DNA of 64,000 bases from Catajapyx aquilonaris (lineage: Eukaryota), in NCBI GenBank assembly GCA_000934665.2, contig KZ538425.1, positions 1 to 64,000 of the forward strand. Reading direction: 5' to 3'. The notes below the pieces were generated by a model, which saw only the letters and a program-made list of their open reading frames with translations, had not been told where the DNA came from and did not search any database. This document shows, piece after piece, positions 1 to 64,000 of this stretch. The position numbers were made by a program, and so were the translations under genes. Position 1 is the first letter of the stretch; each line of letters opens with the position of its first letter.

Positions 1-743
1 TAAATTGTTCGGTGCGAAAATCCCATTGAGAGGGGCACGTGTGGCCAACTTTTTAGAAAATGCACCAGTGATTGTATTGTACCAAATATTTGCACTAATT
101 GCTGCACTTGCAAACTGAACACGTGTTGAGACATAATTTTTATCATAAATTGTTCTGCAGTAATTGTCACTGGTTAAGTTCAGTACAGTATCGCGTACAT
201 GCTGCACATGATGTTAATGTTTAGTGACACATGCCGCCGATGCCGGATTGGGCAATGCGGGCATCGGAGTTCCGAGTTAAAGTCACTAATTGTCGGCAGC
301 CGGTCGTCACTGGCGTCGTCACCAGCATGACCAGTCACCAGACCAGTGCAGGTGACTTAGCCCGAAAAGGTCAGATTATAATATGGATATTATTTTTGGA
401 TTTTGATTAAAATGTTTATGAAATCATTGGTTTTTATCTGAAGTTCAAAAAACCAAACCTCCAGAAGATCATGACGGCAGCTGACGTCCTAGAGGCATTC
501 AGCGTGCCATTCAGCGACTCATTGCAATTTTACTGTCACCTGAATCCTTGCAGAAATACTTTTACCATCAACGTTACATCTCACGGGAAAGATCAAGTAT
601 AATCAAAATTAAAAATACTGGCCATAATATGCAGTAAAAATCAATTAACGGTTGTTAGCAATTTTCTCCGCAGTGGGCGCCACTTGAGTTTAAATTTCTG
701 GCGGGATTTTGAAATTCGCCCGAAATATTTTGAGCCACGTGTA

Positions 744-891
744 CAGGGTGTTCCAAATCGGTTTTTCGTAACTGATATCGCCTGATAATAGTTATTTTTT
801 GTAGCTTGCTGTGACCCATTCTACATAAAAACTGCTATATTCGATCCTCTGGGAGTAGGGGGGAACTTTGATATTATGTGGGCATAACAAG

Positions 892-963
<72 letters not shown>

Positions 964-1014
964 TAAACTACTATCGGGCGATGCTGCAACGACCCACGAA
1001 TTTGGAACACCCTG
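744..1014. mobile_element. Tc1/mariner-type MITE with TA target-site duplication, containing a (TTA)n microsatellite
   Basis: ta|CAGGGTGTTCCAAAT ... ATTTGGAACACCCTG|ta: 15-bp perfect terminal inverted repeats (TIRs) flanked by TA. Confidence 0.8.
893..964. repeat. (TTA)n microsatellite
   Basis: About 23 perfect TTA units; this explains the poly-Leu ORF 878..1111. Confidence 0.97.
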
Positions 1015-1872
1015 TATTTATTCGACAAATTGTGGTTTGCTTCGGATTAGCTTATTCCTGGCAAATAATTTAACCGCAGAATCATCGATAACTTATGATC
1101 CCCGAACGTGATCCGCAAAAAAAAAAAAAAAACTCGAGCCCCCTTCCCCCCCCCNCCCCCCTGCTTGTCTGACTCTCTCTCTCTTGGTGAACCCTGCGAA
1201 AAACCCTAAATCCAATCTCTCTCGCTCATTTGCAACCCGAGCTGCCCTCTCTTCCTGGCTGCTGCTGCCTTCCCCGGTGGCCGTCATTCACTTGTTCCAA
1301 ACGCGCCTCCCGGAAAGCTTGGCGCTAATTTGACACGTGAGGGGTTAGCCCCGACCCCCTCCCTCCTCCTCTGCTGCTGGGGAGGGTTATTCCCCAGGGG
1401 TCAAAACCTCCCTCTCTATACAACACACCCACCTTTCCTACATGAACAGTCAATTAGGCAAATCTCCTTCCGGAGGGAGCTACCGGCAGAAAGCGGAGGA
1501 AGGGTTTGGAGTCTCCAGCCCGTCAGCATTGTCGACGACACTCGTCATGCTAATCATCGCCTTTTCCCTGTCGCACCGCCAACAGACCAACCCTGTTACG
1601 TGTTTCGGGGCACATTATGCCCCGCCCGGATCCGGAGCCCAACACCGATTCCCTCCAGAAATCACGCCGTATTAGACCACATCTAGGTTACACCGTCGAA
1701 AGGTCCGACGTCACATTAACCATGTAACAAGACACACATTTCGGCTTTTAGCCCTTTTTCGCGGCTTGCCATTTTTTTTTTTTTTTTGCACCGGGACTTG
1801 AATGAGCGAAGGAGTCATAAACTTGCAATGCCTTGGGAATAAACTTGGTGCAATAACACTCCAGGGGATTTG

Positions 1873-2192
1873 AAAATTTTGTACACACACCATACATACA
1901 TGTAAACACTCACTCCACCAATTTTCAGCACCAAAATGTCATTTCTATATGTGCTTAAAACGTGCGCAAAAAGGGGGCGTGGCCTAAGGGCGCATTCCGA
2001 CTCCTGCCATCCTCTCAAAAATGTGTAGACCACACAAACCATACATGTAAACAGGCACTCCACCACTTTTCAGCACCGAGATGCCATTCCTTGGAAAATT
2101 ATCGCGGGTTTAAAAGCCACTCTCAAATTGGCGCAAAAAATGGGGCGTGGCCTAAGGGCTCATTCCGACTTCTGCCATCCCCCTCAAAAATG
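1873..2192. repeat. Degenerate tandem duplication, about 2 units of 145-170 bp
   Basis: CATACATGTAAAC...CACTCCACCA.TTTTCAGCACC at about 1895 and 2040; GGGGCGTGGCCTAAGGGC.CATTCCGACT.CTGCCATCC.CTCAAAAATG at about 1974 and 2142. Confidence 0.85.
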
Positions 2193-2248
2193 GTGTCAAG
2201 AAACAGCTGCGAATTCGCGGCTGTTTCTTGGCACCATTTTTGAGGGGG
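2179..2248. repeat. 70-bp near-perfect palindrome centred on GAATTC
   Basis: CCCCCTCAAAAATGGTGTCAAGAAACAGCTGC-GAATTC-GCGGCTGTTTCTTGGCACCATTTTTGAGGGGG; two mismatches. Confidence 0.92.
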
Positions 2249-2249
2249 T

Positions 2250-2357
2250 TACTGTACAGCGCACCCTTATAAGAAGGTCAGGTACTCTTTGTTAATCTCA
2301 ATTAATTGAGATTAACAAAGAGTACCTGACCTTCTTATAGGGGTACGCTGTACAGTA
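2250..2357. mobile_element. 108-bp spacerless palindrome, probable foldback MITE (TA|CAG...CTG|TA)
   Basis: Arm TACTGTACAGCGCACCCTTATAAGAAGGTCAGGTACTCTTTGTTAATCTCAATT followed directly by its reverse complement, with 2 mismatches. Confidence 0.8.
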
Positions 2358-2382
2358 TAGGCCTACCAACATAACCCATAGC

Positions 2383-2466
2383 CTTCATTGCGGATACACG
2401 CCTATCCTTCAGCGGATACACCATATCATTCAGCGGATACACCCCCATATCATTCGGCGGATACAA
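2383..2466. repeat. Minisatellite, 4 units of 21-24 bp with core GCGGATAC
   Basis: GCGGATAC at 2390, 2412, 2433 and 2457, with related C.ATATCATTC spacers. Confidence 0.85.
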
Positions 2467-4050
2467 GCATAGTAGAGTAGCCAGGGGCAAGCAACTAGAT
2501 GACCTTGAGATGAACAGAAGTCTACCTTTTTCCGCTCGTAATATAGAAGTGCACTCAAAAATGTAAAAGGGAAGCAACAATAACGACGCTTCATGAATAT
2601 CGTTGAAGCATGAAGTGGTACTCACCACTCTCCAGTGAAGACAAACTTGAGCCATTTCCAAGCCTTTTTCTCCACCGCCAAAAACTCTTGCGCTTTTCTA
2701 ATAAGGAGCAAGCGATTTCCTTTTAGAAAATAAGGAAAGAGAGAGAGAGAGAGAAAAAAAATCAGGTTTGGAGGTTAAACTTTGCGCCAGAAAAGGAGTT
2801 TTATTCTAGTCTCAATCCGAAGAGGAGCAAGTAAAGGGACCCGTGGGACATGAAGCAAGGTTGCATCCGGATGAATCCTGCTATATACTTTTCCCCCGGA
2901 TTTTCCTCCACCGTCACACTGCTCTCCGGGGGAAACACCCCCTCCCTCCCTCTCTCTCTCTCTCTCTCTCTCCCCCCCCCCCCTCCAAATGCAAACAAGC
3001 CTGACTCGCCCAACTTTTTAAACTTGTTTTAATTTTATAACGGGGGCCGAGCGGCAGCAAAGGCTTGCACTGCGAATTGGCTCAATGATGCTCCGGACGG
3101 CGTTACCTCCGGGAAGTGGAGGCCTGGTCTCACAGGGACCATTGCCTCCCTGCTTCTTTCTTACACCGGATATTTTCACTTCATCTTGCCTCTCCTTCCC
3201 TCCTCCCAACAAAACAGGGCCAGACGTATGAATTTTAAAAAGGCAGTCTCTTTTCTCCGGCTCTCCCAGGATTATGTGCTTAAAGAGGAGCGAAAATTTT
3301 CCGGGTATGCAAAGGGAAAACCGTGTTTATGACCACCGCCATTTTTATAATCAGGAAACTTGGGGGGATGCTGAGATTAAACGCTGAATTTCTAACAAGG
3401 GGTAGTAGCTAGTATCACTATACCCCTCTGTCACATGCATACAGCGTGCTCCCGAGAGACGATGCTGGGCGGCGGTATATGGAAGGCAACTTATTAATCC
3501 GTCGCCCGCCTGAAACACTTTTAACAATTCAACGACCATCAAGTAATGAGAGACTTGAAGAAATTTTACTTGCGCCATTGATTTTCGGTAAACTTATGCC
3601 AAAATATTCAGTTGAAAGACATGGTAAGCTTTCATGGTTTTCCATGCAGCCTCCTTGCACAACAGGAATAGGTTTACTGTACTTTATTGAAACAGTAAGT
3701 CGCATTAAATATTTTGTAACAAGTACTGCGTCATATACCGTACGGTACGTTGCCAATTGAGCGACAAGTGTGATGTTGCAACTCATTATTTACTTATGCT
3801 TTAGTAGTCTAGTTAAATTAGTACCTTAGTAATACTGTATCTATAAGAGAAAAGGTTAAAACAATATATTATTTCTAGGTGTTTCATAATGGGGTCAGGA
3901 TTTTCATCCCATTGTAGTGCAGTTTCTTCACATTGCACTGGAAGAGCGTAGATAGAGTCGAAAGGTTTAGAGTACCGAGTTCAAAAATTTCCCCTCTCGT
4001 CACGCTTATATTCAATTTTTATTCAATTCAATTGTCGCTGTAGATGTACA

Positions 4051-4111
4051 GTACACTCTACTATATCGCTCAAAATCGTCTCTATGTTTTCGAGCGATAT
4101 AGTACGTGTAC
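4051..4111. repeat. Short inverted repeat, possible MITE remnant
   Basis: GTACAC..TACTATATCGCTCAAAA ... TTTTCGAGCGATATAGTA.GTGTAC. Confidence 0.6.
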
Positions 4112-6834
4112 TTTTTTTTGTAACTTTTGTGGTTCGTAAATTTTAACCAAATTTAGTAAATACAGTATCTTTTTTTCAGAATAACAAAACCATTTGAAGG
4201 GTTTTGGTGAACTGGATTGGCAAACTTGAAGAGAACAGGTATTCTGTATTATCAGAGATTTCAAATTGCTAATTTTCTTAAAGATATAATGAATGAATTG
4301 GAGGCAATAAAGGGGCCTGCAAGTCTTCCTTACAAGTGTTCAGCCTAAATCTGAAAAATGATGAAAGAGAGAACTGAAGCTGCAAGAATGATTTGCAGAG
4401 GTCTGTCAGTATGACTGGTTACGCCTATACTAGTTACTTGTGTACTGTACATTGTGTAATCACTAATGCCACGAATTAATACATTTATTCTGAGGGACTA
4501 TGGCACTTATTTTTCTTAATATAATTAGTTCTATTTATCGTCCTTGTTTTAGTTCTTCAATTTGCTATACATGTCGGAATAGAGCTGCATGCTGAAATGT
4601 TGGGCTACATTTATATATGGATATCAGTAATATTTGGTCAGTCTCCTTTATTGAATGGAAGGATAAGAGTAGGCTATACTGGTGAAACATTATTTCTCTG
4701 TCGGTTTTCTAGGTTTTCTTTCAACAGTCACCACTTGTCTCTACATTATACAGTACTAACTCCATACAATATCCGTTTATTATGCAACACTTCCACTCTT
4801 GCTGCAATGTTATTGCTTCAACTGACTGACCTTTCGACTGGAGCTGTCAACATCCACGTGCCTCCACAATGTAAACTGCCCATCGCACTGTAACCATCAG
4901 CACACGTGTAATCGGCCGGATGCAACTGCAACACAATAATGACGCCTCCCTCAGACCCGATGCCAATTTTGAAAAGCCGGACCTGATGTTTAATGCCGTC
5001 AAAGTAATAATTAAGGACGACGACAAACCCAGTTTTTCATGACTTGGCATGCTAAAAAAAAAACCAATGTAAATTGGCAGTTCAGACACTAAGTGGGCAT
5101 ACACATACCCTGATCATTGACTGGTAGATACTCTCCCTTCGCGACAGCTGCATTGGTCAAATTGGAGCGATGGTAGGGGAGTGAGAGGGACTGTAATTAT
5201 GCGCCAGTCATAACTCACTCAAAAAAAAAAAAATGAGAGAGAGAGAGCCTGACATCAAGTCAAAGTGGGCTGTCAGGTCGGCCTGTTTTAAAAACTACTG
5301 GAGCGGCAAAAGCCAGCCCTTCTGCTCCGCACCTTTGCCAAACACCGGGTGAGAGAGAAAGGGGTCCAAAAACTTCACTTGACAAATTGACTGCAAATTC
5401 GGGGGGCATAAATCGCCACCACCCTCTGACCCCCTACTCCATACAATGACCAAAGCCCAACCCCTCGAGGGACTTCAAGACACGTGCGCTAATTAATCTC
5501 CACCACTGACACCTCTAAAGTGGGGGGTCATCCAACCTGCAAAGAGAACTGTGGAGCTTCTGAGCTAAAGGGTGCAATAATAAAATTTTACAGATAAATC
5601 AACAAATTTTAAAATTAATAGTAATGTGTATGAACACAAGCAGATTGCATGTTGACATGAAGAGATTTAGTAAATATTATTTCAGTTCTTGCCCTTTTAT
5701 TCAGATGCTCCACTATAGTGGAGGGTGTAATGAATGGAGCGTTTGGTGTTTTTTTCCTTCAAAAAACCCATTTCTTGTAATTTACATCCAGTGTTTAAGA
5801 AAACGCACTAGTCGACTTACAATATCAACCACCAGCTTGATGGATGCGTTGTGATTGGATGGGGAGGTGGAGAAGATACATCTGGTTTTTTTTGTGGGTC
5901 GACTTAGGGGGGGAGGGGGCAAAAATGTAATTACTATTTACACCTTATGGAAGGGGGGGGGCAGGGGCAATATGACAGTACTGAAGTACTCTCGGAATGT
6001 GCGTCGTATAATGAGGAGGGAATGGGAAGGGAGAGAGAAAAAAAAAAGAAATGTGAAGCCACGCACGCCACGTCCTACGATTATATTCATATTCACAAAA
6101 TGTACAAACCACGTCACTGCCCAGGTCACCCTCCCTTCAAGCGGATCAAAATTGTCCTTGTGTCCACTTGAAGGGAGGGAAAAAGCATTTCTGTATACCA
6201 AGGGGCAAGTCAGTTGGCGTCCATTAGTCTAAATATAAATTAATTTGCAAGTGTTCAAATTGGAGGGAAGAGGAGGAGGAGGAATAAAAGGCGAGGGGGT
6301 GATACTTTGGAGGTATTACAGGGCAAAATTGAGAGGGGAAGGGCGAAAAATTAAGGGGTCAACTGCATATCACTTTTATCAGATTTTGTCACCTAAATAC
6401 TAGTACAGTCTAAATCAGGGCAAATTCTACATTGCCCAATTGTAATTTTTTTCCTCTTTCTTGATATGATTCGAATTACGTGTTTTTTTTTTTTCAGAAA
6501 AAGACGAACAAGAACCTCCTGGGTCATCACTCCTATTTACAAGAAAACAAGATGAGAGGTTGAGATTCACACCGAACACTAAAAATGAGCACGATTTGGT
6601 TCCATTTTTACCGTATTCCTTATAGCACAACGAGAAGAGTTCCAATAACAAAATGGCATCATTTTTCTGTTTTTTTTTGGGTCCGTGTTTCTCGTCCCAC
6701 ATACTCATAATTATTTCACAAAATTGTCCTTTTGTATGGTCCGGGCGGAGAAGATTAGAGGAGATGTGAAGTGTGATGAGGAAGATGGTTGTTGTTGTTG
6801 TTGTTGTTGGGCCGGTCTTGTTCCTCCGGGTTCT

Positions 6835-6941
6835 TCACTTAGTGGAAGACACCAGAGGAGACCCATAGGGCTGAGCATTACACGTCGGGAGGGCAAAGGG
6901 ATTCATGGTTGCAAAAGGCGACGACACCAGACTCCCGACTC
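6835..6941 (-). CDS. coe: Alternative C-terminal exon B: (R)VGSLVSSPFATMNPFALPTCNAQPYGSPLVSSTK*
   Basis: Acceptor ttttttccaattttatctcgacag|GA (phase 1), 34 sense codons then TGA; resembles the insect Collier/Knot C-terminus (NPFALPTCN...LV.STK, from recollection). This reading frame is absent from the ORF track. Confidence 0.88.
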
Positions 6942-7984
6942 CTGTCGAGATAAAATTGGAAAAAATACGGGGGTTGAAAAACATCAATTATTGCAGGTGG
7001 ACTATTATTAGTACACAAACAGCGTCACTTTTTTCCGGAATATTCCGGTCCCAGAGTATTTCAGCTCAACAGGATTTTGCATGTGTAAAGAGGAAGCAAG
7101 ATGCCAACTTTATTTCATTACGAAAAATTCATGGACATCATATGATCTGTAGGCATCTTGCTGCTGTTCTTGCCATGCATGACCTGTAACCGTTTACATG
7201 TTAACCACGCTATTGTCAAACTCTAGGTTCACTATCATGGCATTAGCGGAATCGGTTAATTATTTACTATACATCAGTTTGAAAAATATGCCCCAAAGTG
7301 TGGTTAATTCACAACAGCAGGAGCATAGTGTCTGCACTTTTATTGTATGTACTGTACAGTAGTTGCAAGCGAAAATTGCTAATCGTACAGTATACTGGTG
7401 GTAACTGTATTCCTCATAAATATTTGCAGGTTACTTGAGAATTAACATGTCCCACCAAAGTAATTATGACCCCCAAAGTACTGATGCTTCCAGACCTGAT
7501 TCCATTAATACCAATAGAGAACCGTGTGGGGGGCTAAACAACTTCCAACCCAACCCCCCCTCCAAACTCCCCCCTCAAAAAATATTGGTAATTGTAAACC
7601 TCCTCTTGTCGAAGAGATTACAGTCCAATAATGTGACAGCTTGAGCACGTGCAAACAAAACGAAAGGGGATTAACGACGAACATGCATTAGACCATCCCA
7701 ATTCTGTCGCTAAAAGGGCAACACGAGCGCCACGTGCAACGTTAATCAGTCCCCTCTTTTTCCCAGGCATACACATCACACTCTCCCAAAAAAAATAAAA
7801 GGTACACACACAGAACATGTCCCTTTCCCACCATTTAATTTCTTTTTAAATTTCAAAAAATAAATTGAAGGGTTAAAGCGTATAAGCACGTGGAAAAAAA
7901 TGATATAATAAAATAATGAATTTTTTGAAAGGCAAGACACTGCAGCCACCTACTGAGAAGAACCAGGACAAAAAGCGGCGCATA

Positions 7985-8205
7985 CTAACACTGCACTGCG
8001 AGATGTTGCCAGCTTGCGGCCGTCTGGAAGCCGGAGAATGGGGAAGGGGTGGGCAAGGGGGGGCGCATCACGGGGGCGAAGGCACTTTTCTGTTTGACAG
8101 CCAGCTGACCCAGAAAGCCCCCAGTGGTAGCAGTAGTAGCTGTAGTAGCAGTAGTGGTAGTGGCAGTCTGGTACTGGTAGCCACTAGGGGGATTGGGTGA
8201 TAAAA
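7985..8205 (-). CDS. coe: Alternative C-terminal exon A: xLSPNPPSGYQYQTATTTTATTATTATTGGFLGQLAVKQKSAFAPVMRPPLPTPSPFSGFQTAASWQHLAVQ(C*)
   Basis: Very strong acceptor (tttctttgccttcttttttatcttcttcag|TT, phase 1); contains the EBF C-terminal motif AVKQKSAFAPV.RP; ends at TAG 7985-7987 or at donor T|gttagt (exon end 7990). Confidence 0.88.
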
Positions 8206-9002
8206 CTGAAGAAGATAAAAAAGAAGGCAAAGAAATCAGTGCCACGGAATTTTGTTTGTTTGTTTGCTTGTTATTGCTGTCTCCTGATTATTTTGAGCAG
8301 TGAAGTGTCACGCAGTTTGCCAGAATTTGCACTCATTTGTTCAGTTATTGCCAGATCCTCATGAGCTATATGCAATAAATAAATAAATAAAATATATAAA
8401 CATTCACAGTATGACTGGTTGTACCAATTGCGTTTACGAAATTCCGGTACATACTGCTGATGCTGGTGAGAATTGACATAAAAAGCATTTAGCCAGCTGA
8501 CCTGACATCAGTTTTTTAAAAATTGTTGGAGGTTGTATTTCTTTCGAATTGATCAAGCATTTTATCAGCGTTTAATGTACCGGTACCTGAACGAACCTCA
8601 TGAAATAATAGTTTGCGACAATCAAAAGGGGGGGCCTGTTCAGTGCTGCGGCAAATAATTTAAGAATTCAAATCAAAACCGGCATGACAGCACACAGAGC
8701 GATCAGAATCACAATGGATTTTTACTAGGATATGAAGAATTTTAAACTTGACATTCTATCAGCTCTTATAATATTGTTTAAAAATTTCATCTGGGAGACT
8801 GATCTCTCATAAAGCTGAAAGTATGTGCCAAAGGCTATGTAAACAAAATATTACGACTTTCATCTTTCTCCATTTTTTTAGTTTGTAAATACAAGGTAGT
8901 AAACAAAAGACCGAATGATTTATTTTAATATTTATCTACTGCGAGTCATTACTGCTGCTTGTTAATAGATTTCATCAGAGGGCGTAATTGTTTCACTCTC
9001 AC

Positions 9003-9035
9003 CTGCATTTAAACCCATAGGCGGAGGATTCGTAA
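9003..9035 (-). CDS. Possible 33-bp phase-1/phase-1 microexon: (I)TNPPPMGLNA
   Basis: Strong donor GCAG|gtgaga at 9002 and frame-preserving acceptor gaatag at 9036. The acceptor is weak, and a competing AG 11 nt upstream would give an immediate stop. Confidence 0.3.
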
Positions 9036-9465
9036 CTATTCCGAATCTATAAAATCGTTGCTCAAATGAGAGGTGACTCTTGAAAAATAAACCTCATCAA
9101 ATAAAGCGTCTACTGCGTGACATACACCACCACATATCTGCTGCAAAGAGTTTTGGCCACTTCCGCTGTGTATAACAAGTTTGCAAATAAGGTTTGGTGC
9201 CATGCTATGATGTAAACAGCCATATAGAAACTTTGGATTTGGCCGTGTAAACCAAAACGATAACAATTATATATAATTAAAAAAAACATCCACACGTCCA
9301 GGAAGAGCCACACATTGCCTCATGCACGTGACTCCCCTCCCATTTATATCCAAAAAATAATAATAATAATAATAATCTTCTCGTACAAGGTGAGATAGAG
9401 CGAGACAGATAGAGAGAGCTGGGGGCCAGTGGAGAAAAAAAATAATTGTCGCGACAACTACTCAC

Positions 9466-9660
9466 TTGAAGATGAATTGAAGAGTCCGGCGGGGGATCCA
9501 GGTACGGGCATGTTGGAGAGCTGCGAGGCTGCGGCGGCTGAATAGGATCCGTTCATGGTTGCGGTTCCGTAAGAGCTGCCGTTGGAGGAGTGCGGTGTGG
9601 ACGCGTTCGACCCGTAACCCCTTGGAGAAACGCTACTGCTCTGCCCGCGACCGTACTCCT
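9466..9660 (-). CDS. coe: Ser/Pro-rich C-terminal region exon, 195 bp: (E)EYGRGQSSSVSPRGYGSNASTPHSSNGSSYGTATMNGSYSAAAASQLSNMPVPGSPAGLFNSSS
   Basis: Acceptor tttttcttctag|AG, donor TCAA|gtgagt; phase 1 in, phase 1 out; carries the SSVSPRGY..STP and VPGSP motifs typical of COE tails. Confidence 0.93.
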
Positions 9661-10599
9661 CTAGAAGAAAAACCCTACCAGTGAGACAACGGAGTCAGTC
9701 TCGGTTCCTTGTCAGTGTTCATCAAACACAACTACTCAGGGGACGACTGTACTACACACGATGGGTATACAAAAATGTCCAGTCCAGCCACAAAAAGTGA
9801 TTACTAACAGTAAGTGCATTAATAGCTTTCAGTCTCTCAATTACCTGGAGGCTAGACCCCAACACTTTTTGTCGCGAATAGTACAGTCTTCCACCAGCGC
9901 TTCGGCATGCTACGAAACGCAGTTCACCACAATGACCACAATAACCATGCTCACATGGGACTTTTAAACCGAACCCACTCACTACAAATAAAAAGGGAGA
10001 GACTCTTGTGAGGGGGTTACCCAGAGGGATATGGGGATGGGGGGGGATGAAGAGAAGAGGAACGCGGCATCCTATAATTTCATAATAATGTCGCCTAATA
10101 GCAAGTCCCGCTTGAATAAGCCATTAAATTATTGCTAGACAAATTCGATTACGTTTCCGGTCTAATCCCATTGACCGAGGAGGCTTTCATAGAGTGCCCG
10201 ACTCCCATCCCCACCCTCCCATCTGACTTTTTTATTTCCATGTGGAGGAGGGGTGGGTGGGTGTTTTAAAAAAAAAATCCTCCAGCACCCACCACTCACA
10301 ATTATGAAAACAAAAAGGAGTCAACCGTAAGGAAGGTTCCAGGTATGTCCACCCAACGTACAGAAATGTGTGTCATGCTGTTTCTCCCTCACAACAGGCA
10401 AACTAATTTTTTTTTCTTCAAAAAACTGAAAATGACCAAGTCTTTCAACAAAAAATTACTGCTGCACCCTTCCAAGACTTTCTTGCAAAAATGCAGCATC
10501 TCCCACTACTGAACTGACCAAAAAACACAACTAAAAACCAAGCTGAAAATTAGTATACAATGAGGCTACTACGACTTGGTGAGGAGAAGCGTTAAGCAC

Positions 10600-10786
10600 C
10601 TTCGTTCCACTGACCGTTTCCGTTCTCCTGGACGCTCACGGCTAACTGGCCAGTGTACGTGTTGAATCCGGACATGGTGTTGTTGGGCATGGCCGGCGAC
10701 CGAGGCGCAGTCAGGGCCAGCTGGTTGTTCCGGGGCATGCTGTACAACGCCTCTGCCAGGTCGGCCGCACGCTTCAGGATTATCTC
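10600..10786 (-). CDS. coe: HLH helix-2 exon: EIILKRAADLAEALYSMPRNNQLALTAPRSPAMPNNTMSGFNTYTGQLAVSVQENGNGQWNE(E)
   Basis: Long pyrimidine tract ending ttttctgaag|GAG; donor GAAG|gtgctt (phase 1), with an alternative same-phase donor AACG|gtcagt at 10615. Confidence 0.93.
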
Positions 10787-10852
10787 CTTCAGAAAATTTG
10801 GAAGAGGAACAAGAAAGTGTCAAAAAATAGGAAGACTAGTTGATTTTTAAAA

Positions 10853-11076
10853 TATTACATAATATATAAAGCAAAAAGTAGGTCGGTATTTATGTATATG
10901 TCACAACCTAACCCACTTTCAGAGTGATGAGAGTACTGAAACTTGGCTCACTGACGTCTTACGTATACCGTTGATTTAGGGAAATGTCAGAAAACTGCAA
11001 TTTTAAAAAGTCTAAGTACCCAAAATATAGAATTGTTTGTTTTAAAAAATGATGTTTGGTGTCTGTCTCCTGCTAA
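10853..11076 (+). mobile_element. Degenerate copy of the non-autonomous Helitron-like element, inside a 313-bp coe intron
   Basis: Colinear with the reverse complement of 46320-46585 (ACCTAACCCACTTTC, CTGAAA.TTGGC.CACTGACGTCTTA, AAAACTGCAAT, AGTCTAA...CCCAAAA, TGTTTGGTGTCT). Confidence 0.75.
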
Positions 11077-11099
11077 TAAAGCTTAAAGAGTGGACGTAC

Positions 11100-11188
11100 C
11101 TTGGGAAGCTTCTCCGGGTCTCCTGGATGACGAGGTATCAACTTCTGTAGCCGTTGGAAGCCGTAGTCTATGGTGGGTTCGTTCAAAG
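11100..11188 (-). CDS. coe: HLH helix-1/loop exon, 89 bp: (S)[29 protein letters not shown]
   Basis: Acceptor tcgttgcag|CT, donor AAG|gtacgt; phase 1 in, phase 0 out; 59-bp upstream intron. Confidence 0.97.
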
Positions 11189-11247
11189 CTGCAACGACAT
11201 GCCGTCAGAAAATTGGCCATATTATTACACCCTCCCGTGTAACTTAC

Positions 11248-11636
<389 letters not shown>

Positions 11637-14600
11637 TCAAAATGGGACATGTCCAGGGGATTAGCGATACGATACACTCGTCCACCTGTTCCGACCACTC
11701 TGGGACATCCTGTAATTTCCTCCCCTGCACAGGAAAAGTACCAGACGGGTACGAGAAATTAGAAGATGTCTCGTTCAAACAAGCAACGGAACGAGATGGA
11801 CAGGCGTGTACACTAATATCTAATGGTTTTGTGGACACACTCGAAATTTGTTTTTTTACTTGGACTTTACATGAACAAATTATTATTTTGTCATTTTGAA
11901 ATGTTAACTGCGTTGCGCAATGATACGTGTAAATTGTTGGGCGTTCTTGGTGGCTCAGTTTGCACATGTTCTTTGATGTATAAGCAAAAATTGGCAAAAA
12001 AAAGCAGAACAACCGACCAAATATCGCCGAGTTAAAACGTTTTCCATGAAAAAAAAAAAAACATTTTCATAGAAACACTGGAATGTTTAAATGAACTAGA
12101 TCAAACAGCTACTTCAAAATTATGATTTGTAAGCAATAATTGATCACGCCGACAAAATATTACTGTGTTTGGCAACGCCTAAAGGCGGATCCTCATTGGG
12201 CATGATTTTTCACTCGCTTCCATAATTCTCAGTGCTTATCCTACAATTGGTTTTTTAATGCGTCCTTGGTGGCCACTATAGTTTACTGTTAGGCATTGCC
12301 GACGAAAGGCTTACACAGCACTGTATTTGTAACACGAATGATGGCAGTTCACCATCTCTCTTAAAACTGAACCACCAACAACGCGCTCTAAAGCATTTCT
12401 GCGAGAGTGAGTTCCTTCTGAGCAAGTGGTTCACATTGCATCTGTACAGGGTGAGGCATGATCGGAAGGAAAATTAAAGAATAACAGTAAAATAATATTG
12501 CGAACCCATCTACAACGTATCTGGTATATAAAACGAAAACCTGTCCACAGCGGAATATTTATTCGAAAGCCTGGTATGCAAAACGATCAAGAGTCGTACC
12601 TGACTGATTTAGAGGTACCGTATTTGAAGTTCGAAGATTGTATTATTTCTGATAGGAGCTTTTTCACCAGAGAATTGGATTTACCACCAGAAAGTAAGTT
12701 AGAGGAAAGTATTAAACAGTGAATAATGATATTTTGACAGAAATGTGATTCTGGTCGTTCTGAATTTCAGGCGGATGATTTTCACTAAATATGTGTTGTT
12801 GGATCGGTATCTACTCGTAACGAGATAATTTTCATTAGGGTAGTCCCTAACGGTGAAAGCTAACTTTTGCCTAATTAGATTTCAACTGAAAATTCTATAT
12901 GCTATCAGTATTCCAAAAAAATGCAACTTTTCAGCGTTACTAGTGGGATTAGAGAATTTAAAAATAACTCCTGGCTTATTGTTTTCAAAAAGTAATATTT
13001 CACTAAATAAACGTTTCTACAACACTGTTTGCACACTGTGGCAACATTTAAAATGGGGGAAATACAATGGGAAGCGGTAATTGACGCAACTCAATTACAG
13101 TAATGCCAATTTTAGTGAACAGTATGCAAATAGAAAAATATCCCATTTACTATAGAGCCAAATCATCCAACCAAAGCATTATGCCTTTATATGAAGTTTA
13201 CAAAAATTGCCAAATCGTGATATTCTGATTCTTAATGGGGCACCCTAATGATGCAAAATGTTTTTAATGTAATATAATTAGGAATAATGTCAATAAGCAT
13301 TATTGCAATATGAGCCTACACCAATCCTGAAACACATTTTACGTCGCACACTACCGATTTGTTAACTTTGTTGAACGGAGTTGATTCCACTGCAGATAGG
13401 TTTCAATGTATAATTGGTTTAAGATGTTTGTGGTCTGATCTTGCCTCATCCTTTGCACAGATCGCTGCTGATTAACTCCAAGGTCAAGGCATTAGAAGGG
13501 CAAGTTGTATCAAAGCAAATTGTGCATCAAAAATATTATTGCGCATAACTGGAGATATTCTCTTAATGTGAAGTCATACAACTGGCCCTTAATAATCACG
13601 TGCCATGCATTTGACCTGATAAAATCAGTTCACAGAAAGAATGATATTACGGAATGCCACTGGTTCACTTGTCCCGTAATCATTCGTTTTCTGGAGTAAT
13701 TTTATGCCGTATATACAGGTCTTTTATCACACTATTTTCGCTTCTCGGAGAATGAACCACCTGCGAAAGGACTTCCCTCTAGATTTAAAAAAAAAATCAC
13801 AATAAAGTGGGGCGAGCTTAGCTTAGTTGGCTGTGGTGTCATTATTTGCACTCTCAGACCAAGTGGTACGCACTAATTATACGCTAATGACAGCTTTACG
13901 TAAGTCAGGAACGCTTCAGGGTTAGTCATTAAAAATGTGCGGCGGTTATGTGATAGCTTAAGTACTGTTATAGCAAACTCCCCATGCTCGTTTGCTCCAA
14001 AAAAAAGCAGCTTCCTGTCAGCGTATAAAAGGAAATATATATATACTTCACGGAAAAAGCTATACGTACGCCAATCCAGCAATCCCACTGTGAAAGAAAA
14101 GAATCGGTGAATTGCAATATGCAGCCAATTCACTTGCACTCTCGCCCTACTTTATAATATAATTATATACACACGTGTAACAGCCTTATTAAATGACCCC
14201 ACAGAACCACAGACAAAACTCTCTGACATAATCTACATTGTCTCGCCACCGAATCCCTCCTATAGTTTCTTTTTTATATATTTTTTCTTCCTGCTGCTGC
14301 CGTTTCCTTTTTTTCCACCATTTCTCTTTTCCCAGCCTCCCTGCTGCCATCTCATCTCATCTCCGGGGGATTCGGTCCCAACCCCAAGCAAGGCTCCCCA
14401 ACCCCATCGAAGAAGGCGCGAGTGGGAATGACGCTGGGATGGCCCGGGCTGCAACCAATCGGAGACGCTCTCCATCCAACAGCAGACAAGGGGAACAAGA
14501 GAAAGATGGCCGACCCAGAGAGAGAGAAAAAAGGGGGGGAGAGAATGGTGGGGGAGAGAGAGAGAGAGGGATGTAATAATGTTCAGGATCCGGTCAGAAT

Positions 14601-17343
14601 GATGAACCGTGTCCACAGTGCTTCGCCAGCAGAAAACCTAATTCCGCTGCATGTGAAGTTGTGCTGTTTGATTTACGGACGGTGACTGGTATTAACATTG
14701 TGTTTACCAGTAACGGTGTAGTGGGTGTACTGTGCGACCGGAGGTTGGTCTAACGAGATTCGACGGATTATCATGGCCCCCCTCAATAATAACATTACCT
14801 TCCCCGTATAAAAGGGGGTAGTCAGCGATGAAGGAGACGCAATAAATGCAGCCCTTTTAGACATCACACATATTTAACCCAAATAATGATAATTTCGTAA
14901 CAAAAATCTGCTCGCATCTGTATACATAAATTTACTGACAGTCTGGCGCAATTTAGAGCTATTTCACCTGCTGGATACGAAAATATTCTCCTAAACATTC
15001 CATGAAACGTAAGCAGGAATTTGCCCCTTGCATTTAGGCAAAGTGGTGGGCAATTGAGGCTCTTAGGTTGTCTAACCGCAAGGATGAAATACAGTACCGT
15101 ATTTTAACCTTCTAAAAATTAATTATTATCCTGGTAGGTATGCAACAGCATCCTTGTATCACCCTGGAGTATAACCTGCAGGCGCACAATTCTGCGTGAC
15201 AATCACTCGATTAATATGGACAGTTGCTTCAAGGTTGTGTGCTGATGTTATACAATAAAACATTTATCAACTGAAGTACATATAAAATTTTATAATGGGG
15301 GGGGGGGCAAGTTCGCGGTAAATATAATTATATTTTTTAAAGTAATAAGCACAACTTATCCGTACAAATCGGCCATTCAATACGGAAATATAACAAGCGA
15401 TTTCTATCAGCTCAAAAATTTACAAATAAATCGCGCAAAACTTTTCTCCCGGTTCTTCCAACTTCTTCCCCCCCTCAAAAATTAGGGGAGGGCAATAAAT
15501 CTAAAACAATCTGCATAAAAGTTCGAACCATCCTCTCATTTTTAAAATTTCTTGTTAATCACCCCACAACTATCGTTTCTCATCAGGAAGAAAAATCTGG
15601 CACGTGGAATAAAATACTGCCCCCCATTCCTTGCACCTCCGGTTTTTTTTATTTTAAAGAGAGGAAAAAAACTGGAGAGCAACGAGCAAGAAACGATCGA
15701 AACGCCTTTCCCAGAAGCCAAGGATCTAACCCGATCCGAAGCCATCAGAAACTAACCGTCATAAATCACGTCAGCCTCCAATGATCACGTTAATTCTCCT
15801 TCTCCGAGAGCTAATTCCAATCCAGGAAATAGATGAAGTCTTAAGGATCTCCCAGAGTTTTTTTTTCTCTCTCTCTCTCCTTCATTCCCCCCTTCCCTTC
15901 CTCTCCTCCCTCCACTTTTCTCCCTCTCTTTTTCATTAAGTGGCATGAACCAAGGGGAGGTTAAAGGGCAAGGGTAGATGGTGGGGGAGTTAGCTGACGA
16001 TGGCCATTTGTTTCTCCTTCACCCAACTACTTCCACCTCCTGCAATTCAGAGATCAAAGATTTACGTTCCTTTCGGCCAGAATCATGCAGGGGAAGGAAT
16101 TGGCCACTCGCAAGGCGGAAAAGCCATTCTTCCCAGGGCTTCATAAGCCAATCGTGAATTGCCTACAGCCCTCTAGGGGAATATATTTAAAGAAAAAAAA
16201 ACGAGAGAAAAGGGAAAGAAGGGGGGTAAAAAAAATGAAAATGCATCGAACCAAGGGCCTTCCCCACGATAGATCTTGGGTGTAGATCCCTGAGTTTCAC
16301 CATTACCTTAATGAGTCACGGGTAGCTAGAAGGGGGGCCCCCGTTTTCTTAAACGTAATTACACGCCAAAACTTAATAGAGCCAGCAGAACTAACATTTC
16401 GAGGTAATTAAAAGGTTCAGAGTGGTCCCTATAGGAACAGACATGTCGGTGGGGGGAGAAAAGGCGGAATGAAGACGAAGAAAGGCCCCTCCCATCCGAA
16501 AAAAAATTAGCATATAGGCGTCACAATGGCGCTTCTCCAGCGGCTCGGATCGGGACTCAATTTGGTCTGGGAAGACAAAGATGCGCATATAAATGGTCCG
16601 AAACCTCCCCCACTTTTTTTTTTTACGCCGAAAAAAAAAACTCTCGGGGAGTCGGCCAAGCATAGAAAATAGCCGCTGTGATTTGTGTGTACCAGCCAAA
16701 AAAAAATAATTGGTCGGTCTCTTTTTTTTTTTAAACAAAAAGTTTGTGTTAAGCAACAACAACGAGCAACAACAAGTCCCTAGACGCGGTCGCCTTGTTC
16801 GATTAGCATCGCGCCAGGTCTTAACGCTGGTATTTGTCTACCCCCAGCCTTCCTTTTCAAGGTGGACTGCTTAAAAATTCTCCTGGGACCCGGTGTTTTT
16901 GCTCCAGAAAGCCCGGCTTCGGAAGGAGGGTTTTTTTTGCGGAGAAGGAGACGCCTCTAGCTTAAAACTGGAGGTTGCCAAATTTTGTTTTTTTAAAATA
17001 TAAAAATGAAGGGACACCACTTGCCAGGCCAATAATAATGATAATAATGTCATCAATGTTGCTTCGGTGGGAAAGTTAAGTCGCTGTAAGTTAATCCCCT
17101 TTCCAAAAAGGCGGGGGGGTTGTCCTCGGGTTTTAAGGAGGACGAGGAGAGAGAGAGAGAGAGTTGCCATGGCAACAAGGGGAGCGCACACAGTATCCGC
17201 TTCCTTGTGCGCGGTTTTTTGCGCGCGAAAAGTTGCATCAAGGAGCAACACTATACTGAACACATACAACCTTGAAGCCCTTAAAACGCACGTAAATATT
17301 CACGGATAGGAAATATGTCCGTATTAGTTGTAACTAAAATAGT

Positions 17344-17378
<35 letters not shown>

Positions 17379-17549
17379 AGGGGCGTGATTCGAGTAGACT
17401 TTTTCTCATTGGGTAGAGGCTGACGACACGATTCGAATAGGACAAACAATGGTTCTTGTCAAGTCTCATTTCCCGTTGCCAAGGAACGCGAGGAAATTAA
17501 TTACTAAAATCATACTGTTTGACGTTGGCGGATAATATAGTGAATCCGG

Positions 17550-17712
17550 AAAACCGGAAGTGGCCAGTCACCGGAAGTTGGCCATGAAACTTATTGAGGG
17601 GTCATCTGAATCCAAATCCGAAAACAGTTTGTCGCTATCTATTGCGGTTTGGACCCTGATACCTGTCCACAGACGGACGGACGGACACAACCGTTCCATA
17701 AGACTATAAAAT
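17550..17712 (+). mobile_element. Possible DINE-1/Helentron-like fragment
   Basis: ACCGGAAGT repeated twice and a (GACG)n run (CAGACGGACGGACGGACAC) near an A/T-rich end. The architecture is only reminiscent, and no second copy was seen. Confidence 0.3.
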
Positions 17713-18754
17713 TAAGCATTTGAAGTATAAACAATTTGCACTCCAGATGAATGTCTTGCACGTGGACATGAAAATTTACAATGTGACGCCTGCGAATCTC
17801 TCTAGGTGCTCAAAATATTTCGCAATCATGCTTTTCCGACAGTGTCCTATACACGCACACAACACGGGCTGCCGTTTTGTTTACACACCTGCAATTGACC
17901 TTGCACAATTTTTCTTTATCAACACGCGCATGTTGCCATGTTTACCCTTACAACAACCCTCGGGTCGAACCCCATCCCTCCCTCCCCTCACTTTCCGATA
18001 GATTCATGCGCGAAGAAAATGGCCGCTGGCTCGTCCATCAAATGGCCGCTTGTGCCCTGGGTAAGGCCAAGACTCTTGGGATTAGGGATTAGGCCCAACC
18101 CCCTCTCTCCCCATCTTCTGAACTAACCCTCACCCTCCCCTTTTCCTCCCCACACCCAACACACCCCACCTCAATCCCCCACCAACCCAACCTTCCCCTA
18201 TCCAGAAGAATGGCTGTATCCTGGGCTCAGACGCCTGCACATCCTTCATATTGATTACGTCCCGTTTGTCGTGCGGACTTACTTGCGGCTCCATGTATTA
18301 GGTGGGTTGTAGCCCCAGCAAAATCAATAACACGCCCCCCCCCCCTCCTCCCAACCCACCCACCGTCATCTCTTCCCATCCCCCCCTACCCAAAACTGCG
18401 CACGCACTCACCAACCCATAGGTTACACAAATAATATGGTCAACGACAAAGGGGGAAACAAGTGCTTTGGGCTGAGCCAATCATGAAAGGCATTAATGGG
18501 CTCTTTATTACGCTAATGGCCATGCAGCCCGGGTTGTATTCAGTCCGACGCTCTTCCCGAGGCTCAACCGGAGCGCAACAATGTTCCAGTGTTTGGATGC
18601 CGAAAATGGCGACAAACATTTTTTTTATGGGAGAAGAAAAAAAAAATACGGCGGATAATGATACAAGTAGATAGTCAGAGAGTTGAGGGAGTGATCCGGG
18701 ATTTTTTTTTTCAAAAAAAAAATAGGGCAATAATTGATCGGGGGGTTGTCTTAC

Positions 18755-18872
18755 CTTCAGAAGGATCGAGACGTTTCGCACGGCGGCCATGCTTGGAGTT
18801 GTTGTGGACGAACATGTTGTCTGACACGGACAAGAGGGGGCCGTCCACGCTCACCTGTGTCGCTATCACCAC
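18755..18872 (-). CDS. coe: COE DNA-binding domain C-terminal exon, 118 bp: [39 protein letters not shown](G/A)
   Basis: Acceptor ccgttgcag|GTG, donor GAAG|gtaaga; phase 0 in, phase 1 out. Confidence 0.97.
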
Positions 18873-21284
18873 CTGCAACGGTATCAGTTGGAAAATTGAT
18901 GGTCACTGCATTGTACAAGTATAACACTGACCAAAAAAAAGCGCATTTGACCAAAAAAAAAACTAGCTGAGTAGACAAAATGGCGACAACTTGAAGGAAT
19001 AAGGCCATTTCCATTTCCGACAGCAGCAACACATCTCTGCCTCGGAGCACAGAGTTGGGCTACTAACTACATAAGAGCGGCATGTAATCCACACGCATGT
19101 GGTTTAATTCCGCGGGCTCAAGAAAGTCCCATCTCGCGGGCTGGAAAGCGTTAGTGGCCACAATGCTAAATGTCCGGCGGTGAGTGAGTTTCCTTTTGCT
19201 GAAAGTGCAGTAGGGGGGTCCAATTGGACCAGTAATCTTAGTTGGCCGAGTTGCCGGCGTCGTGTGATTAACATGTTTGAAGTTGCGGCGGCGGAAACAC
19301 GGGGAGAGGCCACACCGAAGCGAGGCCTGCTCCACATCAAAGACCACTCCCAAAGGAAACTAACCATCTTAACGAAATTAGTCCTGCCACCCGAATACAT
19401 GGATTTAGCAAAACCTCGGGGGCTCCCTACGGGAATGCCCTTGCCATTAGGACTATTAACTCCCAGCGTCCCAAGACCATGTTCGGCGTCCCCGACCCCA
19501 AGTCACCTGGACATGATGGGAGAGAGTAAAAAAAATAAATTGTGTGTACAGGCTGGGGGTAGTGTCGGACGTCAAAACAGAAGCAAGAGGTTGACCTCTC
19601 TGGAGGTTTCTAGTTACTTGCTGACAAGGAGTATTAGTAATGCAGGAGTGTCGTGGTACCTGCTTCTCCGAATAATCAAGAGGCCCCTGAGGGGTATACA
19701 ACACGCCCAGTGTTGGTTGTGTGCGGGATGCAGTCCAGGATTTCGCATATTTACACTGTCAGGGAATCGCGATATAATCAGTGCAAAAATATTTGAAATA
19801 AATTCATATTATAATATTTTCTGCTAGGATCGGTCTTTTATTTTTGTTTGTGTCAAGAATGGCAATCTGAAGTGTCGGAAATTAGCAAGATAGATTGTAA
19901 TTTTTAATGGTGTTTCAGAGAGTGAAGTACTTGTCAAGTGCAAGGATTTTTTTTAAAACTAATGATAAGTTCAGGAAACAGAAGTGCTTTTTTTTCTGGT
20001 TCAAAGGGTTTTTTCGACGGGCGACGAAAATAGGATTATGTCAACATGAACTTTGGGTCTTACAGTAAGCTGCCTCTATATAATCCGCAATTTTTGGTTT
20101 GAAATTTGTTACAAAGGATTTAAAGGGTTCCAAAACATTTTTTGGGGGTTACTTAACAAAGGTTTTCTATTTCGTATATAAATGAAAGTAGTTCTACTAT
20201 AGTATTTCCATGCGCGGGCATTACTATAATTATTTATAATGCAAATCTGCATGAAACAGTATGCAAATTACATACTGCAGCATAAAATAGGAATTTCGTG
20301 ATATTTATTTCGCAACATTTCCTCAGTGACATATTTTGTGCCAGATGTCAGAAGCTGAAAAACTGTAAACAACGTGTGAATTCAACCAGATCGTAACTGC
20401 AATGTAGTTCTATAAGGCAACCAACAATTTCAAGCTTCACATCAATAACCGATCTATAAGTACTCAACAAAATTACAACCTCATTTTAAATGTGGACAAA
20501 AAAACTGATGGGGAAAAAAGCTGGGCTGGGGTGATGAGATTCACCCTGTAGTTTGACATTAATCAGATCTGATTTACGGGCCCCAAATCCGGATTAAATC
20601 ATTCAGTGCTTTCCGATAAATCGCAAGTGAAGCTTAAACGCGTTTTGCGAAACAATGCGAGCCAAAAACAGTGCGCTAAGTCCCAAGCTCTCTGGTTATC
20701 GCAGGCAATTAGCAAAACTCTTCAATGAGTGTGATTTCTCTTCCCGAGAGACTTTTCCGCCGCCAACATCCAGGACAAGTGCAATTACTCCCGTTAGGCT
20801 TACAATTCAGATTCCGCCTCCCACCTCCCCCCCTGTGCATCCAACTATTGTCCTTTTACGACAAGGGCTGTTTATCTTTTTACTATTATTGCCGCATGAT
20901 AATGCAGACGTAAGCCTTTAAGCCTAAATAAAGCACGGACGCAAAAACAAGAGCCAACGTAAACGTTTCCCAAATTCGCATTTGCAATGTGTAACGGCTT
21001 GCCACCTGGAAACTCTTAATGAACCCATCCAACCCGGAATAACCTCCCCAGTTTATTATTTTGAAGCTATTACAGCGCGACATGCCAGACAGTAATTGAT
21101 TAATGTGTTCCAATCGGGAGTGAAGGGAGCTTTTTGACGCAAATTACCGCCACGGAAATGCCCGCCGGGGGGCACCGCATCTCCTGGAATGGCTTACAAA
21201 CCGATGGGGAAAAAATAATAATTCAGATGACCAGTGACCTTTTCAGCCAAGAAAATCACTTTCTAAATGATTAAATTACAAACA

Positions 21285-21722
21285 AGAAAAACCCTCGCTT
21301 CGCTCGCATTTTTTTTCTTGGCCTGCGATATACGCAGGACATGTTGTTAATCGCCTTCCCCATTTACAGTCAAAGGACATCCTAGAATGCACTTCTGAAA
21401 TCTCCCACTTTTCAAGTTTCCATGAAAATGGCCTCAACAATAAGAGTAAACAGTGTCAACAAAAGGACACTGTGTACTAGTATTGTTGTGTGAGTGGGCC
21501 AATCGGAAGCGTTGCGGTAACAACATACGGCGGGCCAATCAAAAGGCTTGCACATACAACGGAAGATTCTAATATCGTAGACTATAAAAACCCTGGAGTA
21601 CCCCTCCCAGCAGCCACCAGAGGCGCTGCCTCCACACCATTGCGCAGGCGCAGAACTGAGCCAATAGGAAGCGTCGCGGTAACAACAAGATGCGGCTGAC
21701 CAATCAGAATGCTTATTCATAA
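21285..21722 (+). repeat. Unclassified dispersed repeat with an internally duplicated CCAAT-containing module
   Basis: GCCAAT.GGAAGCGT.GCGGTAACAACA...CCAATCA.AA.GCTT at 21498 and 21660; TTCGCTCGCATTTTT at 21299; both pieces recur at 50799-50929. Confidence 0.75.
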
Positions 21723-24700
21723 ACAACGAAGGATTTTTAATATAATAGATAGTAAATTATCCAGCCGAATAGGTCCAAAGTGTGCATCAGTGTCGAGATA
21801 ACGTGTCAACTCTTGCGAATCTTCCTGGAGATTGTGTCCCACCCTTTTGAGGGGGATGGGCACCATCAATATTGCGTGTTTGGGGAGAGAGGGGGGGGGG
21901 GTTGAAATAAGGCCAAAATCCTCCTCCCCCTTTCCATTGACTTGTAATCCCCCGCGAGTTATCACCGTTGGCCGGGCCCTCTAGGAAAAGGCCAAGGGGC
22001 AAGTCACCCGTGGGCATCCGTGCGTGGCTTTTGGGACTGATGCTCCTCTTAGGGAGGCTGAAGCCTTTCTCTCCCTTCTCTTGTCGACCCCCCCCTCCTT
22101 CCCTCTCCACCAAAAACTCCCTCCTCCGCCTTCCTATTATCATCTATTTCAATTTCAACCTTGTCAGAGGGAAAGGAAGCCCAGCGCTCGGGTATTTTCT
22201 CCCGTGTCAAAACCGGATGATTTGGTAAATCCAGGGGCTTTGGGCTTCATTTATAACCAGTGCTGTTCCTACCCGTCGTTTCTCCCCCCACCCAGCCCTC
22301 TCTTTTCCTACCCAGGGATCAGTGGCGAAGAGAGAAGAGATGCTGCCATGGCCATCTTGACTAATAGCGGACCTTCCTCACGTCCAAAAACCGACGTCCG
22401 CACGACATCACTCAAAGACAACAAATATTTCCCCATTGATAAATTGGGCACAATCGCGATATATAGTTGGCACAGGATGTACCGTACGTACCTCGTTCAA
22501 AAAGTATATTGTAGAGTTGAAACAATCGGGCCTGAGTGTGCATGTGTACAGAACAATCATCCTAAAACCTGCACATTATTTGTCTAAACGCCTCCAAGTT
22601 AATAACTCAAGTCAAACAACTCGCCTCCAAAAAAACAAGCCAAGACGCATAAAATGAGCAGTGAATCCCCTGCTTATTTAGACACAACAATATGTAGACA
22701 AAACGTCGTGTCGTCCGGCCCCAAATTATCACCACTCTTAACGAAACTATCGCCTTTCTTTATATATAAAAAGCCAGCGTGACACCGTGAATTAGTCTTC
22801 AGCTCTTGTGTTGTTTTTATACACATTTTTATTTCGCACCCAGAGCAAACTACAGTCATGTTTCACTCAAAGTGGGCTCTGAAAGCGACCTGGACACCCT
22901 CCAAAAACCTCATCCGGTCCTTTCCCAAGTTGAAGCCGACAGGCAAAATTGGGCACACCCTCCCTTAGTAAAATTTTTTTGTGTGTGTCACCTCCCCCCC
23001 TCCATCCTCTCACACTCTCTCTCCCAACATGAGAAACACCCCTGGATGCCAGTGGTAACCCCGACCTCTCTTCCTAACCGCCGGCATCTGGCTCGCATTC
23101 ATCCTTCCCCAATGAAATCTAATGCGGTGGAAAATGAACGACTATTTCCCGTGCAATTTGTCAGCTCTGTCGTCCTCGCCTGCTGGGCTGATGCTGGACT
23201 CCGGCGGGGTAACACACAAGCCCTGCCATGCAAAACTTTTTAAAGAGGGGGTTTATATACACTCTTTCCAGTTTTTTCCCCCGGTCTTTCACATACGTGT
23301 GTGTCTCAAGGGAGGCGTCTCCGGAATGTTCCGGAGGGGCCAGGTTATGAGCCTTACAGATTGGAAACGAGCAGCGTAACTCGCGAGTTGGAGGAACAGG
23401 TGCATGCTGATGCATACGAGATAAAGTGCGTTCTTTTCATGGATGGGAACATGGTACAGTGCTAGACATTAATAGTGCCGTACCAGATAAGTTGCTGCAC
23501 CACCCTGTGTGTGTGTATATAGTACAGTTGACGCACTGAATGCGTGTGGTGCAGGGTTCCCGAGATTAAGACTGGCAGTTATTACAGGTGGAAACTGTGC
23601 CACATAATGCCAGGTTGCTCGGAAAAAAGTGACGTCCCATAAGAGTTGATTATGGCACGGTGGCATTTTAAATATCGGATTAGCAGCAGAAAGCACTGGC
23701 ATTTATCACGGCTAATCGTTTTCATTTTTTATGCGCTGGGAAATACGGCACGTTTTTTTTTCCTCTTTTCCAAAAGTACAGTACAGCGACGCAAGTGCAG
23801 CCTGTCTGTGACCGCTTCCATTGAACTAGTCTCGAAGGCGTGCGACCAAACGGTGACCACACCTCGGAGGAATCCGCTTATTTTCTCCATCAGCTCTCCC
23901 CCAGTACTTTGCAATTTTAGAGGGGGGCCGAACTGAGGGGTTTGTTATTTTTTGGGTCCCAAAAGTTGGGTCTTGCTGTCCCCAAGGTAACCGCTGCTGC
24001 CTTGCGGTTGGGGAGACTCCGGAGACCGCAGCAGAAGGAAGCAGTTTTCTTGGGTTTCCCACCAAGAAACTCCTGGCTTGTCTTCCTTGAAAGTGCCAAC
24101 ATCCACTGCGGCGGTCATTTCTCTCGGGTTTCCCCTCCCCGGAAAACCAAAGAGGGTTGCATTTCCCTGATGCTGATGCCTGTTAGCAAATGTTTTTGGT
24201 GACCTCTTCCCCCATCCAGCTGGGGTCCAGATTGTCTTCCTGGATGATGACGGGTGGGGTCCTTTGGGGACATCTTGAGGGGGCTTCCGTGTACCGACCC
24301 CTCTCCTTTTTCGCCTTTTACTACAGCTCCCACTGGGCAGTTCAGGTGCGAGTGGACCAGGAAATCATCTGTCGTCGAGAATTTCCCAAGCTTTTGCTGC
24401 TCTCACACACTCTTTTTTTTCTCTTTCTAGAGAAGCAAGCAAGCAAGCAAGGGAGGATCAGTTTTCCCCGGGAAAAACCCAGCAGTTTCTGGTTTGTTTC
24501 GTTCTGGTCGTTTCAGCGGGATAAAACGAGCCGCCGACAGAGTCTGCCATAATCTACTGTACGTGACTGCTATTTTTTCCGCTCCAGTGTGATAGCATTT
24601 CAGGAGCCATGAGCGTTTTAGCTTAATCTGATTGCGCAAACTGACCATTTTTGCCAGCTGGTTAGTCACGGGCCTGTGTGTCCATATCCGCCAGAAACCC

Positions 24701-26052
24701 CCCCGACAAAGTTGCGGGGAACACACACAAAAGAGCCGCACTTGCTCTATAGTGTATCATGATTCTTTTTTTCCCCCCCTTTTTACCTCAATTGGTCAGT
24801 ATAGCAAGGGGTCCATCTATCCGAATAGAAGGGCTGCCAGATATCTTTCGGCCCCTGCGGTTTGCTCTGGCTGTATCTGCGAGCTCTTTCTCTCTCTCTC
24901 CTTGGGAGCCATGGGGGTCCGCTGGGGATGTTGAAGGAGACGAATCGCTCTGTCTTGCGCTTATCGGCCGCAATTGCCCCGACGGACCCCAAAAAGGAAG
25001 GATCCCCCCCCCCCCTCCCCGTCCCGCCGCAGCCAGACGACAGTAGGCCCGTCCAAAAATTATTATCCCGGGGTGAGAGAGGTGACCCCAAAGCGTGCGC
25101 CTGCATCTGCCAGAGACTTATAGCCCTTATGAGTGAGCCTAAGAAGGGATAGGAGATGTCTGTCGTCGCACAGCATGCCTAACGTCATCCCATAAGTGCG
25201 CGGTATCGCAAACCGGACAGGGGTTATTTTTCAAAAAAGCAGCTGTGTCAATAAGCAGACGTTAAGCCTGATGAATCGGCCATAATGGGACCAGATAAGG
25301 AAAGGCTGCCCTCCGATATTATTGCCCCCGAAGGCTTATCTGACACATTCGGATTCCCATCAACAAAAAGGCACAATGGCAACCATCAACTGCACCAGAA
25401 CATGAGTCAAGTTCCTGTAAACAACACTGAATCTTGCACGAATTAAATTAATTGAAAAGGGAGCAAAGAATGAGAAATCGCGTAAATTAAATCCTGCAAA
25501 TCCACCTGTACATTCGCAAACTCGAATCGGCGCAACCTGCATTTGGACCCCCCTTCTCTCTTTTTTTCCCTCCCTCCCTGATCCCCCATCCTCTCCCCTC
25601 GCCTCTTAATTAACTCGTTCGCGCTGTCTGTGACTGGAAAAGTTCCATGCCGAACCACTTGGCACGCTCTGGGCCCAGATATGAACGCTCCAGATTTATG
25701 ACTACAGGAAAATAAAGTGCATGCCGGAGCACCCTCTCTCTGAATACCGAAAGGAAAAGCTGGTGTAGGGGTGGGCGGGGGAGGATGGTGGGGGGCGGAG
25801 GCGGGTCTGTAAATTAGCGCAACACGTTCCTATTGCCCGGGTTTGCGTATATACTCCAGCGCATGCCGGACACTCTCCTGCATACGCCGGAATGTCCGCG
25901 AATATAAGCAACTTTCCTGCCGTGTCTTTAAATCACAGCAATATGAGCTAACCCAGATGCCTGAATTAATTTATGTTTAATTTTTTACACATTTATTATG
26001 AGAAAACGAGCGCAAATTCTAACAAATGCATACAGGCGTCCTACTACTACTA

Positions 26053-26379
<327 letters not shown>

Positions 26380-27700
26380 CTAATAGGTTAAGCAAATAGG
26401 GTCTCTCTCTCTGTCCCCTTTCTAAGCACCAGTCTGCTCCTGTTGACCCTGGGTCGCATATGTGATCAGAACCTTGCCCTGAAGGGTCCTGCTCAATAAT
26501 CGGAGATCGATGCCCCTGATCAGCACCAGAACTAACTGGTGTAAGTAGTTACTCCATAGAGCGAAACAGCACGGGGATTCCCCGCACTGTCATTGTGCCA
26601 ATGCGCATGAGCAGCTCTATGCGCATGCGCTAATTGCAGCGTTTTATCCATATTTAAATTTTTAAAGCGGTGGATGGGTTTTGCGGAGGAAACGAGGTTC
26701 TCGCTCGCTATTATTTTGTGCATCCCTGTTTACAGCAGCAAGGCTCATGCAGACACGTCGTGAGGGCCCGGAGTAAACCGGGTTTTCTCCGGCGCTAATA
26801 GCCCAAAAAGGAAAGGCGTGATGGGCGGCGGCTCCCGCTTACAAAATGTTTCCTCCTCCCCCTTACAACCCTACTCTCAACTCACATTTGCCAGGGTCTA
26901 TTTGCTATGCGCGCAAACCCCCTGCACAATTAATGCATTTCAAGGGGATGGGGGGGGGGATGTATAAGGTAGGAAGGTTAAATAATACACGGGGCTACCT
27001 CAATTAGCGCGCTTCTAAGTTGGCAGATCTTGACGAGATTCCCTACAATGCGTGAAATGGCCTCTTGGGGAGGAAAGCAGCAGGGGGGGGAGGGGGGGCT
27101 TTTCCGGAAGATGTTTCCGGAGGAATTAGGCCTCTCTCTTTACCTCCCTTCATTGCCCCGGATTCTGCCAAAAGGCCCTCCCAGGAAGTAAATAAAGATG
27201 CTGCAATCCGCTCCGGGGAGAAAAGACCCTGAGGCTAGATTTTGGCGCCGTTCAGACACCCCCCTCCCAAACTCCGGGCTGATACCGATGTCATTCGGCG
27301 TCACCCACAATGCTCTTTCCCAAATGCAATTTTCGCCTCCACAATAGAAAGACAAAGAGGGGATCATGGTCCTTATTTACATTCCGCGTAAAAACTATTA
27401 CACGTAGCGTTGAGTCGGCCAAATTACATTTGAGGCCAAATGGCTTCCCCCACCCCCCGCCTCTCTCGTCCTTTTCCCCACCCAACCTCCCCCTTTTTTC
27501 CCTCCCTCTGTTGCCTTCGGCAGTTTCACCAAGTAAGGTTCATCAACTTGGTCTGCACCGCATACGGAACGTCCTATTGAAGTCGGCTCTCAAGTTTTAT
27601 CACTCTTCGGAATTAAAGGCCGCATTGCACACGTTTATATCTTAATTTGGACACAATCATAATCCGGTCTGCGGTTAACGGTCCAGTACAATGCTGGACA

Positions 27701-27855
27701 TTAATGGTGTCGTACTTGTGGCGCCACGAGCCGATGGCGGCAAAAGAGTGAATCGAAAGTTCATTCCAAGTGAAGGTGGCCATCCGGAGGCATCATCAAC
27801 TTTCGATTCGCTCTTTCGCCGCAATCGGCTCGTGGTGTCCAGCAGTGTACTACCA
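27701..27855. mobile_element. Foldback (palindromic) element, copy 1
   Basis: Outer arms CCACGAGCCGATGGCGGCAAAAGAGTGAATCGAAAGTT / AACTTTCGATTCGCTCTTTCGCCGCAATCGGCTCGTGG; homologous to 34617-34779. Confidence 0.75.
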
Positions 27856-30800
27856 ACCAGCGTACTCCTCCAAGGATGACCATGTTCAAGTCGAGCCCCT
27901 CTCAAAGTTCTTAATCAAGCGACGCTTCCTCTCCCTATTTCGGTCCTCGTCTCCGTGCGCTATACTTTACACTCTAAGCCGCAACTTGCAGTAATTGAAG
28001 CCCTCTCCTTGGCACACAAGGTGCAAGCAGTGTAGCATGACATGCTTTGTTTACCGACTATGCTGAACACTAATTAAGTTGGCATCCTGATAGAAAGTTG
28101 CCGCTTGTTCATAGATTCATGAAGAGAGGCATCTTAGACTTGATTAGGGAACATAAAGACCGAGTTAAGGGGTTGAGGTGGCGGGCAAAAGTCTCAAGCA
28201 AGGTGGTGATGGTGGGGTTCCCCCCCTCATGAGAATACCAGCTTCTTAATACCCGGATAAACCGCCTGGATTCGACCAAAAACCCGTGTCATCAATATGC
28301 CTCCAAGGTTGTCGCTCACAGGCGATGACTTTGTCGTCAATTTTACATTTCCATGTTTCCAAAAAAGAAAAGCGACAGAGAGAGAGAGGGTGAGAGCGAC
28401 AGAGTATATATCGTATACAAGGGGGGTGGAGGGTGGGGAACAAGCATGAATAATTCAGCAGAGTTGCCATCAATTAATAATTGCTTTCAAAGGTCATATT
28501 TTATTCAGGCCAGTTCCATTAAGATGGATGCGGGAGCCGGCAGATATATACCTGGCCGTGCTCTCGAAAGAGGGAAAGTGAAGAGGGCGTAAGTAAAAGG
28601 AGAGAAGAAGGAACAAGGTATAAGGGGGGGAAGGAAACTTGCAGGAGAGAGCTTCGGCTTGCTGCGTTGTTCACATTTAACGTTAGCCCTTGGTTGGCCT
28701 CAGGACTGCACGCGTGGCTTTACCAACTGCACATAATGTAGTAGGCTAAGTGGATTATGTGTCTGCTTCCAAACCGCAAACATCATTCCGGCCCCTTTAC
28801 AAAGCTACACAATGGCAATTAGGTTCTGCCCTAGGATCTAACGTGTACTTGTTCATAACAACGTGCTCATACTGGGTGGGGAGGTAAAATGAATTATGTT
28901 GAGAGGGTAGGAGGGTGCAGCACCCCCAATTTGGACGCAGATATCTCTTGAAAGCTCCCTGAAGTGACGTCATATACGTTAGAAAAACCTCCGCAGTCCG
29001 GCATATAAATCAAGAAAAAAAAAGGAGTCAGGTTTTCATATTCCTGAACGCTGCAGCTTATTCTTCCGGTATCACTGCTCACTTCTTCTACGTCTGATGT
29101 AAGATTGGGCCACGTAGCCTAAAACTCACATGGGTGCCATAAAAGCAGCGGACGAAGATTAAAAAAAAAGAGTGGAAACTTGTCAAGCACTATACGCTAC
29201 ACACATACCGCTCTCCCCGTCCCCCCAAAAAATGAGCGGACCACTGATCCAAAATGTTCTTGGTCATACAGGGTGAATCAAAACTGTGCAGTGACTTTAA
29301 AAAACGCTTTTCGATATATCCAATGATAGACACATCTCCCCCCCCCATCATACAACAGCAAGAGGGGTGAAAAAAATAAGGGACAAAAGTGGCATTAACT
29401 CGGAACCCAATAACGTTCGGGAATGGTTGCCATAACCTCGTTACCACTTGCCCGTGAGCGACTGTCGCTGACGAAGAGTGCTGTTGGTGCTACTTCTCCA
29501 GGACATCCTCCCCCCCCCCCNTAACCAACGACCAATCAAGGATCGCAAGCGGGGAGTGAGTGAGTGAGGAGATAGGGAGGGTTTTGTCCCCCTCCCTACT
29601 ATACATACACCCCCCACAGAATTTTTTTTCTCCCTCCTCTCTCTCTATATATATCCGGGACTTCTTTCCACTTAACCGGATAGCCCTGAGCGACAGACAC
29701 CGCATTAGCTAACCGTGTTGTATGACGATGTTCCTACCTCCAGGGCCAAACGGGGAGGACCCTTTTTTTTGCATGGGTTATCGGGACACAACCAGCAGGG
29801 CATAAGTTATACATATACAATTTTTTTTTCGGTGGCCCCACCACCCCTCTTCTTGCAAGTTAAATTTTCTAGTCGACCGACGATCATATCCAAGTGCTGT
29901 ATTTTCTGACAAAAATTTGCATGGCTTTTTTTTTTTCGGAGGGTGGTGCTCCCTTGTGACCTTTCCGTCACCGGGAAGGAAAAGAAACGATAGGCCCACC
30001 ATGCAGGGGGATCTTCTTCATTCTGGGGGCAGCGACATGGGAGATTAACTGAGGGGCACGTGACATACGTGAGCTGGGAAAAGAAGCGGACAAAAAGCAC
30101 GTTGTCTGAATGGCTAAACAATGCGGCGATCACGACGACGACTCCCCAAGACGCATTGGGGTCAATGCTGATATAATAATCTAACTCACTGGCATATTAA
30201 TTATTAGAGCATTCGCAATACGCCTGATAATAAAACAGGCATAATAATCCCTGGATATGCATAACGTGGTTGCTGCTATTATAGGCATAACATATATCAT
30301 TAACTGGTAAATTTTATACCAAATGATGTAGGTACCGATAATTTCATATTATTTTTTTTGAAAGTTTCTCTTAAGTAATCACAAACTTCTAATTGGCAGC
30401 AGCATCCCTTCTGGAATTTGGTCAACTTTTTCTTTCCCAACAAGAAGAGCATCTTTCCCCCTTATTCAGACACCCCCCACATCTTTTTCTTCCCAGGGCT
30501 TGAAAATGCCGTTTCTCTGTTCCGCATTAGCCGGATTCCAGCCGATTTTCCGCCAGATTTGTCAAATAATGTCACCAGCACATTGGAGTTCACTCAATTT
30601 AGCCTTCATTACGAATAGGTTATAAATTTGCCAAGATGCCCCGGCCCGTTAAGCTTCGACTAACTACTTTAGAGACTGTGGGGTTACTCTCAATTGGCAT
30701 CGCCGAGGGAGTTAAGAAAATTTGAATAAACCTTATTTAGACTTCGAGAATCGAGTTAAGACGGAGGTCCCATCGGGGCCTCGCTAACAAGGGCTAACGA

Positions 30801-32357
30801 GTCTGTAACGTGTAACCGCTACCTCACGGAAGAATTAGATATTGTGATGAAAGGGAAGCAGAATTAAGGGAGAAGACCTCCAACGCTTCTTCACTTTTTT
30901 TTTATTATTCCCCTTCTTTTCCCTTCGTGCTGTTGACATTTTTTGGGGGGAGAAAAAACAGACGCAATCTGTGTTATGTTCACGTTATTATCACATCATC
31001 ATCATCGATGTGTACCAAGGGGATGTGGTGTTCAAAAATATAAAAATAAATAACGTGCGTAATCACACAGGGAAACCATTGGGATTGGAAGGTGCAAACA
31101 ATTATCTGGAAACTGACCATCTGTGTAACTATCCCCCGCGGTGTGATTGCATTTATCCTAAACCGCGTTATGGCACCCAATAATTCCGCCGTTGCGCTGG
31201 TTGCATCAGCTCAAATTAAGTAGAAAAATCTCTGATTACCTATACATATACACTAGCTGGGAAATCATCCCAGAGGTGTGTCTGAATCATTACAAAACAC
31301 ACGTCTTTCCCCCATAATTTGTGTTTGTACAACAGGCTCTTACAAAATAACACCGAGGATACAAATTAACTTCCCTATATAAGGAATGGAGCTAGGAACT
31401 TCTAGACACACACACACACACAAAAAAAAGGACTCGGAGAAAAATACACGTAACATATAAAAGCTGCGGGTTTGGTAGTGTTGTTCGCCCTCACCGAGTC
31501 AGGACAGTTGCAGCGCGATATTTCGCCTGAAAATGCCCTGCTGGTCTCCACCTCCTTCCCCCACCTCCCCTCTCCAAGTCTCGACGCCCGCCGCGTAAAT
31601 CTTCCTTAATGAAACAAGGGGAGAAAATAAGCCCAACACCGACTCAAACAGAGGAAAGAATAAATTTACAGATGAGCCTAATATCCACAAAAGTTACAGA
31701 GATTACCGCGGGGCTTGTTTAATGCTTCCTTCTCCACTTTATTTCTTCCTCCTACCCCCTCCTTTTTCTTATTTGTTGCTCACGTCGTTTCCGTACAGAC
31801 GTCGCCATTTTTTTTTATCCCAGAGAATTTTTTGGGGGAGAGAAAGGTGATGTTGGGCAGTGGAAGGTCCAAGATATTGATGAGTTCTTAAACTTGGCAC
31901 AAACTATTCACTCAACATACCGCAGATTAGACTATAACCATACATAAATCAACAAATATTAGTTTAAAAAAAACTGGCCAATCACACAATTGCACTGTAC
32001 GTTTAGACACAGATTGGGGCATCACCTTTGCACAAAAGCCAGGCGCTGAATAATGCACTGCATGCAATATATGTTGCGGAGGGGCATTTAAATACCCGTC
32101 ACCTAATTTGAGAGCGGGAGATAAATAAAACTAAACGCAAACAAACCAATCAGCTTACATCATCAAAAATGTGCAAATAGTACTAAAAGCAAAATATTTA
32201 CACCGCGTCCGCATCATTTAAAAATTAAACGGGTGTAAACAACCGGCATGTAAACATCCCCAGATGGCCACAATGCCACCGATGCAAAGCAATACCAGAG
32301 GTGGAGTTACGTCACTATGTACGTGCAAATTGTCCTCGATCCTTTAAAAAAAATTTA

Positions 32358-32475
32358 CAGGGTGAGTCAGAACTTCAAGTCGTCCTTATAGTTGGCCTAA
32401 AAATGTGTATAGGTGTGATAAATGTCTAGACGGCCTTGCACCTTATCCTGATATATGCTGTTCCGATTCACCCTG
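32358..32475. mobile_element. 118-bp Tc1/mariner-type MITE with TA target-site duplication
   Basis: ta|CAGGGTGAGTCAGAAC ... GTTCCGATTCACCCTG|ta; 14/16 TIR match. Confidence 0.7.
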
Positions 32476-34616
32476 TACATGAAAGTTTGAGGAAAAGCAG
32501 CCAGTGACTGGGCAAATCCAGAGCCAATTCACTCTGGTTATGCGACGTTTACTCTGTGCCCTACGCCCTTCCAGTATAGATTACATTATCAGAGCGCATA
32601 GAAAAGGGGGGGTGGAAATAAAAGTGAGGAGGGCTCGGTCTGTGAGAACCGACCCCCCCAGGCCTTGATTAAACACTGGTCTGGCTCTGTTTTATTGTCT
32701 TTGGGGTGCAGGCAACAGTTGTGCAGCAGCAGGCCGTGGATGTGCGGATGAAGAGATGGAAAGTTGGGTTGGTGTGTATATGTACAAGACCGAAAAGGAT
32801 GGGGGAGGGGGCACCCAGGAAGAACAGGTCATGTGGTGTGGATTGGAGCAGTGGATATGGGAGGGGGGGGNGGTAAGCTAATTTCCTAGCCACTATTGAC
32901 AAATCCACTTGGAGCACGTTTACCCAGAACGACCGTCAATACACGGAGGAAGTGAAAATCTGGGCAGTCCGCGAAATAATAAAGCCGGGGATGTTTGCAT
33001 TGGCTGATTAATGATCAGGAGGAATGAGAGAGCTGGTTTGGGGGGGACGAGGAAGAGTTTGTGTTTGGTTCGGCCATCGGATGTTGGGGTGGATGGGAAT
33101 GCAAGCGTTTGGTTTTCTCTGCTCCGGTTATATTTGCACGGAGGAAACGAGAGAAAGCGGCTTCTGGCTCGGGGATTTTAAAAAAATCCTAAAGACCAGT
33201 TTCCGGGGCGGGTGTGCAGTATATATACGATTTTTTTTTTGTGCAGGATTTTCCCTACATATCATGGAAAACGAGCGGTAGCCCTAAAATCCGGGAGGGC
33301 CACCTGTTTCATTTGCACAGCCAGCTGCATGAGCACAGATCCTTGCGCTCTATTGGGTCTCACTTATGCAAAGACAACGGCCGAGGTATAATCCCCGTTT
33401 AACCCCACCTGATGAGCCTTTCAACGCGTCCCCCCTAACACCAATGGGGCAGACCTTACTAAAATGTAAAGCTCCCATAGCTAATCCGATGACTCGCATC
33501 GTTTGGAATCCACTTGTCACCCCACGGTCTGACCCGAAAATGACAAAGAAATTGGTTGAGGGGGGAGGGGGGTCACACACTTTCTGCAGAATTTTCCTCA
33601 CAGTTGAACTATCCAAAAATAATGATTTAAAATAAGGTTGAAGTCATTCAACAAGTTGTGCTAAAATTATGAAGCAAGGTTTCGCAAAGCAGCAAATAAT
33701 TACGCGCAAAATTCAATTGCGGACGTGTTTACGACGCCACAAATCACCGCAGGAAATCCTTCCGAGAGTGTCGTTCGAATTAACAGCCCGCGCCGATAAC
33801 TAACAAACCGAGCCTAAACATCTGAAGCATCCTCGCGGTGCCAGCTATTTATACAAGCCCTTACATTATTGCCTCCACTTAATTTTACTGCCACAGCAAA
33901 CTTTCAATCCGCTTTCGAAAAAACCAAGAAATATGGCCGGCAGATGAAACACTAGCACCCCCAGTATTTATTTATGTGCATAACTATTGCTTTTAAATGA
34001 GTGGCAAATTATCCGGTCGGGTCGACACATCTGGAAGCTTTTGAGGACAGGCGTGAGAAGAAAAAAAAAGGTTCTTAAAAGGAGGAAGAAGAAGGTGTCG
34101 ATTTTTCAAGCGGAGGAGGTCAGGGGTGCCCAGGGACGACATATTTATGAAGTGAGACGTGCGAGGGGCATGTGGTCTGGAAAAACAAGGACTGGAAAAA
34201 GCCGTACACAGCAAAGAGGACTTTTGCTGTTTCTTGACGAACGAGCTGACGACATCGCCGGCGCCCGACTCGCTGCTGGAAAATTTCCTGGAAATTGGCC
34301 AGCCCTTTTTTTGTGCCAGGGTTATGATTTTTCAATGGAGCAAAAAAATAAAGCGGTCACTGGCAGGCCATGGGTATAGTAATGCGATCTTCCTTTAGAA
34401 AGAAGGCAGAAGCCAGTAAGGGTCCGGACACAGGCTTCGGTTGAGGGCGTAACGAATGGGATTCGGGATTAGTTTAATTGCCGAATGTCCCCCATTCAAC
34501 CAGGCAGACTATTAAGCGACGCCATGCTTTTCCCCTTACGTCAACCTGGAAAACAACCCTGCTCTTGTCTCTTCTTCCGCAATTTTTTTACTATACTGTT
34601 GTCTGTATACAGTGCT

Positions 34617-34779
34617 TGGCGTCGTATTTGTGGCGCAACGAGCCATGGCGACAAAAGAGCGAATCGAAAGTTGCCCTCCGGATGACCACCTTCACTTTCG
34701 ATCAAGTGAAGGTGGTCATCCGGAGGCAACTTTCTTGTACCGACATCGGATCGTGCCGCCACAAGTACGACAACATTAA
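34617..34779. mobile_element. Foldback (palindromic) element, copy 2
   Basis: Inner stem GAAAGTTGCCCTCCGGATGACCACCTTCACTT-tcgatc-AAGTGAAGGTGGTCATCCGGAGGCAACTTTC; termini GTCGTATTTGTGGCG / CGCCACAAGTACGAC. Confidence 0.78.
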
Positions 34780-35289
34780 CTGTACGAGCTTGACAAGAAA
34801 ATATTGAAGCTACAACATAAGTGAGGAATTTTGGGACTTATATTTTCCACGGATATTTCCTCGAGCTGAAATCAGGCCATTAATCCAGTGGGGCTTAATT
34901 AGGGCGAAAGCAGACCAGTTTTTGGCAGGCGGCGGGGCGGTCACGAAGAACGTCGTCTCCGGCAACGAAAAACAAGCGTCGCCTGACCAAACCCCATTTT
35001 GAGGATGACTGAAGAGCCCCAGCTCTCCACTTGTCATGGCATTTCCGACGACTCTGACACTCTTCTTCCTCCACCAGCTATACACAGCCCCCTCCTCCCC
35101 CACCTCACTCTCTCTCTGCTGCTGCTGCTCTCTTCCCATCCGCTACCTTGAAATGGCTTTATTATGTTCGGATTTCGCTGCCATACTGCAGTATACCAAC
35201 AAGGGACTTTTCAACAGCAACAGATTAAGCCTATTTCCGGCTTGACAGGAGATGACAGCCGACGACGTTCCCGACGGACTATGCTGGGC

Positions 35290-35290
<1 letters not shown>

Positions 35291-35341
<51 letters not shown>
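35291..35341. repeat. (TC)n microsatellite
   Basis: About 25 perfect units. Confidence 0.97.
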
Positions 35342-35342
<1 letters not shown>

Positions 35343-38300
35343 GTTCTGTATTCTGTCAGCTATGGCGTCGTCGGCATCGACCACATCGAAATATGGCGTT
35401 CAAATCGTATTGTGAAGTTGGGAGGGTCGGGTCAGGACTACGGAACGGAGCGGTTGGATGCGGTCCAAACGCAGCATCCATCAAGCCAGTTGGATATATA
35501 TAGATGGAGACAGAGGCACGTTTTGTAGTCTGCTGACAACTACGGCTTTGAAAACATTGTTTTAAACTCATTTTATATAGTAATTTTCTGCCCCACCATG
35601 AGTGTTGAAGGGGTCAGGCCTACTTGGCAACAACAAGGGTCGCCATCTCACATGACCTCTGTTGCACTGTGTTCATTTCATGATTGCATGCGCCTATAGG
35701 AGTGGGGGTAGGAGAAAAGCGGCGCCGTTTTGGCAAAACGGGCCAAATTATTTATGCCTTAATACCTCTTCCCTCGTTCCCATGCAGCTGGTCGAAAACC
35801 CTTACCCAACTCGAAAATCCAAGACAAGGTTTAATTGTGGATATGGAGATAGATTGTTGGTTCAATGATGCATAGAAGCTTCCCACTCCCGCTAATGCTC
35901 ATATCCAGGATTCGAACCCCCTCACACATACTGTAGGTGTATGTTGGGGGGTTACACACACACCCACACACTAAACCCACCCCCACTCGTTCCCCCTCCC
36001 CCACCTATCCCTCTGCAGCGGTCACAGCAGTCAGGCTATCTATATGGTAATTTCGGCAGCGGTGTTGCTGCATTTTAATTCGGCCCCCATAGCGCGATAA
36101 TAGCAAATCGATAGCCCATGGGCCTCAGGTGACATATGGCCAGCTAGGCGGCGCCAGGGGAGAGCCCAAGGGCCAACAGTTGAGAGAGAAAAGAGAGGGG
36201 GAGAGAAGGAAGGAAGGAAAAAAAGAGATGAGCCATCACCCCCCACTTTGCCCAAGTTCCCCTTCTTCTTATTCCAGCATGCAAGCTAAAACTATTTCCA
36301 GCTTCCAGGAATTTCCAATTCGCCCAATAGTTATTGCAAACAGTTGGCAAACTCCTCCGCGGGGCTGAGATGCGGTCGTGCTTAGAAATGTTTAAGAGCT
36401 CGGGCCGTGTCTAAAGTGTATACATAATGCAGATTAGACAATGCAGCCCCATGACTCTTATAATGAGGGAATGATTGGGCCATATTTGTAGCCCCCCCCC
36501 CTCCCCTCCCCCCTTTCGCTTCCTTTGCAATTGAGACGCATCCGGCGAGTTTGAAATTAAGCTAAAGGCAATGCATTTCTAATACGCTGTGATAATTCCG
36601 GGCAAGGCCAGGGAGATTACTTTCCGCAGAAAACCTATTATTCCGGCCGCTTTCATTTGGGCTTCCGACGTTATATATGCAGCAGGCAGCCAAAAACGAG
36701 CTGGAGGCATATTTTTGCCACTGTCTCAAGTAACAAAAAAAAACGAACAGTAACGAGTTGAAATGCTAATTTTTTTTAAATGTATAGCTTATATGTGCCG
36801 GACAATATTCTTTCCCCCTTTAAATAAGTGGTGTTTTCAATGAAAAAAATGAGCCGGACGACACGTGTAAAACGACAATTTTTTTTGAGCAGTCAATGAC
36901 TCCAAATTACATGGCCGGAAGTGAAAAAATTAAGCCTGACCACATTGACAAGTCACGAAGTTCTACGAGTGTTATAATTAGACCACACCCTGTCGTACAG
37001 GTTGCATGAGACGTAACATGTAATCATGATCGGGACAGGATGGTGCGCACTGGCCAATTCTCTGAGAGTTTAGACCAGCAGAAGCAACAAATCCATGTCA
37101 ATCTGTCACAATGGTCATTTCCATCTCATTGTTTCCCAATCTGCCCCCCTCTTCCTATTCTCCCCTATATATTCAACCAGCAGGGTCTCAGCAGGCGATG
37201 TTACAACACCACTCTTTCTATCGTTCCCTTTCTGTCATCCCCCTTCTCTTTCCGATTCATCAAAGGACCGTTCGGATAAAAGGGCGTCATGTGGTCACCG
37301 CTGGCAAGGGATCATCAGCACCCCCTTCCACTTATCACCATCTGATCCTCAAGAATACTTCGAGAGTGATTGTATATGTCTGAGCACTTCAACTACACCC
37401 AAAAAAATGGGTGCTGCTGCCTGCCTGCTCCCCTGAGATAAGCTCGACCTTTCCTCCTCTTTTTTTTACTGTGGAGGTTTCCGGAGGACACTTCATGGGA
37501 CACGTGCCCCGGAACAAGCTCCCTTTCGGTCCGGATTTCCGAGTCGGGTGCCCAGGGGGGAAACAGATAACAACAACAACAAAAAAGAGGTGGGATGATT
37601 GTCACCCAGAGTGTTTCCGCTTGGGTTACGCAACCGCCACTGGGCCAAAATAAGTGTTAATAGTCTTACACTTGGGTGAACCCGGGGGTTGGGGAAAAGG
37701 ACTATGCCAACATGGTGCTTTCGGGGTGATAAGGTGCCCTGATGGACATCAACAATACGCCCGTTTATGCAGAACAAACAGTCGTTTTGCGCCTCAAATT
37801 ATGACACATTTGCGAATTTTAACATTAGGACAATATTCACACGACGTTGTCAATTAATGTTAATTATCAGACAATTGGCAATATACGTGCAGGCTCCTAA
37901 AGTTGCAGCCGAATGTAATGTGTGCCAATAAGTCTAAAAGAATGCACCGCCATAAATTCAGCAGGGAAAATGCGGCCTCCCCAGAACATTCGCTCTGGAC
38001 AGAAATAAACGTGCAACTTTTTGTATTTTCGCCTCCCACTCCCCTCCAACTCGAGGGGGGGAAAGAACCCAACCTGGCCAATCAAGCTAATCAGTCTGAG
38101 CAGCAAAACACTAATTGGGGTGTGACTCATAAAAACCACCTGTCACATCCAGCAGCAGTTTTGCTTCGGGGGGGGCCTTAAATGAGCGCCATCCGCACTC
38201 ACCCACGGTTATTCCCCTCATTCCCATCCAAACTATTCGCCCCCCTTCCAAAAAAAGGGGGGGGGGGCGAAAAAAAAGGTTGCCAGAATTCTAACACCAC

Positions 38301-39325
38301 GGGCGTGATATTCGTGAACAATTGGCCTCACACGTTTTCCCCTCCCCATTATATTGATACAGATTTCGGCTTTTACATGCGCATGAATGTCATTCAAAAA
38401 GCCATTACGGTTTCATGAGTGATACGGAGGATTATCCCAATTTGGAAGCCCTTTTGCGCGGAACGTAACGTGCAATTTAAGACCAGGAAAACTGCGATCA
38501 AGCCTTTCAATACTATTGGCCCACAAAAAAAAATAGCGGGGGGAGGTTATGAATGCAACTCTCTAGAGGAATCTAGGAAGTTACACACGAGAAAACCAAA
38601 CCCGCGAATTTACCGTGGTGTCCTGGGAGATCAGGAAAGAGTCGCGGATGACAGGTAACGATCATGATTCGCGTGATTGATCACTACTCTTGTCCATCAC
38701 CAGTACACCGCTAGCCCCCGAATTGTCTTCAGACGAGTTACGCCAAAAATCGGTCTGTTTCATTTCCCTCCCTTTCAACTAAAAAAAAAAATGAGCTTTT
38801 TCTTTGACATCATGATCATCAGCTGACCCAAATTCAGGTCGGTTCAAGATGGCGGGCACAGGGCGCCCCCGCAAGCAAGCAACTCGAGTGGCAGCCATTA
38901 GATCAAGTGGCGAGCATTGCATGCGAAACCTGACGAGGCTCGGTCATTAAAAGTGTATCAGCCCTCAGGAAAAAGGGGGGGATGGCGGGGAAAAGCAGGC
39001 AGGCTAGGCAGGCAGGCCATTAATGTAATTATGTCCTGCCAATATGTGGCATGACTTTCTGCTGGATCCAGAAGGGGGGGTATGGCCATGACTGCTGCAA
39101 AGATTACAACAAACCGGCGGCCATCGTTGTGTCCAGAAGATCGATTCTTTCCATGTACAGTTGCACATGGCTAACATTAGTAGCTATAACTAGTCATTTT
39201 GTGTAATAAGTTGTGGAGGATATCAGTAGATGGCTTCATTCCTGAATTCTATCGGCACGACATGACTATAGTGAACCCGTTGCCTATAATCCTATATAAT
39301 AGGCTATTTCTCTCCATCTGATATA

Positions 39326-39639
39326 CAGGGTGTTTCAACTTTTTTGTCCGAACAGTTATCGGAAAATTGCACGTAGCTGCTACTTTGTAAGCAGTGACTT
39401 GCAACCGTCGGAGGAATGGGGAATGGGGAAAAAGACATCCCATGGCATGTGTGACCCTCTTTTTTCCAGGCTTGACCCTCAATTTTCAGCGGGCAGCACG
39501 TCTGCCACTTCAACCTACGATTCGCAGGGAATATTCCCCGTTCCTCCGAAAAATCACCGTTTGCAAGTCACTGCTTACAAAGTAGCAGCTACGTGCATTT
39601 TTCCGATAATTGTTCGGACAAAAAAGTTGAAACACCCTG
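39326..39639. mobile_element. 314-bp Tc1/mariner-type MITE with long TIRs and TA target-site duplication
   Basis: ta|CAGGGTGTTTCAACTTTTTTGTCCGAACA.TTATCGGAAAA.TGCACGTAGCTGCTACTTTGTAAGCAGTGACTTGCAA and its reverse complement ending CACCCTG|ta; about 80-bp arms with few mismatches. Confidence 0.92.
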
Positions 39640-42600
39640 TATGTTTGTCCGACTCGTACGGCGCTGGAGGCCGATTTACCACCCAGTACTATTCTTCACG
39701 CATAGATGGCATGCAATTCCCCTGCACACTCCTGCCACTCTCAAGTCGTGCGAAAGTGGTACTATCAGATAGGACAAACATCCGTATAGGAGAGAATAAG
39801 CGGATTAGATTGGCTAAACTGACTTGTTGTCACCCCCCTTTTTGCTACTTGCTGGGAAGATAATCGAGCCAAACCTCCTGAATTGCCATCGGGAATTTTC
39901 GTGCGCTCCAAGCAATTGCGCCAGTCTGTGACGATTATCGGAAATGGAGCGCCGATTGACGCCTTTCCTGCGGTCGCGCCAAATGAGAAGAGCATTTCCT
40001 GATTGGACGACTCATCCCGACGATTTGATTCGATCGGTGCCAGTTTTGCGGGGGGAGAGAGAGACGGAAAAGCAAGAGAGGGCCATTTTTGGGGGGTATG
40101 GGCCCGGAAAAACAAAAACCGGAAAAAACATGAGGATTTTCACTTCTTCAAGAAGACAAATTCAGTGGTGTTCAGAATAAACGAGACCACTTCCGGCTTC
40201 TTCGCCAAAAACCAGCAGCCTCTTTTTCCCTTCAAGATCCTTTCCCTCTTCCTACTTTCTCCTTAATTCCCCCTCGCTCTCAAATGTCCGCATCCATAAT
40301 CTTAAATCGACGAAGGATCCGAGAGCGTGGGTTGTGGGAGGGGTGGGATGGAAAAGGAAGGTTAACTGAACACCGCATTAACACGAGGCGATCCGTTTTT
40401 TTCCCCCCCTACCCGACGGCTTCCCAGTTCGCAGGCTCAGAACCCTCCGAAAAACTGCCCCGTGCTGCGCCTTTGCCATGCAAACTATGCAAGAGCACAT
40501 CTCACATGCTGCTTTTGCCTCCCGCAGACTCTTCCGCCTCTTTCACTCTTCCTCCCATTTATTTTTATTCTGGTGATGCTTCAGGTGCTGGAACCGCATT
40601 AAGGTGGATCAAAAATTTTTTGAATTTGGCTCCTCATAACCAGTCAACACTTGCATGTTAACAGCTTGTCACTATTCGCAGTGTAATGGTAATTATTTCA
40701 CCAATTTTCAGCACACACTGTGTAGAATATTTACTGTTCTGGAAAACATTTAGTGCACGTCGCATTTGTCGCATGTCGACCACTAGAATACATACGGTAG
40801 CACCCTAGATTCCAGTTCCCTGGAAAATCCAATCCCCTGCACTCATTAGCGGATAAGCCTCGCACAAAATCAATCACGTAAGAGGTCGCAAAAATATGCC
40901 AACTCCCTAGCCAAAATAATGGATCCAAAACGCACCCTACCGTACCCTAAAAACCGACCCTTACCAATTTTTTTTTTTCACTCTCCCTCCCCACTAGAAA
41001 CACATTCAAGCCTATCTCTCTCTCTCCCTGGCTCTCCTCCAGCCTCCTCTTCCTCATCATCGTAACCTAATAGCCAGCGGCAAGCTTGCTCCGTGATAGG
41101 ATCATTTATCATTGCAAGGCGGCCTCATTAATCTGGAATCTGACGTCCAATTTACCCGATTAAATCGTGCCATGCAGGGGAAAATGAGGCCCAACTTCAA
41201 CCGTATCCACTCCATTTGGTCCACTGGCCACCCCCCCCCCCCTTCCTCCTCCTCCTCTCTCTCCCCCCCTGGTTTTCCCTGCTATTGCTAACCCCCCATC
41301 CTCTCCAACCCACCACCACCACCACCACCAACCCGAACCATAGCCGACCCGACGGAATTAGCAATTTATTGACACCCGCTTGCGCTTGGGCCCAAACGAA
41401 GGGCCGGTGCCGATTCAGCAAGCGAGAGTGAGGCTGCAGCTCCCCAGTTGCAGGCATTAGAGAGGCACTAATGCTCGCTCTATCACTCAGGGAATGGCCA
41501 AAAATGGGATTAGGCGCGATTGAAAAACTGGGCTTAGTCCGCGAAATGTGGATAATGGGGCGGGCTCAGAGTAAAAGAGGGGGGGAAAAGCAGCACCCCC
41601 TAGCTCTATACTATATATCCAATGCTTCAATTTTGGTTCGAGGGGTTGGTGGAGGGGGGAGGGGGAGGGGAAAAAATATGCGCCCAATTTCGCTTCCAAG
41701 TGTCAATGCCTTGTTATTGTTTCCCCCGGACACATGTCGCCAGAGTCGCGGAACAAGGGTGACAATAATTACAGGGCGTAAGCCACCTGCTGCGGGGTCG
41801 GCCTCTGACCCTCTGAGTGATTGCGATTTTATGGTATGGGGGGCAAGCTGAGGGCCAGGTGGTACACCAATCAGCAGAAAGGGGCACGAGAAACTGATAT
41901 GTTCATTTACATGTAGCTGAATCAATCACTTTATCGACAAACTTTAAGTATGGGGAATAAAAATTACATTTGTTTTAAAAACATCCAAATTTTCCTAGTA
42001 TTCTGTCTGTCCATGTGGACTCACCGGCGCTTATAGTTACCATAGTTTCACTTTCCCAGTTCAACACTCAGAGGACATAGCGGTCAGAGAGGCTTCAACT
42101 GGTGGGCTTTGTCCGCATGATGACTCATCACCAACGTGCATAGTACTACTTTCCCCCTGGGAACGGCGGTAGTGTGTAGAGGGACAGCCTATGCGCCAAC
42201 TGGTAGTGGCATATCGTACTACCGGTACGTACAAGTGGACAGTGTTGCCAAAATTTGGCAACAGATCCGCTACTAATTTTTTAGTAAATAAGCTGCTTAA
42301 TAAGAACGTCCATTTTCGCCAATTATATTGGTTACGACAATGTTGATGGACCTTGGGCACTTGTCATTTGCCGACATGGCATGCTGCAATTACTCTGTAT
42401 CTGTCCCAGCATGATCGCAGCACCTCCGAGAGGGACTGGAGGGAAAAGCAATACGATTAGCGGCGTCTTCTCATTTCCAGAAACAAAGTTTTAATCTTGT
42501 TCATTTATCGGCGCCGCGTTACGCAGTCACTTGCCGCGAAGACAGATTGTAAATTATAATTCCATGAAGGGAAAAGGGGGGGAGAGAGAACTCATTACAA

Positions 42601-45600
42601 AACTAAACCATTAAAGAAAGTGAGTACTCCAGCCAGTCCCTGGCAGCATCAATGAAAATGGAATGGCTTCTCCCTTTTCTCCCCGGTTTTCTAACAGTAT
42701 AGCTTACTACGCAGCGTGAAAAAGTTTTTCTCCTCCTCCCCCCATTTCCCCCCTTCGCCATTTCTTTCTTTCTCGACTCGCTATAACTTACAACTTCGCA
42801 AAAGTTGATTGAGCTGAAAATAATTACTCCAAAAGCTCCAACTCTCAAGCTGCTTGGGCTGCTCCAAAATGGGCCCTCTTGTTCGCCGAACGACTCGTCA
42901 AAGTCAACCTCTTTTTTTTTCAGAACTAAGAGAGAACCCTCCCCAAGTCGTAACACCAAAAACTGCTTTTGCTTCCTCACAAAATGCAACATTCAGGGCT
43001 CATTTTAACTCCAGTTTTTTTTCTCTCTCTTCTCTCCAAGCTAATACGCGCTTTCTGGACGATCATTACCTGCTTTTTATGCGGCCAATTTGGGCATGTG
43101 GTTCAATTTTGTACAGACTTATTTTGTCCTTGCGAATGACAAACTCGAGTTGAAAGCGGGGTTGGTGGGGGTGGTTGGGAGAGGGGGGCGTCCCTTTACC
43201 AAGATTGGCCTCGGTGCTCTAATATGTATTGCAGCGGAAACCACTCTAGCAGGATTATAGTTTCTAGTATACATTCCATAATAAGGCTATCTTATCACGA
43301 AGAGCTCTTCTGCGGCGACACACGCGAGCCCAGAAGTTAGCAGAAGCACACACAGCACACGTACAAAAAAAATAGAGCACTGTATTACGTTATATGCTTC
43401 TTGACATGTGCCGAACGCTTAATGCCATTTGTGTTTTAAAGTTTAACCTCCGAAATTGATCTTCGGGCCTATCAAGATATCCATATCGTTCCTGCCCTCC
43501 CAATGGCATGCTTGCTGAAGTCAAGAGAAACTGCCATGTTATTATTACTTCTTGTTGGGTTTTCGAGTTTGTGCTGTGTCTCCTCGGAAATATTGCAGGT
43601 CTCATGTGTTATCGGTCGGAAATGGACGGAAGTTGTGGGTGGGGTGGGCGGGCAATGGAGCAGGCGTAATGAAAAACTCCCCAGGTCACGTATATTCAGG
43701 GCCGACTCGTACACACAATTTTCTATTCTGGGTATCAATACGGCGGTCCTTACTGCCTGATGAGATCTTGCATAAGGAATTGGGGGGAAATTCGGTAATC
43801 ACAGGCATTACGACCTGCTGTGTGCGTGGGAAGTTAAGCCTCGAGTTTTCCCTTTTATCTGCGGCCAGGTAGAGATTTACTTTATAACGTATACGACATG
43901 CGTCACGTTGTAATGTAGTATTCATAAATGTGGCGTTGCATTTGTCATTCAGGCATTAAATTTTTGTTTGCCCTCGGGAATGCCATGAGCGACACAAATA
44001 TAGGAATGATTTCCTCCCAGGAGTAAACGTGCTAACAACCATTTTCCTGGCGAAATCAGTTATTGCCTTTGCAGTTGGAATATACAACTCCGGGTGCACT
44101 TTTCCTCCCCAATGGTTTTCATCAAAAGGTTAGAGCACATTTCGCAATGGGGAACCATTTACAGGCTATCTCTGCCAGGATATCGCCTTGATCTTGATGC
44201 ACGGTCACGTAAACATCATCATTTTACTTGCTAACACACACTTCACCACCACGAAACACGATGATTTTGTTGCATAAGCGATCGACACTTACGGCAAGAG
44301 ATTTTCTCCGGTAATCTTTACTGGGTGTTAACCTCTGGGGATTGTACCTCGTCATCAGTCCAAACTACACTATTCTGATAACAACCTCATTATATGCTTA
44401 GCCATATGTGGCTGTACAATCAGATGACATTGTTGCAAATATTGCCTTACTCATTGGAATCAGCTCTTCATAATGGTACACAAAATAATTTATTTGTGGC
44501 TAAACATCCTATGCTTATTTTTAAAAACTTCAGAAGGCAGCTGGATGCATAACGAAGGAAATATCGCGCTCATGCAGATCCCATTTGCAAAAACGGGAAG
44601 GAATTTCAGGGTTTTCACAATGGACGTCCGGATAGTCGGGGATAAACCGACAAATGATGGAGAGTAAAAAAAAAAGCAAAAATAAAAAAGGAGGTGGAAG
44701 GGGGGAGAAGTAGCCTCTTTGACTTGAGCAATTCCCTCGCCTGGTTTCATCGACTCTTTTTAGCCACCCTGGGGATCCATAATTTTTTACGCCAAAATTC
44801 TGGCAGGGGCTGAAGAGGCGGCTGAACTGCTCTTAGAGCCCCCAGACGTCGGAAGGAGAAAGAACGGTCGGTTCTCTGGTATTACAAGCCCAGCAAGAAG
44901 CAACCTTTAGTATTAGGCCAGGCAGCACCCTGGGTCGTCCGTTATAAGAAAGAAAATAAGAAAAAAAGCCAAGCGTGTTATCGTCCAGCTTAGTTTTGGA
45001 ATCGGACAGAGCAGTGGGTGGGTGGGACACAAACCCACCCACCATGCCCCTCCATTCCTTTATTGATTCCGGGACTCCCCAAACGGTCGCAACTCCCCGC
45101 CTATCGGCCCGTTTATCAGGAGATGGCCCGAACACTGTTTCACCTCGTTTGCAGCCACTTATATTCCGCCAATGTATGTATCACGCTCGCCATCTTATAA
45201 ATAATGGATTCTTGGCCGACATTAGGATTGGAAAGGGCTTATCACGAACTAAGATAATGAAATACCGCTTGGACTTGGATGACGTGGAAATGCAGCTTTT
45301 GAGGCCTATAGTATGTGGCCGTTTGCTAGCACGATAAGGCCCAAAGTCGAGCCAATGCCTCCGGGCAACTTCTAAATTTCGACCTTCCCCTCCTCCACCC
45401 TCTCTCTCTCCGTGTGTATAGAGCTTGGCTGCTGCTGCTGCTGCTACATCTGACTTCTGCGGATAAACTAGGCCTCCTCCCCACAGGGATCAACCCTAGG
45501 TATATTACGACGCAACATGCACACACAATTTATACGAACGAAACGACACAAAATTATTCGCACTCAAAGCATTATACACATAGATTTATCGACCAGTCTC

Positions 45601-46319
45601 TGACAAGAAAGAAATATAGTTTGGCCGCACTTTTCGACGGAATAACCCTGCAGGCTTACACCCAGCTTATTATTGAATTACATCAGCAACAAACCCTGAA
45701 CACGAATCTTGGAAGGCACCTTTACTCTATATATACAGAGAGAGAGAGACGTTCCCAGCAGCAGCTCCATTGCTGGCAGCAGGTTGGCCAATCTTCATTC
45801 CTGCCTCGAAGCACGTGCGGCGCTAATGTCTGTCTTATCATTGGGTGGGACTCTCCATGTAACCATCGCGGCCTAAATAAGAAGAGCTCCTTGAAGCAGC
45901 AGTTACTTCCGGACGCCAGGCCATCCCCAGCAAAGTTTAGTGTGCTGTTCTATACCTCCAGCTTGCATTTGGCCCATATTCCGAGTGCTGGGGCAATAAG
46001 GACTTAGCCTGCCGCAGGTCCCGCCGCGTTTGCCGCCGCTCCATGCAAATTATTTATCCTATATAGAATACCGCGGACTAATGGTGCAAAATATCCGCGT
46101 GTTTAAACGCTCCCGCAAAAGTACACCGAACCGTTTGAAGCTCCCCATTTGACTCTCTGCATGATAAACATATCATTGTAAATACGGGTGGGGTCCCACG
46201 ATCGGGAAATAATATTGGGGAGGTGATATACGGGTCCGAAGTTTCCACAGAATCGCCACAGGCTGAAAACCGCAGAATAATGAGAGAACAAAAGGTCATG
46301 TCCAAGTACATAAGCTGTA

Positions 46320-46585
46320 CTAGCAGGGGACCCTTTCTTCGCCAGGTGATTGATAAAATAAAAGAAATGTAGCCACAATTGTAGCAATGAGACACCAAAC
46401 ACATTTTAAAAATTCTAGGTTTTGGGCATTTAGACTCAAAATATTGCAGTTTTAGAACTTTTCCCTTTATCAGAGGCACTTAAGACGTCAGTGTGCCAAA
46501 TTTCAGAATTGTCAGTAATCCGAAAGTGGGTTAGGTAGCCGTGACATACATAAACCAACAAACTTTCTTTTTTATATATGTAAGA
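46320..46585 (-). mobile_element. Complete 266-bp non-autonomous Helitron-like element
   Basis: The minus strand reads A|TCTTACATATATAAAA ... ACCTGGCGAAGAAAGGGTCCCCTGCTAG|T: 5'-TC, 3'-CTAG, insertion between A and T, no target-site duplication and a degenerate subterminal hairpin; second copy at 10853-11076. Confidence 0.82.
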
Positions 46586-46663
46586 TATTGACATCACTAG
46601 GCTACAGGTGTACTGTGTGCAATAGTCATCGCTGGCTACCCCATTTTTGGGATAATGCCATGA

Positions 46664-46702
<39 letters not shown>
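46664..46702. repeat. (TTA)n microsatellite
   Basis: About 13 perfect units. Confidence 0.95.
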
Positions 46703-47846
46703 GGCGGGTTTGGATCGATCAAATTAATTGAGCGTCAACGTCTCGTTTCGATCGGAAACGAGGCTCGCGTATACCTCGTTATATCAAAAAGCTGAGCACC
46801 AACCATCCATCACTGTAGGGTCAGAGTCTTATTCCACACCCTATAAAAGGAAAAGGCTGGGGTGTCATCTTTTCGCATAGACCAGCACATTTTTTTTTGT
46901 GTGCCCCTTCCACCCCCATAGTGGAGGTCATCATAATTCCAGGACGTGCGTCAAATTTCACAATTTAGGACCGGAGCACTATTCGGCGACACTTTTTTTC
47001 CCCCTCCTCCTCTGCTACTCCTGCCCCCCCTCTTTCCAACGAACGATCCCCCCTGCCGCTAATTTGAATCGTGTTTCGTTCAACTTTAATCCGGAACCAA
47101 ATTTCAATTTCCGGGCCGGGTCCTGGGCTCTAAAGAAGCTGCTGACTGCGGGCCCGTACGAGCGTTTGGGGCCGTCCCCGAACGATCCCCCAAACGCCCC
47201 GAACTGGGGCTTACCTCTGTCCTGCTTGCCCCAGTTTATTTGTAATTTGGGAAAACACTTTATTACTTTACGAATCACCTCCGATCTGCTGGTGGTTCCC
47301 AGCAGGGCCATCTCCAGCCTGACTTATGAGGTGTGGGTTTTCATTATTTTTAACTTTGCTGAACAAATGAAAGCCGGGGAGGAGACGAAGGTCGCCCCGG
47401 CGAGAAAGGGACCCTTGGGGGCCACGCCACTTGCAAGCCAAGAATAACGGACGGGACCAAGACTCCGGGCGCGAAAATTGGGCGCGCTGGGTGATGAAAA
47501 GTAATTCTCTCCCCCCCTACCCCCCACCCACCCACCCACCCACCAGCCTTCTTCGCCACCTTCACAGCCTGTTTCCAAATGGAATCATTTTGTTAGGGGG
47601 AAAGGCGAGGAAGAGAGAAGAGACGGCTCCGGGGACTACCAACCTCACGTTCTCTTTGGCTACTTGCCGCTTCTTTTTAACTGCAGGTTAAGAAAATTCA
47701 CCTGTAAGTGTGTCGCTTTCTGATATATATATTTTTAAAAAGCGGCATGGAGATGCCTACAGTATCCACAGCATAACTTCTCAAAAAGTAGGATGCGACC
47801 TCTGCCTCTCCAGACACCCAATATGATTGATGGAGCTGCTACAAAG

Positions 47847-47949
47847 AGAGGATTTCTTATATGGACCGCACTGTACCCACCATTCTGATTGGTGGAGCAT
47901 CTCCACCAATCAGACTGGTGGGTACAGTTCGGTCCATAAAAAATCCTCT
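47847..47949. repeat. About 103-bp hairpin palindrome with a 3-nt loop
   Basis: AGAGGATTTCTTATATGGACCGCACTGTACCCACCATTCTGATTGGTGGAG-cat-CTCCACCAATCAGACTGGTGGGTACAGTTCGGTCCATAAAAAATCCTCT. Confidence 0.88.
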
Positions 47950-49028
47950 GCCGTGTATTCCTGAACCACATGCGTCGCAATATTAAGGACATACCTATTT
48001 TTTGGGGGGAGAAGTTCGCTGTAGGTATAGTATACAGACATGTGAATTATTTGCCCATTTTCTTTTTTTAAAAAAAAGTTGGCCCGTGGCACAAAGTCCG
48101 GGCTACAAACATATCCTAAACAAATACAGGGTCGGACAGGGGAGCGTGCCCCTCCCCCCCTTTTCACATTAATTCTCGTATTTTGTCTGCAAATGGAATC
48201 ATAAAAAGCGTCTGAGCCGCTGGACTCCAACCTGAGACCTGAGCAAACACGGGGCCATACAAAGCCTATCCCGAGCCAATATGACCATGCCGAATGGCTG
48301 TTTAAACGCCGACTAAACCTCCCCCCCCCCCCAACCCTTTCCAACAAAACTCTTCCTTTTTCTGCAACTCTGCAAAAACAAGAAACAAGCTGCACAAAAG
48401 CTTCTGTATACACCCACGGTTATAACTCGCCACATAAGCCATTCTCTAGCGGAAAAATTGCGTCCGCTCCCTAAATAAACGACATAATACGCGAAAACAG
48501 AAAGGGTAGAGTATCATATTTTTTTTAGCCTTCACTCGAATAAAACCTTCCAAGCTACACACACATATTTTGTGTGCCATATGCATGACCGAACCTCTCA
48601 TACACTGACTTGTTGCCCTTATCGAGGTATTGACTTCATTATTATATTAATATACGCTCCGTGGCAACCATCCTCTGTCGTTATATAAACCCAGGGTCAT
48701 GCAGTGTTGACCGGACTATCACACACACACCCGCAAAAAAAAGAGAAAGAAAAAGGCCTTTTGGGAGCAGTTATTCCCCCCGTAGTTTCCACCCGGATTT
48801 TGTAGCTCGTTTTCCCAACACCCACCAATTCGGACAGATACGGTTAGATTGGCGTAGTGGACAAAAATTGGCACGAGCGTGTGCATACAGCCCGTTGTCA
48901 CCATCATTTTGCGGAATTTCGAGGGGGGCTTGATGCGGTCCTAATCGAGTGCCTGATCTCTTGCGATCTGAAGTCATGAAACACGCATTGTCGTAATATA
49001 TGGCCGCCACAGGTATCCCCAAAAATTC

Positions 49029-49495
49029 ACTGAAAAATGTGCTCATGTTGGCCACGTACGAGTGACAGAATTTGCTAACTCTTTGGACACAAGATCTTTC
49101 ATCAGTGCATCGTTCGTAGCATGTATCACTCAAAAGATTGAGTGCTTTTCCTCTCAATTTGAGTTATTTTTCACTCAAATATTCTACCTGGATTGATTGC
49201 GGCTCAAATTGAACGGAAATCACTCTATCACTTGAGAGAAAGAGTAGGCCGCCTCTCATTATAACTCGTTTTTTGAGTAATTTGCCACTCGATTTGAGTT
49301 GCATCCGTTCTTTGTGAATTAAAAATCACTCAAAAATATCATTTTCCTACAGTACTCCTTTTTTAGTACAATTGTTTTAACTCAGAATTTCTAAAGTGAG
49401 CAAAAATCACCTCAACAAGAGCATTGTCCTAAAGTGCTCACTTTTTGAGTACAATTTTCACTCAATTTTTTAAGGAGTGATAATAGTGAGCACTT
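49029..49495. repeat. AT-rich degenerate repeat built from ACTCAA/TTGAGT motifs in both orientations (probable old transposon)
   Basis: More than ten CACTC/ACTCAA/TTGAGT motifs in about 450 bp; CACTGAAAAA at 49029 and TTTTCCTACAGT at about 49342 resemble weak termini. Confidence 0.5.
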
Positions 49496-50794
49496 TGGTT
49501 ATATTATTGCGAACTTTTTTTTCTTCCTGATCTTTGATTCAATAAAACGGCATTTTAAATATTCAATTCTGATGACATAGCAACAGAATAACAGAAAATC
49601 TTCGAAGAGTCATGGATAATCAATCATGAAAGAGAGGAAACGGAGCAAAAACCTGACTAAAAAAAGGGAAGAAACCCATGAAGATAGATCAATCCATCTA
49701 TCCTCCAATCCCCACGACCTCACCTTGGGTTAGTTCCCCCTCTCCTCCCCCATCTCCTCTCCTTTTCCCTCCCTCTCCAGCATCCCAGAGCGCCACCGGT
49801 CGCCAATCCCCACAAGACTCGGGCTCAATTTTCTCTAATTTTCTTTCCAATCTGCTGCCGTAACTGTTGGCCGGTCTCCGGTGGCCAGTTGGACTTATTA
49901 CTACTTCATTGAGCGGAAGGCTGCTGGACCTTCTTCCTATACCATGAAGAGAGAGAAAAAAAGAGTGGGGTGGAGGGTGGTCCTAATCACCACGTCCAAG
50001 GTTTCAGAGGACCGATCGCTTTGGGGAGGGAGTTGTCTGACCAATGTCCCAACAGGCGCACATATCCGGAATTATGGCCTCATTCGACAGGATTCGGATC
50101 TGATTAAATCATTACATTGGGCTCTGTTGTTACACACTATGGAGTATATAAGGACACTGCATTTCCATATCAAATGGCTGATGACCTATCAATGAGTAAT
50201 AATCGGTGGTCGTCAGCATTGGCCTCCAATAGTCCTTACCCCTCCTCCCGAACCACCTATCCATTCACAGCGTTTCACGAAGTTACGCGACAATCAAACG
50301 GCAGTACAAGAAGTGACTATAGGTCAAAAGGAAGAGTGATGTGATTTCCTCCCCGCATAAAGTGTTTAGCGAGAGCTTCTCCCCCGGAACATTTCCAACC
50401 CCCCCACCCCCTCCACCCTCCACACCCAAAGGAGCGTCTAACGCCGTAATCACGCGTCATTCTCCACTTCATTAAAGCCTTTGGGACAGGGCGAGGGAGT
50501 GGCGAAATTCAATATTCCTGGCTGGCGGGGGTGGGAGTGGGAGTGGGAGGAGAGGGGGAGGGACCTTTCCCTGCTTTGCTTTTTGCTTCTGGCGACGCTG
50601 GGACTTCAAATGCTCCTTGTCGACAACCAGAGGAAAAGCCCAAGTCATATCAACCCACCCGAAAACTCTCCAGAATACGAAATAAAAAAAGAGGATCAAA
50701 TTAAGTCTTAATGACATACACGAGTTGGGGACACAAGCTACAAACGTGACCTTTTGACATTATTTATGCTGCACGATCATTTTATCAACAACAA

Positions 50795-50935
50795 CAGTTT
50801 CGCTCGCATTTTTCTAGGGCGCATGCCTAGAAAGCCACTCGCTTTTTCTAGTCCTGCGGCCTGCGGTGGTGGAGGCCATATTGTTAACCGCGGTAACAAT
50901 ATAATGCATGCCAATCAGAAGGCTTGCACGAACAT
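50795..50935 (+). repeat. Second, shorter copy of the 21285-21722 repeat family
   Basis: TTCGCTCGCATTTTT at 50799, then GCCTGCG...CAT.TTGTTAA.CGC, then GCGGTAACAA...GCCAATCAGAAGGCTTGCAC at 50890-50929. Confidence 0.7.
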
Positions 50936-52860
50936 GCCAACTACGATTTTTTTAAAAAAATTATAAATGAGTCAACCTATGCAATCTATACGAGTGGGTG
51001 TTTCTAAAACGCGTCCTCTTCCTTCAAAATGGTCCAATAAAGACGCCATTTTGCACCTCATGATCTCCACCACTTCCCAATTGGAGTCTATAAGTGAGGC
51101 ATCGTCCCCTGCTTAGTTCTCTCTCCGCCATCGGCCCTATCAGCTAGCAGCAGACACTCCTGTAGAAGATAAAGGACGTCTCGGGCCTGCTTCGATCGGC
51201 GATGGTGCCATGGATGGAACAGGGGTTTTGGGGGTGTGTGGGAGGAGGAAGGGTAGGGAGAGAGAGGGAGACCGCCATGTTTCCTTGGTTGGGAAACGGC
51301 GCCAAATGAATCCCAGGTGAGATGCCGGCCGTGGTCACACCACAGCCTGAACTGCGGGCTTTACTGCCCTCTGCAGATTAATCATTGTTTCGAGAGAGCG
51401 CTCTGCTTGTCTGGCCCTACAAGTTTAGTCCAGCCTCGTAGTCCTAATGGCTTCCTGGGCTTGATGGAGGACTTAGCTGCGATGGCTTCGAGGTGGGGGA
51501 GGTTGCCGTGGTTTGCTGCCCTGTTAATTACACACCCCCTCTAACCCGCCTAAATTGGCCAAAATATGGTTTTGGGGGGAGGCGCCAAATGGCCCACTCG
51601 TTAGCATCTCTTGCGAATTTTGGAAGGGAAACATTCGCGAACACATTTTGAATTTTTTTTAAATAAAATTGTATAATAAATGTACCAGTCTATCCAACAA
51701 ATGCTCCGGTACATTAAATTCGTAATTAAATGGCAAAGTTACACCATTATATCCACCTCAAGGGGGTGCGTTCTTAAAGTCCGAAGTCTGGCCAAGTTCT
51801 GTTTCGTCGCACTGCGAACATTTGGGGAGTGGGTGGGTAGGGAGGTAGAAGGAGCTCAAGTCCGTTAACTAAGTTGGAGAGAGCGCCATTATCCTCTTCC
51901 CAAATCAGTTTCTGTTTGAAAAGCCGCCTCGCTCGCTTCCCTGAGTACATAATACCGGCCGATGAAAGCGGATTGAGATTGAACGTAATGGAGACTCGGG
52001 GTAACAGTAATAGATATCCCACCTCGAATGATTTTGTCACTTGGCAAACACGGATGAGGCCTGACAGACGCGTCTAGGGTTTCCTCTCTCCCTCTCTCTT
52101 TTCCCTCAGCATCCCAGCATCTCTCCCCGGAAAGAGCTGATTTCAGGCTCGGAAACCCATGGCATCAGAGCAAATCTTGGCAAGGGAAGAAGGAAGTGGG
52201 AAGTGCAAGAAAGGCCTTTGTCTTCAGGGGGGAAAAGAAGCGCGCGGAGAAGATAGAGAAAAAAGGGAAAGAAAAGCCAGAGAGAGAGAAAGGGAGGGGG
52301 GTAAGGAGGATATCAATATTTATTTCGGGCTGACGTTAGTGATTTGGACAAATGAAGACAGAAAAGGGGGGGGGGGGGAAGAGAGAGAGTATTTGCTGGC
52401 GAAAGGAAAAGAAAGAGATGTCGAGTGTGGGAGGGGTTTTTTGGGGGGTGGGGTGTAAGCTTTTGGCTCGGATCAATACCCGGTGAGGATCCTCTCTCTC
52501 TCTTCTCTGGTGCCGGCGCCCGCCAGGAGGTTGAAAGTGCCAATGAAGATTAGCCTACCGCAGAAAATAGACATTGCAGTGAGGGAAGGTTGGAGGCGGC
52601 GGGCATGCCAGCGGCTGCCTTCTTCTTAAAACCAAGACAGCCGGAGAGGATTCTTTATTTATTGACGGCACCTTCCCCCCCTCGCCATTTTCTTCCCTAT
52701 ACCACACACTACCATCCGCATTCAGAGTAGCTCTTTTCATGCCCAACAAACGACGCCCTCCTTGATTATTAACAACCCTTATCTAAACAAATACATCTAA
52801 ACTGCGCATTTTTACGCAAAATATAGTTAAGTATGTTTTCACCCACATCTTCAACTGCCT

Positions 52861-52874
52861 ACTCCCAAGGGAAT
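52861..52874. promoter_or_regulatory. Candidate COE/EBF binding site ACTCCCAAGGGAAT
   Basis: One mismatch to the palindromic consensus ATTCCCNNGGGAAT; lies inside the gene's own giant intron. Motif match only. Confidence 0.35.
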
Positions 52875-55800
52875 AATGCGCTGGCATGTATGAACTTGAG
52901 TAGCCAAATCACTGCTGCTGCCAAAAATAGTACACGTCAAACTGGCACATTTCAGCCTCCCCCCCACACCCCATCCTCCTTTTCTTTTTCCAGCCAAGGT
53001 AGGTCCCTCCGCCCCTGTAGTGATTTTCCTTCATCGCCGCTGGAAATTTGCAGACACTCTTTTCCTACGCCCCAAGGGGGTGTCAATGTCAGCGGACTTT
53101 TTTTTGGAGGGGGCTGGGGGGGGGAGGTGTGTGTGTGTTTTTTCCCGNGGGGGGGGGGGGTGTTGAAATAGCAACTTATCTGAATGCGTTCACGTAAGTG
53201 CTCCCAGGTCGAAGTCCTTGCGAACTGCTAATTTCGGCGAAAATGGCCAGCACACAGGGACGTATCCTTTTCCAAAATTCCCCCACCTATTGAACTGAAA
53301 TGTGCACGGTCCACCCCTAGTGTCACCTCACCCGTCCAACCCACACACCCAACATTTCCATCCGCGCTTCATTGTACCATCATTCAAGCCAAAGTGGCGC
53401 ACTTCCTAATGGATCCCAATTATCCACGGGGCCATTATCAAACGTAACCTGCGCACTAATCCCTTCATAAACAATAGGCAGGCGGCCATGAAAAGCCTAA
53501 CTGATGCAGTTTCCAAGTCCATTTGGCCCCTGCATCTGCTGGGAGTTTGGGCCATGTATCCTCCTCCTTTTTTGGAGGGTTGGGTCCATAGCAAGCACCG
53601 GGGAGCCAGAATTACTGCCCTTGCCGGACACTATAAATTTGATACAGACGACACCGGATCTGCCGTCCGGAAGACAAACCCTCCTAGTATACTGGCCCCT
53701 CTCCTATATACCCCTGGCTCTTCCTCAATTAGTTCCGGGCCCCAGGGGGTCCCTTCCGCTTCGACTAGGTCTTCGGGTTTGGCCTCTACCCACCCAGACC
53801 CCTAATTACCAATGGATTCATTATTGAATCTTTTATTCTTTCTAGCTCTCTCCGCGGATCCCTAATTAGCACAACTCAATCAAATTGATTCAATCTTTCT
53901 TCCCTTATTAATCAGCCTTGGAAAGGTAATTATTTGACGATTCCGCCCCCCCCTCTAGTATATAGAATAGAATTTTTTTCCCCATGCTAGATTTTCCTCC
54001 CTCATCGCAAACCCAATCCAATTGCATACACATGGCTTAACTCGAGCGTCTTTTCGCTTCAACAGTTCCCCGATCCAGTGTACGGAACTTTTTGGAAAGC
54101 TACCTGCCCCCCGGATCTGAAAATCCAGTCGATATGTGCACGCATGATGCGATGGGCCAAAATATATTTTCCGCGGATGCTCTCTCTCTATATATATGTA
54201 TATAACTGATGGCAAAACGTGCCTTGTGAATTGAAAATGTGTGTTTTTTTTTTAAAAAAAAAAGCCCGAGCCTGAACTAGATTCCCATCTTCGGTCGTTT
54301 ACAATCAAAAACATTTTATACCCATCAATGGGCGTATATCGGGCAACACACGCTGTGTGATGTCGCACTCGCCAGCAGTTACCTCATAATTTATTCGGGG
54401 ACATCAGTAGAGGGGGAAAAAAGTGTCCCCACTCGAAAAGTCCTCAATTGTTTGGCAGCATTCGACACGTAACATGCACCGCCATGAATTTATTTGACAA
54501 TCCACACTACGTGAAACGAATTAGGGATGTGTTTCGGAAAAACACTGCCCATAAACGGAAGAACAGGGAGGGGTAATTTGTAGACCAATATAACACGTGT
54601 TGTGTGCACACCGGATTGGGTAAAAATCCGGAAAGAAACTTGCATCTTACGCCAATTTGTCCTGGATTGCACTTGTCAGTTCGGTGCCCGATATTTTAGC
54701 ATCCATTATTTTTCATTCCCCTTGAATAAAACTGCTTCATCAAACGTAACAAAATTTGGTAGCCCTAACAATTCACCCCCCTGGATGGTACGCTGGAGTG
54801 ATCAAATTTTTCTGCCCAAAAAACGGTTCCAGAAAGATCCCCCATCCTCACGTCACTCACATTTTTGACACATTAGATTGCCACACTACATCCCCACCCC
54901 CCCTAAAAAAAAAGTTCCCTATACGTTCACCCCCACCCAATCCAACAGCCGAATTCCCCTCCATCGCATAGTTCCCCCCTCAAAAAAGGACCATCATCAT
55001 CATCCTTCAATCCTCCTCCACCCTCCAATGGCGTGTATATAGTAGGCCATCCAATGCTTGTCATGACGTCAGTCTTCTGGTGGTGGTGGCCCTCGGCATG
55101 TCCCTAGTGGCAGGTGTGGATCCCCGTCTTCCAATGACTCATCAGCTGAGGGACTTGAACGCACAGTTGGGACGGACCCGAGCAAGACTTAATTATGCAT
55201 GCTAATTGCTTCACTGGCAAGGCCGCCACTTGTGCGAGGTTTATACCTTCTGCTTGCTGCACGCTCTTACTCTCCATCTTATATATCAAAGGACGGACAT
55301 CTTGCTTTTAGCCTCCCCCTTTTCCGCATCCACCTGCTTGCTTGCTGTGGGGCACTTTCTACTCTTGGCTGCTGTTTCTTTGTTGTAAGTTTCCTTTGTG
55401 AAGTTACGGGAACTCCGGGTGGTCTCAAGGAGTGCGGTGTTTACTCGCATCCTACATGCAGAATAGCGCATATATTCAAAGCATGTGGCAGCTTTAATCT
55501 GGACCTAATCCTATCCAATATTTTATGTGTGACGCATAGTGTCAAAGGGGTCAGGTGTCCTGATTGATCCGACCACCTCCCTCGATTCTCCTTATCCCCC
55601 CTTTTAGTCCGGTCGGATTCCTTTCTTCCCCCCACAGATTAGCTCCCACAAGCCCGCGAAACCATCAGGAATGAAACTCAATTAGGGGACGTATTAAAAT
55701 TAATAAAGATGCCCCCTTGCAGAATAATCACACCGGGCTTGGCTCCGTTGAGCCCAGGCAAGCAGTAGGGGGCGGCCATGGGCTTTCCAAAGAGGCCTCT

Positions 55801-57421
55801 TCCGATTCAATTTGTGTGCCCGGGGTCAGGAGTTAGCGCTGGGGCTTACGTCGGACCCCCTTCCCAGCAGCAGAGAGAGACGGAATAATGCAAAGGGGGG
55901 TGTATGTACCCAAGCATATCCCTCTGGCTAACTCAACAAGAAGCCAGAAAGAAGAGAGTAATTAGACTGGAAGGCCCCTTGCCTTAATATATGGTGCGCC
56001 CCTTTTGCTTTGGACCCTGCACATTCTTGCAGAGGTTCTTATCGCCTAGTTACACTGCTCAGTGTGTGAAGGTTTGGGGAGGTTTTCCCCCTGCTGGGAA
56101 TTTCCATCCTCAGAAGTGGGGGTGTGGCCATAAAGCGCCAGTGGTACACGTGCCTCGGGGCCGTAACCTTCTCCCAGACTACCTGTTTTATGAAGGGGGA
56201 AGGCAAAGGGAGAATTCGCAGTTCATCGGAGAAGTTTTGGGTCGAATTACACACGTTCCACTTTTTTTTTCTCTCCTTTTTTCAAAAGCAGGTTAAGAGC
56301 AGGGGGGGAAAAAAAGCAGGTTTTGATCTGTCCTGATGATCAAACTCCTTTACACATCGTGTCATGTGCGGCGGAGTGCTTACAAGGATTCTTGGGGCGG
56401 AGGTGACGAGGGTCCAAGTTGCTTGTCGGTGCCGGTTTTTATGGGCGGCTTGGGGATTTGCAGAGTGCACTTCTTTCAACTTAGGCTACTCCAACTCGAA
56501 CCAGCACCACCACACACAAACACACAGAAACGAAAATCGCTTTCCATAATATACTAGCCTGATTAATGATATTTCTGTAGGCTATACGAGCAGGAAATGA
56601 AATAGTCACAAAAATCGGCTAATTGTTAGCAGGTGGTGTCGACTATGCGACCTGATTAATAAGTTGGAGGTATTTCGCAACGTGCATGTACGATACAAGG
56701 TGGTGGAGTTTAAAAAAAATCCGCAGCAGAAATTAGTGGTATCACGCTGAAAAAAGCAGAGACCCATTTTCCCTCGAGAGTTCGTTGTAGGCAACCACAT
56801 CAAAAAAGAGTGGAGGGGCTATGTTTTTGAACTCTTTTTTTTTCTGTCTCTCTCTGGGAGCTTTATCAGCTCGGGCAATTGGGAGATGATCGCTTGTTTC
56901 GGGAGGTACGGAAACAAAACCAGGAGGATGAGGAGGGGGGAAAAAGATAGTCATCGGTCGGGAAGCCCAAAAATATTCCTCAGACGGAGAAACAAAAGGG
57001 CAAAATTAAATTCAACAACCCACACGAAGTGACTTGCAGATTAGTTTTACGGCAATATTATCTCGGTTTTCCCTTCGCTTGCACTGTCAACGTATCCGGG
57101 AATCCGGAACCCACCTTGCGGCGAGGTTGCCAGCATCAGAGAGGAATAATTCCTCTCAGCCAGATCTCTCTCTCTATATATATATACCTTCCCCTCTCCC
57201 CTTTTTACAAATCGAACCCTTCCCTGCCATTCCTGCCCGAGATAAGAGGAGAAAAAGAGGGATCTGGAATTTCACGCTCTACTCCGATTCGCTGCATCCG
57301 CATCACTTCGCCTGGATGCCTCTAAGAAATTGACCTCGCTCCCACTTTCCTTCAGACACAAGATATTGACAATTCGTCCATGGTTGCAGCACGAAGAAGT
57401 GAAGAAAAATATGGTCCTTAC

Positions 57422-57490
57422 CTGTCGATGATGACAGGATCAGAAGGAGTCTCGTTCCTGTTTCCGCAGCTCTTCTTATCGCAACAGCGG
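57422..57490 (-). CDS. coe: COE zinc-knuckle exon, 69 bp: (S)[22 protein letters not shown](R)
   Basis: Acceptor ttttttcag|C, donor GACAG|gtaagg; phase 2 in, phase 2 out; matches the COE signature motif. Confidence 0.97.
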
Positions 57491-60400
57491 CTGAAAAAAA
57501 GTATAATAGGATATAATTATAAATGCGTTCCCCCCCCCTTCTTCCATCTTATTCTGAGTGTTACTATAGTTGAAGGTTTGGTTTGGTGGGGGAGGGAGAT
57601 GGTGGCGAAAATGCTGAGGCAAGGAAAAGCAGTAAAAGCCATTGGGGCCCTTGTTCTCCCAGGGCAATCGTCTCCCTTGCCCGGCCATTGTGTGCCCCCT
57701 TCCTGCTTGTTATATGCTGCTTGGGCGACCCCCTCCTCCTCTTTCCAGATCGGTTGGTGCCTATACCTTCCAGCATTCCAATGTGTGTGGGGAGGACTAT
57801 TTTCTTTCTTTCTTCTTCTTCCCCAGATTGTTCTCCGCTCACGACTTTGCATCGCACTGGCCTTAGGGAACAGCACTAGGTACAGATGGAGGCAGGGGAA
57901 TGATCATGGGAAGTTCCTAGCATCGTTAGGAATACCTCCCCTAAACCGGCGCCTTATTGGAGCATTTTCTCCTGGGAATTTAGGTTGACTCACCCCTGTT
58001 ACATTGCTGCGACTACAGCCTGTCCCGGAAAGCAACTTCTGAGTCACCCTGTGTGCTAAATGGAATATCTGGCGAATCATTAAGGTAATTAAATCCTCAG
58101 GCCTTTCCACGTATTATTCCCGGTGCTGTAAGGTGCGTTCAGTCTGGGTTCCCTCCCCAAAAAAAGAGCTCCGAAACCTGCCATTCTCGGAGTTTAACCT
58201 CCAGGAAATGGCGTCTGACAAGGAAACCGCGTTGACGTTCCTCAAGAGACCCGCCTTGGAGACGATCCATCCGTCACCATAACTTAATCTTCCCTTCCCG
58301 ATGCAAGGGAAAGCGGCTAATTGCCGGGAAAAAGCCTTTTCCTCCCCTTATATTCAGAGAGAGAGAGAGAGGAACGTCACCTTTGTTATACAAGTACGTC
58401 TGTAATTGGGGCAAAGCACTGCAACTAGCAAAATAAAAAACTGCGGTTGCGTGGGTGGCGGCTTGGCTGCTACTGCAAAAAAAAAAAGTGCGAATAAATG
58501 TCGCGAGTCGGATGTGGAAATCAGCTTTCGCGCGCGTACGACTTTAAACCGGCATACAAGGGAATTAAATCTTTATCCTGTGGTCTTACGCCACCATCAC
58601 TAGCCTTCTGGGAGCAATATACGTACTTAAACTAACACCACGCGCTAACGCCAGTCACGTTAATTTTGCACACTGCAATTCAGAGGGTCCGCCCAGCAGG
58701 CCCTCCGATATATATACATACGGCCCACCAGATCAAACAAACGTTCACATCTACAGGGTGTTACCAACAACGGAAGGGTTATTAGGATAGGCCTCTGGCA
58801 CCAGAATAAAAAGAGAGAGCGGCTTTAAATTCAATGCCTCGAATAATTTTTTGGCATTTTACTGCAGCCTGATAAATATGCAAAAGCAGGCTGTCTTTCA
58901 TGAAGTGATTATAAATTCAGTACATTAAAAAAAAACTAGGCTGTGCAATTAAGTTCAAATAAAACTGTTCAATTTTTGAAGCATTAGATTACTGTTGTGT
59001 TTGAATGTAAGCATACCTCAATTAATCTCTAAATTGCCTACATATGTTTGACACTGTAGCGTAAACAGCAGTGTATACATTACTGAATTTCGTTTAAAAA
59101 AAAGTACTGGCTTATAAAATTACTTTTTAGGCCAAGTTCAGCCATATTTGCCAATAATATTTGACCTGATGTTATACAAAGTACACTTTTCTGTCCATAC
59201 TAAAATGACATGCGCAAGTCACATGTAGGTCCAAGGTCAACGCTTTCAAGTCGTGCTTCAAATGCAATTTTAAATCATTCCCTGTGACTCCCACGCAATT
59301 TCAGCCTGATCTGAGCCATCCTGTGCCTCTCTCCAAACATGGCGGAGTCGAGTATGTGTGTATATATCAGTCTGAAATTCTCTTTTTGTCTGAAACGATG
59401 CCACCTTCTGATTCTTCCCTTTGTTGGCAGTTCTTGCATCCAGGGGAGGTTGGAGAGTGAGAGAGAGATGGGGAGAGAGAGAGATGGGGAGAGAGAGAGG
59501 ATGAAGGGAGATGAGGGAGATGGATAGAAGGGAGAGGAGGAAAGTGGGGATGGGCGGGGAGAGAAGCGAGCCCCGCTCTTCTTGATCCCCAGGGATCCGA
59601 GCCCCTCCCATTACTCTGCTTTAGGGCCGGCAGAAGGCTCGCAGCAGCCGCTTGTCGATAGCACCGACTTTCCCTCCCCCCCGTCACAGCGCGCTGAGCA
59701 CGAAGGCAAGCACAATGGAGGAGGAGGAGGAAGGCGCTGGGGGAATATATATACATATAGGAAGGGGCAGCCTAGCTCAAGCTCACTTGCTGCCAAGACA
59801 CATGCACACACAAATAAAAAGACAATCAGAAATAATAATAATAATATTGTCAAAAAAAGGGACAGCCCGGTGCCATGTGCTCATTACTGCACGTGCCTGA
59901 GCAGCCATTATTGCCCCGGCATGTTCTTATAGAAGGAAGAAGCTAGGTTGAGAAGTCTGCTACAGATGGCAAGGTTTCTCTCGTCTCCTTTTGGTACGCA
60001 TGCCCCATCGTTGCAGAAGGCGAAGTGAGGGAGGAGGATGGAGGGGGATTGGGGGGGGGGAAGTCTGTGCCCGGAAGTGCTTCGACAGTATCGATCACCG
60101 CTGCAAAACGTCTGATACTTGTTGAAGCATGAAATAGTTCCGCTATGAACACCTGAACTGACGTGGGAGAGCAATTCCCATCTGGCCCATGAATGAGGAA
60201 ATCCTGCACTCCATCGCGCGATACACCCATACAGTGCCGAGACACTGATTTTTCTTCAAGATTTTTTTTTGGTGTGTGTGTGGAGGTCGATGGCACACAA
60301 AGTACGTCGAGTGAAGGATTACGTCACGTCAAGTGCATGCATGTGTCTGAATTACACTATGCAACTTGAAAAAAAGCAAGACAATTTATTCAAAATATTG

Positions 60401-60799
60401 AACGAAAGCTTCGACGAAAGCAGTGCTCCTATACGAGTATAAGCAATATCATCATAGTTCATCAAATTAATTTTTTTCAGTGTGGTCAACTATATAGGTG
60501 TATTATCTGCATGAAAAATATTCCGAAGAAATTATGCAGGGGCTGCAATTGGAAATGTCCCAAATTTTTCGAGGCCCACCATATAATCCACTCGACATCA
60601 CCCTGAATGAATAAGTAACCGAGAGCAAGTGTTGACATTTTCTCTGACCGCCCCCTGCGCAGATGATGACCAGGCTATTAACCTCCCTCTATCCTCCCAT
60701 ACAACTACTTAAGCCTGCAATATTCATGTCACAGATGTTCTCTTCCTCCACAAGCACCACCGGAAAAGGGGGTCCGGGTTTCCCCCCTTCCTCCAAGGG

Positions 60800-60800
<1 letters not shown>

Positions 60801-60860
<60 letters not shown>
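60801..60860. repeat. (CT)n microsatellite
   Basis: About 30 perfect units; this explains the ER/SL-repeat ORFs. Confidence 0.97.
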
Positions 60861-60862
<2 letters not shown>

Positions 60863-61859
60863 CAACATTAACCATTCTCGAGGTTGACACAATGTCATGT
60901 GTCCACTCTTCTGGCCAACCCCTCTCCACAGTCCCTCCCTCCCCCCCTCTCTCTCCCAAAAAAGGAGGGGTGGGTTGTCCAGGTTTGGAACCTGTCGCCA
61001 GAAACTCGCTGGAGCTGCACAGAAATTGGTGTCATGCGGACGGGTTGCGGTTTTTTACGGACTTTCCACCATGTCCATCCGACGGACACGACCTCCGGGA
61101 TCTTATCCCTTTTAAAAATGGGGTCCCAGCGACGGAAGTGTCGCAGGCTGTATCAGCAAAGTAAATCGTTATGAAATAACCCATAATTTATATATAGACA
61201 AGGACGTCCGCAACAAAATGACGCGTGACTCAGGCTAAAATGTCAACACGGAGACACTGCGGTTGTCACGAGCCATTGGGAAATGGTGATGAAGAGTTTT
61301 CCTCCAACAGCCCCATTTGGCATTAACAACCCCTCGCTACCTATATCCCTCTCTTCCTCGCATCAAGGCTCATGAAATACCCCACCCCTCCTCCTCTTTT
61401 ATAGACCGCCGCTGCGTTTATACACAGTTGTAATAATAAATCATGTAATCCGAACAAATACAGTTTCATTGATACACGCAACCCCCGCTTGAGTTACTAC
61501 TGGGGTTGTTATATATAGGGTCGCTTTTATTATCCCCCAGTAATCCATTGTAAATATCATCAAACGTCCGAATCGGCGCAATACTTTTAATTAGATGGGG
61601 CAAAATAAGCGAAACAGGGCGCGAATTAACCCGTGATAATGATTGGTTAAATTTTCAACAAATCATTGGGTTGTGACGCACGGGGAGTACCACTCCCAGT
61701 ATTTAATTAGCACGCCAGATCAACAACTAAATAACGGCAGGACTCGCGCCCTGCCGCTGTTTGCTGTTTCATATTATGTGTAGTGGGGTATATATAGTAG
61801 GGAGAGGACTATGGGGGGTGGATCTATGATATCATAGTGATGTTTGGTTATGTACTCAC

Positions 61860-61933
61860 CTGCACATGACCTCGTGCGTGAGGAGAACTCGGCACATTTC
61901 GGGGTTTTTGTCTTGGCCCTCGTAGATGATAGC
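61860..61933 (-). CDS. coe: COE DNA-binding domain exon, 74 bp: [24 protein letters not shown](S)
   Basis: Acceptor cttttcatttcag|GCT, donor TGCAG|gtgagt; phase 0 in, phase 2 out; contains the start of the zinc knuckle (H..MC). Confidence 0.97.
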
Positions 61934-62568
61934 CTGAAATGAAAAGTTGTGGATCAATCACACATATTTTGATGATTAAATTAATTCATGACATCACGGC
62001 ATAATCCCAGACACAGCGACGGCTAGTTACACTTATAGTATAAAAAAGTTCACATCAGAATAATATTTGAATCAACAACAGCACTGCTGGAAATGTTGCA
62101 GGTGCAAGGCTTAAAGTTACAAGCCTGCTGCATTGTCGAAAATGCAAACCCGACGTCTCTGCTGCTGTCACAATCCGGGCCCATATCAAATTAAGCCATA
62201 ACCCTCTCTCTCCTAAGTTAATGCAACTTAGTCACGATATGAAGTTGAGACAGCGCAGTAAAATAATACACGTATCTCTCTTCTTAAGTGACCGGGAGAA
62301 CTCTATATACACTCTGCTACTCAACTTCATGGGAGACCTGACAATTACGCTAAGTGAATTCTTAATAAACCTAATGGAGTGGAAGCCCTGCTGCCAGATA
62401 GACAAATGGTCAGAGTTGACACCTCACGGAAACGGCCGGAAACAACCAGAATCAAAATCCATAATATCTTGTTGCCTATAATCCTTACTCATAAGTTCAC
62501 TTCGCCACCCTCATATATGACAACGAAAAAAAAGAGAGAAAGATCTAGAGGAGGGGGGGGGGGGGGAA

Positions 62569-62755
62569 NNNNNNNNNNNNNNNNNNNNNNNNNNNNNNNN
62601 NNNNNNNNNNNNNNNNNNNNNNNNNNNNNNNNNNNNNNNNNNNNNNNNNNNNNNNNNNNNNNNNNNNNNNNNNNNNNNNNNNNNNNNNNNNNNNNNNNNN
62701 NNNNNNNNNNNNNNNNNNNNNNNNNNNNNNNNNNNNNNNNNNNNNNNNNNNNNNN
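62569..62755. other. Assembly gap (187 N) flanked by poly-G runs
   Basis: Run of N between G homopolymers; the single Ns elsewhere also sit in G/C homopolymers. Confidence 0.99.
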
Positions 62756-64000
62756 GGGGGGGGGGGGGAACGAAAATTCCCTTTTGTTGACTTCTTTGTT
62801 GGGGCTCCCCCCCAAATTGCGGTGACTCGCGCATGTGCCTGGAGCCAGCATCCCGACACCAACCTGATTACACGGGGATTAACCTAATCGACCAATCCGG
62901 TGGTTGGATGATGGTCGCCACTGCGCCCTACATCAAAATTCGGGAGGTCCTCTCAACCTGTTGGGATGGGGCTAATTCCACCTCTTCTTTTTTTCCATTC
63001 AGGTGTATTGTGTCAACGCTTGATCCGGTTCGGATGTGAGGCATCGAGTACGGAGCAGTCAGAAGAGCATGGCTTGGTCCAGACCAGTGGTCCAGGAAAC
63101 AAGCAATTCTCACTTCGGTACATGACCCCTCAAACCACCAACCTCGCTCGGACCGGGCCCAGCAGCCTATAATTTTGGCGCCCTCCGCGACCAAACCAAC
63201 TGTATTGACCCAACAAGCGGCCTTTATCTAGCTTTTATGGTAGGCTCGTCCATAGACGATCCCAGGCACTCATTTTGCCTCCCCCCTCCCCTACCAAACA
63301 CGACCCTCTATTATTTACACCCACGTTATCACTTTCGCCTGCAATTAACATAAACTAGGCCAAGCAACGAATAGTGGAGAGCACTATCTCAATGCCTGAA
63401 TGACCTCTTCCACTTGCCTCTCTTTCATTACAAAGCTCACATTCATCCACACCCAGTCAGATACGGATCTGGTGTGCGGGAGGGATTCCCTAAGGACCGG
63501 CAGAAAAGGCCCGGGAATTCCGGCACACACATACACCAGCCGTGTTGCTAAAACCAGAGGCATCAGAGATACCTTTTTTTTGTGTGTGTATGTGTGTGAG
63601 AATCGCAGCTTTTGTATACGGCCTGTGACTGAGCTGAAACGATGTATTATGCCGGACCGATTATTGCATCAAAAGGTCGGGGACTGTAATTTTATGAGGT
63701 ACTTGCAGCTTAAATGCGTTCTGACAATGTCGCCTATATATACTGCACGGAAAAGGGGGTGTCGTAAATACCGAATAAAAAATGTTCAGATCGCAGAAAT
63801 TGGCGAATTTAACTTATATAATTATTACGTGATTAGACATGAAACTTATGCTGCGTCAATACACAAAAAAGGAAAATCATGCCGCAAAATTAGTGACGAT
63901 AATTCCACATTTTAGGCATATATCATCATCAAATCACAGCATTTTTGCATTGTTTGTGGTTGGCCTGTTATTACACAGCGAGGGTTCAATTGTGATATAT

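Follow-up and report, generated by a model that had tools for sequence, protein, structure and literature searches.

How does a gene of the coe (collier/knot/EBF) family settle which of two conserved C-terminal tails its protein carries? The locus considered here raises this question because the minus strand of the window, the whole 64,000-nt stretch (64 kb) of Catajapyx aquilonaris contig KZ538425.1 that was analysed, holds the 3′ two-thirds of an arthropod coe gene whose tail is spread over a Ser-rich exon, an exon A and a last exon B. We consider it very probable that exon A is an optional phase-1 exon whose use sets the tail, in a layout typical of the family. An excerpt of a review on EBF1 describes the C-terminal activation domain as ‘only poorly conserved’ (PMC4312928). 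In the literature searched, including excerpts of PMC2394523, PMC4290612, PMC3117877 and PMC4312928, we found neither alternative C-terminal exons of coe nor a split stop described, and we do not claim that such a description is absent from print.

Identity of the gene and its upstream exons

The closest relatives of the gene, in a search that gave 120 homologues, are arthropod genes. Pfam families COE1_DBD, TIG and COE1_HLH were matched on seven upstream exons, in agreement with a prior reading made from the sequence alone (the sequence-only reading), which had named a COE gene; on the three tail exons (Ser-rich, A and B) no Pfam family was matched. Alignment by tblastn with Periplaneta X2 and Tribolium madens X2 laid the exons in order from 61.9 kb down to 6.8 kb, with the 5′ exons and the N-terminal part of the DBD lying beyond the window end. 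The upstream features are as follows.

Near 61.8-61.9 kb, minus strand: further DBD exon (tblastn)
57421..57492 (ends approximate), minus strand: coe exon, zinc-knuckle part of the DBD; COE1_DBD E 1.4e-12, profile 146-169; tblastn 100% to insect collier
26062..26160 (ends approximate), minus strand: coe exon, DBD; COE1_DBD E 1.3e-17, profile 169-200; tblastn
18750..18878 (ends approximate), minus strand: coe exon, end of the DBD; COE1_DBD E 1.1e-13, profile 195-231; tblastn
11100..11617, minus strand: three exons, IPT/TIG to HLH; tblastn 88-98% identity, splice sites read
11617-11460, minus strand: first half of IPT/TIG; Pfam TIG E 5.7e-10
About 11395-11249, minus strand: second half of IPT/TIG; Pfam TIG E 8.5e-4
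About 11204-11100, minus strand: HLH helix 1; COE1_HLH E 5.5e-20
10600..10786, minus strand: HLH helix-2 exon, phase 0 to phase 1; COE1_HLH E 3.6e-6

Three exons together cover positions 146-231 of the 231 in the COE1_DBD profile, and the COE-specific DBD is present with its H-x3-C-x2-C-x5-C zinc motif, including a 14-residue stretch 100% identical to insect collier (tblastn). Behind it lies an IPT/TIG domain with tblastn identity of 90-98%, whose two exons score 39.5 bits (cut-off 20.9) and, for half a domain just under the cut-off, 19.7 bits. The atypical HLH dimerisation motif follows on two consecutive exons, matching profile positions 1-29 and 29-44, the latter at 27.1 bits against a cut-off of 27. 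The helix-2 exon has the donor AAG/gtgctt (slashes mark exon boundaries) and, if left unspliced, reads GGT GCT TAA, which gives ..QWNEGA and a stop; short isoforms ending ..EGFFF are annotated in relatives at the same point.

The tail exons and the codons at their junctions

The 3′ end of the gene, on which the choice of tail would depend, contains the following features.

9466..9660, minus strand: Ser/Thr-rich activation-domain exon, 195 nt, phase 1 at both ends; matched by 74 of 120 homologue tails, best E 9e-23
7990..8205, minus strand: exon A, predicted optional cassette, 216 nt, phase 1 at both ends (tblastn and alignment)
7984..7989, minus strand: exon A donor AGT/GTTAGT, weak (sequence reading)
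6942..7983, minus strand: rest of the A-B intron (whole intron 7989-6942, 1048 nt)
6939..6943, minus strand: tandem acceptor cAG/GAG/ before exon B (sequence reading)
6835..6941, minus strand: coding part of exon B, TGA at 6837-6835; tblastn 86% identity to Periplaneta X2 and Bacillus rossius, 42 of 120 tails

The last 130 residues of the 120 homologues were compared with the window by tblastn. On the minus strand of region 6000-10600 their matches cluster at four places only, namely the HLH exon (25 matches), the Ser-rich exon, exon A (56 matches) and exon B (42 matches), while all other bins hold one or two matches each, at E 2.9 or worse. The best match to exon A (Tenebrio P0014, E 5.5e-6) extends to 7988, with the Cys codon included, and Tribolium madens X2 matches the same exon at E 0.002; for exon B the best match is Bacillus rossius P0007, at 86% identity and E 1.65e-14. 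A search of the A-B intron with the 120 homologue tails did not find a conserved coding block. Judged by this conservation, exons A and B are real coding exons, and both tail peptides recur in relatives. A protein search with the exon A peptide alone, which is too short for the index, gave 1271 candidates, none at E ≤ 0.01.

Reading and translating the minus strand confirmed to the base the exon ends and junction codons that had been proposed. The Ser-rich exon lies between the acceptor ..ttcttctag/AG and the donor CAA/gtgagt, and ends ..GLFNSSS with a spare base, A9466. Exon A opens at 8205, after ..tcttcttcag, where A/TT gives Ile and then LSPNPPSGYQYQTATTTTATTATTATTGGFLGQLAVKQKSAFAPVMRPPLPTPSPFSGFQTAASWQHLAVQ; its peptide runs I-LSPNPP..(Thr run)..AVKQKSAFAPVMRPP..SWQHLAVQ with a spare T, and its end is CAG T/gttagt, with T7990 as the last base and the donor at 7989-7984. 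Exon B starts at G6941 behind ..tctcgacag, where A/GA gives Arg and then VGSLVSSPFATMNPFALPTCNAQPYGSPLVSSTK; its peptide is VGSLVSSPFATMNPFALPTCN..STK followed by the stop, and the 3′ UTR runs on below 6835. Since the lengths of the Ser-rich exon and of exon A are both multiples of three, these are phase 1/phase 1 exons, a point absent from the sequence-only reading. Exon A is an in-frame cassette, and translation is stopped by the junction codon alone.

We propose that the C-terminal activation region is assembled from phase-1 exons, exon A being an optional and frame-preserving one that separates the Ser-rich exon from exon B. When exon A is left out (9466 to 6941), the junction codon would be AGA (Arg) and the protein would end in the B motif SSPFATMNPFALPTCN. 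If it is included, the A motif KQKSAFAPV..WQHLAVQ would be gained and followed by an immediate stop, which could arise by two routes. Splicing of the weak donor GTTAGT to exon B would create TGA, the codon that T7990 makes with G6941 and A6940 on translation; alternatively, the junction would stay unspliced and the transcript end in the intron, where TGT (7990-7988) is followed by TAG (7987-7985), a stop one codon into the intron. Once exon A is included, the frame must end ahead of tail B, with or without use of the 7989 donor, as had been claimed. We see the chances of the split TGA and of TGT-TAG in this organism as about evenly balanced. Both tail forms are presumably used by this organism, and the choice of exon presumably alters the cofactors that the disordered activation domain can bind.

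Several features bear on these two routes. The exon A donor strictly matches CAG/GTRAGT at 5 of 9 positions, the lowest among nine donors read, and with so weak a donor, splicing of exon A to B may be rare or absent at this locus. Within the A-B intron, candidate poly(A)-signal-like hexamers start at 7839 (ATTAAA) and at 7344 and 7114 (both AATAAA). A stop at the junction is not improbable on its own: given that exon B begins with GA, exon A would end in T with a prior probability of about 1 in 4. By the vertebrate exon-junction rule, the spliced exon A form would be expected to escape NMD; NMD in Drosophila is not known to depend on exon junctions. At the tandem acceptor, the proximal AG yields T/GA (stop) or A/GA (Arg), and the distal AG, a putative acceptor, would yield T/TC (Phe) or A/TC (Ile). 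An alternative donor at 7991 (CA/GTGTTA) was rejected: it would move exon B to another frame (an observed ORF, ..SRESGVVAFCNHESLCPPDV and a stop), its positions +4 to +6 are poor, and no relative's model fits it.

Split stop codons completed by splicing and composite terminal exons ended by intronic polyadenylation are both known general classes. The locus is like the former in that the last base of a phase-1 exon and the first two of the next make TGA, and like the latter in that an in-frame stop stands right behind an optional donor; relative to either class nothing about it is unusual.

RNA run X1, a single run (5% of words) whose library may contain DNA, gave two contigs and no splice joint on 5500-12500. 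A 162-nt contig lies on exon A at 8039-8200 and is 90-95% alike, differing in length by only a single 3-nt deletion and a single 3-nt insertion, which weakly hints at a transcribed and coding-constrained exon in this organism or a close relative; the second contig (6057-6129) fits only partially, at a repeat. Exon B, the Ser-rich exon and the HLH exon have no contig from this run, which is uninformative on expression.

Tails A and B among homologues

Among the 120 homologues, tails are A-only in 49, B-only in 37 and A then B in frame in six; the remaining 28 have neither and are fragments, the short ..GFFF isoform or read-through models. A further 50 proteins comprise 22 A-only by pattern (plus P0296 by eye), 10 B-only, one A-then-B and 17 with neither. 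Database isoforms are mostly automatic predictions and were compared as protein models. Tail A has the pattern ..[EQ]K/R-SAF-x-P/V-V .. W-x-x-L-A-V-Q. It occurs in insects (beetles, moths, a caddisfly, bugs, a stick insect), decapods, a brachiopod and molluscs; in horseshoe crab and termite a diverged tail A is followed by B. Tail B occurs among insects, crustaceans (decapods and barnacles), chelicerates (scorpions, spiders and horseshoe crab), molluscs and nemerteans. The sequence-only reading had taken the two tails for mutually exclusive outputs. A-only and B-only isoforms of one gene are both annotated in at least four other arthropod species (Nilaparvata lugens X4 and X3, Euwallacea fornicatus X2-X4 and X9, Penaeus chinensis and P. 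japonicus); models that carry A and B in one chain come from Solemya, Octopus, Limulus and Cryptotermes.

In exon order and junction residues the window agrees with annotated arthropod collier/knot genes (Nilaparvata lugens, Euwallacea fornicatus, Penaeus, Tribolium madens X2, Tenebrio molitor X3), and tail A likewise ends ..W-x-H-L-A-V-Q and tail B reads ..SSPFA-x-MNPFALPTCN..K. The Ser-rich exon, optional A (KSAFAPV .. W-x-x-L-A-V-Q) and last B (SSPFA-x-MNPFALPTCN) are present in the window in this order and with these phases. Unlike these relatives, the window's exon A has a Thr run ahead of its motif, and the motif AVKQKSAFAPVMRPP is spelled more like its lophotrochozoan and vertebrate counterparts than like the insect D/E-K-E-K-SAFAPV. 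Models that include A read ..FNSSS-I-.. (Nilaparvata X4, Homalodisca, Tribolium, Arctopsyche), as does A/TT in the window, and models that skip it read ..FNSSS-R-VGSLVSS (Macrosteles, Laodelphax, Nilaparvata X3), as does A/GA. The Ile and Arg residues match across hemipteran, beetle, caddisfly and cockroach models.

The ends of arthropod A-only models fall into three groups: 21 (22 if P0296 is counted) end on the exon boundary itself, at ..[AT]VQ, 15 end one residue past VQ (10 Cys, 3 Gly, 2 Ser), and 26 decapod ones end ..QLLS. Tenebrio molitor has both P0089, ending ..AVQ, and P0014, ending ..AVQC, a pair that fits the window's layout of CAG T/GT and a stop. Hemipteran ends in Gly or Ser (Homalodisca ..AVQG, Cacopsylla ..TVQG, Planococcus ..AVHS) imply that the last base of exon A is not T there, and that the split TGA is not the general terminator. 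On these protein ends, a stop just behind the exon A donor may be the more widely conserved feature. T and GA at the A/B junction are present in the window locus and, for relatives, are suggested by protein ends; the junction residue contradicts a split stop in Cryptotermes (Trp), Limulus (Gly) and Solemya (Arg), as the ends ..QG or ..HS probably do for the hemipterans that have them. A metagenome scan with the exon B peptide returned 601 pattern stretches, none confirmed, and a degenerate scan for W-[QH]-H-L-A-V-Q, N and GT returned 42 loci, with COE in 0 of 42 (tblastn, 120 homologue tails).

The homologues retrieved include no Drosophila protein; P0124 is from a copepod, not a fly, and P0123 is from Cottoperca gobio. 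Two Drosophila Col isoforms with different C-termini were reportedly described by Crozatier et al. in 1996. The 557-residue form of Drosophila Collier, the product of a single invertebrate coe gene, is given in Figure S4 of Daburon et al. 2008 (PMC2394523, supplement file 4). In the passage available, it has ..SSTWHQAFVQ.., which resembles the window's SWQHLAVQ, then about 40 His/Ala-rich residues past ..AFVQ, and the passage has no KSAFAPV block; by these two traits the fly tail is the more derived.

In vertebrates, fish COE1-A (P0311, P0319, P0320) and mouse EBF1 carry ..SAVKQKSAFAPVVRPQ.., almost letter for letter the window's AVKQKSAFAPVMRPP. These chains end ..AVKQKSAFAPVVRPQ..LQ-x-(I/S)(P/G)GMIVPPM, which is A followed by what appear to be the first ten residues of B: the end (I/S)(P/G)GMIVPPM, after the junction residue, resembles the B start G-S/M-L/I-V-S-S-P-F. 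Unlike the window, vertebrate EBF1 is read through from A into this B-like end with no junction stop, and the B-like end spans about ten residues without NPFALPTCN. Vertebrate COE1 also has alternative last exons, fish X1 ending ..LQ-DQSFVDSNKYSTASALQGLAFS, and a vertebrate-like protein, P0131, leaves A out and ends ..SPYG-T-MSGLVVPPM. Four COE paralogues and a duplicated helix 2 are ascribed to vertebrates in excerpts of PMC2394523.

Competing readings and the junction codon in evolution

The sequence-only reading had divided the tails into a vertebrate type (A) and an insect type (B), and had seen in this locus a possible evolutionary intermediate keeping the two side by side. Both motifs do stand in one gene here, and KQKSAFAPV is identical in fish and mouse EBF1 where most insects have EKSAFAPV. 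The division itself fails, as A and B each occur in arthropods and molluscs and vertebrate EBF carries A with a B-like end. In the census (49, 37 and 6 of 120), arthropods and lophotrochozoans alike have the two tails together, models of Solemya, Octopus, Limulus and Cryptotermes join them in one chain, and P0131 has a B-like end without A. We therefore regard an intermediate state as extremely improbable, the locus being one more copy of a widespread arrangement. With both motifs in molluscs and chelicerates, A in a brachiopod, B in nemerteans and A with a B-like end in vertebrate EBF1, the A/B arrangement is, on this comparison of sequences, old, widespread and ordinary for the family.

Two other readings concern exon A. 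It could be a conserved-looking relic, unused in this species, with tail B alone being made, as might be suggested by the weak donor AGT/GTTAGT and by RNA run X1 contigs that show no splice joint. Yet its 72 codons are open in the right phase behind a strong polypyrimidine acceptor, its blocks KQKSAFAPV and SWQHLAVQ are both intact, the weak-donor layout is implied in many relatives with annotated A isoforms ending ..QC and a stop, and the RNA-library contig on exon A changes length only in frame; we find this reading very improbable. Inclusion of exon A might instead mainly give a fused A+B tail, the stop being bypassed by the distal AG (T/TC, Phe) or another site. The tandem acceptor cAG/GAG/ is present in the sequence, and other species have models that fuse A to B (Cryptotermes X3 ..HHMAVQ-W-VGSLVSS, Limulus X1, Octopus X3, Solemya). 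Nearer relatives argue for a junction stop, with 21-22 beetle, moth and caddisfly models stopping exactly at ..VQ. Moreover, in NAGNAG acceptors G at -3 makes GAG the least favoured, and a mainly fused product is very improbable.

On our preferred reading, in which an optional exon A selects the tail, the junction codon itself may have a history. It is possible, if somewhat doubtful, that this one codon decides between A alone and A+B and has been flipped repeatedly in evolution with the B-only isoform untouched. The junction would be a sense codon in vertebrates, a cephalopod, a bivalve, horseshoe crab and termite (Trp, presumably TGG), and TGA in this arthropod and, as their protein ends suggest, in beetles, moths and a caddisfly. 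As AGA and AGG both encode Arg, the change would be silent in the skipped form. The second stop, behind an unusually weak GT-T-A-R donor (..QC and a stop), would then be a conserved back-up in several insect orders as well as here. If so, the ancestral bilaterian gene made an A+B form and a B form, and pancrustaceans would have passed to mutually exclusive A and B forms by one base change. Such a toggle is the only mildly new point, the A/B layout being already annotated in many insects and crustaceans.

The result is mostly a tidy annotation, in which the 3′ exon structure of the coe/collier gene is fixed. The stop of the A isoform is either created by splicing alone or lies one codon into the intron, and gene predictors can mishandle it, as the ..QC, read-through and fused models in relatives illustrate. 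The conservation of the tail motifs does not make the locus itself surprising. What the census adds is that two short activation-domain motifs are kept all the way from molluscs to insects, and one of the two in vertebrates as well, under exon choice, and this points to isoform-specific COE partners, to be sought in Tribolium, Drosophila or mouse.

Layout of the coe locus and its tail exons

A tblastn search with two insect collier proteins placed eleven exons of the coe gene in order along the window, from ~61.9 kb down to 6.8 kb. Pfam assigned COE1_DBD (profile 146-231), TIG and COE1_HLH to seven upstream exons and found no family match in the three tail exons. The proteins nearest to the HLH exon (helix-2 exon, 10786-10600) are arthropod (Strigamia 94%, termites 91%, many insects and crustaceans >80%). 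Introns among the IPT, HLH and tail exons measure only ~0.04-1.3 kb, whereas those inside the DNA-binding domain are very long, with about 31 kb between the 57.4-kb and 26.1-kb exons (26160-57421); the introns at 26.1-18.9 kb and 18.75-11.6 kb are about 7 kb each. The 5′ exons of the gene lie outside the window; around 62-64 kb, where there is an assembly gap, further exons may have been lost or put in the wrong place.

Features of the 3′ end of the gene, from sequence reading and translation, and assembly gaps (/, splice junction)
62569-62755: run of 187 N (assembly gap), immediately upstream of the 5′-most coe exon identified
1155, 29521, 32871, 53148: single N at each
9660-9466, minus: Ser/Thr-rich exon, ending ..GLFNSSS plus one spare base (A9466); donor gtgagt
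about 9350-9375, minus: (ATT)n microsatellite in the intron behind the Ser-rich exon
8205-7990, minus: exon A (tail A); acceptor a long pyrimidine tract plus cag; last base spare (T7990), donor gttagt
8120-8175, minus: ACT/ACC/GCT run in exon A, encoding TATTTTATTATTATT
6939-6943, minus: tandem acceptor cAG/GAG/ before exon B
6941-6835, minus: exon B (tail B), coding from G6941; acceptor gacag; stop TGA 6837-6835
6790-6815, minus: (AAC)n microsatellite in the 3′ UTR, directly behind the exon B stop codon

In translation, exon A gives I-LSPNPPSGYQYQ-(Thr run)-GGFLGQLAVKQKSAFAPVMRPPLPTPSPFSGFQTAASWQHLAVQ and exon B gives (R)VGSLVSSPFATMNPFALPTCNAQPYGSPLVSSTK. When the last 130 residues of 120 homologues were used as tblastn queries, the minus-strand matches from 6000 to 10600 clustered at just four sites, namely the HLH exon, the Ser-rich exon (74 matches), exon A (56, best E 5.5e-6) and exon B (42, best E 1.65e-14). 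The remaining bins of that stretch held one or two matches each, at E of at least 2.9, so exons A and B are both real conserved coding exons. One public RNA run with 5% of sampled words in common, from a library that may hold DNA, was placed on 5500-12500 and gave a single contig of 162 nt inside exon A (8039-8200; 90-95% alike), bridging no junction. Besides three base differences, it shows a 3-nt deletion and a 3-nt insertion relative to exon A, both in the Thr-run region. The Thr run is therefore length-variable between alleles or close relatives, and length changes that keep the reading frame are consistent with a coding exon in Catajapyx aquilonaris or a near relative.

Junction codons and the ends they produce

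Reading the minus strand from 9700 to 6700 and translating the three pieces confirmed all the bases that the sequence-only reading had described at exon ends and junctions. Joined directly to exon B, the Ser-rich exon forms A/GA (Arg); exon A forms T/GA, a stop, and without splicing at its donor continues into TGT TAG. The claim that exon A silences tail B is thus correct for this sequence. The lengths of exon A, 216 nt, and of the Ser-rich exon, 195 nt, are multiples of three, and both exons begin and end in phase 1. Inclusion of exon A thus leaves the frame of exon B unshifted, and where A is spliced to B the junction codon alone ends translation. Given that exon B starts with GA, a junction TGA would arise by chance about one time in four, and its weight comes from the comparison with relatives.

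Two side features of these exons have parallels among the homologous proteins (P-numbers). The length and phase of the Ser-rich exon would allow it, too, to be skipped in frame, and Tegillarca P0102 (..QWEEG-MSSIVASPF) and Thrips palmi X2 P0307 (..QWTEE-MGSFFSTSF) have that look. The distal AG of the tandem acceptor, if used, would yield junction codons TTC (Phe, A fused to B) or ATC (Ile), a shape matched by Polyplax P0029 (..SPAG-I-GSLVPSPF).

The A form could terminate by either of two routes, whose proteins would be identical except for one Cys: exon A is spliced to exon B and the stop forms across the junction, or the donor stays unspliced, with a stop one codon into the intron and intronic polyadenylation. 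Of the arthropod A-only models, 21 (22 with P0296) end right at the exon boundary with ..AVQ or ..TVQ, 15 are one residue longer (10 Cys, 3 Gly, 2 Ser), and 26 decapod models end in ..QLLS. Tenebrio molitor has both an ..AVQ model (isoform X3) and an ..AVQC model ('hypothetical protein'), the pair expected if its DNA reads CAG T/GT plus stop, as in the window. Cys followed immediately by a stop requires T at +3 of the donor (GT-TAA, GT-TAG or GT-TGA), which is uncommon and weakens the site. By our reading the exon A donor (AGT/GTTAGT) agrees with the consensus CAG/GTRAGT in 5 of its 9 bases, fewer than any of the other eight donors that could be placed in the gene. The intron behind it contains poly(A)-signal-like hexamers 150, 645 and 875 nt from its start. 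Hemipteran A forms ending in Gly or Ser imply that the last exon base there is not T and that a split TGA is not the terminator, which argues for the stop behind the donor as the more general feature. For Catajapyx aquilonaris we consider the spliced and intronic routes about equally probable. The spliced form might also escape NMD, as had been proposed; this rests on the vertebrate 50-55-nt rule, which is of doubtful relevance in arthropods.

The window probably also encodes a third C-terminus, predicted to lack the activation domain. The HLH exon, too, finishes in phase 1; its donor, AAG/gtgctt (10592-10600, minus), is weak and is followed by an intronic stop after two codons (..QWNE-G-A-stop). 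Annotated short isoforms ending ..EGFFF at the same point occur in Onthophagus (X6), Cylas (X2), Harmonia (X4) and Tigriopus (X3), along with several transcript-derived proteins.

Distribution and age of the two tails

C-termini of relatives, whose database isoforms are largely automatic predictions, were sorted by two motif patterns of our own making and checked by eye. The first set (n = 120) comprised 49 A-only, 37 B-only, 6 with A then B in one chain and 28 with neither; the 50 new proteins of the second set gave 22 (plus P0296, missed by the pattern and added by eye), 10, 1 and 17, respectively. The 'neither' class consists of fragments, read-through models and the short ..EGFFF isoform and, in the second set, includes three collembolan models. 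These collier models (P0281, P0282 and P0315, from Orchesella, Folsomia and Allacma) end in ..IFNAA(A)TSSPLRSCLWFKH followed by A or T, so that either the donor of the Ser-rich exon is read through or the ending is particular to this lineage.

A-only and B-only isoforms are named for one gene in Nilaparvata lugens (X4 / X3), Euwallacea fornicatus (X2-X4 / X9), Penaeus chinensis and P. japonicus. Junction residues in relatives equal those of the window: ..FNSSS-R-VGSLVSS in forms that skip A and ..FNSS(S/P)-I-.. in those that contain it. In pancrustaceans, therefore, alternative use of exon A is the annotated norm. The two tails are a conserved pair of alternative outputs. The earliest print record of alternative exon use is reportedly that of Crozatier et al. 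in 1996, with two Drosophila Col cDNAs.

The proposal that the locus is an evolutionary intermediate between vertebrate-type and insect-type tails proved wrong. Motif A is not restricted to vertebrates, nor motif B to insects, and the layout is a usual one in this family. Motif A occurs in beetles, moths, a caddisfly, bugs, a stick insect and decapods, in diverged form before B in horseshoe crab and termite, and outside arthropods in Lingula, Pomacea, Liolophura, Solemya and Octopus. Motif B is found in insects, decapods, barnacles, scorpions, spiders and Limulus, in Mytilus, Tegillarca, Haliotis and Babylonia, and in the nemerteans Tubulanus and Lineus. Motif A is followed in frame by motif B in Solemya (..HPILSV-R-MSGIVASPF..), Octopus X3, Limulus X1 (..FPCRK-G-MGGIVSSPF..) and Cryptotermes X3 (..HHMAVQ-W-VGSLVSSPF..). 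Fish COE1-A isoforms end ..AVKQKSAFAPVVRPQ..NGLQ-V-IPGMIVPPM and mouse EBF, as printed in supplement file 4 of Daburon et al. 2008 (PMC2394523), ends ..LQAISGMIVPPM; we read both ends as A followed by a shortened B. The vertebrate-like protein P0131 (..SPYG-T-MSGLVVPPM) leaves A out. Drosophila entered the comparison only through the 557-residue Col printed in the same supplement file, whose ..SSTWHQAFVQHHH.. resembles a derived version of the exon A end. Conserved tail blocks may already be visible in the alignment files of that study.

On the simplest reading of these predicted proteins, an in-frame cassette A before B is ancient, shared across protostomes at the least and probably across Bilateria, and the window is one further example of it. 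The only mildly new point, drawn from predicted proteins, is that a single junction codon would separate an A form from an A-plus-B form in a lineage-dependent way: a stop in the window, where it is observed, and apparently in beetles and moths; predicted Trp in the termite; and Gly, Arg or others in Limulus, molluscs and vertebrates. Such a change leaves the B-only isoform as it is, because AGA and AGG both encode Arg.
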